From positions 2,496,001 to 2,560,000 of the forward strand of contig CM000151.3 of assembly GCA_000004695.1 (NCBI GenBank): a DNA stretch of 64,000 bases, read 5' to 3'. Below are positions 1 through 64,000 of this stretch, piece after piece (within the stretch, counting starts at the first letter, position 1; the number at the start of each line of letters is the position of its first letter). A program made the translations under genes and the position numbers. The DNA comes from Dictyostelium discoideum. Taxonomy: Eukaryota. Below the pieces are notes generated by a model, which worked only from the letters and a program-made list of their open reading frames with translations, was not told the origin of the DNA and ran no database searches.

Positions 1-259
1 TCGTGTTTTTATTGTTTGTATATATTTACTACTGAGGTTGAATTGGAAACCTAGTTTCCTTTTATAGTCCTTAGATTTGAGCGAACTCAAATCTATTAAC
101 TACTCCAACCTCGGCCGATAGGGTTAGATCCAATTTAAACTACAATATTATATTATTTTAATTTAATTATTATTTTATATGGTGATTTTGTGTGTGGCAT
201 TTTTAATATCTGGTATCTAATATCTGTTATGAAAACTTTTGTGAAATTCAAATTAATTT

Positions 260-301
<42 letters not shown>

Positions 302-1330
302 AAAATTAAATTTAATTTTAAAATTAAATTACAACGGGAGAAAACCCCTTTAAACAAAACAATAAAATAAATTATTATTATTTTCTGAATTGTATGTGTC
401 ATAACAAAATGTTGAAACAAAACTATATTCTAAATTATTATTATTTATTTTTGAATTATTGTTTAGTTGTGTTTAGTGAGTTTATTATATAAAATGAAAC
501 AATTTATTAAAATGAATTAAGTTAGTAATAATTAATATTGAATTATCAATTCAATATTAATAGTTATTTTTTAAATGTTCTGTTTAGAACATTTCATAAA
601 ATTAAATAAATATTAGTATTAACAAGATATTTTTTTGAGATCTTGTTACAATTACTATTAATTTTATTAAAAACTTATTAATATTAACAATGTAATTTAA
701 TAATTAAATTTTGTTTATATTTTTTTTTTTATTAAACTTTGTTTATATTTTTTTTTTTTTTTTTACTTGGGCTGGTTGTTGATTCTAACAAGCAATGTCG
801 CCAAATGTAATAGCCTACTTTGGTTATAATCTACAGAGATGACCATTATATCAAAAGGGAATATTCGATCCTTTTTCTATAGAATGACCTTATCTAATTC
901 TGACTTTATCACATCTCCTAATTATGCCAATAGCTATTGAATACAAAATGTAAAGCTGCAGTGAATATAACTAATTTTAATTTATTTATTTATATGGTAT
1001 TTATTTAGTTTAATTTAATTTTTAGTTTTATTTATTTATTTATTTATTTATACAATTTTTAATTTATTTTAATAGAATTTTAAATAAAATTTAATTTTGT
1101 ACTGAAATTTTTGTAATATTATTTAGATATTAATTTTAGATTTTTATAATTATGTTAATCGGTTTTTGTAATATGTAAATTGATAATTGAGTTTTTATGA
1201 ATACAGAGTTTGAATAAATATCAAACTGTAAATTATTAATTTAGTGATTTTGAAAGAAGAGATTTGATTAATATTTGTAAATTGTTGAAATTTAATAATT
1301 ATTTCTTTTGAATATTAAATTAAATAATTA

Positions 1331-2115
1331 TTTTTTTTTTGAATTGGATAACGCAATTTTGAATGTATTATTACTTTTGATTAAAACATCTTTTTTGTCC
1401 AAATTTTTTTCTAAATCTTTTTTTATATTTTTTTTTTTTTTTTTTTTTTTTCATTTATAGAGAGTACTGAGTGAATTATTGTATTTTTTGAGATGTTTGG
1501 GAAGTGCTATTGCGTGAAGAGGTGAGTTCCATTGTCTGTTAAATTGTAATAACTTTAGAGATTAATGAGTCTAATTTATTTTGTTCTTCTGGCCATTGCT
1601 TTGATTTGATTCTTAATGTTTTGTTTATAACCGCTTGTGTCCTATCCCATGCAACTCTTTGTGTTTTAATTAGTTCACGTATGACTTGTTGTCTATGAAT
1701 TACTATTTCTATTTCATCGTGGATGAGTTTGTTTCTTTTGTGCCAAATTTTTTCGAATATAATAGCTATTAAATTGGATATTAGTGCAATTTGTAGATGG
1801 TTTAAAATCTTAACATTCCAGGTGTGTCCACACTTGGTTAATGTGTAGTTGAAGATTTCTTGTGTGTTTTTGATGTGGGCTTTGCAGTTGAAGAATATAT
1901 GTTCTGAAGTCTCATCTTCCCCATACTGTTGGCATGGCATGTTGTATATTTTTGGTAGTGCTTTCTGTGTGTATCTCCATAATAGGTCTCTACCTTCCAT
2001 GTTTATTATTTTTTTAATTTCTTTAAATGGAAGGTGTTTGCTATTCATTTTGATCATTATTTCTTTTTGGCCAGGAGTTAATTTTGGATGGTGTTCATAT
2101 AAATAAAATAATTAA
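1331..2115 (-). mobile_element. 5'-truncated TRE5-type (TRE5-A-like) non-LTR retrotransposon copy: ORF2 C-terminal fragment, internal oligo(A), C-module and terminal oligo(A). Truncated end lies ~35-50 bp upstream of the tRNA-Glu gene
   Basis: Minus-strand ORF 1539-2057 has a Cys/His-rich tail similar to the ORF fragments at 19855-20152 and 17586-17909. Oligo(T) at 1430-1452 and 1331-1340 on the + strand equals oligo(A) of the element. 1341-1358 gaattggataacgcaatt is the reverse complement of the C-module terminus seen at 11421-11438 and 20168-20185. Position and orientation (5' end facing the tRNA, ~48 bp upstream) match established TRE5 behaviour. Confidence 0.6.
1539..2057 (-). pseudogene. 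TRE5 ORF2 C-terminal fragment (172 aa ORF, not a host gene)
   Basis: FEKIWHKRNKLIHDE...AWDRTQ aligns with ESIWYRRNQIKFND...AEWDRTR of the 19855 fragment. The open frame runs on to ~2115 with no ATG. Confidence 0.55.
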
Positions 2116-2148
2116 ATTTTCTTGTTTAATCAAATATTTCCATATAAT

Positions 2149-2220
2149 TCCTCATTGGTGTAGTCGGTAACACTCTAGTCTTTCACACTGGTACCTCGGG
2201 TTCGATTCCCGAATGGGGAG
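2149..2220 (+). tRNA. tRNA-Glu (anticodon UUC)
   Basis: Cloverleaf read by hand: acceptor TCCTCAT/ATGGGGA (one G-U), D-stem GTGT/ACAC, anticodon stem CTAGT/ACTGG with loop CTTTCAC (TTC), T-arm TCGGG-TTCGATT-CCCGA, discriminator G. Followed directly by a T8 pol III terminator. Confidence 0.8.
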
Positions 2221-2248
2221 TTTTTTTTACTAAAATTGATATTTTTAC

Positions 2249-2350
2249 GAAGTTCGGTTAAAACCGAAATACACCGCTTTTAGGTAAAAAAAAAAAAACG
2301 GTTAAAACCGAAAATATACACCGCTTTTAGGTAAAAAAAAAAAGTTAAAA
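2249..2350 (+). repeat. ~45-bp tandem repeat, 2.5 copies (GGTTAAAACCGAAA(A)TA(TA)CACCGCTTTTAGGTAAAAAAAAAAA), 30-130 bp downstream of tRNA-Glu. The first unit begins AGTTCGGTT, a possible degenerate external B-box
   Basis: Direct repeat visible in the sequence. An ex-B box within ~100 bp downstream is an established feature of many Dictyostelium tRNA genes, but the match to GGTTCGANTCC here is weak. Confidence 0.45.
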
Positions 2351-2758
2351 CCGAAAATATAAAAATAAAAATAAACAGTTTTTCGTTTTTACAATTTTCA
2401 TAACAATAATAAACTCTTTATTTGTTGTAATTATTATCTCTTTCTTAACATATATTTTATTTATATATTTATATTGCATAACTTATAAATTCAACATTTT
2501 GTAAGGTTTTTCGCAAGTTACTAAACTTCAATTTGATTTATATATATTTATCTATAAATTTAACAATTTGATTTAATTTTAAAGATTAATAATTTAAATA
2601 TTCATTTTTCAACAAAACAAATTCAAATTGTGGAATTTTCATAAACCATTGTTTTGAAAAAAAAAAAAAAAAAAAAAAAATGGTTTGGGAGATATTATTA
2701 AAAAATGTTGCGATATGGCGATGAAAATGTTTTTATGACATTGAGAATAATAAGAATT

Positions 2759-2797
<39 letters not shown>

Positions 2798-2826
2798 AAA
2801 TTAACAATTTTTTAAATGACCACAAA

Positions 2827-3377
2827 ATGATAACCGACAATATTAACAATAATAGTAATAATAATAATAAAATTATAAAATTACCATTATATATTCAAAA
2901 ATATATAATTAAAATATTATGTAAACATATTGATAGAAATAATAAATTAATTGATTTCATTAAAATTGAAGATATTGATTATAGAGATAATGAAAAGTTA
3001 ATTAAAGAATTAATGATTTCATTGGCATTAGTGAATCATGATTGGTTTAAAACATTATCAAATAATTTAACAGTTTCAATTGATTTTAATTATAATTTAG
3101 ATTTTGAAAAAAATTTTAATAATAATAATAATAATAATAATACTACCACCGAAATAATGACAACAAAAATAAAAACATCAGAATCAAAAGATTTTATTGA
3201 AAGAATTGGAAAATTTTCAATTATAAAAAAAGAAAATGTAAAAACATTAAAATTACATTTTGATCATACAGATGAATTATTTTATTATAAAAATAAAAAA
3301 GATGGTATTAAAGTTTGTTTTGATTTTAATTTAGCAAATAAAGGTATTGAAAAATTAGTTAATTATCAACAACAACT

Positions 3378-3408
<31 letters not shown>

Positions 3409-3752
3409 AATAATAAAGAAAATATAATATTTAAAAAATTTATAGTTAGAAACATTAATTTAAAAAATAGTCAAATTTTAGATATTATAAATTCTCTTTA
3501 TCAAAGTAATAGTACAATGATTAATTTAAAATTATATAAAATTAATTTTAAAAGATTTCAAACCGTTGAATCAATTGAAGAATTTGGAAAAAGAGTTCAA
3601 AAAGTATTATCAATTTCTACTGAATATTGTCCATCAAAAGAAGTTTTATTTAAATCATTAGATATTTGGTCAAAAAATTTAGATTTTTTAGTTATTAATG
3701 GTGAGAGTGATATTGATGGTATACCAATAATTAAATTATTATCTTATTCAAT

Positions 3753-3795
<43 letters not shown>

Positions 3796-4566
3796 AAACA
3801 ACAACAACAACAAAAAGAAAAAGAAAAAGAAAAAGAAAAAGAAGAAGAAAAAAAAGAAGATAATTTAAAATATTATTTATCAAATTTATCACATTTTGAA
3901 AATTTATATTCAACATTTTCATTGGGTGATTTAAATTCATTATTTAAAACATTTAGAAATTTAAAATTATTTTCAATTAATTTTTGTTATGATAATTTAA
4001 TTTATTTATTATCAAATAATGTTGAAAGAAGAGAATTGGGTTTAGGATGTAGTTGTGATAGTTTTTTAGATGGTAGTGGTGGTAGTTTAGGTTTATTAGT
4101 AGAGAATAAAACTTTTTCAAATAACTGGCAAGTTTTTAAACAATTATTTAAAGAGAACAAAACAATGAAAAAAGTTACATTTAATCATTGGTGCCGAGTT
4201 AGAGGTGGAATTTTAAAATTCCCAAAAAATAAAAAAACTCCAACTTCATTTAATAAAGAGATTGGTTCATTAATTTCATCAAATAAATCAATTTCAACAT
4301 TTTTAATGTGGAGTTCAACAACTACTCAAGTGATTGAAGAAATACTCTTGAGTGGTAATAAAACGATTACACATTTTGAAACAGGTGCAATTAATAGTAC
4401 TTGTGATTTTGATAAATATTTATTGGATTTAAATCGTTTAATTAATGAATATCAACATATTAAAAGTTTTGATTTCATTAAAAATACTTATATTTTTTCA
4501 AAAAATTCTTATCAAAATGAAAAATTAAAAGTTTTTAAAAGAGAAATTAAATTAAATCAAAATTAA
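2827..4566 (+). CDS. Hypothetical Dictyostelium-specific protein (579 aa) with poly-N/poly-Q tracts. Upstream member of a tandem paralog pair. N-terminal LPLYIQKYIIKIL motif is F-box-like
   Basis: Intact ATG-to-stop ORF. N-terminal ~100 aa and C-terminal ~190 aa (KTMKKVTFNHWCRVRGGILKFPK...LMWSSTTTQVIEEIL...YLLDLNRLI) are strongly conserved with ORF 6953-9253. Confidence 0.7.
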
Positions 4567-5458
4567 ATAAATAATAATTAAAAAATAAATAAATAAAAAA
4601 AAAAGTAATAATAATAATAAAAATAATTAGTTTTCAAAATTTTAAAAATAATAAAAAATCCAATTCCCATAAAAGTATTATTTCTAATTGATAACGTTGT
4701 GAAATTTCAAAACAATTAAACTTTAAAAATTTAATTAAATTTTGGATTATTTATTTTGTTTTTGTTTTTTTTTTTTTTTTTGTTTTTTGTTTTTGGTTTT
4801 TTATTTTTTTGTTTTTTCTTTTTTCTTTTTTGTTTAATTATTTATTTTATTTTATTTTATTTTGTTTATGTTTTTGTTTATATTTGTTTTTATTTGTTTT
4901 TATTTGTTTTATTTGTTTTATTTTGATTTTGTTTGGGATTTTGTTTGGGATCATCCAACACAATCAGAAACACTGATTTCATAAAAATATAGTTCTTTAA
5001 ACTTTGATTTTTTAATTTTAGTTTTATACCAACCAACCCATAATATTAATTAATATTAGTAAAACTAATTATTTTTATTATTATTATAATTATTAGAATA
5101 AAAAGTATTTTAATTATTTACCTTGATTGAAAATTAAATAATTCCCATATTTTATTCTGTGTTTAATGATTTATAAAAAAGTTTTTTTTTTAAAAATTTA
5201 ATTAAGAAATATATTATTTAGTGAAACAGCTGTTTAATATACAATCTACCTTTCAACAATGCCCGAGAATGAAAAGATATATCTTAAAAAAGAATAAAAT
5301 CCTTTGATTCTCTGGCAATTGGATTAGTACCGATTCATACTAAATAAACTAATAACCAAACAAATATTTATTAAAAAAATAAAAAAATCCACATTTACAT
5401 AAAACAACCTATTTCTAAAAAAAGTTATTTAAAAAAATTAATTATTGTTTGTTTGGTT

Positions 5459-5510
<52 letters not shown>

Positions 5511-6081
5511 ATAATAATTACCTCTTTAATTTTGTCAAAGAATAAATTATATAAAAAATTATTTAAATAATTTTTTTTTTTTTTTAATAACAATTTTATT
5601 GTTTTTTTAAGTATATTTTTTTTTTTTTTTTTTTTTTTATATAATTATAAGTTATAAGTTATAACTTTGTCTTTTTTGAATGAAATAAAAAAAAAAAAAA
5701 ATTACTTTTTATACTAAAAATAAAATAGAATTTTTCTATTAAAAGACTACACCGATTTGGAGAAACCAAAAAAAGTAAAAAATTTCTGATCTGATTGCAT
5801 AAAAAAAAAAAAAAAAAAAAAATAATTTTAATTTTTTTTTCCCGATTAGACAAGTCCCCTAAAAAAAATCACTTTTAATTATTTCCAAAATAAAAATTAA
5901 TTTAAAAAATAGTGATAAAAATTATATTTTATTTTATTTTTATTTTTTTTTTTAATTTATTTTAATCTGATTGTATGAAAAAAAAAAAGTTATAAAATAA
6001 AAGAGAAATTAAAAAATAATTTCACCCTAAAAACAGCATGCTGAAAATAATATGGTAATTTTGTGACAAATATTTGATGAT

Positions 6082-6350
6082 ATCATTTTGTGTATTTTTT
6101 TTTTTTTTTGAGTACTCTATTTATCTATACTAAATTCATATTAAAAAATAGATAAAATTAAATCAGTTATTATTGATAAAAAAAATTTCAAAAAAAAAAA
6201 AAATAATTTTGAAAGTATTGAAAATGAATGATAATTTTTTAAAAAATAAAAAAAAAAAAATTCAAAAAACAGAATGATTACATTCATTTTTTTTTAATTT
6301 TATATCATTTTGTGTATTTTTGAGTGCTCTATTTATCTATACTTAATTTA
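6082..6350 (+). repeat. Two copies of a ~55-bp direct repeat (ATCATTTTGTGTATTTTT...GAGTRCTCTATTTATCTATACT) 215 bp apart, upstream of gene 6953
   Basis: Seen at 6082-6140 and 6298-6350. Confidence 0.5.
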
Positions 6351-6581
6351 TATAAATTATTAATAAATTTAAATTATTGTTTGAAAAAAAAAAAAAAAAT
6401 GAAAAATAAAATTTATTTAAATAAATTTTAATTAAAAATTTTTTTTTTTTTTTTTTTGGTGTCTGGTTTGAATGTTACCAATATTTTTTTTTTTTTTTTT
6501 TTTTTAGATTGTTTTTATTAATAATAACCGATTAAATTTTATTGTTATGGTTGGATTATTAATAATAATAAAAAAACCTTT

Positions 6582-6628
<47 letters not shown>

Positions 6629-6819
6629 AAAAAATAAATATCTTCTTTATCAAAAAAAAAAAAAGTAAATCTCATATCATGGAATATTTTTTTTTTTTTT
6701 GAAATTTTTAGCCTTTTTCAAAGATGGTTTTAACTGTTTTTTTATTAAAATTTTTTTTATTTTTTTTTTATTTTTTTTTTTTTTTTTTTTTTGAACCAAA
6801 TTAATTACTAGAATCCTTA

Positions 6820-6869
<50 letters not shown>

Positions 6870-6952
6870 TTTTATACCAAAAAAAAAAAAAAAAACCAAA
6901 AACTGGTATTATATATTTACACAACACAACACACTCACTCACAAATATTATA

Positions 6953-9253
<2,301 letters not shown>

Positions 9254-9290
9254 AATAAATAAAATTATACAATAAATGTAATAATTAATG

Positions 9291-9333
<43 letters not shown>

Positions 9334-10025
9334 AATTTGTTGTTTGGTTTTATATTTTTACTTAAAGTATAAATTTAAAATATATTATATATTAAATATT
9401 TAATTTAATTTTTATTATTAATATTTTCTTTTTTTTTTATATTTAATATGATATATTTATATATAAATTTATTTTTATTATTAATGTAAACTATATAATA
9501 TATATATTAACATTGGTTTAGAGGTAATCCATCTTCAATTGAGATTGATTATGGAAAAAGGTTAATTTACAAAATAAAATTGAACAATTTGATGATTTAA
9601 AAAGGTAATTTGTGTATCACGAATAAACTATTTGGGAGGGCTAAGCTAGGAAAGAAGTAATTTAAGGCAAAATGAATTTTATTGCTTGTAGTTATTATTT
9701 TTATTTTTTTTTTATTTAATATCGATATATTAAGATTTATTTGTTATGTTGGAGCGTCAGCACATTAAACTCAAAATAATAACTTTATAAAGAATATACA
9801 AAATAAACTAATTTACAAATGAAAAATGTAAATGAATAAATATAATAAATGAAAATGAATTTAATAATATAAATAATTATTGTAACAAAGAACTACTGCA
9901 TACCTTACAAATTGTAATGAATCTCGTATTCTAACTTTATGGAATACTTATATTATTTTGGATATATCAATAAACGATGTGTGACCCTTGAATAATTAAT
10001 AATAATTTATATAATCTATAGATAT

Positions 10026-10160
10026 CACATCTTAATGAAACGTGGTTATTCCAGGTTAATGAGTGGATAGCAATTGAACGAGCATCAATAGGGGTATCAA
10101 AGAAATGATTAACAACAGTGATACGATCAGTTACACCAGTAATAGCAGCACCATGACCTT
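10026..10160 (-). pseudogene. Discoidin I pseudogene fragment (~135 bp internal piece of the H-type lectin-domain coding region)
   Basis: ~90% identical at nucleotide level to 14292-14428 and 15777-15913 of the two intact discoidin I genes. Homology stops abruptly on both sides. Confidence 0.75.
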
Positions 10161-10169
10161 GTGAATATT

Positions 10170-10335
10170 GTTAATAATGACAGTTGACAATCCTCCCATG
10201 CCAATATTGTTAATAATGTCAGCTAAACTACCCCTTGCGAACAATGTTAATAATGTCAGCTGACCAACCTCCCTTGCGAACAATGTTAATAATGTCAGCT
10301 GACCAACCTCCCATGCAAATATCGCAAATTATGTC
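10170..10335 (+). repeat. ~40-bp tandem repeat array, ~4.5 copies (GAACAATGTTAATAATGTCAGCTGACCAACCTCCCWTGC), immediately after the discoidin pseudogene fragment
   Basis: Direct repeats visible in the sequence. Confidence 0.65.
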
Positions 10336-10872
10336 AGTTGACCCAACCACATTGATTACTATTCATTCAGTGTAAAGTGGATGCAAGGACATGCACAACT
10401 AATACTAACATACAGTAGTATCACACAATATAAAGTTTAACCAGATTCTTTAGATTAGCTACTCAAAAATGAGCACATATAATGTGTATGATTTTTATTA
10501 TTATTATTTATTTGATATTAATTAATTATTTACTTGATCTAGATGTAGATATTTTAGTAATAATAGGTGTTAATTCGGATTTTTTTTAAATTTGTATTTC
10601 TGCATGCAATATTATGTGTGAGTTTCAAAAAAAAAAAAAAAAATAAAAAAAAAAAAAAAATAAATAAAATTTTAAAAACCTTAATAATATAATGTTAATA
10701 TATAAAAAAATGAAATTATAGATCAAATAAATAAATGTTATTCGTAAATAGTAAAAACTCAAATAAATTCCTACCAATTTAATGTGGTTGACCTCATTCT
10801 TTTTTTAATTTTATTTAACCTTATTAGGTAAATTTCAGGGAAATCTAGATATTTAAATGGATAAAAAGAATG

Positions 10873-10951
10873 TGAGAGATGCGGGGTTCGAACCCGCGAC
10901 CCCGGAGGATAGAGCCTAAATCTATTGTCTTAACCACTCGACCAATCTCCC
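10873..10951 (-). tRNA. tRNA-Leu (anticodon UAG), long variable arm
   Basis: Reverse complement folds: acceptor GGGAGAT/ATCTCTC (one G-U), D-arm GTC-GAGTGGTTAA-GAC, anticodon arm ATAGA-TTTAGGC-TCTAT (TAG), 11-nt variable arm, T-arm GCGGG-TTCGAAC-CCCGC, discriminator A. T5 terminator just downstream on its own strand. Confidence 0.75.
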
Positions 10952-10997
10952 GTGCATATGTTTAAAATTTTTTCACCAAACTCCTGTGCATATGTTT

Positions 10998-11451
10998 AAA
11001 AAAAAAAAACCTGGAACCCAAGTTAATCAGAAAATTTCCAGATTTTTAACTTTTTAAAGAAAAATAAAAAAAATAGAAAGAAAATAAAATGAAAATCACA
11101 AACAACACCACAAATATTAAGCAACACAAATGCCTACAAAAAATAAGCGAAATTGTGGATAAAACTCAATTAAAAAAAAAACAATTCAAATACGTCATAA
11201 ACATCAATCACGAACCAGACGATAAAATAAAAAAAGATTTAGAAAAAAGTTTGGACAAAAAAGATGTTTTAATCAAAAGTAATAATACAATTCAAAATTC
11301 GAAACAAAAAAAAAAAAAAAAAAAAAAAGTAAACCAACCCCTCTTTTAGAGACCCTGTAAAAAAAAAAAAAAATAAAATAAAATGAGATCTAGCATCTCA
11401 AGGAGAAGCAAATAATAATTGCGTTATCCAATTCAAAAAAAAAAAAAAAAA
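10998..11451 (+). mobile_element. Severely 5'-truncated TRE5-A-like element (C-module region plus oligo(A) tails) inserted ~47 bp upstream of tRNA-Leu, 5' end facing the tRNA, flanked by a TSD CTGTGCATATGTTTAAAA
   Basis: TSD copies at 10982-10997 and 11456-11473, with a third copy of the same motif at 10952-10968. 11320-11450 is the reverse complement of 20168-20278. 11200-11290 matches the reverse complement of 1345-1430. ORF-track entry 11089-11349 lies inside this non-coding module. Confidence 0.65.
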
Positions 11452-12589
11452 AAACTGTGCATATGTTTAAAATTTATCATGTAATGTTTATAATTTATCA
11501 TGTGATGCTTATAATTTTTTTGCTTTTAAAATCAATTATTCAAAATATTTTCTATGACCTTGTATTATATTTGGTGTTAATGCTGAATTATCTAGTGATT
11601 GGTATAAATCAAGAATTTCATTCTTTAATAATAATGTGTACATATAATCACCAACTCCAAACTCTATAAACAGAAGAACAATACTACATGTACATGTTCA
11701 GGTATAAACACATTAGCCGTCTCAACTGATCCACCATGGCCTCAAATAACTTCGGTTTACATTTTTGATTCACTGTTTACTTTATTAAGTCATGAATTTC
11801 TTTATTTTTTACTTTTTTTTTCTAAAAAATATAGTCATTTATTAAGTTAATTTGAGCAGTATAGTGATAAATTGAAAAATAAACTCTGTAGTTTTTCTTA
11901 AGTGTCCAAAACATACATAAAATAGTTTTTATTGAAGTGGTTATTTAGGTGCTTCACTTGATGAAGGTAATCAAACTGCATAGAATGATTTGATGGTTAA
12001 ATGTTCAGATATGGCTTGTCGTGAAGCACTTAAAGAAGTTTCAAGAATGAAAATAATCATAATATTAAAAATTATAATATAAAATAAATTTCTCGTGTGT
12101 CGAGTATTTTCTTATGTTAATTTTATTTGCACAAAATTAATAAATAAAATAAAAGTAGTGTATATGAAAATAAGAAAAAAAAAAGTTTTAGAGCAAAAAA
12201 AGAAAAAGAAAAAAACAAATAATTCCAAAATTAGAGTACTTTTTAAAAATTATTTAATTATTTATTTATTTATTTATTTATTAATTAATTTATTTTTTAA
12301 TTTATTGATTTATTGATTTATTAATTTATTATGATTATTTACATTTTTGTAACTTTAATAGCTTAACGTCATGTCATTTCTAAATATTTAATCTTTTCTA
12401 ATTCTTTGCAGCTTGTTTACCTTTACCAGGTGAAGCTCCGAAATTACTAACAGAAGCATCGTAAAAAAAGCCACAGCTTTACCAATCCATTCTTTACTAA
12501 GTAATTGAGGGAATACACCAAAAAAAGAATGATTGACTTATACCACTATAAAGTAATGGTCACCAGTAATCGAATTGGTCTATCTTTAA

Positions 12590-12720
12590 ATATAAAACTT
12601 ACACTCTTTTTTTATTTGAACTATTGTCTGTATCTTTAGTTTTTCTTTTACCTGTTGTTGTTGTTGTTGTTGTATCATCTTGTTCCTATCTCCTGATGAT
12701 GGTTCATATTAATACTTAGT
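12590..12720 (-). pseudogene. Pseudo-copy of part of exon 1 of the BCNT-like gene (matches 57020-57130), embedded in a block of gene-fragment debris (11700-12900)
   Basis: TACACTCTTTTTTTATTTGAAC.ATT.TCTG.ATCTTTAGTTTTTCTTTTAC.TGTTGTTG...TCTCCTGATGATGGTTCATA shared between 12590-12720 and 57020-57130 with a few substitutions and indels. Confidence 0.55.
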
Positions 12721-13804
12721 TTGATTCTCTGCTATTTGTCCTTTACCATTAACTTTTGCTGGTTTACCCAATGTTGCAAATCCCAATATCGATAATGATC
12801 ACCTAAAAATAAAACTTCATTTGCTAAACCTGCTATATCAATTATTGCCGCTGTACCTAAATTACCAACAATGATACCCCTAAAAATATTAAAAACCAAA
12901 CTCCATTTGCTAAACCTGCTTTATAGATTAACTCAAAAAATTTATTTATTTTTTTATTTGTTTATTTATTTATTTATTTTTTTATTAACCAAAAAAAAAA
13001 GTAAAAAAAAAAAAGAAAAAAAAAAAAAAAGAAAAAAATAAATAAAAAAATGAAATTAAAAATTAGTAAGGGATGTAAAAATTTCAGTGGTGAAAAGTAA
13101 TTTTATGAGGTGCTGGTGTATGTTCGTTGCCTTTTTTTTTATTTTTTTTTACTTTTATTTTTTTATTTCATATAAAAATTAGTTTTGAAAAAAAAAAAGA
13201 AAAAAATAAATTAAAAAAATAATTATTTTATTTCTGTGTGATTATTTTTTTTTTTTTCTTTGTAGAGGGTACAATTTCAAAAATAAATATATTGTTTTTC
13301 TGAGTCCATAAATTTCCTATTACACTAATATTTTTATTTTTTTTTTATCATTATTGTTTTATTTTTTTTATTTTAAGAGTGACCCATTATATTGATTCCT
13401 TTTGAAAACATTTTAATTTATTTATTTATTTGAATTTAAAAAAAAAATTTAAAATATATAGATATTTGGTTAAGAGAATTAAAAAAAAAAAAATTGAAAA
13501 AATTAAAAAAAGTGTTTGGGAATTAAAAAAAAAAATAAAATGGAAAATGAAAAAAAATGAAAAAACGAAAATTAATTTTAATTATTTATTGCTGTAAATA
13601 AAAAATTTATGGAAAAAATAAATATTATAATTCACCTTAAAAAAAAAAAAAAAAAAATTTATGACATTAGTTTTTATGGGTGTATCATGTTTTTTTTTTT
13701 TATTTTTTTTGAATACTGTTAGAATAATTATATAATCTGGTCTATTGATCAAAAAATAAAATAAAAAAAGATAATTATTTTTGATTAATATAAATATGTT
13801 TAAC

Positions 13805-13861
<57 letters not shown>

Positions 13862-13979
13862 AAAGCTTTTTGTTTTATAATAAAAAAAAATAAAATTAAA
13901 TTTTATTTGTTTTTATTTTTTTTTAAAATTGATTAATAATTAAATTACAATTTTAATAATTTTTTAAAAAATTATTTGT

Positions 13980-14741
13980 TTATTCTAAAGCGGTGGCAAT
14001 GTAATCAGCTCTTAATGAATAGACTTTGTTTTCATTCCAAGTGTAGAAAACACAATCAAAACCTTTGGTGGTAATGTTTCTTGGTTGAACACCAATACGA
14101 GTTTGATTGGTAGCATCAGTACAATCGATTTGATCAAAGTTGAGGGCAACCTTTGGGAGAGTAGCAAATTCAAATTGGAATTTAACTGGGACAACAACTT
14201 CACGTTTACCTGAACCGGTATTTAAGGCACAGTTATCGCCAGTGTAAATATCTGCACCAACTTGAGTGACTGAGCTTTGTACTGGTTGAGTGTAGAATTC
14301 ACATCTTAATGAAATGTGGTTATTCCAGGTTAATGGGTGGATAGCAATTGAACGAGCTCTAATTGGAGTATCAAAGAAATGATTAACAACAGTGTTACGA
14401 TCAGTTACACCAGTAATAGCAGCACCATTACGATATTCAGACCAGGTAACATTATCTAATGAATAACGGATTTTGTATGATGTAACCCATTGATCATGAT
14501 CACCACGACCTTGGAGAGCAACACACATAAAAGTACGTGGAACTTCACAACCAGCAACAATGTATTGGTTAGTATCTACGATTGATGAACACCAAGCTTC
14601 TGAACCATCAATAGTATTGGTACCTTTGTTTTTATAGTTTAAAGCAGCATTAAATTGAGTGTGGACACCATTGTAATTGGTTGAGGTTCTTAAATGACAT
14701 TGAGCATTTCCGAGAAGTGTAACTAAACCTTGGGTAGACAT
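13980..14741 (-). CDS. Discoidin I (253 aa; N-terminal discoidin/F5-8 type C domain plus C-terminal H-type lectin domain), intact, intronless
   Basis: Protein [29 protein letters not shown]...[10 protein letters not shown] recognised as discoidin I from memory. Complete ATG..TAA. Confidence 0.9.
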
Positions 14742-15081
14742 TTTAATTGTGTGTTGAATTTAAAAAAAGATAATTTGTATAAATGAAATTTTAATTTTTC
14801 AGTTTAATGATTTTAAAATGAAAATCATATTTTCTTTTTATAGTTTTTTTTTTTTTTTTTTTCCAATTAAAATTAAAGATTTAATTTATTTTTTTTTTAA
14901 TTTTTTAATTTTGTAAAATGACCAACTATTTTTATTGAAAAAATTAATGGGTATAAATTTTTTAAAATTTAATAAAAATCACCCCACTTTTCAGATTTTT
15001 CCTAGCTGTCGCAATTGGTGTGAAAAAAAAAATAAAATTAAAATGATTGTAAATTTTTTTTGTAATGGTTTGATTATTAAA

Positions 15082-15119
<38 letters not shown>

Positions 15120-15464
15120 TAAATTTGTAAATTTGGAATTTTTATGATTGAAAATAATTATATCTTTTTTTTTTTTATGATTTTTTTTTTTTTATTGATT
15201 TTTTTTATTTTTTTTTTATTGTTTTTTCAATGAAAAAAAAAGTTTTTATTCCTTAAAGATTGACGATAATTAATTTAGATTGGATATTATAAAAATACAG
15301 TTTTTTTTTTTTTTTTTTTATCATTTTTTATTTCAAATTTAATAATAATAGTTTAGAAATGGAAAAAATATAATAAACAAAATCTTGAATTTGGATTTTT
15401 TTTTTTTTTTTTTATTAAATTTGATTAAAAATTAAATTACAATTTTAATAATAAGATTAAAAAT

Positions 15465-16226
15465 TTATTCTAAAGCAGTAGCAATGTAATCAGCTCTTAA
15501 TGAATAGACTTTGTTAGCATTCCAAGTGTAGAAAACACAATCGAAACCTTTGGTGGTAATGTTTCTTGGTTGAACACCAATACGAGTTTGATTGGTAGCA
15601 TCAGTACAATCGATTTGATCAAAGTTGAGGGCAACCTTTGGGAGAGTAGCAAATTCAAATTGGAATTTAACTGGGACAACAACTTCACGTTTACCTGAAC
15701 CGGTATTTAAGGCACAGTTATCGCCAGTGTAAATATCTGCACCAACTTGAGTGACTGAGCTTTGTACTGGTTGAGTGTAGAATTCACATCTTAATGAAAT
15801 GTGGTTATTCCAGGTTAATGGGTGGATAGCAATTGAACGAGCTCTAATTGGAGTATCAAAGAAATGATTAACAACAGTGTTACGATCAGTTACACCAGTA
15901 ATAGCAGCACCATTACGATATTCAGACCAGGTAACATTATCTAATGAATAACGGATTTTGTATGATGTAACCCATTGATCATGATCACCACGACCTTGGA
16001 GAGCAACACACATAAAAGTACGTGGAACTTCACAACCAGCAACAATGTATTGGTTGGTATCTACGATTGATGAACACCAAGCTTCTGAACCATCAATAGT
16101 ATTGGTACCTTTGTTTTTATAGTTTAAAACAGCATTAAATTGAGTGTGGACATCATTGTAATTGGTTGAGGTTCTTAAATGACATTGAGCATTTGAGATA
16201 AGTTGAACTAAACCTTGGGTAGACAT
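15465..16226 (-). CDS. Discoidin I, second tandem copy (253 aa, 7 amino-acid differences from the first copy), intact
   Basis: Near-identical ORF 1485 bp upstream of the first. The 5' and 3' flanks are also conserved, so the duplication unit is ~1.5 kb. Confidence 0.9.
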
Positions 16227-16459
16227 TTTATAAATTTTATTATTTAAAAAGATAATTTGTATGAAATTTTAATTTTTCAATTTAATGATTTTAATTAAAA
16301 ATTTTTTTTCTTTTTATACTTTTTCTTTTTTTAATTGGTTTTTTTTTTTTTTTTTTTTATTTTTTAAATTTAATTATTTTTAATTTTTTTTGTAAATTGA
16401 CAAAAAAGTAATCATTGTTTAAATTTATTTTTGCAAAGATTTGATTTTTTAAAAACTAA

Positions 16460-16491
<32 letters not shown>

Positions 16492-16589
16492 TATTGGGGG
16501 CAAGTGAAATTTCCCAATTTTAAAATAATCTCAAACTTTTAAAAGAAAACAAAAAAAAAAAAAAAATCTTTTTACTTTTTGGGGTTTAA

Positions 16590-16622
<33 letters not shown>

Positions 16623-16857
16623 AATCAATTTTTTTTTTTTTGTTTGGATTTTATTTTTATAATTTAATAATTATTTAATAAAATATTTTCTTTTTTATAA
16701 TTTAATTTTTATGTTTAGTCTTTTAATTTATATATTTCTTTTTTTATTTATCTTTTTAAAAGCTATAATTATTATTGAGGAATCTAACTAAAGAAAATTA
16801 TATTTTTTTAATTTTATATTAAAAAATTAAAAATATTTTAATACAGTTGATTAAAAT

Positions 16858-16896
<39 letters not shown>

Positions 16897-17136
16897 TGAT
16901 TAATTAGTTTATCTAAAATATCAATTTTTTTTTAATATTTTTGAATTTTAAAATTTAAATTTATTATTCTTTTTTCAATTTAAATAATCAAATTAAAAAT
17001 TTTAATTGTAAAATATTGTATTAATATTATTGGTTTTTTTTTTTTTTTTTTTTGATCAATGTTATTAAACCATGTTCATGAATAATAAAAATTAATTTCA
17101 ATAAATTCTTAAAACCGTTTGGATAATTATAAGTTC

Positions 17137-17190
17137 TCGCTAGTTCGATTCTGAATAAATGAAATAGGAATCGAACTAGCGACATATTCT
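17137..17190. promoter_or_regulatory. Perfect 15-bp inverted repeat (TCGCTAGTTCGATTC / GAATCGAACTAGCGA, 16-bp spacer). Each arm contains an external B-box-like AGTTCGATTC, located 20-70 bp downstream of tRNAi-Met copy A
   Basis: Only the tRNA-proximal arm is shared with copy B (20709-20725). The distal arm is an extra inverted copy. Confidence 0.5.
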
Positions 17191-17580
17191 ATATAATTTT
17201 AAAATTTAGCTTCTCTAGGTTTCGATCCTAGGACCTCGAGGTTATGGGCCTCGCACTCTACCCCTGAGTTAAGAAGCTGTCGATTCAAGCTAACGAATCT
17301 TATGATTTTGTTGTAATAAAGTTACTCTATAAAATTAATACATATTAAATATGCATATTACATTACTAATTTTAGTTGACACACATTTAAATAATATAAT
17401 AATAATAATAATAATAATACTGTCAACTCATTATAAATAATATAAATACTAAAGAATAATTTTATAAACAATATTGAATATTAAATATAAACTAATATTA
17501 AATAAAGATAACAAAGTATTATTCAATTATATAATTATTAATTATATATATTTATAAAGCTAACAAGCTTTATTACATTT
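17163..17580 (-). repeat. Arm A of an inverted segmental duplication (~420 bp): tRNAi-Met gene plus 302 bp upstream flank and ~45 bp downstream flank
   Basis: Reverse complement of 20315-20730 with only a few mismatches. Confidence 0.85.
17207..17278 (-). tRNA. Initiator tRNA-Met (anticodon CAU), copy A
   Basis: Identical to copy B, see 20614-20685. Confidence 0.85.
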
Positions 17581-17831
17581 GTGTAATGAACGTCGTATTC
17601 CAATTTCTATTAAATAACAGCAGCCTGGGAAAAACAAAAAACAACATATACAAACTAATCAGACAAGAAAAAAAAGCAACCAACAACGAACAAACAAAAA
17701 AATTCAAAAACATCATCTCCCTACAACTCGAAAGATTTAGCAAACACTGGAACTCACCACTACACACAGTAGCACTACCATCAAACCTCAACAAATATAT
17801 TACGTCACTAAACACACTCTACACCCCCCAA

Positions 17832-17884
<53 letters not shown>

Positions 17885-17992
17885 ATACAACCTTAAAAGG
17901 CACCTGTAATATCTAATAATAAAATTAATAAAATGAGTTATATCTCAAGAAGAAGCAACTAAAAATTGCGTTATTCCATTCAAAAAAAAAAA
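17581..17992 (+). mobile_element. 5'-truncated TRE5-type element (a divergent subfamily relative to the 19855 copy): ORF2 C-terminal fragment, oligo(A), C-module-like tail (AAAATGAGTTATATCTCAAGAAGAAGCAACTAAAAATTGCGTTATTCCATTC) and oligo(A). Truncated 5' end abuts the duplicated tRNA flank exactly at its breakpoint
   Basis: ORF 17586-17909 ends LERFSKHWNSPLHT, matching RLEKFSHNWKSKLMT of the 19855 fragment. The tail is ~75% identical to 11385-11440. Confidence 0.6.
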
Positions 17993-18009
17993 TTCCTATT
18001 AAATACTTT

Positions 18010-18600
18010 TAATAATTTGACCCTTGAACACACAGAAATAATTAATAATAAATAATAAAAAAAAAATAATATTATATCTCTTATATAAAAATTATAAGTT
18101 TAGTTTGTGCACAATTTGGAATAAAACAACAATGAATTTTTATTTTATTTACTATTTATACTAAAATAAATTTTACTAAAATTTCTGAGAATAAAGTAAG
18201 AATCTTGTATTTGTTAACGTCTTTTCAGCTACAGATCTATTTCTATATTTGTATTTTACCAGGGATAAAAACTTAAATATAAATTTATGTCGCTTAATTA
18301 TTCGCGATTATTACATTTTTCATCATTTGAATATATAATAATTTCCATTATTCAAGATTCACAAAAAAAGAAAAAAATTAATAAAAGTAAAAAACATTTT
18401 GAAACTTGTATAAAATACATAATATACGTGAACACACAGAAATAATAATAATAATAATTTATATATATAATATATTTATCTCTTTTACTACTAAAAATAA
18501 TGTTTATCTTTATTTTATTTAAACTATTTATACTAAAATTAATTTTATAAAGAAACGAATTTTTTAAATTTAGATCACCAAAATACCTTTTTTTTTTTTT
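18010..18600 (+). repeat. Two degenerate ~180-bp direct repeats (18010-18200 and 18420-18600) sharing GAACACACAGAAATAAT..., ...ATCTCTT..., ...ACTATTTATACTAAAAT.AATTTTA
   Basis: Visible as collinear blocks ~410 bp apart. Origin unknown; could be a solo-LTR-like or satellite remnant. Confidence 0.35.
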
Positions 18601-19283
18601 TTTAAAAAAAATCATAATTTTCTATTGCAATAACTCTTTTTTTTTTTTTTATATATTTTCAAAATTTTTTTTTTTTATTAATTATTATTTAAAAATAAAT
18701 ATAATATAAATTTTAAATATTATTTTAATATAAATATAATATATTTTATTAAATATTTACACATATTAATTTTTTTTTTTTTTATTTTTTTTTTTTATTT
18801 TTAGAAGTTTTAAAGATTTAATTAAATGTAAAGTATGTACTATAATGTGTTCACAATCAATATTTTATAATTGAGATCTTGGAGTTTGTATTTTTTGTAT
18901 TAAAGTAATGATAAAGGAAGAAGATGAACAATTAATTAAAAAAGAAGTTAAATCTATTTCAATTGAAGATGATCTTTATGATGAAGATAGTTATTGTTTG
19001 GATTGTGGGCAATTTAAAACACACTACTCCAGACATTGTAGTAGTATTCATCAACAAGTTAATGTTAATAAAGTTATAATGGATCACTGTAAACGTTATC
19101 CCAGAGAATCATTTAGAGGTAAAAAATCAAAAAAAAATGGAGATCAATTGAATATTCCATTTAAGTTATGGTTCAAGTCATTATAATTTTGGTAATACTG
19201 ATGACAAAACAAGTATCCAATGCTTCAATTGTATAGAATTTCATCCCATTCAATACCTTTAACTGATGCTGATGCTATAATTA

Positions 19284-19382
<99 letters not shown>

Positions 19383-19455
19383 TTCGTTTTTTCAATATTT
19401 CTTTTTTATTTCATTTTTAAAGGGAACAAAATATAATAGTTTGAGCAAAAAAAAA

Positions 19456-19494
<39 letters not shown>

Positions 19495-19854
19495 GCGCCA
19501 ACCCCAATAGAAGTTTACACCAATCAAAATTTTCAAAAAAAAAAAAATAAATTAAAATAAAATAAAAAGATGGCTTTTTTAAATAAGTGACTTTATTTAT
19601 TTGTTTTTAAGTCTTTTTATATGAAAAATGAAATAATCAAAAAGAAGTTGTTTTTGTTGGTTGTTTTTGTATATCTCTCTTAAGATTGTATATCCAAATG
19701 ATGAAAATGTAATAATCGCCAATGAATAAGCGACATATATTAACATATATAGTTTTCATCCCTGTTTGAGAAAGGATCTGTAACAACAAAAATGCACTAT
19801 TCATTCAGTGAATGTTCAGGATTTATCAAATTTTTTTCTCCAAATTAGAATATC

Positions 19855-20152
19855 TTGGAAAAAAAGACAGCCATTATGGAATCGATATGGTACAGAAGAA
19901 ACCAAATAAAATTCAACGATAACACTACAATAATAACAGAGAACCAAATAATTCATAAAATCAAAAAAGCGAGAGATGCCGAATGGGATAGAACAAGAAA
20001 GATAGTAGAAAAGCAACTACGTCAAGAACTAAGATGCACTGATAACCGAGAGTCAATCAATAGGACCGCATCAATAAAAAGAAGACTCGAAAAATTCAGT
20101 CACAACTGGAAATCGAAACTCATGACCATAAACATCCCGGAACACTTCAGAC
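19855..20152 (+). mobile_element. TRE5-A-like ORF2 3'-terminal fragment. The upstream boundary is uncertain and may extend to ~19700. Interrupted at 20152 by a nested insertion
   Basis: Translation ESIWYRRNQIKFND...AEWDRTRKIVEKQL...RLEKFSHNWKS is TRE5 ORF2-like. The track start is a TTG, not a real start codon. Confidence 0.55.
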
Positions 20153-20280
20153 TTTTTTTTTTTTTTTGAATTGGATAACGCAATTATTTGCTTCTCCTTG
20201 AGATGCTAGATCTCATTTTATTTTATTTTTTTTTTACAGGGTCCCTAAAAGAGGGGTTGGTTTACCTTTTTTTTTTTTTA
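20153..20280 (-). mobile_element. Nested, minus-oriented insertion of a minimal TRE5-A 3' end (oligo(A), ~105-bp C-module, oligo(A)) flanked by a 13-bp TSD GAACACTTCAGAC
   Basis: TSD copies at 20140-20152 and 20281-20293. Inserted segment is the reverse complement of 11318-11451. Confidence 0.65.
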
Positions 20281-20613
20281 GAACACTTCAGACAACATTT
20301 AGTTATTTGATATGAAATGTAATAAAGCTTGTTAGCTTTATAAATATATAATTAATAATTATATAATTGAATAATACTTTGTTATCTTTATTTAATATTA
20401 GTTTATATTTATAATATTCAATATTGTTTATAAAATTATTCTTTAGTATTTATATTATTTATAATGAGTTGACAGTATTATTATTATTATTATTATATTA
20501 TTTAAATGTGTGTCAACTATAATTAGTAATGTAATATGCATATTTAATATCTATTAATTTTATAGAGTAACTTTATTACAGAAAAATCATAAGATTCGTT
20601 AGCTTGAATCGAC

Positions 20614-20685
20614 AGCTTCTTAACTCAGGGGTAGAGTGCGAGGCCCATAACCTCGAGGTCCTAGGATCGAAACCTAGAGAAGCTA
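20614..20685 (+). tRNA. Initiator tRNA-Met (anticodon CAU), copy B
   Basis: AGCTTCTTAACTCAGGGGTAGAGTGCGAGGCCCATAACCTCGAGGTCCTAGGATCGAAACCTAGAGAAGCTA. Perfect 7-bp acceptor stem. Anticodon loop CCCATAA has C33. T-loop GATCGAAAC has A54 and A60. These are eukaryotic initiator-specific features. Similar to human tRNAi-Met (GGCCCATAACC, AGGTC, GGATCGAAACC blocks). Confidence 0.85.
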
Positions 20686-20714
20686 AATTTTAAAATTATA
20701 CAGAATATGTCGCT

Positions 20715-20725
20715 AGTTCGATTCC
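20715..20725 (+). promoter_or_regulatory. External B-box (AGTTCGATTCC) 30-40 bp downstream of tRNAi-Met copy B
   Basis: Matches the B-box consensus GGTTCGANTCC at the position established for Dictyostelium ex-B boxes. Confidence 0.55.
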
Positions 20726-21023
20726 TATTTTAAAGAATTAAATTCCATATTGATTTAATTTTAAAAAAATTAAAAGCCTACAGTTGATCAAACGGATACT
20801 AGATACAGAAAAACATATCCATCAATCTAACATCAACTACATTCAATCTATCTACTCTACACACTAATTCCTTCAATCCTTGGATTGGGAATAAGAATAG
20901 ATCTGAATAAACGATAAAGAAAAAAAAAAATAAAAATAAAAATCAAAAATATTTTTATATAAACACATAATTAAAAAAAAAAAATAATAAAAATAATCTA
21001 AAAAAAAAAAAAAAAAAAAAAAA

Positions 21024-21800
21024 ATGAATTTTTTCGATAAACTTAAAGGTGAACTCAACTTAGGCGAAGAAGAGTTAAATAAAAAAACTATTCAAATAAG
21101 GTTATTCTACCCACATACCTTGGAATTAAATAGTAATTCAACAAAATTAATAGATAATTTCATAGTTAATGGTACTCTTAACATTGTCAGAAGACAAAAA
21201 GGTATAACAGTATTTGGTAGAATACTAAAAGAAAAATTCACATTATTACACGAGTGTTACAGCACTTTCAAGTATGAAGATTTCCCACTGCAAAAATTCA
21301 TACTTTACACCCCAGGATATCACTATGTCCACTTTTACACATTTACAAAAAACATAATAAAAAAAATAAACAATCAAATGGTAAAAGAAAACTGGGGATT
21401 GGAGCCATTACTAATAGATGAATGCAACATAGTAATGCTACCAGATGTGATTAGATATTCATGCATTCTATTATTTAACAAAGAAGATGATATCTCAATC
21501 ATTAAAACAAACATTGATGCTATAAAAGGTAGTAAGCATCCAATAAGAGCCTTCATCTCTGAATATAACAATAAAGAAATAAGAGATGTTAGAAAAAAAA
21601 AAAACACAAGTAATAAAAATCAACAACCAACAACTACAAATACAACTAAACCAATACCATCAACTCCACCAACAACTAATGCATCAACAACCACACCAAT
21701 AACAACCACACCAATAACAACCACACAAACAACAACCACACCAACAACAATCACACATCAATTACCAACAAGCAATACAACAATCAACAACCTAAACAAA

Positions 21801-21835
<35 letters not shown>

Positions 21836-21905
21836 AAAACCTATCAATAAAATTACTACAAGCAATGGTACCAAGTTTCCAATTGCCAGTAGTATTAGAA
21901 AATAA
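21024..21905 (+). CDS. TRE3 ORF1 (293 aa, Thr-rich C-terminus)
   Basis: First ORF of the element. Confidence 0.7.
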
Positions 21906-24640
21906 TGGAACAATTAAAATTATTACTATGGAACTGCAGAGGTAATCAATCAACCAACGCTAAGAATAAAACAGAAGAAACGATAAAAAGAATTGGCACT
22001 CAATTAACACTCCTAACTGAAACTAATTTCAATGGATTCAACCACCACAAAACAATGTTCAACTTTGAAAGAATAGATCATGGTTCAGGTAAAGGAACTG
22101 GCATAGCAATAGAAAATAGAGATACAAGAAAAGGCCACATATCAATAAACTTCAAAGACGATGATGGTAGAATACTATCAATTAAATACAATTCCTTTAA
22201 TTCTATCAACATATTATTGATCAATGCTCCAGCGACTATATCTGAAAGAAACACCTTCATAATCAACTCAAAATCACTGTTTAAAAAATATAATTCAATC
22301 AACCATCAAATAATAGCAGGCGACTTCAATAACAACCACGATTGCAACAGCTTCTTCGGTACTGAATTACGTAAAATAATAGACCAAGACATGCTACTAG
22401 ATACTGGTATTGAAGAAAACACTCCAACATTTCCAAGATCAATGAAGAGACTAGATAGAATCTACTGTCATCCAACACTACTAAACCAAAATTCAAAACT
22501 GGTAGTCCACAACACAGTATTCAACAAATCAGATCACTTTCCCATCACAATCACAATACAAACCAACAGAGAAACAACAACAACAACAACAACAACCAAA
22601 CTAGAAAGACTCCCTTGGACATTATGTAAAGAAATTCTCAACAACAAACATATACATGATGGGTTATCAGAATTAATCAGTAAGAACAAAGATAAGATCA
22701 AATCAGTGGAGGAATGGACGAAATTTAAAAATAATGTCATCAGAGATTATTTAAAAAAAGAACAAAACAAAATAAAGAAAGAAAAGAACAAAAGAAAATA
22801 CGTAATCCACAAATTACTTGGAAATAGTGATATCATTCCAAAGATGAGAAAAGAACTCAATGAAGAAATAAGTAGAATATTAGAAGAAGAAAGAAAGGTA
22901 AAAGCATGGGATATAAAATTAAAACTCCACCTGCATCAAGAAACACCAAGCAAATACCTCACAAGTATCCTTAAATCCAGAGCCAAAGATAAATCAATAT
23001 TCCAAATAAAAGATAAAGATAATAAGACCATATCAGATAAAGAGAACATAGCAAAAAGATTTGTTGAATTCTATCAAGATCAATATGAAGAGAAAGAAGA
23101 TAACGAAGAAACCCACAAGAAGTTATTAGAAAAATGGGAAGTAGACGTTGATTTAATCAAGAAACTCGAGATAGACAGACCGATAAGAATACATGAAGTG
23201 ACCAAAGCAATCAAAACTTCAAGTATCCACAAATCTCCAGGTTTAGACGGTATCAATGCACTATTCTACAAGTACCACATCAACTCAATAGCAAGAATAT
23301 TGACTATAGCTTTCAACGACCTCCTCACAAATAAGAAAGAAATCCCCACAAAATTCAAAGAAGGAGTAATAACAACAATATTCAAAAAAGGAGATGAACT
23401 AAACATTTCAAATAGAAGACCAATCACCCTTCTCAATACAGATTACAAAATTTTAAGCAAAATTCTCAACAGTAGATTATTAGATATCACCAGTAAAATT
23501 ATCAACAAATTTCAAAACGGCTTTGTTCCAAACAGGTTCATCCAAGACAATATTCAGATCATGAAGGAAGTAATAGAAATAAGTAACAAAAGAAAGAACA
23601 ATACACTCATTACCTTTTACGATTTTAACAAAGCATTCGATTCAATCAGCCACAAGAGTATCACAAGAACATTAGAGCATATTGGTATCCCCCCAAAATT
23701 CACAGCGATCCTACTAAACCTACTCAAAGATACTAAAAACAAAATAAAGATCAACGACTTTTTAGTCAATGGAATAACAATCAGAACAGGAACAAAACAA
23801 GGAGACCCAATATCACCAACAATCTTTGCTCTAGTTTTAGAACCACTTCTAATAGATATCATCAATGATAATACAATCAAAGGCTTCACTCTACCAAATT
23901 CCAAATCATTAAAACTCACTGCATTTGCTGACGACATAGCAACCTTTACAAACTCCACAGAAGAACTAATGAAAATTAATACTAAAATCCAAAAGTACTG
24001 CTCAGCAACGTCATCATCGTTAAACAAAGAGAAAACAGTAATGATAGCAATAGGAGATAAACCACACGATCTACCATTCCAAGAGAGTACAGTCCCAGAA
24101 AGATATCTTGGCCTCAATTTCACCAAAACAGGTTTAAATTCAAAATACAACACTTTAATCCAAGAAATGAAAAACAATCTAATCAAATGGAAATCACAAG
24201 CAATAACGATGAAGGCAAAGATGACAATTCTCAAAACATACGTTCTATCCAAATTAACATACCATCAATACATGGATAATCTAAATGAAGAACAAATTGA
24301 GGAAATCAATAACATGACCAGATGGTTCTTATTCTCCTCAGTTAAGAATACATATACAGAAGAGAGAAAATACAAAACTATGATGAAAATAGACAGAGCA
24401 TATGCAGATTGGAAAGAAGGAGGCATAAAATTATGGGATATAGAACTAAGACATATAGCATTCAAAATCTGGTACATGAACAGGCTACTCCATAACAACT
24501 ACAACAACAACAACAATACCTTACAAGAATGGTACATGGAGCAATTAAGTAGAAAAAAGCCCACACTTCAACCCTCAACGATATGTGCAGACACTGGGGT
24601 GTATTCAGAGTCAAATTTTACCAAAACCATCCAAAGATAA
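21905..24640 (+). CDS. TRE3 ORF2: apurinic/apyrimidinic-type endonuclease plus reverse transcriptase (911 aa to the first stop)
   Basis: EEP/APE-like N-terminus, RT motifs 1-7 including FADD at the YXDD position. Confidence 0.8.
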   Translation: MEQLKLLLWNCRGNQSTNAKNKTEETIKRIGTQLTLLTETNFNGFNHHKTMFNFERIDHGSGKGTGIAIENRDTRKGHISINFKDDDGRILSIKYNSFNSINILLINAPATISERNTFIINSKSLFKKYNSINHQIIAGDFNNNHDCNSFFGTELRKIIDQDMLLDTGIEENTPTFPRSMKRLDRIYCHPTLLNQNSKLVVHNTVFNKSDHFPITITIQTNRETTTTTTTTKLERLPWTLCKEILNNKHIHDGLSELISKNKDKIKSVEEWTKFKNNVIRDYLKKEQNKIKKEKNKRKYVIHKLLGNSDIIPKMRKELNEEISRILEEERKVKAWDIKLKLHLHQETPSKYLTSILKSRAKDKSIFQIKDKDNKTISDKENIAKRFVEFYQDQYEEKEDNEETHKKLLEKWEVDVDLIKKLEIDRPIRIHEVTKAIKTSSIHKSPGLDGINALFYKYHINSIARILTIAFNDLLTNKKEIPTKFKEGVITTIFKKGDELNISNRRPITLLNTDYKILSKILNSRLLDITSKIINKFQNGFVPNRFIQDNIQIMKEVIEISNKRKNNTLITFYDFNKAFDSISHKSITRTLEHIGIPPKFTAILLNLLKDTKNKIKINDFLVNGITIRTGTKQGDPISPTIFALVLEPLLIDIINDNTIKGFTLPNSKSLKLTAFADDIATFTNSTEELMKINTKIQKYCSATSSSLNKEKTVMIAIGDKPHDLPFQESTVPERYLGLNFTKTGLNSKYNTLIQEMKNNLIKWKSQAITMKAKMTILKTYVLSKLTYHQYMDNLNEEQIEEINNMTRWFLFSSVKNTYTEERKYKTMMKIDRAYADWKEGGIKLWDIELRHIAFKIWYMNRLLHNNYNNNNNTLQEWYMEQLSRKKPTLQPSTICADTGVYSESNFTKTIQR

Positions 24641-25350
24641 ATGAACTTCCAGACTGTATAAGAAACGACAATGATGAACCACTAAAACTGAAAGAAATTT
24701 ACGAACTCATGATCAAAGACAGACACCCAACACCAAGAAGAACAGAATGGCAGAAGTTATGGGCGGTGAGATACAACACAGCAATACCCAAAGTATTCAT
24801 AAACATCAACAGCATTTCTCACCAAAAAGGTAGAAACACCCTCTTCAGATTCTTCTCAAGATCACTTCCAGGTATCAACCACGAAAGAGACACCAGATGC
24901 AAGATCTGTGGCCACCTATTCAGAGACCCTTATTCTCACCTCTTCACTCTATGCCAAGATATCCTAGATATTGAAAAAACCATCATATCAACAGTTAACA
25001 AATTATCATTCATCAAAATCCAAAGATGGTCAATGGATACCTTAGACATATCAAAATACAACAGAACTGAGAGAATCTTCCCCAATCTCATAGGAATAAT
25101 AGCACACCAATTATGGAAGATAATCTGTCACAAATTGTTCAACACTGATGAAAGCAAACCAGAGCCAAAATTCGAGCAAAAGGTCATAGAAACAGAATTA
25201 CTAAATCTCATCGAAACTGAAAAATTCATCACACTAAAGAAAATCAAACACGACGAAGCAATACTAAAAAACACCAATCAAGATCTTCACAAATACAAAT
25301 TCAACAAAGCCTGGCAAACCCCAGCAGCTCCGAACCCTCTTCCAATTTAA
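24583..25350 (+). CDS. TRE3 ORF2 C-terminal Cys/His (zinc-finger-like) domain in a different frame from 21905-24640. Apparent frameshift within 24583-24640, so this copy may be defective or the shift is programmed or a sequencing error
   Basis: CKICGH...H...C motif typical of non-LTR ORF2 tails. Overlaps the end of the RT frame. Confidence 0.5.
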   Translation: MCRHWGVFRVKFYQNHPKINELPDCIRNDNDEPLKLKEIYELMIKDRHPTPRRTEWQKLWAVRYNTAIPKVFININSISHQKGRNTLFRFFSRSLPGINHERDTRCKICGHLFRDPYSHLFTLCQDILDIEKTIISTVNKLSFIKIQRWSMDTLDISKYNRTERIFPNLIGIIAHQLWKIICHKLFNTDESKPEPKFEQKVIETELLNLIETEKFITLKKIKHDEAILKNTNQDLHKYKFNKAWQTPAAPNPLPI

Positions 25351-25355
25351 GTAGT

Positions 25356-25430
<75 letters not shown>

Positions 25431-26302
25431 GTTTAAAAAATTTAATACAATTGAATAATAAAAATAAAACCGTTTAACAAACACCGCCGAAAAGACACAA
25501 GGACATTCCTTGAAGGTCTGATCACAGGTAAAAAAAAAAAAAAAAAAATATTGATTTAATTTTAAAACTGAAAAAAAAAATAACAATAAAAATAATAGTA
25601 TCTTTTTTTCAAAATGAATTTGAGGGATGTATCCTTAGCTCTTATTGTCTCTTCTCTTCTTTTGGATTTATTGATTGCCTAGATTCTTGGTCTTTGAATT
25701 CTATGTCTAATAGAGCTACAGAATTTGAGAAATTCGGTATGTGTAGGATTATAATCCTATAAATTACTGAATATTTGATTTAATAGTTAAAAAGTGATTA
25801 ATCAATATTAAAAAAAAAAAAATTATAATAAATGAAACATTTGAACATGTTACAATTGTTCCACCTTTTTTTCAAACTATTTAACAAAATTTACTTTTTT
25901 AATTTAATAAAATTGGTTTTGTTTATATTAAAAATAATTTTCCATCGATTTTTATTAAAAAAAAAAAAAAAAAAGAAAATCAAATTTTAAAACTAAAAAA
26001 AAAATATTATTTTTTAATTAAAATTTATTTTTAATATTGGTAAAGTCACCAGGGACTTGTTTTAAAATAATTAAAAATTTAGGATAATTTAAATAATAAT
26101 ATTTTAAAATTTTAATTTTAATATATTAATTTTTTTTTTTTAAAATTTTCTCTAGATATTTTTTTTTTTTTTTTTTTTTTTGATATTTTGTGATATTTTT
26201 AGATATTTTAGAATTTTTTTTTTGAAAAAAAAAAAAAAAAAAAAAACTATTTAAATCACACCCAAATTTTAATTATTTTTATTTTTATACATATTTTAAA
26301 AA

Positions 26303-27214
26303 ATGAATAAAATGAATAATATTTTTTTAATAATATCAAGTATTATTTTATCTATTGTTATTTTCGTCAGTGGTGAATGTGCCATTGATTTCTCATCAGA
26401 GATTTCAGTTGGAATTTCAGATTCTCAATGGTCATGTTTAGCTAGTAATAATCAAAGAGTTATAATTCAAGTGTGGTCAGGAGGTGGTCAATATAATTCA
26501 AATATTTCATCTGTTGTATCGGCAGCAGAACAAGCTGGTTTCGATAATATTGATCTTTATGCATTTTTATGTAGTGAATGTGATGGTAATTATCCAGCAT
26601 CAAGTGCAATTCAAAGTTTAGTTTCTAGTTTAAAATCCGATGGTATCAATTTCAATATGTTATGGATTGATGTTGAACAATGTGATGGTTGTTGGGGAGC
26701 AGAGAGTGATAATGCCGATTATGTTCAAGAAGCTGTTGAAACTGCACAAGGTCTTGGTGTTCTAGTAGGTGTATACAGTAGTGAAGGAGAATGGCCACAA
26801 ACTGTTGGTAATTTATCAACTCTAAGTCAATATCCACTTTGGTATGCTCATTATGATGATAATCCATCTTTTTCCGATACCGCTTTTTATGAATTTGGTG
26901 GTTGGACTTCACCAGCAATGAAACAATATATTGGCAATACAAATCAATGTGGTGTTAGTGTTGATTTAGATTTTTATGGATCTGGTAGTGGTTGTTCAAC
27001 ATCCTCTGGTAGTGCATCTGGTAGTGCTTCTGGTAGTGCATCTGGTAGTGCATCTGGTAGTAATAGTGGAAGCAGTAATAGTGGAAGTAGTAATAGTGGA
27101 AGTAGTAATAGTGGAAGTAATAGTGGAAGTAGTAATAGTGGAAGTGGTAATAGTGGAAGTAGTAATAGTGGAAGTGCAAGTGGAAGTGGTACAGGAAGTG
27201 GATCATCCATTTAA
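26303..27214 (+). CDS. Secreted GH25-family (Chalaropsis-type) lysozyme/muramidase-like protein with Ser/Gly-rich C-terminal tail (303 aa)
   Basis: Signal peptide. Collinear blocks with GH25 enzymes: ISDSQWSC / IDVSHWQG, LWIDVEQC / LDIEHN, VGVYSSEGEW / VVIYTTASWW, LWYAHYD / FWVAHWG, VSVDLDFYGS / VSGDVDRNKFNG. Confidence 0.65.
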   Translation: MNKMNNIFLIISSIILSIVIFVSGECAIDFSSEISVGISDSQWSCLASNNQRVIIQVWSGGGQYNSNISSVVSAAEQAGFDNIDLYAFLCSECDGNYPASSAIQSLVSSLKSDGINFNMLWIDVEQCDGCWGAESDNADYVQEAVETAQGLGVLVGVYSSEGEWPQTVGNLSTLSQYPLWYAHYDDNPSFSDTAFYEFGGWTSPAMKQYIGNTNQCGVSVDLDFYGSGSGCSTSSGSASGSASGSASGSASGSNSGSSNSGSSNSGSSNSGSNSGSSNSGSGNSGSSNSGSASGSGTGSGSSI

Positions 27215-27858
27215 AAAAATAAATAATTTTATTTCTTTTAAATAAAAATAAATAAATTTTTTAAATTTTAACATGTGATATACACGAATTACAAATTATA
27301 AAATACCTAAATTAACATATAATATTTGAGATTTTTTGAGTTTGTTTGAAAAAAACACCCAATCATTGATTTCACCAAGCCAAATATATTCTATTGATGA
27401 GTATATATTTGCTTGTAATGGGAATAATGATTCTATTCTATATTTACTTTCAACAAATTGGCTCAAATGTATAGCCATTCTCATAAATCATATAAATGGT
27501 GGGTTTTCAATATTGAAGAATGTTTATATTGAATATAGTTATTTAATACATAAAAAAAAAATAACCCCATAGACTATCTTGAGTACCTATCAGAACTTCT
27601 AAAACAATTCTTTGAGAAAAGATACATGTGGTGACCATTTTACATATCACCCCATTTAATACCTCTAAAAAATTCCAATGTCGTCCAAATTGCAAAATTC
27701 AAACAAGATTTGAATGCCAACATGGCAAACCTATGAATCCTAGTTGTTTTGAAGTTTATCATAAAGTACCCTAAAAAAAAATAAAAAAATATATATAAAA
27801 AAAAAAAAAAAAAAAATTTGAAATTTAATTTTATTTTTTATTTTTATTATTTTTTTTT

Positions 27859-29657
<1,799 letters not shown>

Positions 29658-29765
29658 CTATATAAATTAAATTAAATTAAATTAAATTAAATTAAATAAT
29701 AATAATAATTTTTTAAAAAAATAAGTAAATAAATTAATTTTTGAAAATTGATTATTATTAATTTA

Positions 29766-29804
<39 letters not shown>

Positions 29805-29812
29805 AAACTTAC

Positions 29813-30131
29813 TTGTTGAATTTGTAAAAGGTGAATGTAAAATTGTAGCAGATGATGGTAAATCAAAATCAATTAATTGTGGTGTTATTATAGGAGTAGT
29901 TTTATTATTATTATCTATTGTTGTTGGTGGTGGTGGTGGTGATGGTAATGGTGATATTAATTCAACATCAATTATGGGAATAGGAGTTGGAGTTGGTATA
30001 TCTGTACAATCTTCATTATTACCCTCTGTTTCTCTTATTTTAATAATATTATTATCTCCACTACTAATATTATCCTTTGGTTCATTATTAATTTCATTTA
30101 TAATTTTTTGTTTCTCCTTATTGATAGACAT
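29813..30131 (-). CDS. TraB-family protein, exon 1 of 2 (ends ...FTNST + 1 nt; donor GTAAGT at 29812-29807)
   Basis: ATG at 30131. Phase-1 exon that splices in frame to 29657. Intron 29658-29812 is AT-rich. Confidence 0.6.
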
Positions 30132-30699
30132 TTGATCATCATCTAAAGATTCTTCTGTTTGAATTAATGAATTTATTATTATATGATTAATTTTATATAT
30201 ATATAATTGAACTAAATAATTTATTTAGCTGTTTTTAAGAATAAAGAAAAAAAACAATAACAACAAAAAAAAAAAATAAAAAAATAAAAAAATAATAATA
30301 AAAAAAAAAAAAAAAAAAATTAAAAAAATAAAAAAATAAAAAAAAAAAAAAAGAAGGTGGATTTAATTTTTAATTTAAAAAAAAAGAAAAAAAAAAAAAA
30401 AAATAAAATAAAAAAAATGGATTTATCTGTAAAAAAAAAAAAAAGAATAAATAAAAAAAAATATAAATATTAAAATTTATTATTATTATTATTATTATTT
30501 ATTATATTATTTTATAGTAATTTTATAATATCAAGATATAGTAATAATAAAATTAAAAAAATAACATTTATCTATCCTCTTTTTTGTTTTGTGTGTGTTT
30601 AAAAAGTTAAATTTATTTTATTTTAAAAAAAAAAAAAAAAAAAAAAATATTAATTATCATTTTTATTATTACTTTTTTTAATTAATTATTTTTAATTTT

Positions 30700-30805
30700 T
30701 TATTGTTGTTGTTTAAACCAATCCAAATCATAAACTAAATCCATTGGACTCCACCATTCACCTAATTGATTTTCTGGAATATCAGATATTTTTTGTTGAA
30801 ATTTT
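30700..30805 (-). CDS. RhaM-like protein, exon 3 of 3 (..KFQQKISDIPENQLGEWWSPMDLVYDLDWFKQQQ*)
   Basis: Acceptor AG at 30807/30806. Stop at 30700-30702. Confidence 0.45.
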
Positions 30806-30923
30806 CTTTTTTTTAAAAATAAAAAATATAAATTTTATACAACATTAATAAAAAAAATAATATTTAATAAATATTATAGGAATAAAAAAAAAAAAAAAAA
30901 AAAAAAAAAAGATCTAAATTTAC

Positions 30924-31048
30924 CTCATTAAGTTATCCCATTCATTTGCTTTTGGTGTTAATTCTGTATATTTTTGGAAATCAATTTTTGGATCAAAATC
31001 AGCTCTTGCTTCATAATACATAAAAAGATGGGTTCCAAGTAAAAAAAT
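30924..31048 (-). CDS. RhaM-like protein, exon 2 of 3 (IFLLGTHLFMYYEARADFDPKIDFQKYTELTPKANEWDNLM)
   Basis: Acceptor AG at 31050/31049, donor GTAAAT at 30923. Frame continuous with exons 1 and 3. Confidence 0.5.
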
Positions 31049-31170
31049 CTAAATTTAGAAAAAAAAAAAAAAAAAAAAAAATTAGAAAATAAATTTTTAT
31101 GGATAATTAAATTAAAAATAATAAATAATAAATAATAAATGAAATCAATTATTATAATTGTAAAATTTAC

Positions 31171-31317
31171 CTTCATTTTTTTAATTCCTATTGAGCATAA
31201 TGCTTCATTTACTTCTTTCCAAACATTTTTATGATATTTCTTATATTCTTCAATTAATTCTTTATCATTAACTAAATCTAATGCCTGTGCATATGATTTA
31301 TAATCACAACTATCCAT
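31171..31317 (-). CDS. L-rhamnose mutarotase-like (RhaM/DUF718) protein, exon 1 of 3
   Basis: YKKYHKNVWKEVNEALCSIGIKKMK resembles RhaM [21 protein letters not shown]. Donor GTAAAT at 31170. Confidence 0.5.
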
Positions 31318-32419
31318 TTTAAATTTTATTTTAAATAATTGATTAAAAAAAAAAAAAAGTACAAAGTATTATTTAATTATTAAAAAAAAAAATTCAAAAA
31401 AAAAAAAAAAAAAAAAGTGAAAAAAATAAAAAAAAAAAAATAAAAAATAAAAAAAAAAAAAATAAAAATAACAAAAGTATAATTCATTAATTAAAAAAAA
31501 GATGTTTCTGATAGAATCAACTCTTTTTTAATTCTTTCAATAAAAAAAAAAAAAAAAAAATATAAAAATAAAAAAAAAATTTGTTCTTATTATTCTAATT
31601 TGGAAATTAATTAAATAACAATGAAAAAAAAAATTTTTACTTTTTTTTTAGTTTTTTAGTTTTAATTTTTTAAATGAAATCATCTTCTCAAAATGCCATA
31701 GTGTATAGATAAATCTATCCTTTCTCTTACATTTGATTGGTGTTGGTTCATTTTATTATTTTGAAAATAATATTTATATGATCTTTATGATATAGTGCAT
31801 AGATAAATCTTTCCTTTCTCTATCATTTGATTAGTATTGATTCATATAATATTATTATCAAGATTATAATTGTTATAATGAAAAACATTTTTTCTTTTTT
31901 TTTTTTTTCAATAAAATAAAAAAAAAAATTTTAAGTTAGATTAATAGTTACTTTACCTTTTTCTTTTTTAATTTAAATAATCAATCAACTTTTATCTAAA
32001 CCTTTTTAAAAAGAGTCAGGTTTACTTTTTTTTTCTATTTGCTATTTTTTATTTTTTTTACATTTGTTTGAGTGATTATTTTTTTTTTTATTTTCAAAAA
32101 AGTTTATTCTTTTTATACTCGATCATTTTTCAATTTTAAAAATTATTTGAAATTTTAAAAAGGAATTTTTACTATTTTAAGTAAAATCCAATAGCCAAAA
32201 AGAAAATTCCCTAATCTGAAAATATTCAAAATAGGAAAATCGTAAAAGGGGTATTATTTTAATATAATCTTAGTTTTTTCCTTATTTTAACAATTGTTAT
32301 TTTAATCTTTTTTTTTATTCTCTTTATTTATTTTTTTTTATTTACAAACAATTTTAAAATAATGGTTAATTTAGTTTTTTTTTTATTTTTTTTTTTTTTT
32401 TTTTGTTAAAAAATTAAAA

Positions 32420-32698
32420 TTAATTAAATTCTACTTCTTGAATGAATGGAACTTCATTTGGTTTATAAAAATTTGATGGTATATTGAAAGGAATATTTCT
32501 CACCCAATCAGGTAAAGTGAAATCATTTAATGATGGATTTGGATTCAATAATAAAACACCAATTTCAAAATTTGAAATTGATACTTGACTTTCATTCTTT
32601 TGGAAAGCACCCCAAGCTGATAAAGAAAAATTATGACTACCAGTATATACCCAATCATATTTTATTCTATCATCATTATTATTATAATTATTATTATT

Positions 32699-32738
<40 letters not shown>

Positions 32739-33216
32739 AAGGTAGTTGTACCAACCATAATTTTACTATGATGAACTAAATCTTTACGATAAAAATATTT
32801 TGAAGAAAAATGACTAAAAGATGAATTATCATTATCATAGTTTTTAACTGATAAAAATAAACAACCTGAAGTCATAGCTCTAATTGGATTACCTCTTATC
32901 CAATTTTTAGTTGGAAAAATAATATGTAATGGCTTGTCACTCAATACACTTTTATTTCTTTTTTGATTATTTGAATTTTGATTTTGATTATTGCATAGTA
33001 CGTAATTTGTAAAAACATTTCTAAAATCACTTCTATCACCACCTAAAGATGATGTTTGACAATATAAATCCTTTACATATTTATATGGAGGTGATTGATT
33101 TTCATTTACTACTGTATTATTTTCTTGATCCTTGTAATATTGATTTAAATATTTTTGTAATGTATAAATACCACTACCAAAACTTGAACTTGTTTTATCA
33201 ACATTTTCATCATTAC

Positions 33217-33279
<63 letters not shown>

Positions 33280-33509
33280 TTGATTTTTCTAATTTATAAA
33301 TTCCTGGGATTGATGTTATTAATTTAACTGCACAATTTGAATAATCAAAATCATCCAAAAAAGCAAACTCTTCAACACCAGAACTTTTTAAAAAGTGTTT
33401 TAAACCATTTAAAAATTCAATACCCAATTCATTATTTGAATTTGAATTTGAATTATTTGTTGCAGTTGCAGTTGTAGTAGTAGTAGTAGTTGTTGTTGTG
33501 GTTGTTGTT

Positions 33510-33586
<77 letters not shown>

Positions 33587-34075
33587 GTTTGGTTGTTTTT
33601 TTAAAAAATCTTGAAACCAAATTGTTTGACCCCAACCTGAATAATCAAATTTTGTTGGATTTGAAGATGGTATTACAACTCTAACTAAATCAACAAACGT
33701 GAAAATCATTAATTTTGAATGATATAGTTGATAATTAAATAATGGTGGATTAATAACTGTAATGAAATCATTAATAGCATGGCGACCTTTTGTTTCAGGT
33801 TTACTATAATTCTTTACAAATGTAAATTTAACTTTGTTACCATGTTCTTTTCGTATCTCTTTTATTACCCATTCTGGATCAAGTGCAAATCCACTTACCA
33901 ATGCTCCAACCATTCCCGGTTTCTTTATTAAATCTTTAAATGATAATGTATTAATTGTACAAATTCTAGGTTGTTCATTTGTTGAATTTAAATAAAATGA
34001 ATTTGGTTTAAATTTATAATTCTCATTTTTATCAATTAAAACTCCACCAATAATTGTACCACTCTCTTTTTTATC

Positions 34076-34110
<35 letters not shown>

Positions 34111-34115
34111 TATTA

Positions 34116-34197
<82 letters not shown>

Positions 34198-34624
34198 AAT
34201 TATTGTTAAAATTATTATATGATGATGATGATTTTTTATTTGAATAAAATTGATTTCTATCAATTGAATTTTCAAGTAAAGGTGGTGAAGAATTATTTTT
34301 ATTTCTAATCATTGATAATATATGTGAACGATTATTATTATTATTATTTCCGATAGTAGTTGTACCTAAAGAAAATGCTATTGCTTTTTGAAGATCTTCA
34401 TCTTCTGTATCATCATCATCACTAATTTCAATAACTTCTTTTCTATTATTAATATTAAATTTACTTGCTTTTGATTTAAATCTTTTACATGATTCAAATC
34501 TACTATTATGTCTGAATTTTCCTTTATTCCTCTCTGAATCTGAATCAGATTCTGATTCCGTTTCTGAATCAGTATCAGATATTATTTCTTGAATATCATT
34601 TTCTTCTTGGTTATGATTTAACAT
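32420..34624 (-). CDS. tdp1: Tyrosyl-DNA phosphodiesterase 1 (TDP1) homolog, 734 aa, with N-terminal ubiquitin-interacting-motif-like EDEDLQKAIAFSL and long poly-N/poly-T inserts
   Basis: Two HKN motifs of the PLD superfamily in TDP1 context: YHSKLMIFTFVDLVRVVIPSSNP and YTGSHNFSLSAWG. Confidence 0.75.
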
Positions 34625-35334
34625 TTGATGAATTTTTGAAAATTTTGAAATTATTAATAATACTGTTAATGTGCCAAATTTTTTTTTTTTTTGGGTGAAT
34701 GTGAAAAAATAAAAAATAAATAATAAAAAAATAAGAGTGTGAGTGTGAAAAAATAAAAAATAAATAATAAAAAAATAATAAAAAAAATAATGAATAACAA
34801 AATAAAAAATAAAAATAAAAATAAAAATAAAAATAAATTAAAAAAATTAAAAAAAAAAAAAAAAAAATAAAAAATAAAAAAAAAAAAAAAATGAATAAAA
34901 ATGAAAGTGATAAAATAAATAAAAAAAAAAAAAATGAATAAAAAAAGAATTTCAAAGTGATAAAAATAAAAAAAACAATTAAATTCATTCAAAAGTATCA
35001 TTTTATTATAAAACAAACTTAAAATGGATTATTTAAGAAATTAAAATATTGTTTTATTAAAAATGACTGGAATTGGAAAAATTTTTAAATAAAAAATATT
35101 TAAAATAATAAATTAATAATTTATATTAATAAAGTAATTATAAAATAAATTATAAAATAAATAGAAAATTTATTAATTTAAGAAAATATGTCAACTTATC
35201 TTTTTTAAATATAAATTGATAAAAAAAATAAAAAAAAATTAAAAAAATAATTTTATTAATAATAATTATAATATTAAAATATAATTACAAATAAATAAAT
35301 ACAAATAAATTAAATATAAATATAAACAAATAAA

Positions 35335-36417
35335 ATGATTAAAAAATATTTTTTTATTTTAATAATTTTAATAATAATTTTAATTATTAATTGCCAAGAA
35401 TTATGTGATTGTAATTTAGATTGTGATGATTGTGATCAATGTACAACAGATTTATGTATTCAAGGATGTTGCACCCATATTGAAATAAATTGTGATGATG
35501 GTAATCATTGTACTACTGATGGTTGTTCAATTGAAACTGGATGTACACATATCAATATTGAATGTAATGATGGTGATGCTTGTACCATTGATGGTTGTTC
35601 AAAATCTAGTGGTTGTTTTTATTCCCCAATTTCATGTGATGATGGTAATGCTTGTACCAATGATGGTTGTTTAAAAGAAACTGGTTGTTGTACCCATACA
35701 AATGTAGAATGTTGTGATGGTAATGCTTGTACTGTTGATTCTTGTTTACCTTCAACTGGTGAATGTTGTTATTCTCCAATTTCTTGTGATGATATTAATC
35801 AATGTACCACTGATACTTGTTCAAATTCAACTGGTGCTTGTTGTAATTTACCAATTTCATGTGATGATAATAATCAATGTACCACTGATTCATGTTTAGA
35901 GTCTACTGGTTGTTGTCATAATGAAATAACTTGTGATGATGGTAATCAATGTACTTTTGATTCTTGTTCGCCTTCAACTGGCTGTTGTCATAATCAAATA
36001 ACCTGTGATGATGGTAATCAATGTACTACCGATTCTTGTTCAATTGAAACTGGTTGTTGTAATTCTCCAATTTCTTGTGACGATGGTAATCAATGTACTA
36101 CCGATTCTTGTTCCCCTTCAACTGGTTGTTGTCATAATCAAATTAGTTGTGATGATGGTAATCAATGTACTGCAGATTCTTGTTCAATGGAAACTGGTTG
36201 TTGTCATTCACCAATTTCATGTGATGATGGTAATGCTTGCACTATAGATTCTTGTTCTCCAACAACTGGTTGTTGTCATTCTCCAATTTCTTGTGATGAT
36301 GGTAATGATTGTACAATTGATTCTTGCTCTCCAAAAACTGGTTGTTGTCACACCCCTTTGGAATTAACAGAACCAATTCAATTACATTATGTATATCAAG
36401 ATATCAATGATTATTAA
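35335..36417 (+). CDS. Secreted cysteine-rich protein made of ~13 tandem 24-aa Dicty_CTDC repeats (C.DGNQCTTDSCS..TGCC), the repeat type found in extracellular matrix (prestalk) proteins
   Basis: Signal peptide. 72-bp periodicity at DNA level. Repeat consensus matches the Dictyostelium CTDC repeat. Confidence 0.75.
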   Translation: MIKKYFFILIILIIILIINCQELCDCNLDCDDCDQCTTDLCIQGCCTHIEINCDDGNHCTTDGCSIETGCTHINIECNDGDACTIDGCSKSSGCFYSPISCDDGNACTNDGCLKETGCCTHTNVECCDGNACTVDSCLPSTGECCYSPISCDDINQCTTDTCSNSTGACCNLPISCDDNNQCTTDSCLESTGCCHNEITCDDGNQCTFDSCSPSTGCCHNQITCDDGNQCTTDSCSIETGCCNSPISCDDGNQCTTDSCSPSTGCCHNQISCDDGNQCTADSCSMETGCCHSPISCDDGNACTIDSCSPTTGCCHSPISCDDGNDCTIDSCSPKTGCCHTPLELTEPIQLHYVYQDINDY

Positions 36418-36741
36418 AAATCTATAAATATATTTTATAAAAAAAAAAAAAACAATGGAAATTTTAAATTTGAAAAAAAAATAAAAAAAAAAAAAAGATA
36501 TTTTCCTATTTTTAGAATAGTCAGTTGGTTTAATTTTTTTTAATTTTTAATTTTTTTTGATTTTTAATTTTTTTTTTTTTTGATTTTTTTTTTTTTTTTT
36601 TTATAATTTTTTTTTTGGCATGCAAATATTTTTTTTTTTTTATAAAAAAACTTTTTTCTCCTTTATTTTTTTTTTTTTGTTTTATTTTTTTTTTTTATTT
36701 TTTTTCTCCAATTTTAATTCATTAAAACCTTATTTTTAAAT

Positions 36742-36778
36742 ATGGTTAGATTATTTAGAAGTGGATCAAACCCAAAAG
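36742..36778 (+). CDS. Ste20-family (GCK/MST/PAK-like) Ser/Thr protein kinase, exon 1 of 2 (MVRLFRSGSNPK + 1 nt)
   Basis: ATG then donor GTAAAT at 36779. Phase-1 junction gives ..K-E-IDIS.. in frame with exon 2. Confidence 0.55.
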
Positions 36779-36894
36779 GTAAATTATAATCTAAAATTTT
36801 TTTTTAATTTTTTTTTCAATTTTTTTTTTTTTTTTTTTTTTTATTATTAACTTTTTTTTTTTTTTTAATTTTTTATTTTTTTAATTATTTAAAG

Positions 36895-38357
36895 AAATTG
36901 ATATATCACAACCAAATTCATTAGTACATAAAGTTCATGTTGATTTAGATTTAAATTGGAGTTCAGGAGGTGAAACATCATTTGAAATTCAAGAGAAATT
37001 AGGAGAAGGATCATTTGGATCAGTTTATAGAGCAATTCATAAATCATCAAATACATCGATTGCAATTAAAGAATTTGAAATTTTCGAAGCAAATGATGTT
37101 GAACCAATTAGTAAAGAGATTCAAATTCTAAAGAAATGTAATAATCCATATGTTGTTAGTTATTTTGGATCGATAATGTTAAAGAATAAATATTGGATCT
37201 TGATGGATTATTGTTCACTTTCCTCTTTTAATGATATTATGCAATCGATTGGTAAAACTTTTAAAGAGAAAGAGATCTCATTGATTCTTCAACAATCATT
37301 ATTGGGTTTGGTTTATTTACATTCTAAACAAATCATACATCGTGATATTAAATCGGCAAATATTCTATTGGATGAAACTGGTCAAGTGAAAATCGCAGAT
37401 TTTGGCGTCTCTCAACAAATCCAATCCACTTTTTCCAAAGGTTCAATCGCAGGTACGCCCTATTGGATGGCACCTGAAATTCTAAATCAAACCGATTACA
37501 ATAATAAAATCGATGTTTGGTCATTAGGTATAGTTGCCATTGAATTGGCCGATGGTGAACCACCACTTTCCGAGGTTAATCCAATGAGAGCCATGTATAT
37601 GATTGGTAGAAGACCTCCACCAACTTTTAAAGATCCAAAGAAATGGTCACCAGAGTTTGTATCATTCGTTGATAAATGTTTAACTAAAGATATCAATGAA
37701 AGATGGTCACCTTCTCAATTATTAGATCATCCTTTTATTAAAAGTGCAAAACCAGATGCATTAAAAGAATTAACTCAAATGGCTATAAAATTAAAATCAA
37801 AAAAAAGAAAATCAATTGGTCCTTCAGTTTCACCAAAACAACAACCAAATGATAATAATAATAATAATAATAATAATAAACCACAATTTTTAAGTAAATT
37901 ATTAAATAATAACTCAAATAGTAGTAATGATATTGGTGAAACTACTTCTGGTTCTGTAATTTATAAACCAAATGTTTTCAGTGGTTCAATTGATACTGGT
38001 TCAGTCGTAATTCATAATACAATCACTAGTAATAACAATGACTCTGGTTCAGTAGTTTTAAATTCAAATACTGTAATTAATAGATCAAAACCATTACCAC
38101 CACCACCTTCTTATGAATCTGTAATTTTAAATGATAAATTAAAACAACAACAACAACAACAACAACAAAGCAATCAACAAACAACAACAACTACTACTAA
38201 ACAAAATACTATTAAAAATAAATTCAATACAATTAGCAATACTATTAAATGTAATACTATTTTAGTTCAAGATAAAACTTTAGAAATTATTCAAAAGACG
38301 CCAATGAAAAATTTAGATGAAAGAAATCAAAAGTATGTTTTATTAAACTATATATAA
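36895..38357 (+). CDS. Ste20-family protein kinase, exon 2 of 2: kinase domain and S/N/T-rich C-terminal tail (total 499 aa)
   Basis: LGEGSFGSVYRA, AIK, HRDIKSANILL, DFGVS, GTPYWMAPE, DVWSLGI motifs. Open frame extends upstream of the track ORF start (37176) to the acceptor at 36893-36894. Confidence 0.75.
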
Positions 38358-39389
38358 AAAAAAAAAAAAAAAAAAAAAAACTAATTCCTTTATGTATTCT
38401 TTTTTAATTTTTTTATTATTTAGAATCGTTTTATATTCAACACTTGGTTTAATTTTAGTCTTATCAGTCTTTTTTAAATTCTTTAAATAGATAGTTTAAA
38501 ATTAAGAAATTAGACTTTTTCAAATCTTTTATAAAAACAAACAAAAAACAAAAATAATAAAATATAAACTACTGTAAAAAAAAAAAAAAAAAAAAATAAT
38601 CCCACTCTTTTTTTTTTTTTTTTTTTTTTAATTTATTTTTATCCTTTTTTTTATTTATTTTTATCTTTTTTTTTTATTTTTTTCCTTTTTTTTTTTGATG
38701 CTTTTTTGGGATCCAAAATTATAAAAAACAATAATAAAAAAAAAAAATTTATTATTTAAGAAATAGAAATCTTAATTTATTGAATTCTTAATGAAAATTA
38801 AAATATTTTTTTTTTTCTTAATTATGTAAATTAGATTCATCAATTAATTGTTTCTATTTCTCGAAATTATAATTCAAGTTCGCAATATTTCAATAATAGT
38901 ATTATTAATTATAAAAATAATAAAAATAATAGTAATAATATTAATAATAATAAAAATAAAAAACCAAGCTTTTCAATTCAATAAAAGTGCTATGTTGTAG
39001 TGAAATAGATCAAGAATTCCCAAACGAAGAAACATGAACAATGTGAAGATATTAATCCTTTCCTTTAAATATTTCTAATAGAAATAAATTTAAATTTATT
39101 TTTAACAATAAAAAAAAAAAATTATAAAAAAATTTATTTATTTAATAAAATATAAAAAGGAAAAGAATAAATAAAACAAAAGATTTATTCTTATTTTTTA
39201 TTTTTTTATTTTTTTGATTATTGGAATTTCTTTTTTTATTTTTATTTATTTATTTATTAATTTATTTATTTATTTTTATATAATATTTTCCAACCAATTT
39301 TTTAATATCTTCTTTAAAATTTATTTTTTAACAAGATACTTTCATTTCCTCAATCTGACATATCTTGTTTTAATTAAAAAAAATAATTG

Positions 39390-39425
<36 letters not shown>

Positions 39426-39483
39426 TTTTAAAAGATTTTGAAGCTCAAATTTGAAATTGTTTTATTTTCAAAGAAACTGGTTT

Positions 39484-39520
<37 letters not shown>

Positions 39521-39889
39521 GGGAGGAGACAGGGGGTTTAAAAATTGAAAATAATAATTCTTTTTTTTATATTTTTATTATTTGTTTATACCAAAAAAAA
39601 AAAAAAAAAAAAAAAAAGTTTCACAATTAGAATTACTTTTAATTTTTTTTTTTTTTTTTTATTATTATTATTAATTATTATGGCAATTGAATTCATTTAT
39701 TATTTTTGAGAAAAAAAAAAAAAAAACCAAACTTTTATATTTACTTCTTTTTGAATCTTTCCTATACTACTCTTTTTTCTTTTATTTTTTTTTTTTTACT
39801 TTTAACTTTTTTTTTTCATTTTAATTTTTTATTTTTTTTTTTTATTTTTTATTTTTTTATTTTTTTAATGTTTTATTCTTTTGTTAAAT

Positions 39890-39973
39890 TTATTTGGTTT
39901 CTGGTTGTTTAACTTCTTTTGCATCAGTTTGTTGACCCTTTGCCCAATCTGCAGAGTCAAAATATTTTTTATC
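39890..39973 (-). CDS. ENSA-like protein, exon 3 of 3 (DKKYFDSADWAKGQQTDAKEVKQPETK*). Total 58 aa, with the FDSxDW/Y Greatwall-site motif
   Basis: Acceptor ATTTTAG. KYFDSADW matches the conserved KYFDSGDY core of endosulfines. Confidence 0.4.
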   Translation of the reverse strand, partial: DKKYFDSADWAKGQQTDAKEVKQPETK

Positions 39974-40081
39974 CTAAAATAAATAAAAAAAAAAAAAAGT
40001 GAAAGAATACCTGTATTAATATCCAACATATTTAAATAAAAGTAAAAGGGGAGGGATAAAGATTAAAACTGTAATACAAAC

Positions 40082-40159
40082 TCTTTTTGATAAAAGTGTT
40101 GATGGAGTTGGTAATCTTCCATATTTATCAAAAAATTTCTTTTCTTCTTCGGTCATTGG
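40082..40159 (-). CDS. ENSA-like protein, exon 2 of 3 (PMTEEEKKFFDKYGRLPTPSTLLSKR)
   Basis: Acceptor TTTTATAG. Donor GTTTGT at 40081. Confidence 0.4.
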
Positions 40160-40317
40160 CTATAAAATAATATAAAATAGTTTATTATTAATATAAAATA
40201 ATTTCTATTTCCCTTTATTAAATTTAAATAGGGGAAAGGGGGTGTAAGTTCACAAAAAAAACAATGCACTTATAAAAATAGATTTTTAAAAAAAAAAAAA
40301 AAAAAAAAAATACTTAC

Positions 40318-40332
40318 TTTAGTTTCAGACAT
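40318..40332 (-). CDS. Endosulfine/ARPP-19 (ENSA)-like small protein, exon 1 of 3 (MSETK)
   Basis: ATG at 40332. Donor GTAAGT at 40317-40312. Confidence 0.4.
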
Positions 40333-40494
40333 TTTCTAAATTTATATATATATGTGTATTTGTTTAATATTAAATTTCAATAATTATTGATTTATAGGGT
40401 AGGTATAAGGTTGTTGATATTTTTTTTTTTTTTTAAAACTAATTTTGTGGTGTAATACAAATAAAATTTTCAAAAAAAAAAAAAAAAAAATTTT

Positions 40495-40537
<43 letters not shown>

Positions 40538-41015
40538 AATAAAAATAAAAATAAAAATAAAATTAAAAAAATTTAAAATTGTTATTTGAAATCCAAAGGA
40601 TTAGATTAAATTTATAAAAAAAAAAAAAAAAAAAAAAAAAACTTAGTTAATCCTATTAATAGAATTAGTTTTTTTAATATTTTATTTCCCTTATTTCTTT
40701 TTTTTTTTTTTATTAATTTAAATTATCTTTTTTTATTTTATTTTTTTTTATTTTTTTTTTTAAAAAATAGTTTTTTTTTTTTTTCATTTTTTTTTTTTTA
40801 ATTTAATTAATTTTTTTTTTTTTTTTTTTTTCTAACCCCATGAACAATTAACAAAAATAATTAAAAAATAAAAAATAATTAAAAAAAAAAAAAAAAAAGA
40901 AAGCACACATAATTTTTTTTATTTCATTTTTCTTTTTTAAATTTTTTTTTTTTATTTTTTATAAAAACAATATAAAATAAAACTCAATATTTCAATTTAA
41001 AAAAAAAAAAAAAAA

Positions 41016-41721
41016 ATGGATACAATAGTTTCATCCTCAACAACTAATCCACCAACAACAACAGAGTCAACAATAAATAGTATAATAACAACAACAGATT
41101 CTAATAGTAATAACACAAATGATAACACTACAACTAATACCACTACTACAACTACAACAACAACAACAACTAATATTATAAATGACTCTGATTTAAAAAC
41201 AAAAACAACCACAACAACAACAACAATAATAAATGAAGAAAATTCAAAAATTACAATAAAAACCAAATGGAATGGTAAAGAATATAAAGTATTGATTTCA
41301 AAGAGTTCAACAGTTTTTGATTTAAAGAGACAATTGGAAACAATGACAAATGTATTATCAAAGAGACAAAAAATTTTAGGATTATCAAAAGGTAAACAAC
41401 CAACTGATGAAATGATAATAGAATCATTATCAATTCAAGATAATCATAGTATCATTATGATGGGTACACCAGAGTCAAATATTATTGCTGACGTTCCAAA
41501 AACAAGTGGTGATACCGATGAGGTATTCAATGATTTCGAATTTGATTATATCCCAGATTCTGATGAAATCTCTCATATTGAAAAAAATAAAAATCAATTA
41601 CTTGCAATGATTGAACGTTCAAATGATATCTCTTTAATTAATGACCCAAGACCAAATAAAAAATTATTAGTTTTAGATTTAGATCATACAATTTTAGATT
41701 TTAAAGATCAAGATGTTGAAA
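41016..41721 (+). CDS. UBLCP1-like ubiquitin-like-domain-containing CTD phosphatase, exon 1 of 2 (T/N-rich leader, ubiquitin-like domain, start of FCP1-homology domain with DLDHT catalytic motif)
   Basis: ITIKTKWNGKEYKVLISKSSTVFDLKRQLE is a ubiquitin fold. LLVLDLDHTILD is the HAD/FCP1 DxDxT motif. Donor GTAAAT at 41722. Confidence 0.7.
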
Positions 41722-41818
41722 GTAAATAAAAATAAAATAAAATAAAATAAATAAAATAAAATAATATAATAAAATAAAATAAATAATTAATTTTTTTTTT
41801 TTTTTTAAATAAATATAG

Positions 41819-42306
41819 ATATGAAAAGACCACATTTAGAAGAATTTTTAGTACAATCCTATCAACATTATGATATTGGAATTTGGTCTCAAACTAGTTG
41901 GAAATGGATTGAAATTAAATTAACAGAGTTGGGATTATTAACTAATCCACGTTTTAAAATTTGTTTTGTAATGGATCAAACATTAATGTTTAAGGTAACA
42001 ACCTATAGAACCATCAATGGTAAAGAGAGAACTAAAATTAAACATAATGTAAAAGCATTGGAAGTAATTTGGAAACATCAACATTTAGGTAAATTCTTTA
42101 GTATGAAAAATACTTTACATGTTGATGATCTCTCCAAAAACTTTGCAATGAATCCAAAGAATGGTGTACATGTTCCACCTTTTAAAATTAAAGATGCTAA
42201 AAAGTATGGTGATAATGTCTTATTCCATCTAACAAAATATTTAAAATCAATTTCAAATGAAGAAGATATAACTCTTATTGATCATAAGGAATGGATTAGA
42301 AAAATT

Positions 42307-42312
<6 letters not shown>
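41819..42312 (+). CDS. UBLCP1-like phosphatase, exon 2 of 2 (KRPHLEEFL...IGIWSQTSWKWIE...). Total 399 aa
   Basis: Acceptor AG at 41817-41818. Phase-1 junction keeps frame. FCP1/SCP-type phosphatase domain continues. Confidence 0.7.
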
Positions 42313-42341
<29 letters not shown>

Positions 42342-42855
42342 TAAATAAATAAAAAAAGTTGTAATTTTTTTAAAAACAAAAAAAAAAGAAATAACTATAT
42401 ATTATGTTGTAGTAAATATATATATATATTTTTTTTTTATTAAATCTGAAAAGTAAAAAAACTAGGTGTTTTGGTCAAAAAAAAAAAATAAATTAAAACA
42501 AAAACAGGCAAAAAAAAAATAATTAAATTCTAAAATTAATTTTTTTTTTTTTTGGGAAATTATACCACCAAGATTTTTTAAACAAATCAATAATAATTTT
42601 GTTTGAAATTTCAATTGAAAAAATTATTCTTTTCATTTTAATATCAGCAAATATCCATATTTTTAACATTTTTTGTTTTGTTTTTTTTTTTAAATAATTT
42701 TTTATTTTATTTTTTAATTTTTTTTTTTTAAAACTCGAAAACAAACTTTAAAAAAAAAACGAACGACAAATTCTGAAAAATTTATTTATATATAATAATT
42801 TTATATATAGTTTAAACATTGATATTTAAAAAAAATAAAAAAAAATAAAAAAACA

Positions 42856-43512
42856 ATGACAATTTATAATTATAAAAATTATAATAATAAAATTAATGAA
42901 TCTACAGTTGAATTTTATATTGATGATAAAGTTGATGAATCAGAAAAAAAAGGATTAAATGTTAAAATTATTACAGATAGATTATTAATTAGAAATATAA
43001 CTAATGATATTAAAGATAGAGAAACTTTTTATCAATTATTATGTGATCCAGTGAATACAGTTAAATATGGCTATGGAGTTCAAACAAAGGAGCAAGTTGA
43101 CCAAGATGTTGATCAATGGATAGAAGGTTGGAAAAATCAAGATGTTTGTAATGGTTTAATGGTATTTAATAAATTAAATAATGATTTCATTGGTCATGTA
43201 ATGTTTATGTATGGTAAAGTTGATGGTGAAGCTGAATTGGCAATTATAATAGATAAAAATCATTGGGGTAAAGGTTATGGTTCAGAAATGTTAGAAGTAT
43301 TAGTACATTGTATGTCTGATGCAATTAAAAAAGAAAATCATTTAATTTCAACCGGTCCAGGTTTAATTGGAAAACCATTATATACAATTTATGCAACTGC
43401 CAGAATTGATAATTTTGGTTCTTTATCAATTATTCAAAAAGCTGGTCTTAAATATTATCATCAAGAAATGTTATATGGTTTTGAAAGAAAATTTTTTAGA
43501 ATTGATTTATAA
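42856..43512 (+). CDS. GNAT-family N-acetyltransferase (RimJ/RimL-like), 218 aa
   Basis: LLIRNIT..D.....L, HVMFMY...GEAELAIIIDKNHWGKGYGSE acetyl-CoA-binding region typical of Acetyltransf_3. Confidence 0.6.
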   Translation: MTIYNYKNYNNKINESTVEFYIDDKVDESEKKGLNVKIITDRLLIRNITNDIKDRETFYQLLCDPVNTVKYGYGVQTKEQVDQDVDQWIEGWKNQDVCNGLMVFNKLNNDFIGHVMFMYGKVDGEAELAIIIDKNHWGKGYGSEMLEVLVHCMSDAIKKENHLISTGPGLIGKPLYTIYATARIDNFGSLSIIQKAGLKYYHQEMLYGFERKFFRIDL

Positions 43513-43801
43513 AAAAAAAATAAAAAAAAATATATATAGCAATAAAAAATAATAATAATAAAAATAATAAAAATATAATAAAATATAAATAGTAATTGTT
43601 TGAATAATGAATTTGTATATATAAAGTTTGAAAAAGAGTTATTAAAAAATAAAAACAAAATGTTACCCTAAAAAAAAAAAAATCTACACTTTTTTATTTA
43701 TTTATTCACTTTTTATTTATTTATTTATTCACTTTTTTTTTTTTTTTTTGATTTATTAATTCTTGATTAGAATTTATTTATTTATTTATTATTTTTTTTT
43801 T

Positions 43802-45126
43802 TTAATTATAAAAATTAAATAAATAATCAATAGTTAAAGAATATTGTTTTAATTGTTGATAAATATGATGAATTAAATTTGGAATTTTTGATTCAAAATA
43901 TAATAAGATAGAATCTTGACTTGATAAATACTCTAAAACTTCTAAATTTGGACGTGATTGTTGATTTTGAAATTGTTGAATGATTGCTCTTTTAATTTCT
44001 TTATGATGAGCAATTGTATTTCTAATGAATCTAATTAAATCTCTAACTTTATCATATTGATATGAAATGGTTATTTTTGAACCTTTTGTTGGTGTTAAAA
44101 GATTGGTTACATCAATTAAATGATTCCAAGAATCATTTAAAAATGGTTCATCATTATCATCACAATGATTTAATTGTTTTGTTAACTTTGAATTGTAACT
44201 TGAGTTTGAAGGTTCTTTAATTAAATTTAAAGCTGCATCAATGAATTGTATTTTCTTTTCTAAATTCCAAAACAATGGATGATTTAAAACATTTTGGATG
44301 GTTGGTCTAATTGATTCATCTTTTGAAATCATTGATTTAATTAAAGTACAAGCCAATTGATTTGAATTCAATGGAGTTAGATTCATTTTATTTGAAATTA
44401 TATTAACTATACGAAATAATTTATCATTACCAAATGGATGTTGACCATTTGTTAAAAGATAAAATAAAATACAACCCAATGAAAATATATCGACAGATTT
44501 TGTCATTCTTTTACTTTGTAATACTTCAAATGGATGATAACCACCTTGACCTGTTGGTATATTACTTGTAAATGAATATGATGATTCAACTTCCATTTTA
44601 CTTAATCCAAGATCTGATATAATGAATGAGTTATTTGAACTATTATTATTATTACTAGTTTTACCAATTAATGTTAAAATATTACGTGGATTTAAATCAT
44701 TATGAACAATATCATGAGAATGAAGGAATTGAATACCAAAGAGAATATCTTTTGCAAGTTCAATAATTGATTTGTTTGATGAAATAACAAAATCATTTAA
44801 TTTACCACTTTCAACTAAATTCTGTAATGATCCATCACATAATGTTAAACCTAAATATACATGAAGTTTATCTTCCTCTTTATCAATATATCTAATCATA
44901 TTTGAACAATTTTTACTTGTTAATGAAATTAATGCTTCAACTTCTTTATTGATAAGTGGATTGAATGCTTTTTGCATTTGTTTAATTGCAACTGGTATTT
45001 TATCACTCCATAAACCTTTAAATACTAATGTACCATTTGAACCTCTACCTAATATATTTGATTCATTTCTATTAAATTTAAATTTACCAATTGATACAAA
45101 ATCTTCATCTTGAATTATATTATTTA

Positions 45127-45198
<72 letters not shown>

Positions 45199-47927
45199 CA
45201 TTGATTAAATTTTGTTTTTTATTATTTTCAATTATTAATTTTTTAGTTTGTTCATTTTTGAATTGTGATGTAATTACTTTTGCTGGTGTTGTTGTTGTTG
45301 GTGTTGTTGATGTTGTTATTGTTGATTTTGATTTTTTATTATCCTTTTTAACAGAAATCCAAGATGGTTCACCAATTCCACCCCATTTCATATTACTATT
45401 AATTTGTTTTTTATTAATATTAATCTCTTCATATTCATCAATTGTTTCCATTTCTTTTTTCTTTTGATTTTCTTCTTCTAATTGAATTTCAATAATTGAT
45501 TGAATTTTCTTTACAGAATCAATTGGAGTTTCAATTGATGATTTTAATAAAACTACATTATCATTTTTTGGTTCTAAAATTGGTGTTATTGATTCTAATT
45601 GAATAGTTAATGATGATGATGGTTGTTGTTGCTGTTGTTTTAATAATTGAAGTGGTGGTGGTTGTTGTTGTTGTTGATTTAATAATGGTAATTGAAAATT
45701 TTGAATTTCTTTAATTTCTAATTTTTTATTAATTTCATCAATTTTTAATTGATTTTGTTGAATATTTTTATTAATTTCATCAATTTCTTGAATACTTTTT
45801 TGTTTAATTTCATCAATTTCTTTTTGTTTTAATAATTCAAATTCTTTTTCTTTTTGTTTTGATAATTCTTTTTCTTTTTCTTTTTGTTTTTGTTTTTCAA
45901 TTAATTTTTGTTTTTCATCATCTTGAAGTTTTTTATATAATCTTTTTCTTTCCAATTTTTGTAGTTTCTTTTCTCTTTTTTTCATTTGTTCTTCAAGTTG
46001 TTTTTCTTTTTGTTTTTCAAGTTTAATTAAGAGTAAGTCTTGTTTTTCTTTTAATCTTTTCTCTCTTTTTAATCTTTTTTTAATTTTTTCTTGTTGTTTT
46101 TGTTTCTTTCTTTTTTCTTCAAGTTCCAACTCTTCCAATAGTTCAGATTCAGCGATTCTAGATTGATTTTCTCTCTTTGAAAAAGTTAATAGCTTTCTTG
46201 CCATTTGTTTTAATTGTTGATCATTGAAAACATTTGAATTTTCAAAACAAGTTTCTAAAGCCGACAAATAATCTTGATCAGAATTTGAAAAGTTTGAAGT
46301 GAAACCAAAGAAATTAACACTACTTGAATCATCATCTTCAAAATTAATTAAATCATCTTCAAAATTATTTCTAATTATATCTGAACAACTTAAAAAAGTT
46401 TTAAAAATTAATGGTACTGGTATGATTGATAATAATAATCTTGGATTTAAATCAAAGAATTTATAAAACATTGGACGTTCTTTTAAATTTAAAATATCAC
46501 TACCAATATAAGCAAAGAAAACCAATGGAATACTTTGTTTACTCCATCTATTTGGTGTTGAAACCATTGATTCGCAAAGCATAAAAGTTTTAAAACTATC
46601 ATTTTGAACTAATAATGATTCTATCATTTGAATTTCTTCAATTAATGTTGAAAGTATTAAAATTCTTTGAGAAACACCCATATGATTACAAACTAAATTT
46701 GATAATAAAGCAATAATAGTTGTTGACGGTGCATTATATTTTAATAATCTTGAAATCATTGAATCAACTTTATAATTTGAAAATTCTATTAAACTTTCTT
46801 CTTTAATACTATTTTCATCTTCATTATGATCACCATCATTATTATTATTATTATTATTGTTACAACCAGAATGATGATCATCATCATCATCATAATCATC
46901 ATAATCATCATCATCATGATTATTATTATTAATTGATCTAATTGATATATGATATCGTTCTTTTAAAATTAAATCTTCAATTTCATTAATTTCAGTATTA
47001 AAATGAATTAAATTTTTTGTAAATAAATTAATATAATCTTTTTGTTTATCAATTGGAATTTGATGATTATTAAAATCAAAAGAACAATTTAAAATTCTAA
47101 AATGATTTTCAATTGGATTTAGCGAAGATCTTGATTCAATACCCCATAAACTATTTCTTGATGGTATTGAAGTTATAAATGTTGGGAATTTTGAAATTAA
47201 AAGTTTTGCAACATTGATACTAAAGTTTGTAGTTGTAAACTCTAATAATCTAACGAGATCAATCGATAAATTTGAATTGGTTGATGTTTTAGTTCTTTTA
47301 TAATTTTCATTTGCATCTGATGATGGATGAATTGAAAAATTTAATTTATTATTAACCTTATCCAATTTGAAAAATTCAATTAAAAATTTGGAAGCAATTG
47401 AAAATGAATCAAAATTACAAATTAATCTCCAAACATTCTCCAATTGTTCATAACTATTTGAATCGATTAATAATGTTGAAATGAATAAATCTGAGCAATC
47501 ACTTTCAATTATACCAACCAATGATAACTGGTCACTTTTATAACGATAAATGTAATCTAATTTCTCCGATTTCCAAACGCCATTACAAACGATTCTTTTA
47601 TAAACTTCATTATTTAAATGCAATGCTTTCTTGAATTGTTGATATCTTTGTTGATAGGTTTTTTGTTTCCATTGCTCGATTGGTTTAATAAGATTACAAT
47701 AACTACGTACTTGAAATGAAATACCTCTAACAATAAATTCAATAATATCCATTGATAAATAATCTTTAAAACAATTTAAAAAATTAAAAACAATTGATGA
47801 ATTTTGATTCTTTTCTTCGCTACCATTATTATCTTTTTCAAAATAATCACAAATTACATGTTTATTAATTTCTTTTGAATTTTTTAAAATTTCTAAATAT
47901 TCTTTTAAATTTTTATTTAAAAATTTA
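43802..47927 (-). CDS. IRE1-like protein: C-terminal Ser/Thr kinase domain followed by a KEN (kinase-extension nuclease) RNase domain. Preceded by a long Lys/Glu coiled-coil and an unrelated N-terminal region. No signal peptide or lumenal sensor domain. Exon 2 of 2, or a single exon starting at ATG 47752
   Basis: [49 protein letters not shown] kinase motifs. KEN-like tail PLFW...[19 protein letters not shown]. Dictyostelium has an IRE1-like (irl) gene family (established). Confidence 0.8.
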
Positions 47928-48006
47928 CTTTTTTTTTTTTAATTTGTTTAATTATATTATATTATTAAATTAAAAAAGTTATAAAAAAATTATATATTTT
48001 TATTAC

Positions 48007-48227
48007 CTTTCATTATAAAAAATTATTTTAAATTGATCTAATGAATTTAAATTTTCATTTTCGTCATATTTTAATTTACTACATAAATTAATTAAACATT
48101 CAAGTACAGTTGAATGATAATGTTGTTTTTTAAATGGGAAAATAAAAATATTTTTTTGAATATGATGATGAACTTTAATTAAGTCATATTCATAATCAAT
48201 TATTAAATTATTTAATAATGAATTCAT
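48007..48227 (-). CDS. Probable exon 1 of the IRE1-like gene (MNSLLNNLIIDYEYDLIKVHHH...FYNE + 2 nt)
   Basis: Donor GTAATA at 48006. 79-bp AT-rich intron. Acceptor AAG at 47929-47928. In-frame continuation through non-repetitive coding-looking sequence upstream of ATG 47752. Confidence 0.4.
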
Positions 48228-48303
48228 TCTCTTCTTTTTTTTTATTATTATTTTTTATTATTATTTTTCTTTTTTTTTTTTTTTCAAAGGTTTATTATTA
48301 TTA

Positions 48304-48335
<32 letters not shown>

Positions 48336-48711
48336 TTATTATTATCTCTATTACTATTTTGGTGATTGTATTTATGAGGTTAATAAAAATGAAAAAAAAA
48401 AAAAAAATTTTAAAAAAAAACCAATAAAAAAAAAAACAAAAAAATAGTGTATCCAGAATTTGGTGTTTTTTTTTTTTGAATTCTTGGAAATTTGAAAAAA
48501 ATGTCTATTTTTATTTTTATATTTTTTGATTACATCTAATATTTATAATTTAAAAAAAAAAATTTATATTAGAAAGGTAGTAAAAAAAAAATAAAAAAAT
48601 AATAAAAAAAAATAAAAAAATAAAAATAAATTCTTAAAAAAAAGAAAATTGTTTATTTGTTTATTTTTTTTTTTTATTATTTCAAAAACATCTTACTTTT
48701 TTTTTTTTTTT

Positions 48712-49626
48712 TTATAAATTAATTTTATTAAAATCAATTGATAATAATTTACAAGTTTTATTCCATAAATTAATAGTATTATTTGGATTTGAAGCAAATT
48801 TTGAAGGTTCAGTAATTTTTGTTAAAGTAAAGTATTTACCTTTTTCATTTAATTTATTTAAAGTTAAATTTGCTAAAGCACTACCCATATCATCTAATTT
48901 ATTACCTTTGAAATAAACCAACACTGGTAAAACTAAATTATTTGCAAACCAACCATGCTTTTCGAATAAATGAGTTACAGCGAAACCAGGATGTAGTGAA
49001 TTCACTTTAATATCACTACCCTTTTCAATTAATTTATTTTGTAACTCTTTAGAGAATAAAATATTATATAATTTAGATTTGGAATATTCATAATTACTAC
49101 TTGAGAAATCAGTATTGTTTTTATCTTCTTTGCCTAAAGTTTGCTCAAAATCCAATTGTGTCACTCTGTCATGCATTTTCGATGCGACGAATACTATATT
49201 ACCACCATGCTTTGATTGATTTAATTTTGGTAATAATAAAAGTGTTAATAATGATGGACCCAAATGATTTACACCCATTGTCGATTCGTAACCGTCTGAT
49301 GTGGTTTTAAATTCCGTATTGATTAAACCTGCATTGTTAACTAATATATCCAATGGTTCATTCAATTCATTAAATTCTTTAACAAATTCTTTAATTGATT
49401 CAAATGATGATAAATCCATTTTCATTAATTTTATATCAACATTTGCTTTAATTTCTTTTAATTCTTTTACAACTTTTTCACCTTTTTCAATATTTCTAAC
49501 TGGTAATATAAATTTTAAATTATCTTCTAAAATTAAATAATTTAATGAATTACGACCAATACCATCTGTACCACCTGAAAATATTATAACTTTTTTATCT
49601 AATAATGATGATGATGATGATTCCAT
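48712..49626 (-). CDS. Short-chain dehydrogenase/reductase (SDR) family oxidoreductase, 304 aa
   Basis: TGGTDGIG cofactor motif, NNAG, YEYSKSK catalytic Tyr/Lys. Confidence 0.8.
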   Translation of the reverse strand: MESSSSSLLDKKVIIFSGGTDGIGRNSLNYLILEDNLKFILPVRNIEKGEKVVKELKEIKANVDIKLMKMDLSSFESIKEFVKEFNELNEPLDILVNNAGLINTEFKTTSDGYESTMGVNHLGPSLLTLLLLPKLNQSKHGGNIVFVASKMHDRVTQLDFEQTLGKEDKNNTDFSSSNYEYSKSKLYNILFSKELQNKLIEKGSDIKVNSLHPGFAVTHLFEKHGWFANNLVLPVLVYFKGNKLDDMGSALANLTLNKLNEKGKYFTLTKITEPSKFASNPNNTINLWNKTCKLLSIDFNKINL

Positions 49627-49890
49627 ACTATTTTAAATATACAATTTTTATGAAATACAAATAAAAAATAAAATTATAAGCGGGGTTCTGTACACACAAT
49701 CTATGAAAAAAAAATAAAAAATAAAAAAAATAAAAAAAATAAAAAAAAAAATTTTGGAAATTAAAAAAAAAATTAAAAAAAAAAGATTTATTTATTTTTA
49801 TTTTATATAACATGAATATTAAATAAAAAATAAAATTAAAATAAATTAAATTAAAAAAAAATTCAGAGAATATTCGTTTATAAACACACC

Positions 49891-49920
49891 CCTGTACCCC
49901 TGTACCCCTCCCCCTTTTTT
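49891..49920 (+). promoter_or_regulatory. C-rich element CCCCTGTACCCCTGTACCCCTCCCCC in the divergent intergenic region between the SDR gene and gene 49999
   Basis: Conspicuous GC-rich block inside >85% AT promoter DNA. Function inferred only. Confidence 0.3.
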
Positions 49921-49998
49921 GTTTTTATTTATAGTTATTATTTCACTTTAAAATAAAAAAATAAAAAAAAAAATAAAAACAAAAAAGAAATAAAAATA

Positions 49999-50529
49999 AT
50001 GTCAAACGCTATTTCGCAGTGGTTAAATAGATCATATCTAGCATCAATACCAAAGAAATATTTAGTATATATAAAAGAAAGAGATATTACAATTAAATAT
50101 GGGAACCCACCAGACACATTAGTGACAGGTAAATCAGGTTGGGTAAGTTTATTAACAGATAATATTCAAACTGTAAGATATGCAATGAGAGATTTCAATG
50201 ATGCTGCTGTAAAAAATTCAACAATTATTAAAATCTCTTCAAAATTACAAATGAACCCTAAACAATTCATGAAAGCAATGCCTAAAGAACTCTCTCAAAA
50301 GTTAGTCAAATTAAAAGATGACAGCCCAGAATCAATATCATTCACATTCGTTGACCTTGATGATAATTGGGAACCAGATGAATCACTCCTCTGTAAAGAC
50401 TTTATTATCTCCAACCTGTCAAAACTCCAAAAAGAAAAATTCAAAGAACAAGAAGATATACAATTACTAGAACTACAACCACAACCACCACCAGAACTAC
50501 AACAAGAAGAAAAACAAAAACAAAAATAA
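49999..50529 (+). CDS. Hypothetical protein, 176 aa, acidic coiled-coil C-terminus
   Basis: Intact ORF with non-repetitive composition. No family recognised. Confidence 0.55.
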   Translation: MSNAISQWLNRSYLASIPKKYLVYIKERDITIKYGNPPDTLVTGKSGWVSLLTDNIQTVRYAMRDFNDAAVKNSTIIKISSKLQMNPKQFMKAMPKELSQKLVKLKDDSPESISFTFVDLDDNWEPDESLLCKDFIISNLSKLQKEKFKEQEDIQLLELQPQPPPELQQEEKQKQK

Positions 50530-50636
50530 TAATAAAAAAAAAAAAAAAAAAAAAAAAGTTAATGTGTAAAATGAAAAAGAAAATATTTGATTAAAAAAAA
50601 AAAAAAAATTATTTTTTATTAAATTTATAATTTTAT

Positions 50637-51389
50637 TTAATAACTACAATAATTATTAAATGTATATAATGTATCACCTGAACTCATATCAGAGGCAGTA
50701 GTATTAAAGAATGGAGAAACGGCTTCACAAATCGTAGTTTGGTCTTGTGGATTAGTACAATTACTTCCATTATTTTCACAGGTCATTGCCATTGGGGTAT
50801 TATTTAAACAGTAAAATTCACTAACTGTACCAAAGATTGGGATAAAAACTTGAGTTTGATTTGAAAAGGTTTCATAATATATAATATCACTATCGCCATC
50901 AGTACAATCACCATAGTTATGTGATACAACAGTTGAACTTGGTGCAATGAATGGTTGATCCTTGGTAATTTGAATGAGATAATAAATTTCTGGTGTTGAT
51001 GATGAGGATGATGAGGAGGATGATGAATCATAATTTACTGATTGATAAAATGAGTTGAATACTAAATCTTTACCAGAGACACATTCACCAATTAAAGCAG
51101 TACGAGTTTTCATTGATTTAATTTCACAAAGTTCTGTTACACCTCCTTTGTTATAGTATTGAGTAAAACTTATTGAATTTTCTTGTTCTAAATATTTAAA
51201 TAACCAATTTCTAGAATTATCAAAAGTGAAACAAGTATTAATTAAACCGCCATAACCAATACCTGATGGATTTCCACTACATTGTACACTTTCAAATGGA
51301 ATGAAATTTACATATAATTTTTGATATGCATTTGAAAAACTAATTAATAATAATACTATTAAAAGTAATGGTGAAATTATTTGTTTCAT
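50637..51389 (-). CDS. Hypothetical secreted cysteine-containing protein, 250 aa (signal peptide, poly-Ser hinge)
   Basis: N-terminal hydrophobic signal MKQIISPLLLIVLLLISFSNA. No family recognised. Confidence 0.6.
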   Translation of the reverse strand: MKQIISPLLLIVLLLISFSNAYQKLYVNFIPFESVQCSGNPSGIGYGGLINTCFTFDNSRNWLFKYLEQENSISFTQYYNKGGVTELCEIKSMKTRTALIGECVSGKDLVFNSFYQSVNYDSSSSSSSSSSTPEIYYLIQITKDQPFIAPSSTVVSHNYGDCTDGDSDIIYYETFSNQTQVFIPIFGTVSEFYCLNNTPMAMTCENNGSNCTNPQDQTTICEAVSPFFNTTASDMSSGDTLYTFNNYCSY

Positions 51390-52177
51390 TTTTTATTTTT
51401 TATTTTATTTTTATATATATATTGCGTGTGTATGTGTTTCTATTTGTTTTGTTTAGTTATTATAATATTTTTTTTTTTTTTTTTTTTTTTTATAAACTTA
51501 AATAGTTTTTTTTTTTAAAAAAAGAAATAACTGTTTATTTTTTTATTTTTTAAAAGAAAATGAGTTTTTGATTTTATTTTTAAAAGGCACGACCAAAGTG
51601 GTAATAAAGCTTCAAGAATTTCAGACCTGTGATGAAAAATTTCTTTTTATTTTTCATTTTTTCAAAATATCTTGATATTTTTTGTTTTTTTTTAACGAAA
51701 GAATGAAAAAAAAAAAAAAAAAATTAATTAAATTATTATTTTAGTTTTTTTAGGTCGCAAAGGGGAAGACAGAGAATATAAAGAGAAACCTTTTGAAAAG
51801 ACACATTTCATTTTAGGTTATAATTAACTTTTTTTTTTCATTCAAAAAAAAAAAATAAAAATAAAAAAACAGACAGAAGCGTAGATATATTTTTTTTTTT
51901 TTTTATAAATACATTCAAGTTTAAAACAAATATTTATTTTTTAAAAAAATAAGATAATTAATTTATTAAAAATAAATAAAATTAAAAAAAAAAAAAAAAA
52001 AAAAGATAAATGTATCATTTTAGACAATTTTTTGATGATTAATTAAATAATAAAAAAAATAATGAAAAAAATTTGAAGATTAATTAAATAATAAAAAAAA
52101 AAAAAATTATTTTAAAAATTTTTGGGGAAAAATGATAATAACAAATAATATTATTAATAAATTTTATTACAAGTTTA

Positions 52178-52387
52178 TTAATTATTTTTATAATTGCATT
52201 CATCTTTACAATTTTTTAAAACTGCTCTACATTTTGGATTTAATAATGCTCCTTTTGGACAATCTTTATAAAAATTTGGTTCTTTATTAATACAATCTAC
52301 GAAACAGGTAATATCTTTCCCATTTACTGCATTTAAATTTGAAAGTAATGAGAAAATCACTAAAATAGCTATTAAAAATTTTAACAT
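52178..52387 (-). CDS. Small secreted 8-cysteine peptide (69 aa precursor), paralog A
   Basis: Signal peptide MLKFLIAILVIFSLLSNLNA. Mature part ..C..DC......Y.DC......C......C...C similar to paralog B. Confidence 0.6.
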   Translation of the reverse strand: MLKFLIAILVIFSLLSNLNAVNGKDITCFVDCINKEPNFYKDCPKGALLNPKCRAVLKNCKDECNYKNN

Positions 52388-53128
52388 GATTATTTTTTAT
52401 TTTTTATCTTTTTTTATAAAAAACCATAAAAATATATATATATTAATATATATAAATAAAATTTTTTTTTAAAGTTTTTTTTGATATATTTATTTATTTT
52501 TTACCTTTTTTAAATTATATTCCGATTTTTTAATAATAAAAAAAATAGTATCCAATTTATATACAAAAAAAAAAAACGATAAAATAATAAAATATAATAA
52601 AAAAAAAAAAAAACAATTAAAATTGTAAAATAAACCAATATCGGATAAAAGATAGGGCAATGTATGAATGTGTTGGTGTATGAAACCCGACATTAAAATT
52701 AAAAATAGGTCTGTTTTTTATTCAACTCCCACAAACACCACACATGATTTTAAGTTTTTTTATATTTTTTTATTTTTTATTTTTAATTATAACTTAATTT
52801 TATTTTCCCTATATAAACCATTTGTTTTTTGGATTTGGTTGGCAAAAACTAAATATAAAAAATTATCACATGTGGTATGGGTATGGGTTTTGATTACAAA
52901 TCTAATTTATTTTAAATTTTTATTTCCATTTTTAAATATTTACAAAAATGTAAATTAAATCTTAAAATTTAAAATATCTTTGATAAGATTATTTTATTTG
53001 CAATTAAAAATTAAAATACTTAGAATAGAAATAATAAAAATAATAAAAAAAATAATAATAATAATAATATAAATAATAATACTACCAATAATAATAATAA
53101 TAATACTACTAATAATTATACTACTAAT

Positions 53129-53188
<60 letters not shown>

Positions 53189-53397
53189 AATAATAGTAAT
53201 AATAAAAATAAAAATAATGATAATAAAAATAATAATAATGATAATAATAATAATTATTATAATTAATATTGAAAAAGGTTTTCTTATTTTTTTTTTTATT
53301 AAAATTAAATAATTAAATTAAATTAAAATAATTAAAGTAATAAAAATTTTTATTATTTTTAATTTTTATAATTTTAAAATTTAAATTTTTAAAATTA

Positions 53398-53601
53398 TTA
53401 ATGTTTTGCGCAACTAGCTTTGCATCTTCTAATAATATTTTTACAAGCAGTTCCTTTATAAACGTCTGTACAATCAATTGTATAATTTGGGTCATGATCA
53501 AGACAATCAAGAACACATTGCACTTCATATTTATTTTCTGATACTACCCACGAAATATTTAATGACAATAATAATACTAAAATTAATAAAAATAATTTTT
53601 T
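53398..53601 (-). CDS. Small secreted 8-cysteine peptide, paralog B, exon 2 (KKLFLLILVLLLSLNISWVVSENKYEVQCVLDCLDHDPNYTIDCTDVYKGTACKNIIRRCKASCAKH*)
   Basis: Correct frame differs from track ORF 53313-53528. Cys spacing matches paralog A. No in-frame ATG, so an upstream ATG exon is required. Confidence 0.55.
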   Translation of the reverse strand, partial: KKLFLLILVLLLSLNISWVVSENKYEVQCVLDCLDHDPNYTIDCTDVYKGTACKNIIRRCKASCAKH

Positions 53602-53689
53602 CTATTATTTTATTATTTATTTTTTTTATTTGGAATTATTAATATATATTTTTATATTTAAATATGAAATTCTAAAATATCAAAGTTAC

Positions 53690-53692
53690 CAT
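53690..53692 (-). CDS. Paralog B exon 1 (ATG only), donor GTAACT at 53689-53684, 82-bp intron, acceptor TAG at 53602-53604
   Basis: AAAAAATG|GTAACT... gives M + KKLFLLILVLLLSL, a canonical signal peptide. Confidence 0.45.
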
Positions 53693-54407
53693 TTTTTAAA
53701 ATTTTGTTTTTTTTTTAATAATATTTGATTAAAAATGGAAAAATAAAATAAAAACTTTTTATTCTTTTATTCTTTTTTTTATATTTTTTTATATAAAAAA
53801 AATTAAATTAATTAAAAGTAAAAAAAAAAAAATTAATAAATAATTATCATAAATAAAAAAAAAGAAATTAAATAAATGGATGGTTTTAGTAGTGGATGTA
53901 TGAATGTATTATTTTGTAAAAATTTATTTCATTTTCAAGTAATATTTTATATTTCTTTTTTTTTTTTTTTTTTTATTTTTTTCTATCATGAGTTAAAATA
54001 GAAACACAGATTTTAAAACTAGATTAAAACTATATGTTAGATAAAAATGTTATTATATTTATATTTTTAAAAAACTTTATTTGTTTTTAATTGGATATTC
54101 ATATTTATTTTAAATTTTATTTTGGAAAATGTAAACTTTTTTTTTTTTTTTTTTTTTTTATCAAAAAAAAAACAAGGATTTAAAATTAGATTTAAAAAAT
54201 AACTTCAAAAGGAAAGTTTTATTTATATTATTAAACTTTAATTGGGTATTTTTTATTTTAATTTTTAATTTTTTTTATTTTTTTTTAATTAAAATTAAAG
54301 TATTTTATTTTATTTTATTTTATTTTAAATTTTTTTTTTTTTTTAATTTTTTTAATTTTTTTTTTTTTATATTATTTGTTTTTTTTTATTATTATTATTA
54401 TTTTAAT

Positions 54408-54986
54408 TTAATTAAATTGGTTTGAAATTTTTCTATCTTCATATTCTTTCATTTTACCAATATTTTCATAATAAGAAGATGAAGCAAATGGACCATAACT
54501 TTGATATTTTGTATTTATCATTGATTTGTAGTCAATTTTTCTATTTTTCATATTTTGATATTCTTGACCACGTCCTTTATTTGCCCAGTAGGAACCAGAT
54601 GTTTTTGGACCCAATTTTTCATATTCAGCCAAATCAAAGGGTGGTTTTCCAACTCCATCGATTTTCATAATTTCAGTTGTTGGTCTTTCCATTAAATCGG
54701 TTGTTGAATGTTTACGATAACCTGGGATACTTATAGCATTATCATTGATCCACTCTATAACTTTGTTACCATGTAAATGATTGAATGCTGATAATACCAT
54801 TAAAGAGAGTAATACTGCAAATACTGCTGGAAATAATGCTCTAAAAGTTTCATTAAATGTTAAACTTCTTTGTTGTCTTGATACATTTCTTGCTGGATAT
54901 GGTCCAGTTCTTGATTTATTATAAATATATTTGGTCTCTGAAAATGATCCTCTACGACCACCTGAAAATGTTGATGGAGAATTCAT
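54408..54986 (-). CDS. Hypothetical single-pass membrane protein, 192 aa
   Basis: One hydrophobic segment ALFPAVFAVLLSLMVLSAF. No family recognised. Confidence 0.55.
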   Translation of the reverse strand: MNSPSTFSGGRRGSFSETKYIYNKSRTGPYPARNVSRQQRSLTFNETFRALFPAVFAVLLSLMVLSAFNHLHGNKVIEWINDNAISIPGYRKHSTTDLMERPTTEIMKIDGVGKPPFDLAEYEKLGPKTSGSYWANKGRGQEYQNMKNRKIDYKSMINTKYQSYGPFASSSYYENIGKMKEYEDRKISNQFN

Positions 54987-55006
54987 TTTTAATAAATTAA
55001 TTATTA

Positions 55007-55038
<32 letters not shown>

Positions 55039-55095
55039 TTTAATACATTAAAATATAATTATAATTATTTAAATATGATAATGAAATTATTATTA

Positions 55096-55127
<32 letters not shown>

Positions 55128-55148
55128 TTATTTTTAAATTTTTTAGAA

Positions 55149-55179
<31 letters not shown>

Positions 55180-55770
55180 ATATTAGTTTATAGAAAAAAA
55201 AAAAAAGAAAATAGAAAATTAAAAACACTCTTTTATTGAGAAATTAAAAAAAAAAAATAAATAATAAATAAATTAATTATAAATCTTTTTTTTTCCTTTT
55301 TTAAAATAACTATGGTTTTGACCCCGAAAAAAAAAAATAAAAAAAAAATAAAAAAAAAATAAAAAAAAAAAATAAAAATAGTTTTTATGACTTTTTTTAG
55401 TAATTTTTTTACAGTTTTTTCAAAACAAAACTAAAAGTGGTTAGAAAAACTTTTTCGTTTCTGTCATCATATGAAACATTACTAATGGTATTACAAAAGG
55501 AAAAAAATAAATTATTGCACTATAACTATCCTTACATAAAAAAGGAATGTCCCTTTTTTAATTCTAAAAATATATTATTATGATATTTTAATTAATAAAA
55601 AAATAAAAAAAAATAAAAAATAAAAAAAAGATTCAGATTTTAATTAATTTAATTTTTTCTATTTGTTTATTTTTTTTTTTTTTTAATTAAAATCTTTTTA
55701 TTTTATTTTATTTATTTTTTATTTTTATTTTGAAATATACAATTCAGTTGAGTTTAATATTATATTATTA

Positions 55771-55852
<82 letters not shown>

Positions 55853-56016
55853 TCTATTCATTACCTTTTTTTTAATAAAATTTAGGAAAAAACAATTCTT
55901 AAAAAAAGTAATTATTTTTCCATACTTTTCTAAAAGAATAATTGGGTGGTGTGAAAAACAAAGGTATATACCATGTGTTATTTTTTTTTTTTTTTTTTTT
56001 TCTAATTATTTTAATT

Positions 56017-56048
<32 letters not shown>

Positions 56049-56050
<2 letters not shown>

Positions 56051-56241
56051 ATAAAGTTCCATTATTTACTTTATCTAAAAAGTTCTTTCTTTCTAAATAA
56101 CCATCTTTTTTTTGTTGTTCTATTATATGTTTTTCATTTTCATCTTGATCTTTAAATTTATCCCAATCTAATTTCGATTTTTCCAATGTATTAATTTTCT
56201 TTGGTTTTGATAAATTTGATAATAAATTATTTAATCCTCCT
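56049..56241 (-). CDS. BCNT-like protein, exon 3 of 3: BCNT-C domain (GGLNNLLSNLSKPKKINTLEKSKLDWDKFKDQDENEKHIIEQQKKDGYLERKNFLDKVNNGTL*). Total 320 aa
   Basis: Acceptor TTAATAG|AGG. KSKLDW...F......GYLER..FL is the conserved BCNT-C signature. Confidence 0.55.
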
Positions 56242-56250
56242 CTATTAATT

Positions 56251-56330
56251 AAAAAAATAAAATAAAATAAAATAAAATAAAATAAAATAAAATAAAATAA
56301 AATAAAATAAAATAAAATAAAATAAAATAA
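56251..56330 (+). repeat. (AAAAT)16 microsatellite forming most of the last intron of the BCNT-like gene
   Basis: Perfect pentanucleotide array. Confidence 0.9.
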
Positions 56331-56386
56331 TTAGTATACAACCATAATATTATTAAATATATAATTATATAATTTGATGAAATTAC

Positions 56387-56947
<561 letters not shown>

Positions 56948-57016
56948 CTATTATATTATATTATGTTATAAAATTAATATAAATTTAATTTTATTTAATA
57001 AAATATAAAAACTTAC

Positions 57017-57225
57017 ACTCTTTTTTTATTTGAACCATTATCTGAATCTTTAGTTTTTCTTTTACGTGTTGTTGTGTCATCTTGTTCTTCATCTTCGCTA
57101 TCTCCTGATGATGGTTCATAATCTTCATCCTCACTGTCTTCAATATCCTCTTCAACAAATTCTGGTATTACCACAGTTCTACTTCTGGTTTGAACTACCA
57201 ATTTATTCTTTTCACTTTTTGACAT
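57017..57225 (-). CDS. BCNT/CFDP1/Swc5-like protein, exon 1 of 3 (MSKSEKNKLVVQTRSR...acidic Ser/Asp/Glu stretch...KKR)
   Basis: First ATG at 57225 (track start 57252 is a TTG). Donor GTAAGT at 57016-57011. Confidence 0.55.
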
Positions 57226-57424
57226 GTCTTCGAAATCGTTTTGAAAATACAATATTAAAAATAAAAATAAAAATAAAAAAAAAATTAAAAATTAAAAATA
57301 ATTTTAATAAAAAAAAAAAAAAAAAATTAAAAAAATTAAAATAAAACAACTCAATTTGAATATTATTATTTTAAGGAATATGGATTTATTTATCCAAAAT
57401 TAAATATATTTAATTGTTTTTTGG

Positions 57425-57459
<35 letters not shown>

Positions 57460-57854
57460 CAGTAATGTTTAAATTTTTACATATTTTGAATCAAAATTTT
57501 AATTAATTTTAATTAAAAATATTGTTTCAGTTTATAATTGGAAATATGTAAAATAAAAAAAAAATAAAAAAAAAACCAAAATTTTTAGTTCAAATAGTTA
57601 AATTTTAATTCAGATAAAGCCATGATATTAAAAAAATAAATAAAATAAAAAAAAAGTGTATATGTCGGATCAAAAAAAAAAAAATAAAAAAAAAAAAAAT
57701 AAAAAATTAAAAAAAAACAAATTATTATTTGAAAATTTTTAATTGGGTTAAAAAAAAAAAATGTTCGGACAACTTTTTTTTTTTTACAGAGTTGTAATAC
57801 TTTTCATAAGTGAATGTTTTATTTGTTTTCTGAAAATAAACCAATCCATATTAA

Positions 57855-57894
<40 letters not shown>

Positions 57895-58298
57895 ATTTTT
57901 TTTTTTTTTTTAATTTTTTCAGCCTGAACATTTGTTGTTTTTATCTGTTGGGTCAATAAATATCTATATTAAAAGCCATTTTTTTTTTTTTTTTTCATTT
58001 TTTTTTTTTCATTTTTTTAATTTTTTTTTTTTTTTTTTTTTTTTATTATTGTTGTGTTGTACATAATCTATATTTAGAGGTTTTAATATTTATCTATTTT
58101 TTTTTTATTTAATAATTTTTTTTAATTTTTTTATTAATTCAATTATTTTTGTACATAAAAGAAAAAAAAATAAAAAAAAAAAAAAAAAAAAAAACCCTTC
58201 ACAAAAAAAAAAAAAAAAAAAAAAAAAATTCACCAATTAAGAAATAAGAATTAAGAAATAAGAAATAAGAAATAAAAATAACCTTTATTGTACATTAT

Positions 58299-58330
<32 letters not shown>

Positions 58331-58462
58331 TGGAAAAATCTTTTGGTAAGTTTAACTTTGAAATAGTCAAAAAAAATAAAAAAATAAAAAAAAAAATAAA
58401 AATAAAAAAAAAATAAAAAATTCTTACCAAATTGTAAAATAAATATCTAAACAGCACAACAA

Positions 58463-58555
58463 ATGTTAGAACAACTTTCAGAGAATGTTAGTCAACTTAT
58501 TTTAACAGTTTTAGAATTAAAAGATAAAAATGCAAATTTACCAGTTGTAGAAGTT
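58463..58555 (+). CDS. Very large alpha-helical protein (cytoskeletal linker-like; N-terminus resembles the vinculin/alpha-catenin head), exon 1 (MLEQLSENVSQLILTVLELKDKNANLPVVEV)
   Basis: ATG, then donor GTATGT at 58556. Alignment to vinculin N-terminus ([36 protein letters not shown]) is suggestive only. Confidence 0.5.
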
Positions 58556-58641
58556 GTATGTATAAATACATTATTATTTATTAATATTATTTTTATATAT
58601 TGAATAGTGGATACTAAATGTTTTTTTTTTAATAATACCAG

Positions 58642-58913
58642 ACAGCAATTGCAAATGCAGCATCATCAATATCAGATATTGCAATTAAATTAGCAGATGC
58701 AGAATATTCAAATTATCCAAGTATCTATAATGAAATTATTAATACAACAACAAATATGTCAACAATTAAAAAAACCACAATTGATTGTATTGCAAACTTT
58801 CAAACAACAACTAATAAACAATTATCTTGGTCAAACTTAATTCAATCTTGTAAAAATATTGCAAATGAAACTTATAAAATTTTAAAAGTAATTTATGATG
58901 CAGATATTAAAAG
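58642..58913 (+). CDS. Large alpha-helical protein, exon 2
   Basis: Acceptor CCAG at 58638-58641. Donor GTAAAT at 58914. Confidence 0.5.
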
Positions 58914-58989
58914 GTAAATAAAAAAAATAAAAAAAATAAACAATAAATTTATTAATAATTTATAATTACTAATATTATTTTTCTAAACA

Positions 58990-59028
<39 letters not shown>

Positions 59029-59029
<1 letters not shown>

Positions 59030-62000
59030 TTAAAACATTTAATTGAAACTTGTAAAAATCAATTTAAAAATAATGAAAATTCATTTGGTATGATTGATAG
59101 AGAAGAGTTTAATGGATTTGGAGAATTAGTAAATCAAACTATTTCAAATTTAATTGAATATTCATCATGTTTAGAAGTTAAAGCAAAGGAGAATCAATTA
59201 TCATCTCCATTACAAAATCAATTTATAGATGACGATGACGATGATATTATTAAATTATCACAACAATTGGTAGAGGATGCCAATCGTTTAATTGATATTG
59301 TTAATGATATCTTTTCAGATTTAGACGATCCATCACAAAAACAAAAATTTATAAATCATCAAAATTCATTATTAAATCAATTAAATCATACTTTTAATTT
59401 AATCCAAACAAATTCACCAACTTTATCATTACCAGAATTTACAAATGTAAATAATTATATTCAATCACCAATTCCATCACAATATTCAACTTCAAATATT
59501 AAAACAATTTATAATGATAATAATAATAGTAATAATAATAATAATAATAATAGTATTGAAATTAATAATGAAATTAATAATAATAATAATATTGATAAGA
59601 ATGAAAATAATAATTTACTAAATGATTTAATAAGAGGTATTTCTAAAAGTTGTATTGAAGAATTAAGAGCAGCATGTAGAGGTGATCCAATGGCAACTGA
59701 AACAATTTCAAATTCAATTCAACAATTAATACCAATTTTAAATGATACTTTAAATCAACATATAAAGAATAATAATAATATTAATAAAAATGAAAAAGAG
59801 ATTTTAGAAAAATCAATAAATAAATTAAAGAATGATTTAATTCAAAAATATATTCAATCAGCAACATTAGTAACAAGATCATCAGGTAATCAAAATGTAA
59901 AGAATGATGAAATTAATAAAATGATTGAAGGTTTAGAATCAATTCAAGATTGTTTAAATTCAATCGATGGTATAGTTTCAACAAAAGAAGATCAATTTTT
60001 AAATGCAATTAAAGCAAAAGAAGATGTTTTAACCATTTTATCAGATCATTCAATTGCAAATAATACTCAAGCAATAGTTGGTACATTAAAACACTTAGCA
60101 AAGAATCAACATCAAATTGAAGCATTAATAACAAGTACATCAACAACACCAGATGATGATAATAATAATAATAATAATAGTTCAATTAATCCAGAAATTA
60201 ATGAAGCAGTTTCAAAATTATCAGAATTATTACCATTACAAATTCAAGCTGCAAAACTTTACTTAAAAGATTCAACAAATCTTGAAAATAGAAAACAATT
60301 TACTGATATTTCAAATTCAATGAAATTACCATTATCAAAGATTCAATCATTAATGGAACCATCAACAATTTCAGATTCAAATGAATTATTATCAAAACAA
60401 GAAAATTCTTCAAATCAAGTTTTATTAAATAATATCAACAACAATAGTAACAATAATAATAATAATAATATTGAAGAAAATTCAAAACTAATTGATAAAT
60501 TATTAAAAGATTTAGAAAATGATAATGCAAATTTAGTTGGATTAATTGAATCTGAATTAGTATTATCAAATGATACATTATTAAAAGAATTTGTAAAGAA
60601 AACAATTGATCAACTTTTAAAAGAAGTTCAAAATAGAAGAGATATTGGTATGAATAAATTTTCAAAATCACCATTTGATAAGGATGTAAAACAAGAGTTT
60701 TTAAAATCAAATCAATTGATATCAGATTTATCAAAATCATTAATTGATTGTTTGAAATCATTTGAAGTTGTACCATTATTAAAATTACAATTATTAAATT
60801 GCCATCCACAATCGGTTACACCAAATTCACCAAAATTACAATCAACTCAAAAAGATATAAATAATAGAATTAATTCTATAATTTATAATTACAAAGATCA
60901 AATGCTTGATCAACCATTAATTGAAAATCAAATTAAACAATTAGAATCTTATCAAAATCAATTAAATCAAGAATTATCAAAAGATTTAAATGGTTCAAAA
61001 GATAATTTATCATATATTTTAGATAATATAATTAATAATATATCAAATTTATCAAATTTACCATCTTCCTCCACTAATGATGGTGATGGTGGTGGTCGTC
61101 AAGTAATTATACCAATTGAAAATTTAAATGATGAAATTATTGATGGAATTAATGAAGAGATTAATAAAGAGATTATTAAAGAAAATAAAGAAAATGAAAT
61201 TAAAAGAGATAATGAAAGATTAGAAGAATTGAAACAATTGGAAAATCTATCAAATGACCAAAAACTTTTAAAATTATTTAATGATTTAATTCAATATTTA
61301 AAGAATAATGAAGCAAATAAATCAGTTGTTACATTGAAACAATTAATTGGTGAGCAAGATAAACTAATTCAATTGGGTAATGAAATTAAACAAAATTCAA
61401 ATAGTCAAGATTTTAAAGATCAAATTGATTCTTCAATAAATCTATTTAAAAATTCAATATCCTCTTCAATCGCATTGGCTGGTAAAACTGCAAAAATTAA
61501 TGATGATCCACAATTAACAAAAGCTTGTAAAACTGTTAAAAAATCAATAATTGAATTAACAAGATTATTAAAATTAAATCCATTAATTGAAGAATTATCA
61601 TCATATCAACAAGCTTTATTATTAAAACCACACCCAATTAATGAGAATATAATTAAAGGTTTTAAAGAACATCAAATTAATTCAAGATATTATATTGAAA
61701 CTGCTTATCAAGTTGGTAAAGATGATTTAATATCTCAATCAATTGAAAAAATAGTTTATCAACAAAGTGAACTATTGAAATTGGCTTCAAATCATTTGAC
61801 TTCAAAAGAAGTTTCTGAAACCTTGGATCCAAATATTCAATTACTTTTAGCAAATTCCTTGGAAACTGTAAAGAAATCTATCGTTGATCAAGTTGAAGCT
61901 GCTTTATCATTCTTGGAGAGTGAAAAAAGTGATGATCAAATTGAAAAACTTTTAACAATCCTAGATACAGTTTCAGAGAGTGTTGATAATTGTTCAAAAT

Positions 62001-64000
62001 CAATTTTCTTTGCAACTGGTAAAGGTAAACAACAACAAGATTTATCACCAACTACAATCTCTCAAAATACAATTAAACAATCAATAAATTCAATTATACC
62101 AACATTAACATTACAAGCAACACAATTACAATCAAATCCAAATGATAAAGAATTAGAGAAAAAACATCAACAATTATTAGATCAAATTATTCAACCATTA
62201 GAACAATTAATTTTAAATCCAAATATTAATCAAATAATTGATAAAGAAAATATTGAAAATAATAATAATAATAATAACAATGATAATAATAATAATAATG
62301 ATGATGATGATGATGAAGAAGAAGATAAAAAGATTAAAAAATTAATTAATGATGAAAAGAAAGAATTAGATAAATTAGAATCAAATGCATTAGATTCAGA
62401 TTCAAAAGGTGTTGTTGAATCATCAAGATCATTAGTTAAATTACATCAAGAAATATTATCATTAGCAGATTCATTAACAAGTTCAACGGCAGTATTAATT
62501 GATGCTAATCAAAATAATGCAGATTTTGAAAGAAATTTAATAATTAAAGAATGTTCAAAAGAATTATCAACATTAATACCATTACAATTACAAACTATTA
62601 AATCAATGTTACAATCAAAAGATATACCAACCGAAGCATCCTATCAAAAGAAAGTTGGTTTCATTAATAATCAAATTAAAAGAAACTTAAATGAAATTGA
62701 AAAACAATCTTCAAATAATAATTCAAATTATAAATTAATTTCTAAAACACCTTATTACTCTGACCAATTTAAAAAACTTTCAAATAAAATCGATAATAAT
62801 GGTATGTTAATTAAAGATGAAAATCAATTTAAAGTAAATTTAAAACGTTTAGAGAAATTGGCTGGAAAATGTATAGATTCTTCAAATTTCGATTTATCAA
62901 GACAACAATCTTATTTAGATAAAGAAAGACAACAAAGAATTAGAGATGCAATTAATAAATTAGAAAATAAATTAAATGGTAAAAATAATGATTCCACCGA
63001 TGATTTATCAAATAAAATTAATCAATATTTAAAACAACCCCTAAATCCAATTTCAAGAGAACAATTTGAAAAAGTTAGATCACAATTCCAACAAACTTTA
63101 GATAATTTAATTAATGAACAATTATCAACACCATTACAATTATTATTAAATCATTCAAATTTAATTCAAAAATTATCAAGACAATCAACTCAACAACCAA
63201 TTAATAATAATAATAATGCTAATAATAATGTAAAAATTCAAGAAACTACAAAAAAAATTTTAGAAAATTATTCAAAATTAAAACAACAATTAATTAATAA
63301 TGATATAAAATTAAATGAAAGTAAAAAATTAATAATTGGTAAATCATTAAAAGAAATTGAAACTTTAACACCTCAATTAATTGTTGCATCAAATAATTGT
63401 TTAAATGATAATAATAATGATCAAAAGAAGAGAGAATTATTAGAGAATTTACAAACTAAAATTGAATCACCAATTTATGAAATTTTAAATCAATTAGATT
63501 CAATTGATCCTATATTCCAATTTAAAAATGCAATTAAACAATATCAAGCAACTTTAATTAAATTAAATGATTCAATTGATGTTTCAACAGTGACCAATGA
63601 TAATTCAAAACAAATTGATGAATATATTTCAAAACTATCAAATTTACAATCAAATCATTTAATACCATTATTGAAACAACAAGGTTTAAATGAAAAAGAA
63701 TTAAAAGAATTTGAATCACAATTGAAATCTAAATTATCTGATGTTAACTCAATTTCAAAAGATTATTTAAAGAATTTGAAACAGTCTAAATTGACAGACA
63801 CAATTAAAGCTGAGAAGGATATGTCAATCTCTTCACTTTGTAATTTAATAAATTCAATTCAAAGTATTAATCAACCAAAGATTGAAGATAATCGTATCAA
63901 ACTATCACAATCCTCTCAATCAAAATCAAAAGATATTAAACAATTGGTTGATTCAATTAAGTCAAATAATCTATTGCCAATTGTTGAATCACCAAATAAA
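59029..64000 (+). CDS. Large alpha-helical protein, exon 3, partial (open frame continues past the window end, more than 1650 codons in this exon)
   Basis: Acceptor AAG at 59026-59028. Frame checked in the first ~150 bp of the exon (from 59029) and at 60419-60540; its continuity over the full 5 kb was not verified. No + strand stop-terminated ORF appears in the track for this interval. Composition is helical-bundle-like (L/I/K/E/Q/N/S rich). Confidence 0.55.

Follow-up and report, generated by a model that had tools for sequence, protein, structure and literature searches.

IRE1 is the most conserved sensor of unfolded proteins, and its kinase-KEN chassis also underlies RNase L, an antiviral effector of vertebrates. 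The window analysed here, a 64,000-nucleotide stretch of Dictyostelium discoideum DNA, contains a gene whose product carries this chassis. Dictyostelium has six soluble copies of the chassis. Were any of these to prove active as a regulated RNase of the cytosol, it would reveal a rewiring of the module to new inputs, and a soluble RNase might account for the share of the amoeba's stress response that is independent of IreA. The gene is tractable, the organism being haploid and a knockout feasible, but it is present in two copies in AX4.

On D. discoideum AX4 chromosome 2, the locus is flanked by DDB_G0273331/DDB_G0273859 on one side and by an SDR gene on the other. The neighbouring genes encode exact AX4 proteins (EAL70620, EAL70618, and EAL70616); the gene is therefore expected to be EAL70619, and the neighbours place the window within the duplicated part of the chromosome. 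The gene is probably irlB of dictyBase and UniProt, the two copies being those of the AX4 chromosome 2 duplication. Seven IRE members have been described, all with RNase(L) domains, of which IreA alone is membrane-bound; the others are without Ser/Thr at the position of PKA T201 (Goldberg et al., 2006; PLoS Genet 2:e38; PMC1420674). Comparison with the dictyBase irl family, by clade signature and predicted lack of a membrane anchor, indicates that the gene is indeed a member of the "IRE-like" expansion of the kinome (irlA-F; 'IRE family') in that study. The Dictyostelium IRE-like kinases have in common the kinase and RNase(L)/KEN domains, the absence of an anchor and a signature of 15 residues, and from the D. 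discoideum members the gene differs in no categorical way, its K/E-rich helix being unusually long. The architecture and the family are already known from the 2006 work, and the gene is a rediscovery of a published annotation; a literature search for irl genes, by name or by locus tag, found nothing. One paralogue, KAM9971852, shares both the clade signature and the orphan N-terminal domain described below. The N-terminal domains of the two are 27% identical and the kinases 86%, and there are signs that gene conversion has kept the kinases of the paralogues alike. Intact syntenic orthologues are present in four other assemblies; in D. purpureum, synteny is absent for both P0001 and P0007.

The gene has two exons (Table 1). 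The sequence-only reading gave a protein of 1316-1448 aa, with a possible extra 5' exon adding 74 aa. A single long ORF of 1316 aa is indeed found (43802..47752, minus strand), and a 74-codon ORF upstream (48003..48227) can be spliced in frame onto it via a GT..AG intron, which yields 1448 aa. The extra exon is thereby upheld, but it lengthens the protein by 132 aa rather than 74. The intron boundaries proposed earlier (48006-47928) are exact. They are supported because an intron of the same phase is found at the identical site in four syntenic orthologues and one paralogue, its length varies across the gene set (79/95/96/98/169 nt) while the adjoining coding parts stay in frame, these parts have a dN/dS of about 0.2, and the N-terminus aligns without a break over the exon junction to those of the paralogue and D. 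purpureum.

Table 1. Features of the gene, with positions in the window and residues of the product.
Feature	Position	Strand	Residues	Evidence or remarks
Whole gene	43802..48227	-	1448-aa product	Stop codon 43804..43802
Exon 1	48007..48227	-	aa 1-73 + 2 nt of codon 74	dN/dS 0.20 vs D. citrinum; aligns with paralogue and D. purpureum N-termini
Phase-2 intron, 79 nt, GT..AG	47928..48006	-		Position shared with orthologues and paralogue, length variable
Exon 2	43802..47927	-		Follows intron 48006..47928
Exon-2 share of family-conserved N-terminal region, predicted all-alpha	46931..47927	-	aa 74-406	dN/dS 0.09-0.22
Asn/Asp/His low-complexity insert	46820..46930	-	aa 407-443	
Second part of N-terminal region, predicted helical	46163..46819	-	aa 444-662	dN/dS 0.05-0.25; holds most hydrophobic stretch (aa 571-589), no TM
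K/E/Q-rich helical segment, 153 aa	45704..46162	-	aa 663-815	69% charged or polar; dN/dS 0.4-0.8
Low-complexity linker, poly-Q/P + poly-T + poly-N	45110..45703	-	aa 816-1013	dN/dS 0.6-1.8
IRE1-type protein kinase domain	44270..45109	-	aa 1014-1293	Pfam Pkinase E 6e-34; PDB phmmer; AF2/Foldseek
KEN endoribonuclease domain	43805..44269	-	aa 1294-1448; Y1363, R1376, N1377, H1381	Pfam Ribonuc_2-5A E 1.7e-10; alignment; AF2/Foldseek

The C-terminal 435 aa make up the kinase-KEN module, and its predicted fold is that of the IRE1 kinase-KEN. In phmmer searches of the PDB, yeast Ire1 is the best match among solved structures (E 1e-48); human IRE1alpha is matched at E 1e-45. The AF2 model (pLDDT 77, pTM 0.79) retrieves IRE1 in all of the top 50 Foldseek matches in the PDB (TM 0.74-0.83). 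Pfam, phmmer, and AF2 with Foldseek thus agree on the IRE1-type kinase and KEN that had been read from the letters. The KEN domain alone is divergent, its match to IRE1 in the PDB being just E 0.002, and the AF2 model has a 40-residue low-confidence insert beside the catalytic Tyr. The catalytic residues are all kept: in the residue-level phmmer alignment, Y1363, R1376, N1377, and H1381 align to Y1043, R1056, N1057, and H1061 of yeast Ire1, so the sign of a pseudo-RNase is not seen. Of the family members aligned, only one lacks the conserved RNxxxHH motif, and the dN/dS of KEN is 0.18 vs D. citrinum.

The kinase domain, with the same dN/dS of 0.18 vs D. citrinum, departs from the canonical form. 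By alignment, the residues for nucleotide binding and phosphotransfer are kept (the Gly-loop, GRGSNGT; K1056; the alphaC Glu; D1151; N1156; D1179), the catalytic Lys/Asp/Asp among them. The catalytic loop reads H1149-N-D1151-L-N-P-R-N1156 and is followed, after a poly-N insert, by D1179-L-G. The canonical HRDLKPxN and DFG are absent, HNDLNPRN and DLG standing in their place, but the catalytic Asp, the Asn, and the Asp that binds Mg are still there. Within the loop, the Lys of Ser/Thr kinases at +2 is missing and position +4 is an Arg, a feature of tyrosine kinases. When the family is aligned, the members from D. discoideum, D. purpureum, and Acytostelium all share HNDLNPRN and SD[LM]GLSK, and an atypical catalytic-loop variant of 11 residues is conserved across dictyostelid paralogues. 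The combination of HNDLNPRN with DLG suggests altered kinase chemistry, either tyrosine or dual specificity, or use mainly as a nucleotide switch; phosphotransfer could be weakened or abolished by the replacement of the catalytic-loop Lys with Asn, of HRD with HND, and of DFG with DLG. On the pseudokinase question, sequence alone gives an intact Lys/Asp/Asp, but also Asn for the catalytic-loop Lys and HND for HRD.

Upstream of the kinase, a coiled-coil of ~200 aa adjoining it had been proposed, through which the protein could oligomerise. This picture needs correction. The actual K/E helix is 153 aa long and is separated from the kinase by the poly-Q/P/T/N linker of roughly 200 aa (aa 816-1013). 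Its heptads are weak, the occupancy of a/d positions being 0.25-0.5 across most of aa 663-815 and reaching 0.6-0.75 only at aa 781-815. The segment is relaxed among orthologues (dN/dS 0.4-0.8) and much shorter in relatives: the D. discoideum paralogue has about 50 aa of it, D. purpureum about 20 aa. Oligomerisation driven by the coiled-coil appears, from these features, to be unsupported, or weaker than claimed.

The non-kinase N-terminal region, formerly put at ~400 aa, is ~660 aa long and predicted all-alpha. Its family-conserved core is the first ~400 aa, with conserved stretches at about aa 61-100, 211-260, 291-340, and 371-400; then come the insert at aa 407-443 and 220 aa more. That the region contains no known domain is borne out: Pfam matched no domain in any of the N-termini at hand, and an N-terminal profile gave only a chance match among PDB sequences (E 0.14). 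In an exhaustive phmmer search with aa 75-662 against 1.84 billion representatives, the sole match was the D. discoideum paralogue (E 6e-6). The domain is weakly shared with D. purpureum, and the searches detected no relatives outside Dictyostelium. A profile search with the N-terminal alignment trimmed of low complexity gave no matches and missed the input proteins themselves too, and a full-length homologue search, dominated by low-complexity words, gave 3 matches only. AF2 modelling of the region from three sequences reached a pLDDT of only 36. Purifying selection acts on the region (dN/dS 0.22-0.25 vs D. citrinum), and arms-race-type positive selection on it is not seen among orthologues (dN/dS 0.09-0.25). 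By these comparisons, the ~660-aa region is a constrained, Dictyostelium-restricted domain, probably all-alpha throughout; a sensor role for it may be inferred purely from its position and constraint.

Is the protein tethered to the ER? Kyte-Doolittle and Hessa-scale scans of the whole protein reveal no signal peptide or TM segment, the Hessa minimum being +4.6 kcal/mol, whereas in the positive control, a fungal Ire1, signal peptide and TM segment alike fall below 0. No lumenal domain is matched by Pfam. The earlier claim that all three are missing therefore stands. An overlooked membrane segment, which would make the protein a conventional ER-membrane IRE1, would have to be sought at aa 571-589, where the Kyte-Doolittle scale has its maximum (1.82). 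This stretch, however, contains two Pro and a Lys, is the one that scores +4.6 kcal/mol, and is not hydrophobic in the paralogue. The N-terminus is without a hydrophobic h-region, and Goldberg et al. (2006; PMC1420674) also concluded that there is no membrane anchor; the probability of such a tethered form is close to nil. The long low-complexity tracts could be taken for the marks of a decaying duplicate or of an artefact of annotation, such as unrelated ORFs joined into one. That is very improbable for a 4.3-kb frame that is intact despite the AT-rich genome, has intact syntenic orthologues in four other assemblies, and shows a dN/dS of 0.05-0.25 in all folded parts.

The most likely role of the gene product, judged from its domains, is thus that of a cytosolic regulated endoribonuclease. 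More specifically, we propose with moderate confidence a soluble, dictyostelid-specific IRE-like kinase-endoribonuclease, in which an oligomerising kinase-KEN cuts cytosolic RNA and is gated by the orphan N-terminal domain. Like IRE1 and RNase L, the kinase-KEN would dimerise back-to-back or oligomerise, driven by binding of nucleotide and possibly by autophosphorylation. The oligomer would form a composite, metal-independent RNase site and cut cytosolic RNA, leaving 2',3'-cyclic phosphate ends. The gate would be the N-terminal domain, through its binding of a ligand or protein partner rather than of unfolded ER proteins, and the K/E helix would act, together with the low-complexity linker, as a flexible spacer, at most as an accessory element of self-association. 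It could be argued instead that the protein has little or no RNase activity of its own and modulates IreA, forming heterodimers with it or with other irl proteins and so tuning or titrating the unfolded-protein response. The kinase-KEN fold is the same as that of IRE1, seven family members are present in one cell (PMC1420674), and IreA accounts for only part of the response of Dictyostelium to ER stress, with no XBP1/HAC1 target known (PMC6025073). However, identity to the IRE1 kinase-KEN is only about 30%, the protein has no membrane tether, and retention of the KEN catalytic tetrad under purifying selection argues for catalysis of its own, which makes a modulator improbable. We are similarly doubtful that the protein is mainly a signalling kinase, possibly of tyrosine or dual specificity, with KEN as a structural or RNA-binding appendage and no active nuclease. 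Such a role would suit the intact Lys/Asp/Asp triad, the tyrosine-kinase-like Arg at +4 of DLNPRN together with the absence of Ser/Thr at the PKA T201 position (PMC1420674), and the standing of the kinase, at 86% identity and with its signs of gene conversion, as the best-conserved part between paralogues. Against it, the KEN domain keeps its four catalytic residues clade-wide at a dN/dS of 0.18; one Acytostelium member has lost the KEN motif, which indicates that the motif can be lost where its function is not needed.

The proposed soluble endoribonuclease has features in common with both IRE1 and RNase L. As in IRE1, Ire1p, and IreA, which are its best matches in sequence and structure, the kinase is fused directly to KEN and the KEN Tyr/Arg/Asn/His are kept; yeast Ire1 also has an insert at the same site between the catalytic loop and DFG. 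Unlike the gene product, IRE1 has a signal peptide, a lumenal domain, a TM segment, HRDLKPxN, and DFG, whereas the gene product has HNDLNPRN, DLG, and a predicted cytosolic N-terminal extension of ~1000 aa. RNase L resembles it in being soluble, with a kinase-like domain and KEN placed after a non-membrane N-terminal regulatory region, and ligand-induced dimerisation is the presumed common logic. In contrast to RNase L, the kinase here is not an obvious pseudokinase because the catalytic triad is kept. The N-terminal ankyrin repeats of RNase L, which bind 2-5A, have no counterpart detected in the gene product (no Ank match in Pfam at E up to 1; hhalign probability below 1%). Nor does RNase L occur among the best 60 of the 110 sequence matches listed in the PDB for the kinase-KEN module (E up to 1e-10), among all 13 PDB matches to the KEN domain alone (E up to 10), or among the top 50 Foldseek structural matches. 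The RNase L-like logic of the sequence-only reading thus survives as a soluble putative sensor fused to kinase-KEN, but not in sequence or fold, which are IRE1-like.

Soluble kinase-KEN proteins of protists and invertebrates, with the arrangements ankyrin-kinase-KEN and kinase-KEN-CCCH, were reportedly described by Anantharaman et al. (2013; Biol Direct 8:15). In these proteins, as in the gene product, kinase-KEN is a module joined to soluble domains of various kinds; the gene product differs in its N-terminal module, a distinct, Dictyostelium-restricted domain predicted to be all-alpha. A suspicion of ankyrin repeats in this module had arisen from a helix-turn-helix-like conserved core and from an ankyrin-bearing Acytostelium relative. 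An ankyrin-repeat origin was rejected as unsupported by hhalign against ankyrin-bearing N-termini (probability below 1%), and self-hhalign found no internal repeats in the domain. A broader scheme, speculative and rather unlikely to hold as a whole, is that the six irl proteins without a membrane anchor together make up a set of cytosolic endoribonucleases responsive to stress or pathogens, an amoebal analogue of RNase L. Their anciently diverged orphan N-termini would each sense a different cue, while the shared kinase-KEN would be kept uniform by gene conversion and the tyrosine-kinase-like loop would provide a distinct activation chemistry. In Acytostelium, P0006 and P0003 have ankyrin repeats before the same kinase-KEN, which makes interchangeable soluble N-terminal modules a trait of the family, and P0010 carries a C-terminal CCCH-like tail.

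Pfam, searches of PDB sequences and structural modelling all agree with the sequence-only reading, which had recognized an IRE1-like kinase joined to a KEN RNase domain. Pfam reports Pkinase (E 6e-34) and Ribonuc_2-5A/KEN (E 1.7e-10), and yeast Ire1 (E 1e-48) and human/mouse IRE1alpha (E 1e-45) head the matches among all PDB sequences, with generic kinases ranking behind at E 1e-17 or worse. Of the 110 matches listed for the kinase-KEN module, the top 60 include no RNase L. The KEN domain alone matches only IRE1 (E 0.002), with no RNase L match among PDB sequences at E up to 10. With an AF2 model of the module (12-sequence alignment; pLDDT 77, pTM 0.79), the best 50 Foldseek PDB matches are IRE1 kinase-RNase structures without exception (TM 0.74-0.83). 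Residue-level alignment of the kinase identifies the Gly-loop GRGSNGT, VAIK Lys1056, the alphaC Glu, the catalytic loop H1149-N-D1151-L-N-P-R-N1156 and D1179-L-G. The KEN residues whose loss would mean a pseudo-RNase are retained: Y1363, R1376, N1377 and H1381 align to yeast Y1043, R1056, N1057 and H1061. Between the catalytic loop and DLG, at the insert site of yeast Ire1, lies a poly-Asn insert; it measures ~9 aa here, against ~25 aa for the D. discoideum paralogue and ~80 aa for the D. citrinum orthologue.

The kinase departs from the canon in having HND for HRD, Asn for the +2 Lys of Ser/Thr kinases, and DLG for DFG. Judging from the alignments, these changes are not erosion, since the D. 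discoideum paralogue shares the motifs HNDLNPRN and SD[LM]GLSK, as do D. purpureum and three Acytostelium proteins. HRD[LI]KPxN and DFG are kept in IRE1 proper and in the ankyrin-kinase-KEN proteins. The Arg at +4 in DLNPRN matches the tyrosine-kinase motif DLAARN. We infer that the HNDLNPRN loop is tyrosine-kinase-like, in line with the report that IRE-family members except IreA have no Ser/Thr where PKA has T201 and might accept tyrosine (Goldberg et al., PMC1420674). A modest addition of the present analysis is that such a loop appears to run clade-wide.

The predicted gene model of 1448 aa is well supported. The possible extra 5' exon noted earlier proved sound: a phase-2 GT..AG intron of 79 nt links the 74-codon ORF in frame to the 1316-codon ORF. 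Syntenic loci of D. citrinum (L002), another D. discoideum strain (L005) and two D. cf. discoideum isolates (L003, L004) were fetched via the neighbouring acetyltransferase, and the D. discoideum paralogue locus (L001) was added. At every one of them a single phase-2 GT..AG intron after 71-75 codons reproduces the annotated product length. Intron lengths across the compared loci are 79, 95, 96, 98 and 169 nt, and intron sequence is unconserved. The coding parts beside the intron evolve like the remaining protein, with dN/dS against D. citrinum of 0.20 for exon 1 (aa 1-73) and 0.18 for aa 75-132, upstream of Met133. Alignment of the N-terminal region to the paralogue and to D. purpureum P0001 continues unbroken through the exon junction.

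The N-terminal region (aa 1-662) had been described as an unknown domain, and Pfam, a PDB profile search and hhalign all leave it without assignment. Pfam finds no domain in this region of the protein, its paralogue or two D. purpureum relatives, and the N-terminal profile retrieves nothing from PDB sequences. By hhalign, it connects with none of the relatives' ankyrin-bearing N-termini and has no internal repeats. When 1.84 billion cluster representatives were searched exhaustively with aa 75-662 (phmmer), the single match was the 1442-aa D. discoideum paralogue KAM9971852 (E 6e-6, 26% identity, collinear across 500 aa). The N-terminal region of P0001 is weakly similar and collinear (pairwise E 8e-5), and family-conserved cores lie at aa ~61-100, 211-260, 291-340 and 371-400. 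The AF2 model of the region is all-helical and of low confidence (pLDDT 36). In four orthologue comparisons its dN/dS is 0.05-0.25, and the kinase and KEN domains fall in the same range. The orphan domain is real and constrained; this constraint, and the restriction of the domain to Dictyostelium (D. discoideum, close relatives and D. purpureum), are a modest addition. P0001 carries at aa ~462-475 a CxC-x8-CxH motif (CDCQEYKKHQTCIH) like a SWIM zinc finger, which is without Pfam match and unconserved in the protein studied here.

The coiled coil claimed just before the kinase fared less well. Residues 663-815 are very probably helical, because 69% are Lys/Glu/Gln/Arg/Asp and none is Pro or Gly. 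Against a coiled coil, hydrophobic occupancy of heptad a/d positions is 0.25-0.5 for most of the segment (0.6-0.75 at aa 781-815 only), constraint is relaxed (dN/dS 0.4-0.8), and the segment is much shorter in the paralogue and almost missing in D. purpureum. Nor does it adjoin the kinase, from which a 200-aa poly-Q/P/T/N linker separates it. The segment may be a single charged helix, or a spacer, or an element of weak self-association; a role at the core of activation is unlikely. The doubt thus cast on the coiled coil is a further modest addition.

Identity between the gene and its paralogue is 27.6% in the N-terminal region (dS saturated), 61% in KEN and 86.5% in the kinase. At the nucleotide level it steps from ~60-70% to 96-98% at aa ~1010, the N-lobes differing at 5 of 168 nt. 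Much of the kinase stays 87-97% identical to the paralogue, whereas the D. citrinum orthologue reaches only 86-92% over the same stretch. In strain ACTFIW the two genes lie ~56 kb apart on one contig. The simplest reading is that ectopic gene conversion keeps the kinase modules uniform while the N-terminal modules remain distinct; this putative signal between irl paralogues is also a modest addition.

Whether the protein is a conventional membrane-bound IRE1 turns on its hydrophobic segments. The top 19-mer, aa 571-589 (Kyte-Doolittle 1.82), contains two Pro and one Lys, has a summed Hessa-scale free energy of +4.6 kcal/mol, and its counterpart in the paralogue is not hydrophobic. The N-terminus has no h-region. 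In the fungal Ire1 control the signal peptide and TM segment both score below 0, and therefore the scan works as a test. The earlier claim that both are missing here is borne out, and a conventional membrane IRE1 is effectively excluded. The result matches the apparent lack of membrane attachment in non-IreA members (Goldberg et al., PMC1420674). The protein is soluble; its kinase-KEN module has the IRE1 fold and intact catalytic residues at both active sites, and its orphan N-terminal domain is under constraint. A pseudogene is effectively excluded as well.

Both IRE1 and RNase L form their composite KEN RNase site through kinases paired back to back, a dimer state that nucleotide occupancy favours. 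By analogy, the irl protein would most likely be a cytosolic endoribonuclease whose N-terminal domain binds a ligand or partner and so controls oligomerisation, with nucleotide binding or autophosphorylation as a possible co-switch. The protein might instead be a modulator of IreA, or a signalling protein acting as kinase only. Its kinase-KEN module is of IRE1 type in sequence and fold, but the protein lacks the N-terminal features that define a canonical IRE1. The proposed likeness to RNase L survives in logic only, as no ankyrin repeats were detected and similarity in sequence and fold points to IRE1. That the irl family forms an RNase L-like cytosolic sensing array is rather improbable; if true, it would be a finding of greater interest.

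The gene genuinely belongs to the IRE-like expansion of dictyostelids. Its soluble architecture was correctly described, yet at this level of claim it had already been published: Goldberg et al. (2006, PMC1420674) described an IRE family expanded to seven in Dictyostelium, all with RNase(L) domains and apparently only IreA membrane-bound. Fusion of kinase-KEN to varied soluble domains is also on record (Anantharaman et al., 2013), and a 2018 review (PMC6025073) treats IreA as the only orthologue of the IRE1 sensor, leaving the others undiscussed. Our literature search turned up no characterisation of any irl gene.

The window is extremely AT-rich (GC ~0.2-0.25 in coding and ~0.1 in intergenic DNA). 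The gene lies between EAL70620 and EAL70618. All three flanking AX4 proteins carry two locus tags each, and therefore the window lies within the duplicated segment of AX4 chromosome 2, which would give AX4 two identical copies of the irl gene. The gene is probably irlB (irlB-1/irlB-2).

Features of the irl locus, its surroundings and compared loci (window positions unless a locus is named)
Feature	Position	Strand	Remarks
74-codon upstream ORF	48003..48227	minus	
Intron	48006..47928	minus	
1316-codon uninterrupted ORF	43802..47752	minus	
Poly-Asn insert in kinase	~44630-44660	minus	aa ~1165-1173
Kinase stretch compared	44270-45109	minus	with paralogue locus L001 ~13099-14000
DDB_G0273331/DDB_G0273859	42856..43512		flanking ORF; exact look-up
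SDR family protein	48712..49626		flanking ORF; exact look-up
DDB_G0273113/DDB_G0273851	50637..51389		flanking ORF; exact look-up
Discoidin-type lectin genes, tandem pair	13980-14741, 15465-16226	minus	253 aa each; F5/8 type C + H-type lectin
Non-LTR retrotransposon ORFs	21024-25350	plus	
911-aa ORF of retrotransposon	21905-24640		endonuclease/exonuclease/phosphatase domain + reverse transcriptase; further ORFs adjoin
Tyrosyl-DNA phosphodiesterase homologue	32420-34624	minus	
Dicty CTDC repeat protein	35335-36417	plus	12 repeats
Unrelated Ser/Thr kinase	37176-38357	plus	~24% identity to irl kinase
D. purpureum irl gene, full-length, unannotated	L007 (GL871219.1) 6678-10750	plus	

In D. purpureum, DICPUDRAFT_92689 (249 aa) is only the 3' end of the full-length irl gene at L007; just upstream, with no assembly gap, lie a complete kinase and an N-terminal region, the latter sharing 38% identity with its P0001 counterpart across 724 aa. 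The Acytostelium subglobosum protein SAMD00019534_036070 has the HNDLNPRN signature of the irl clade and ankyrin repeats N-terminal to its kinase-KEN module, an architecture like that of RNase L in a protein from outside animals.
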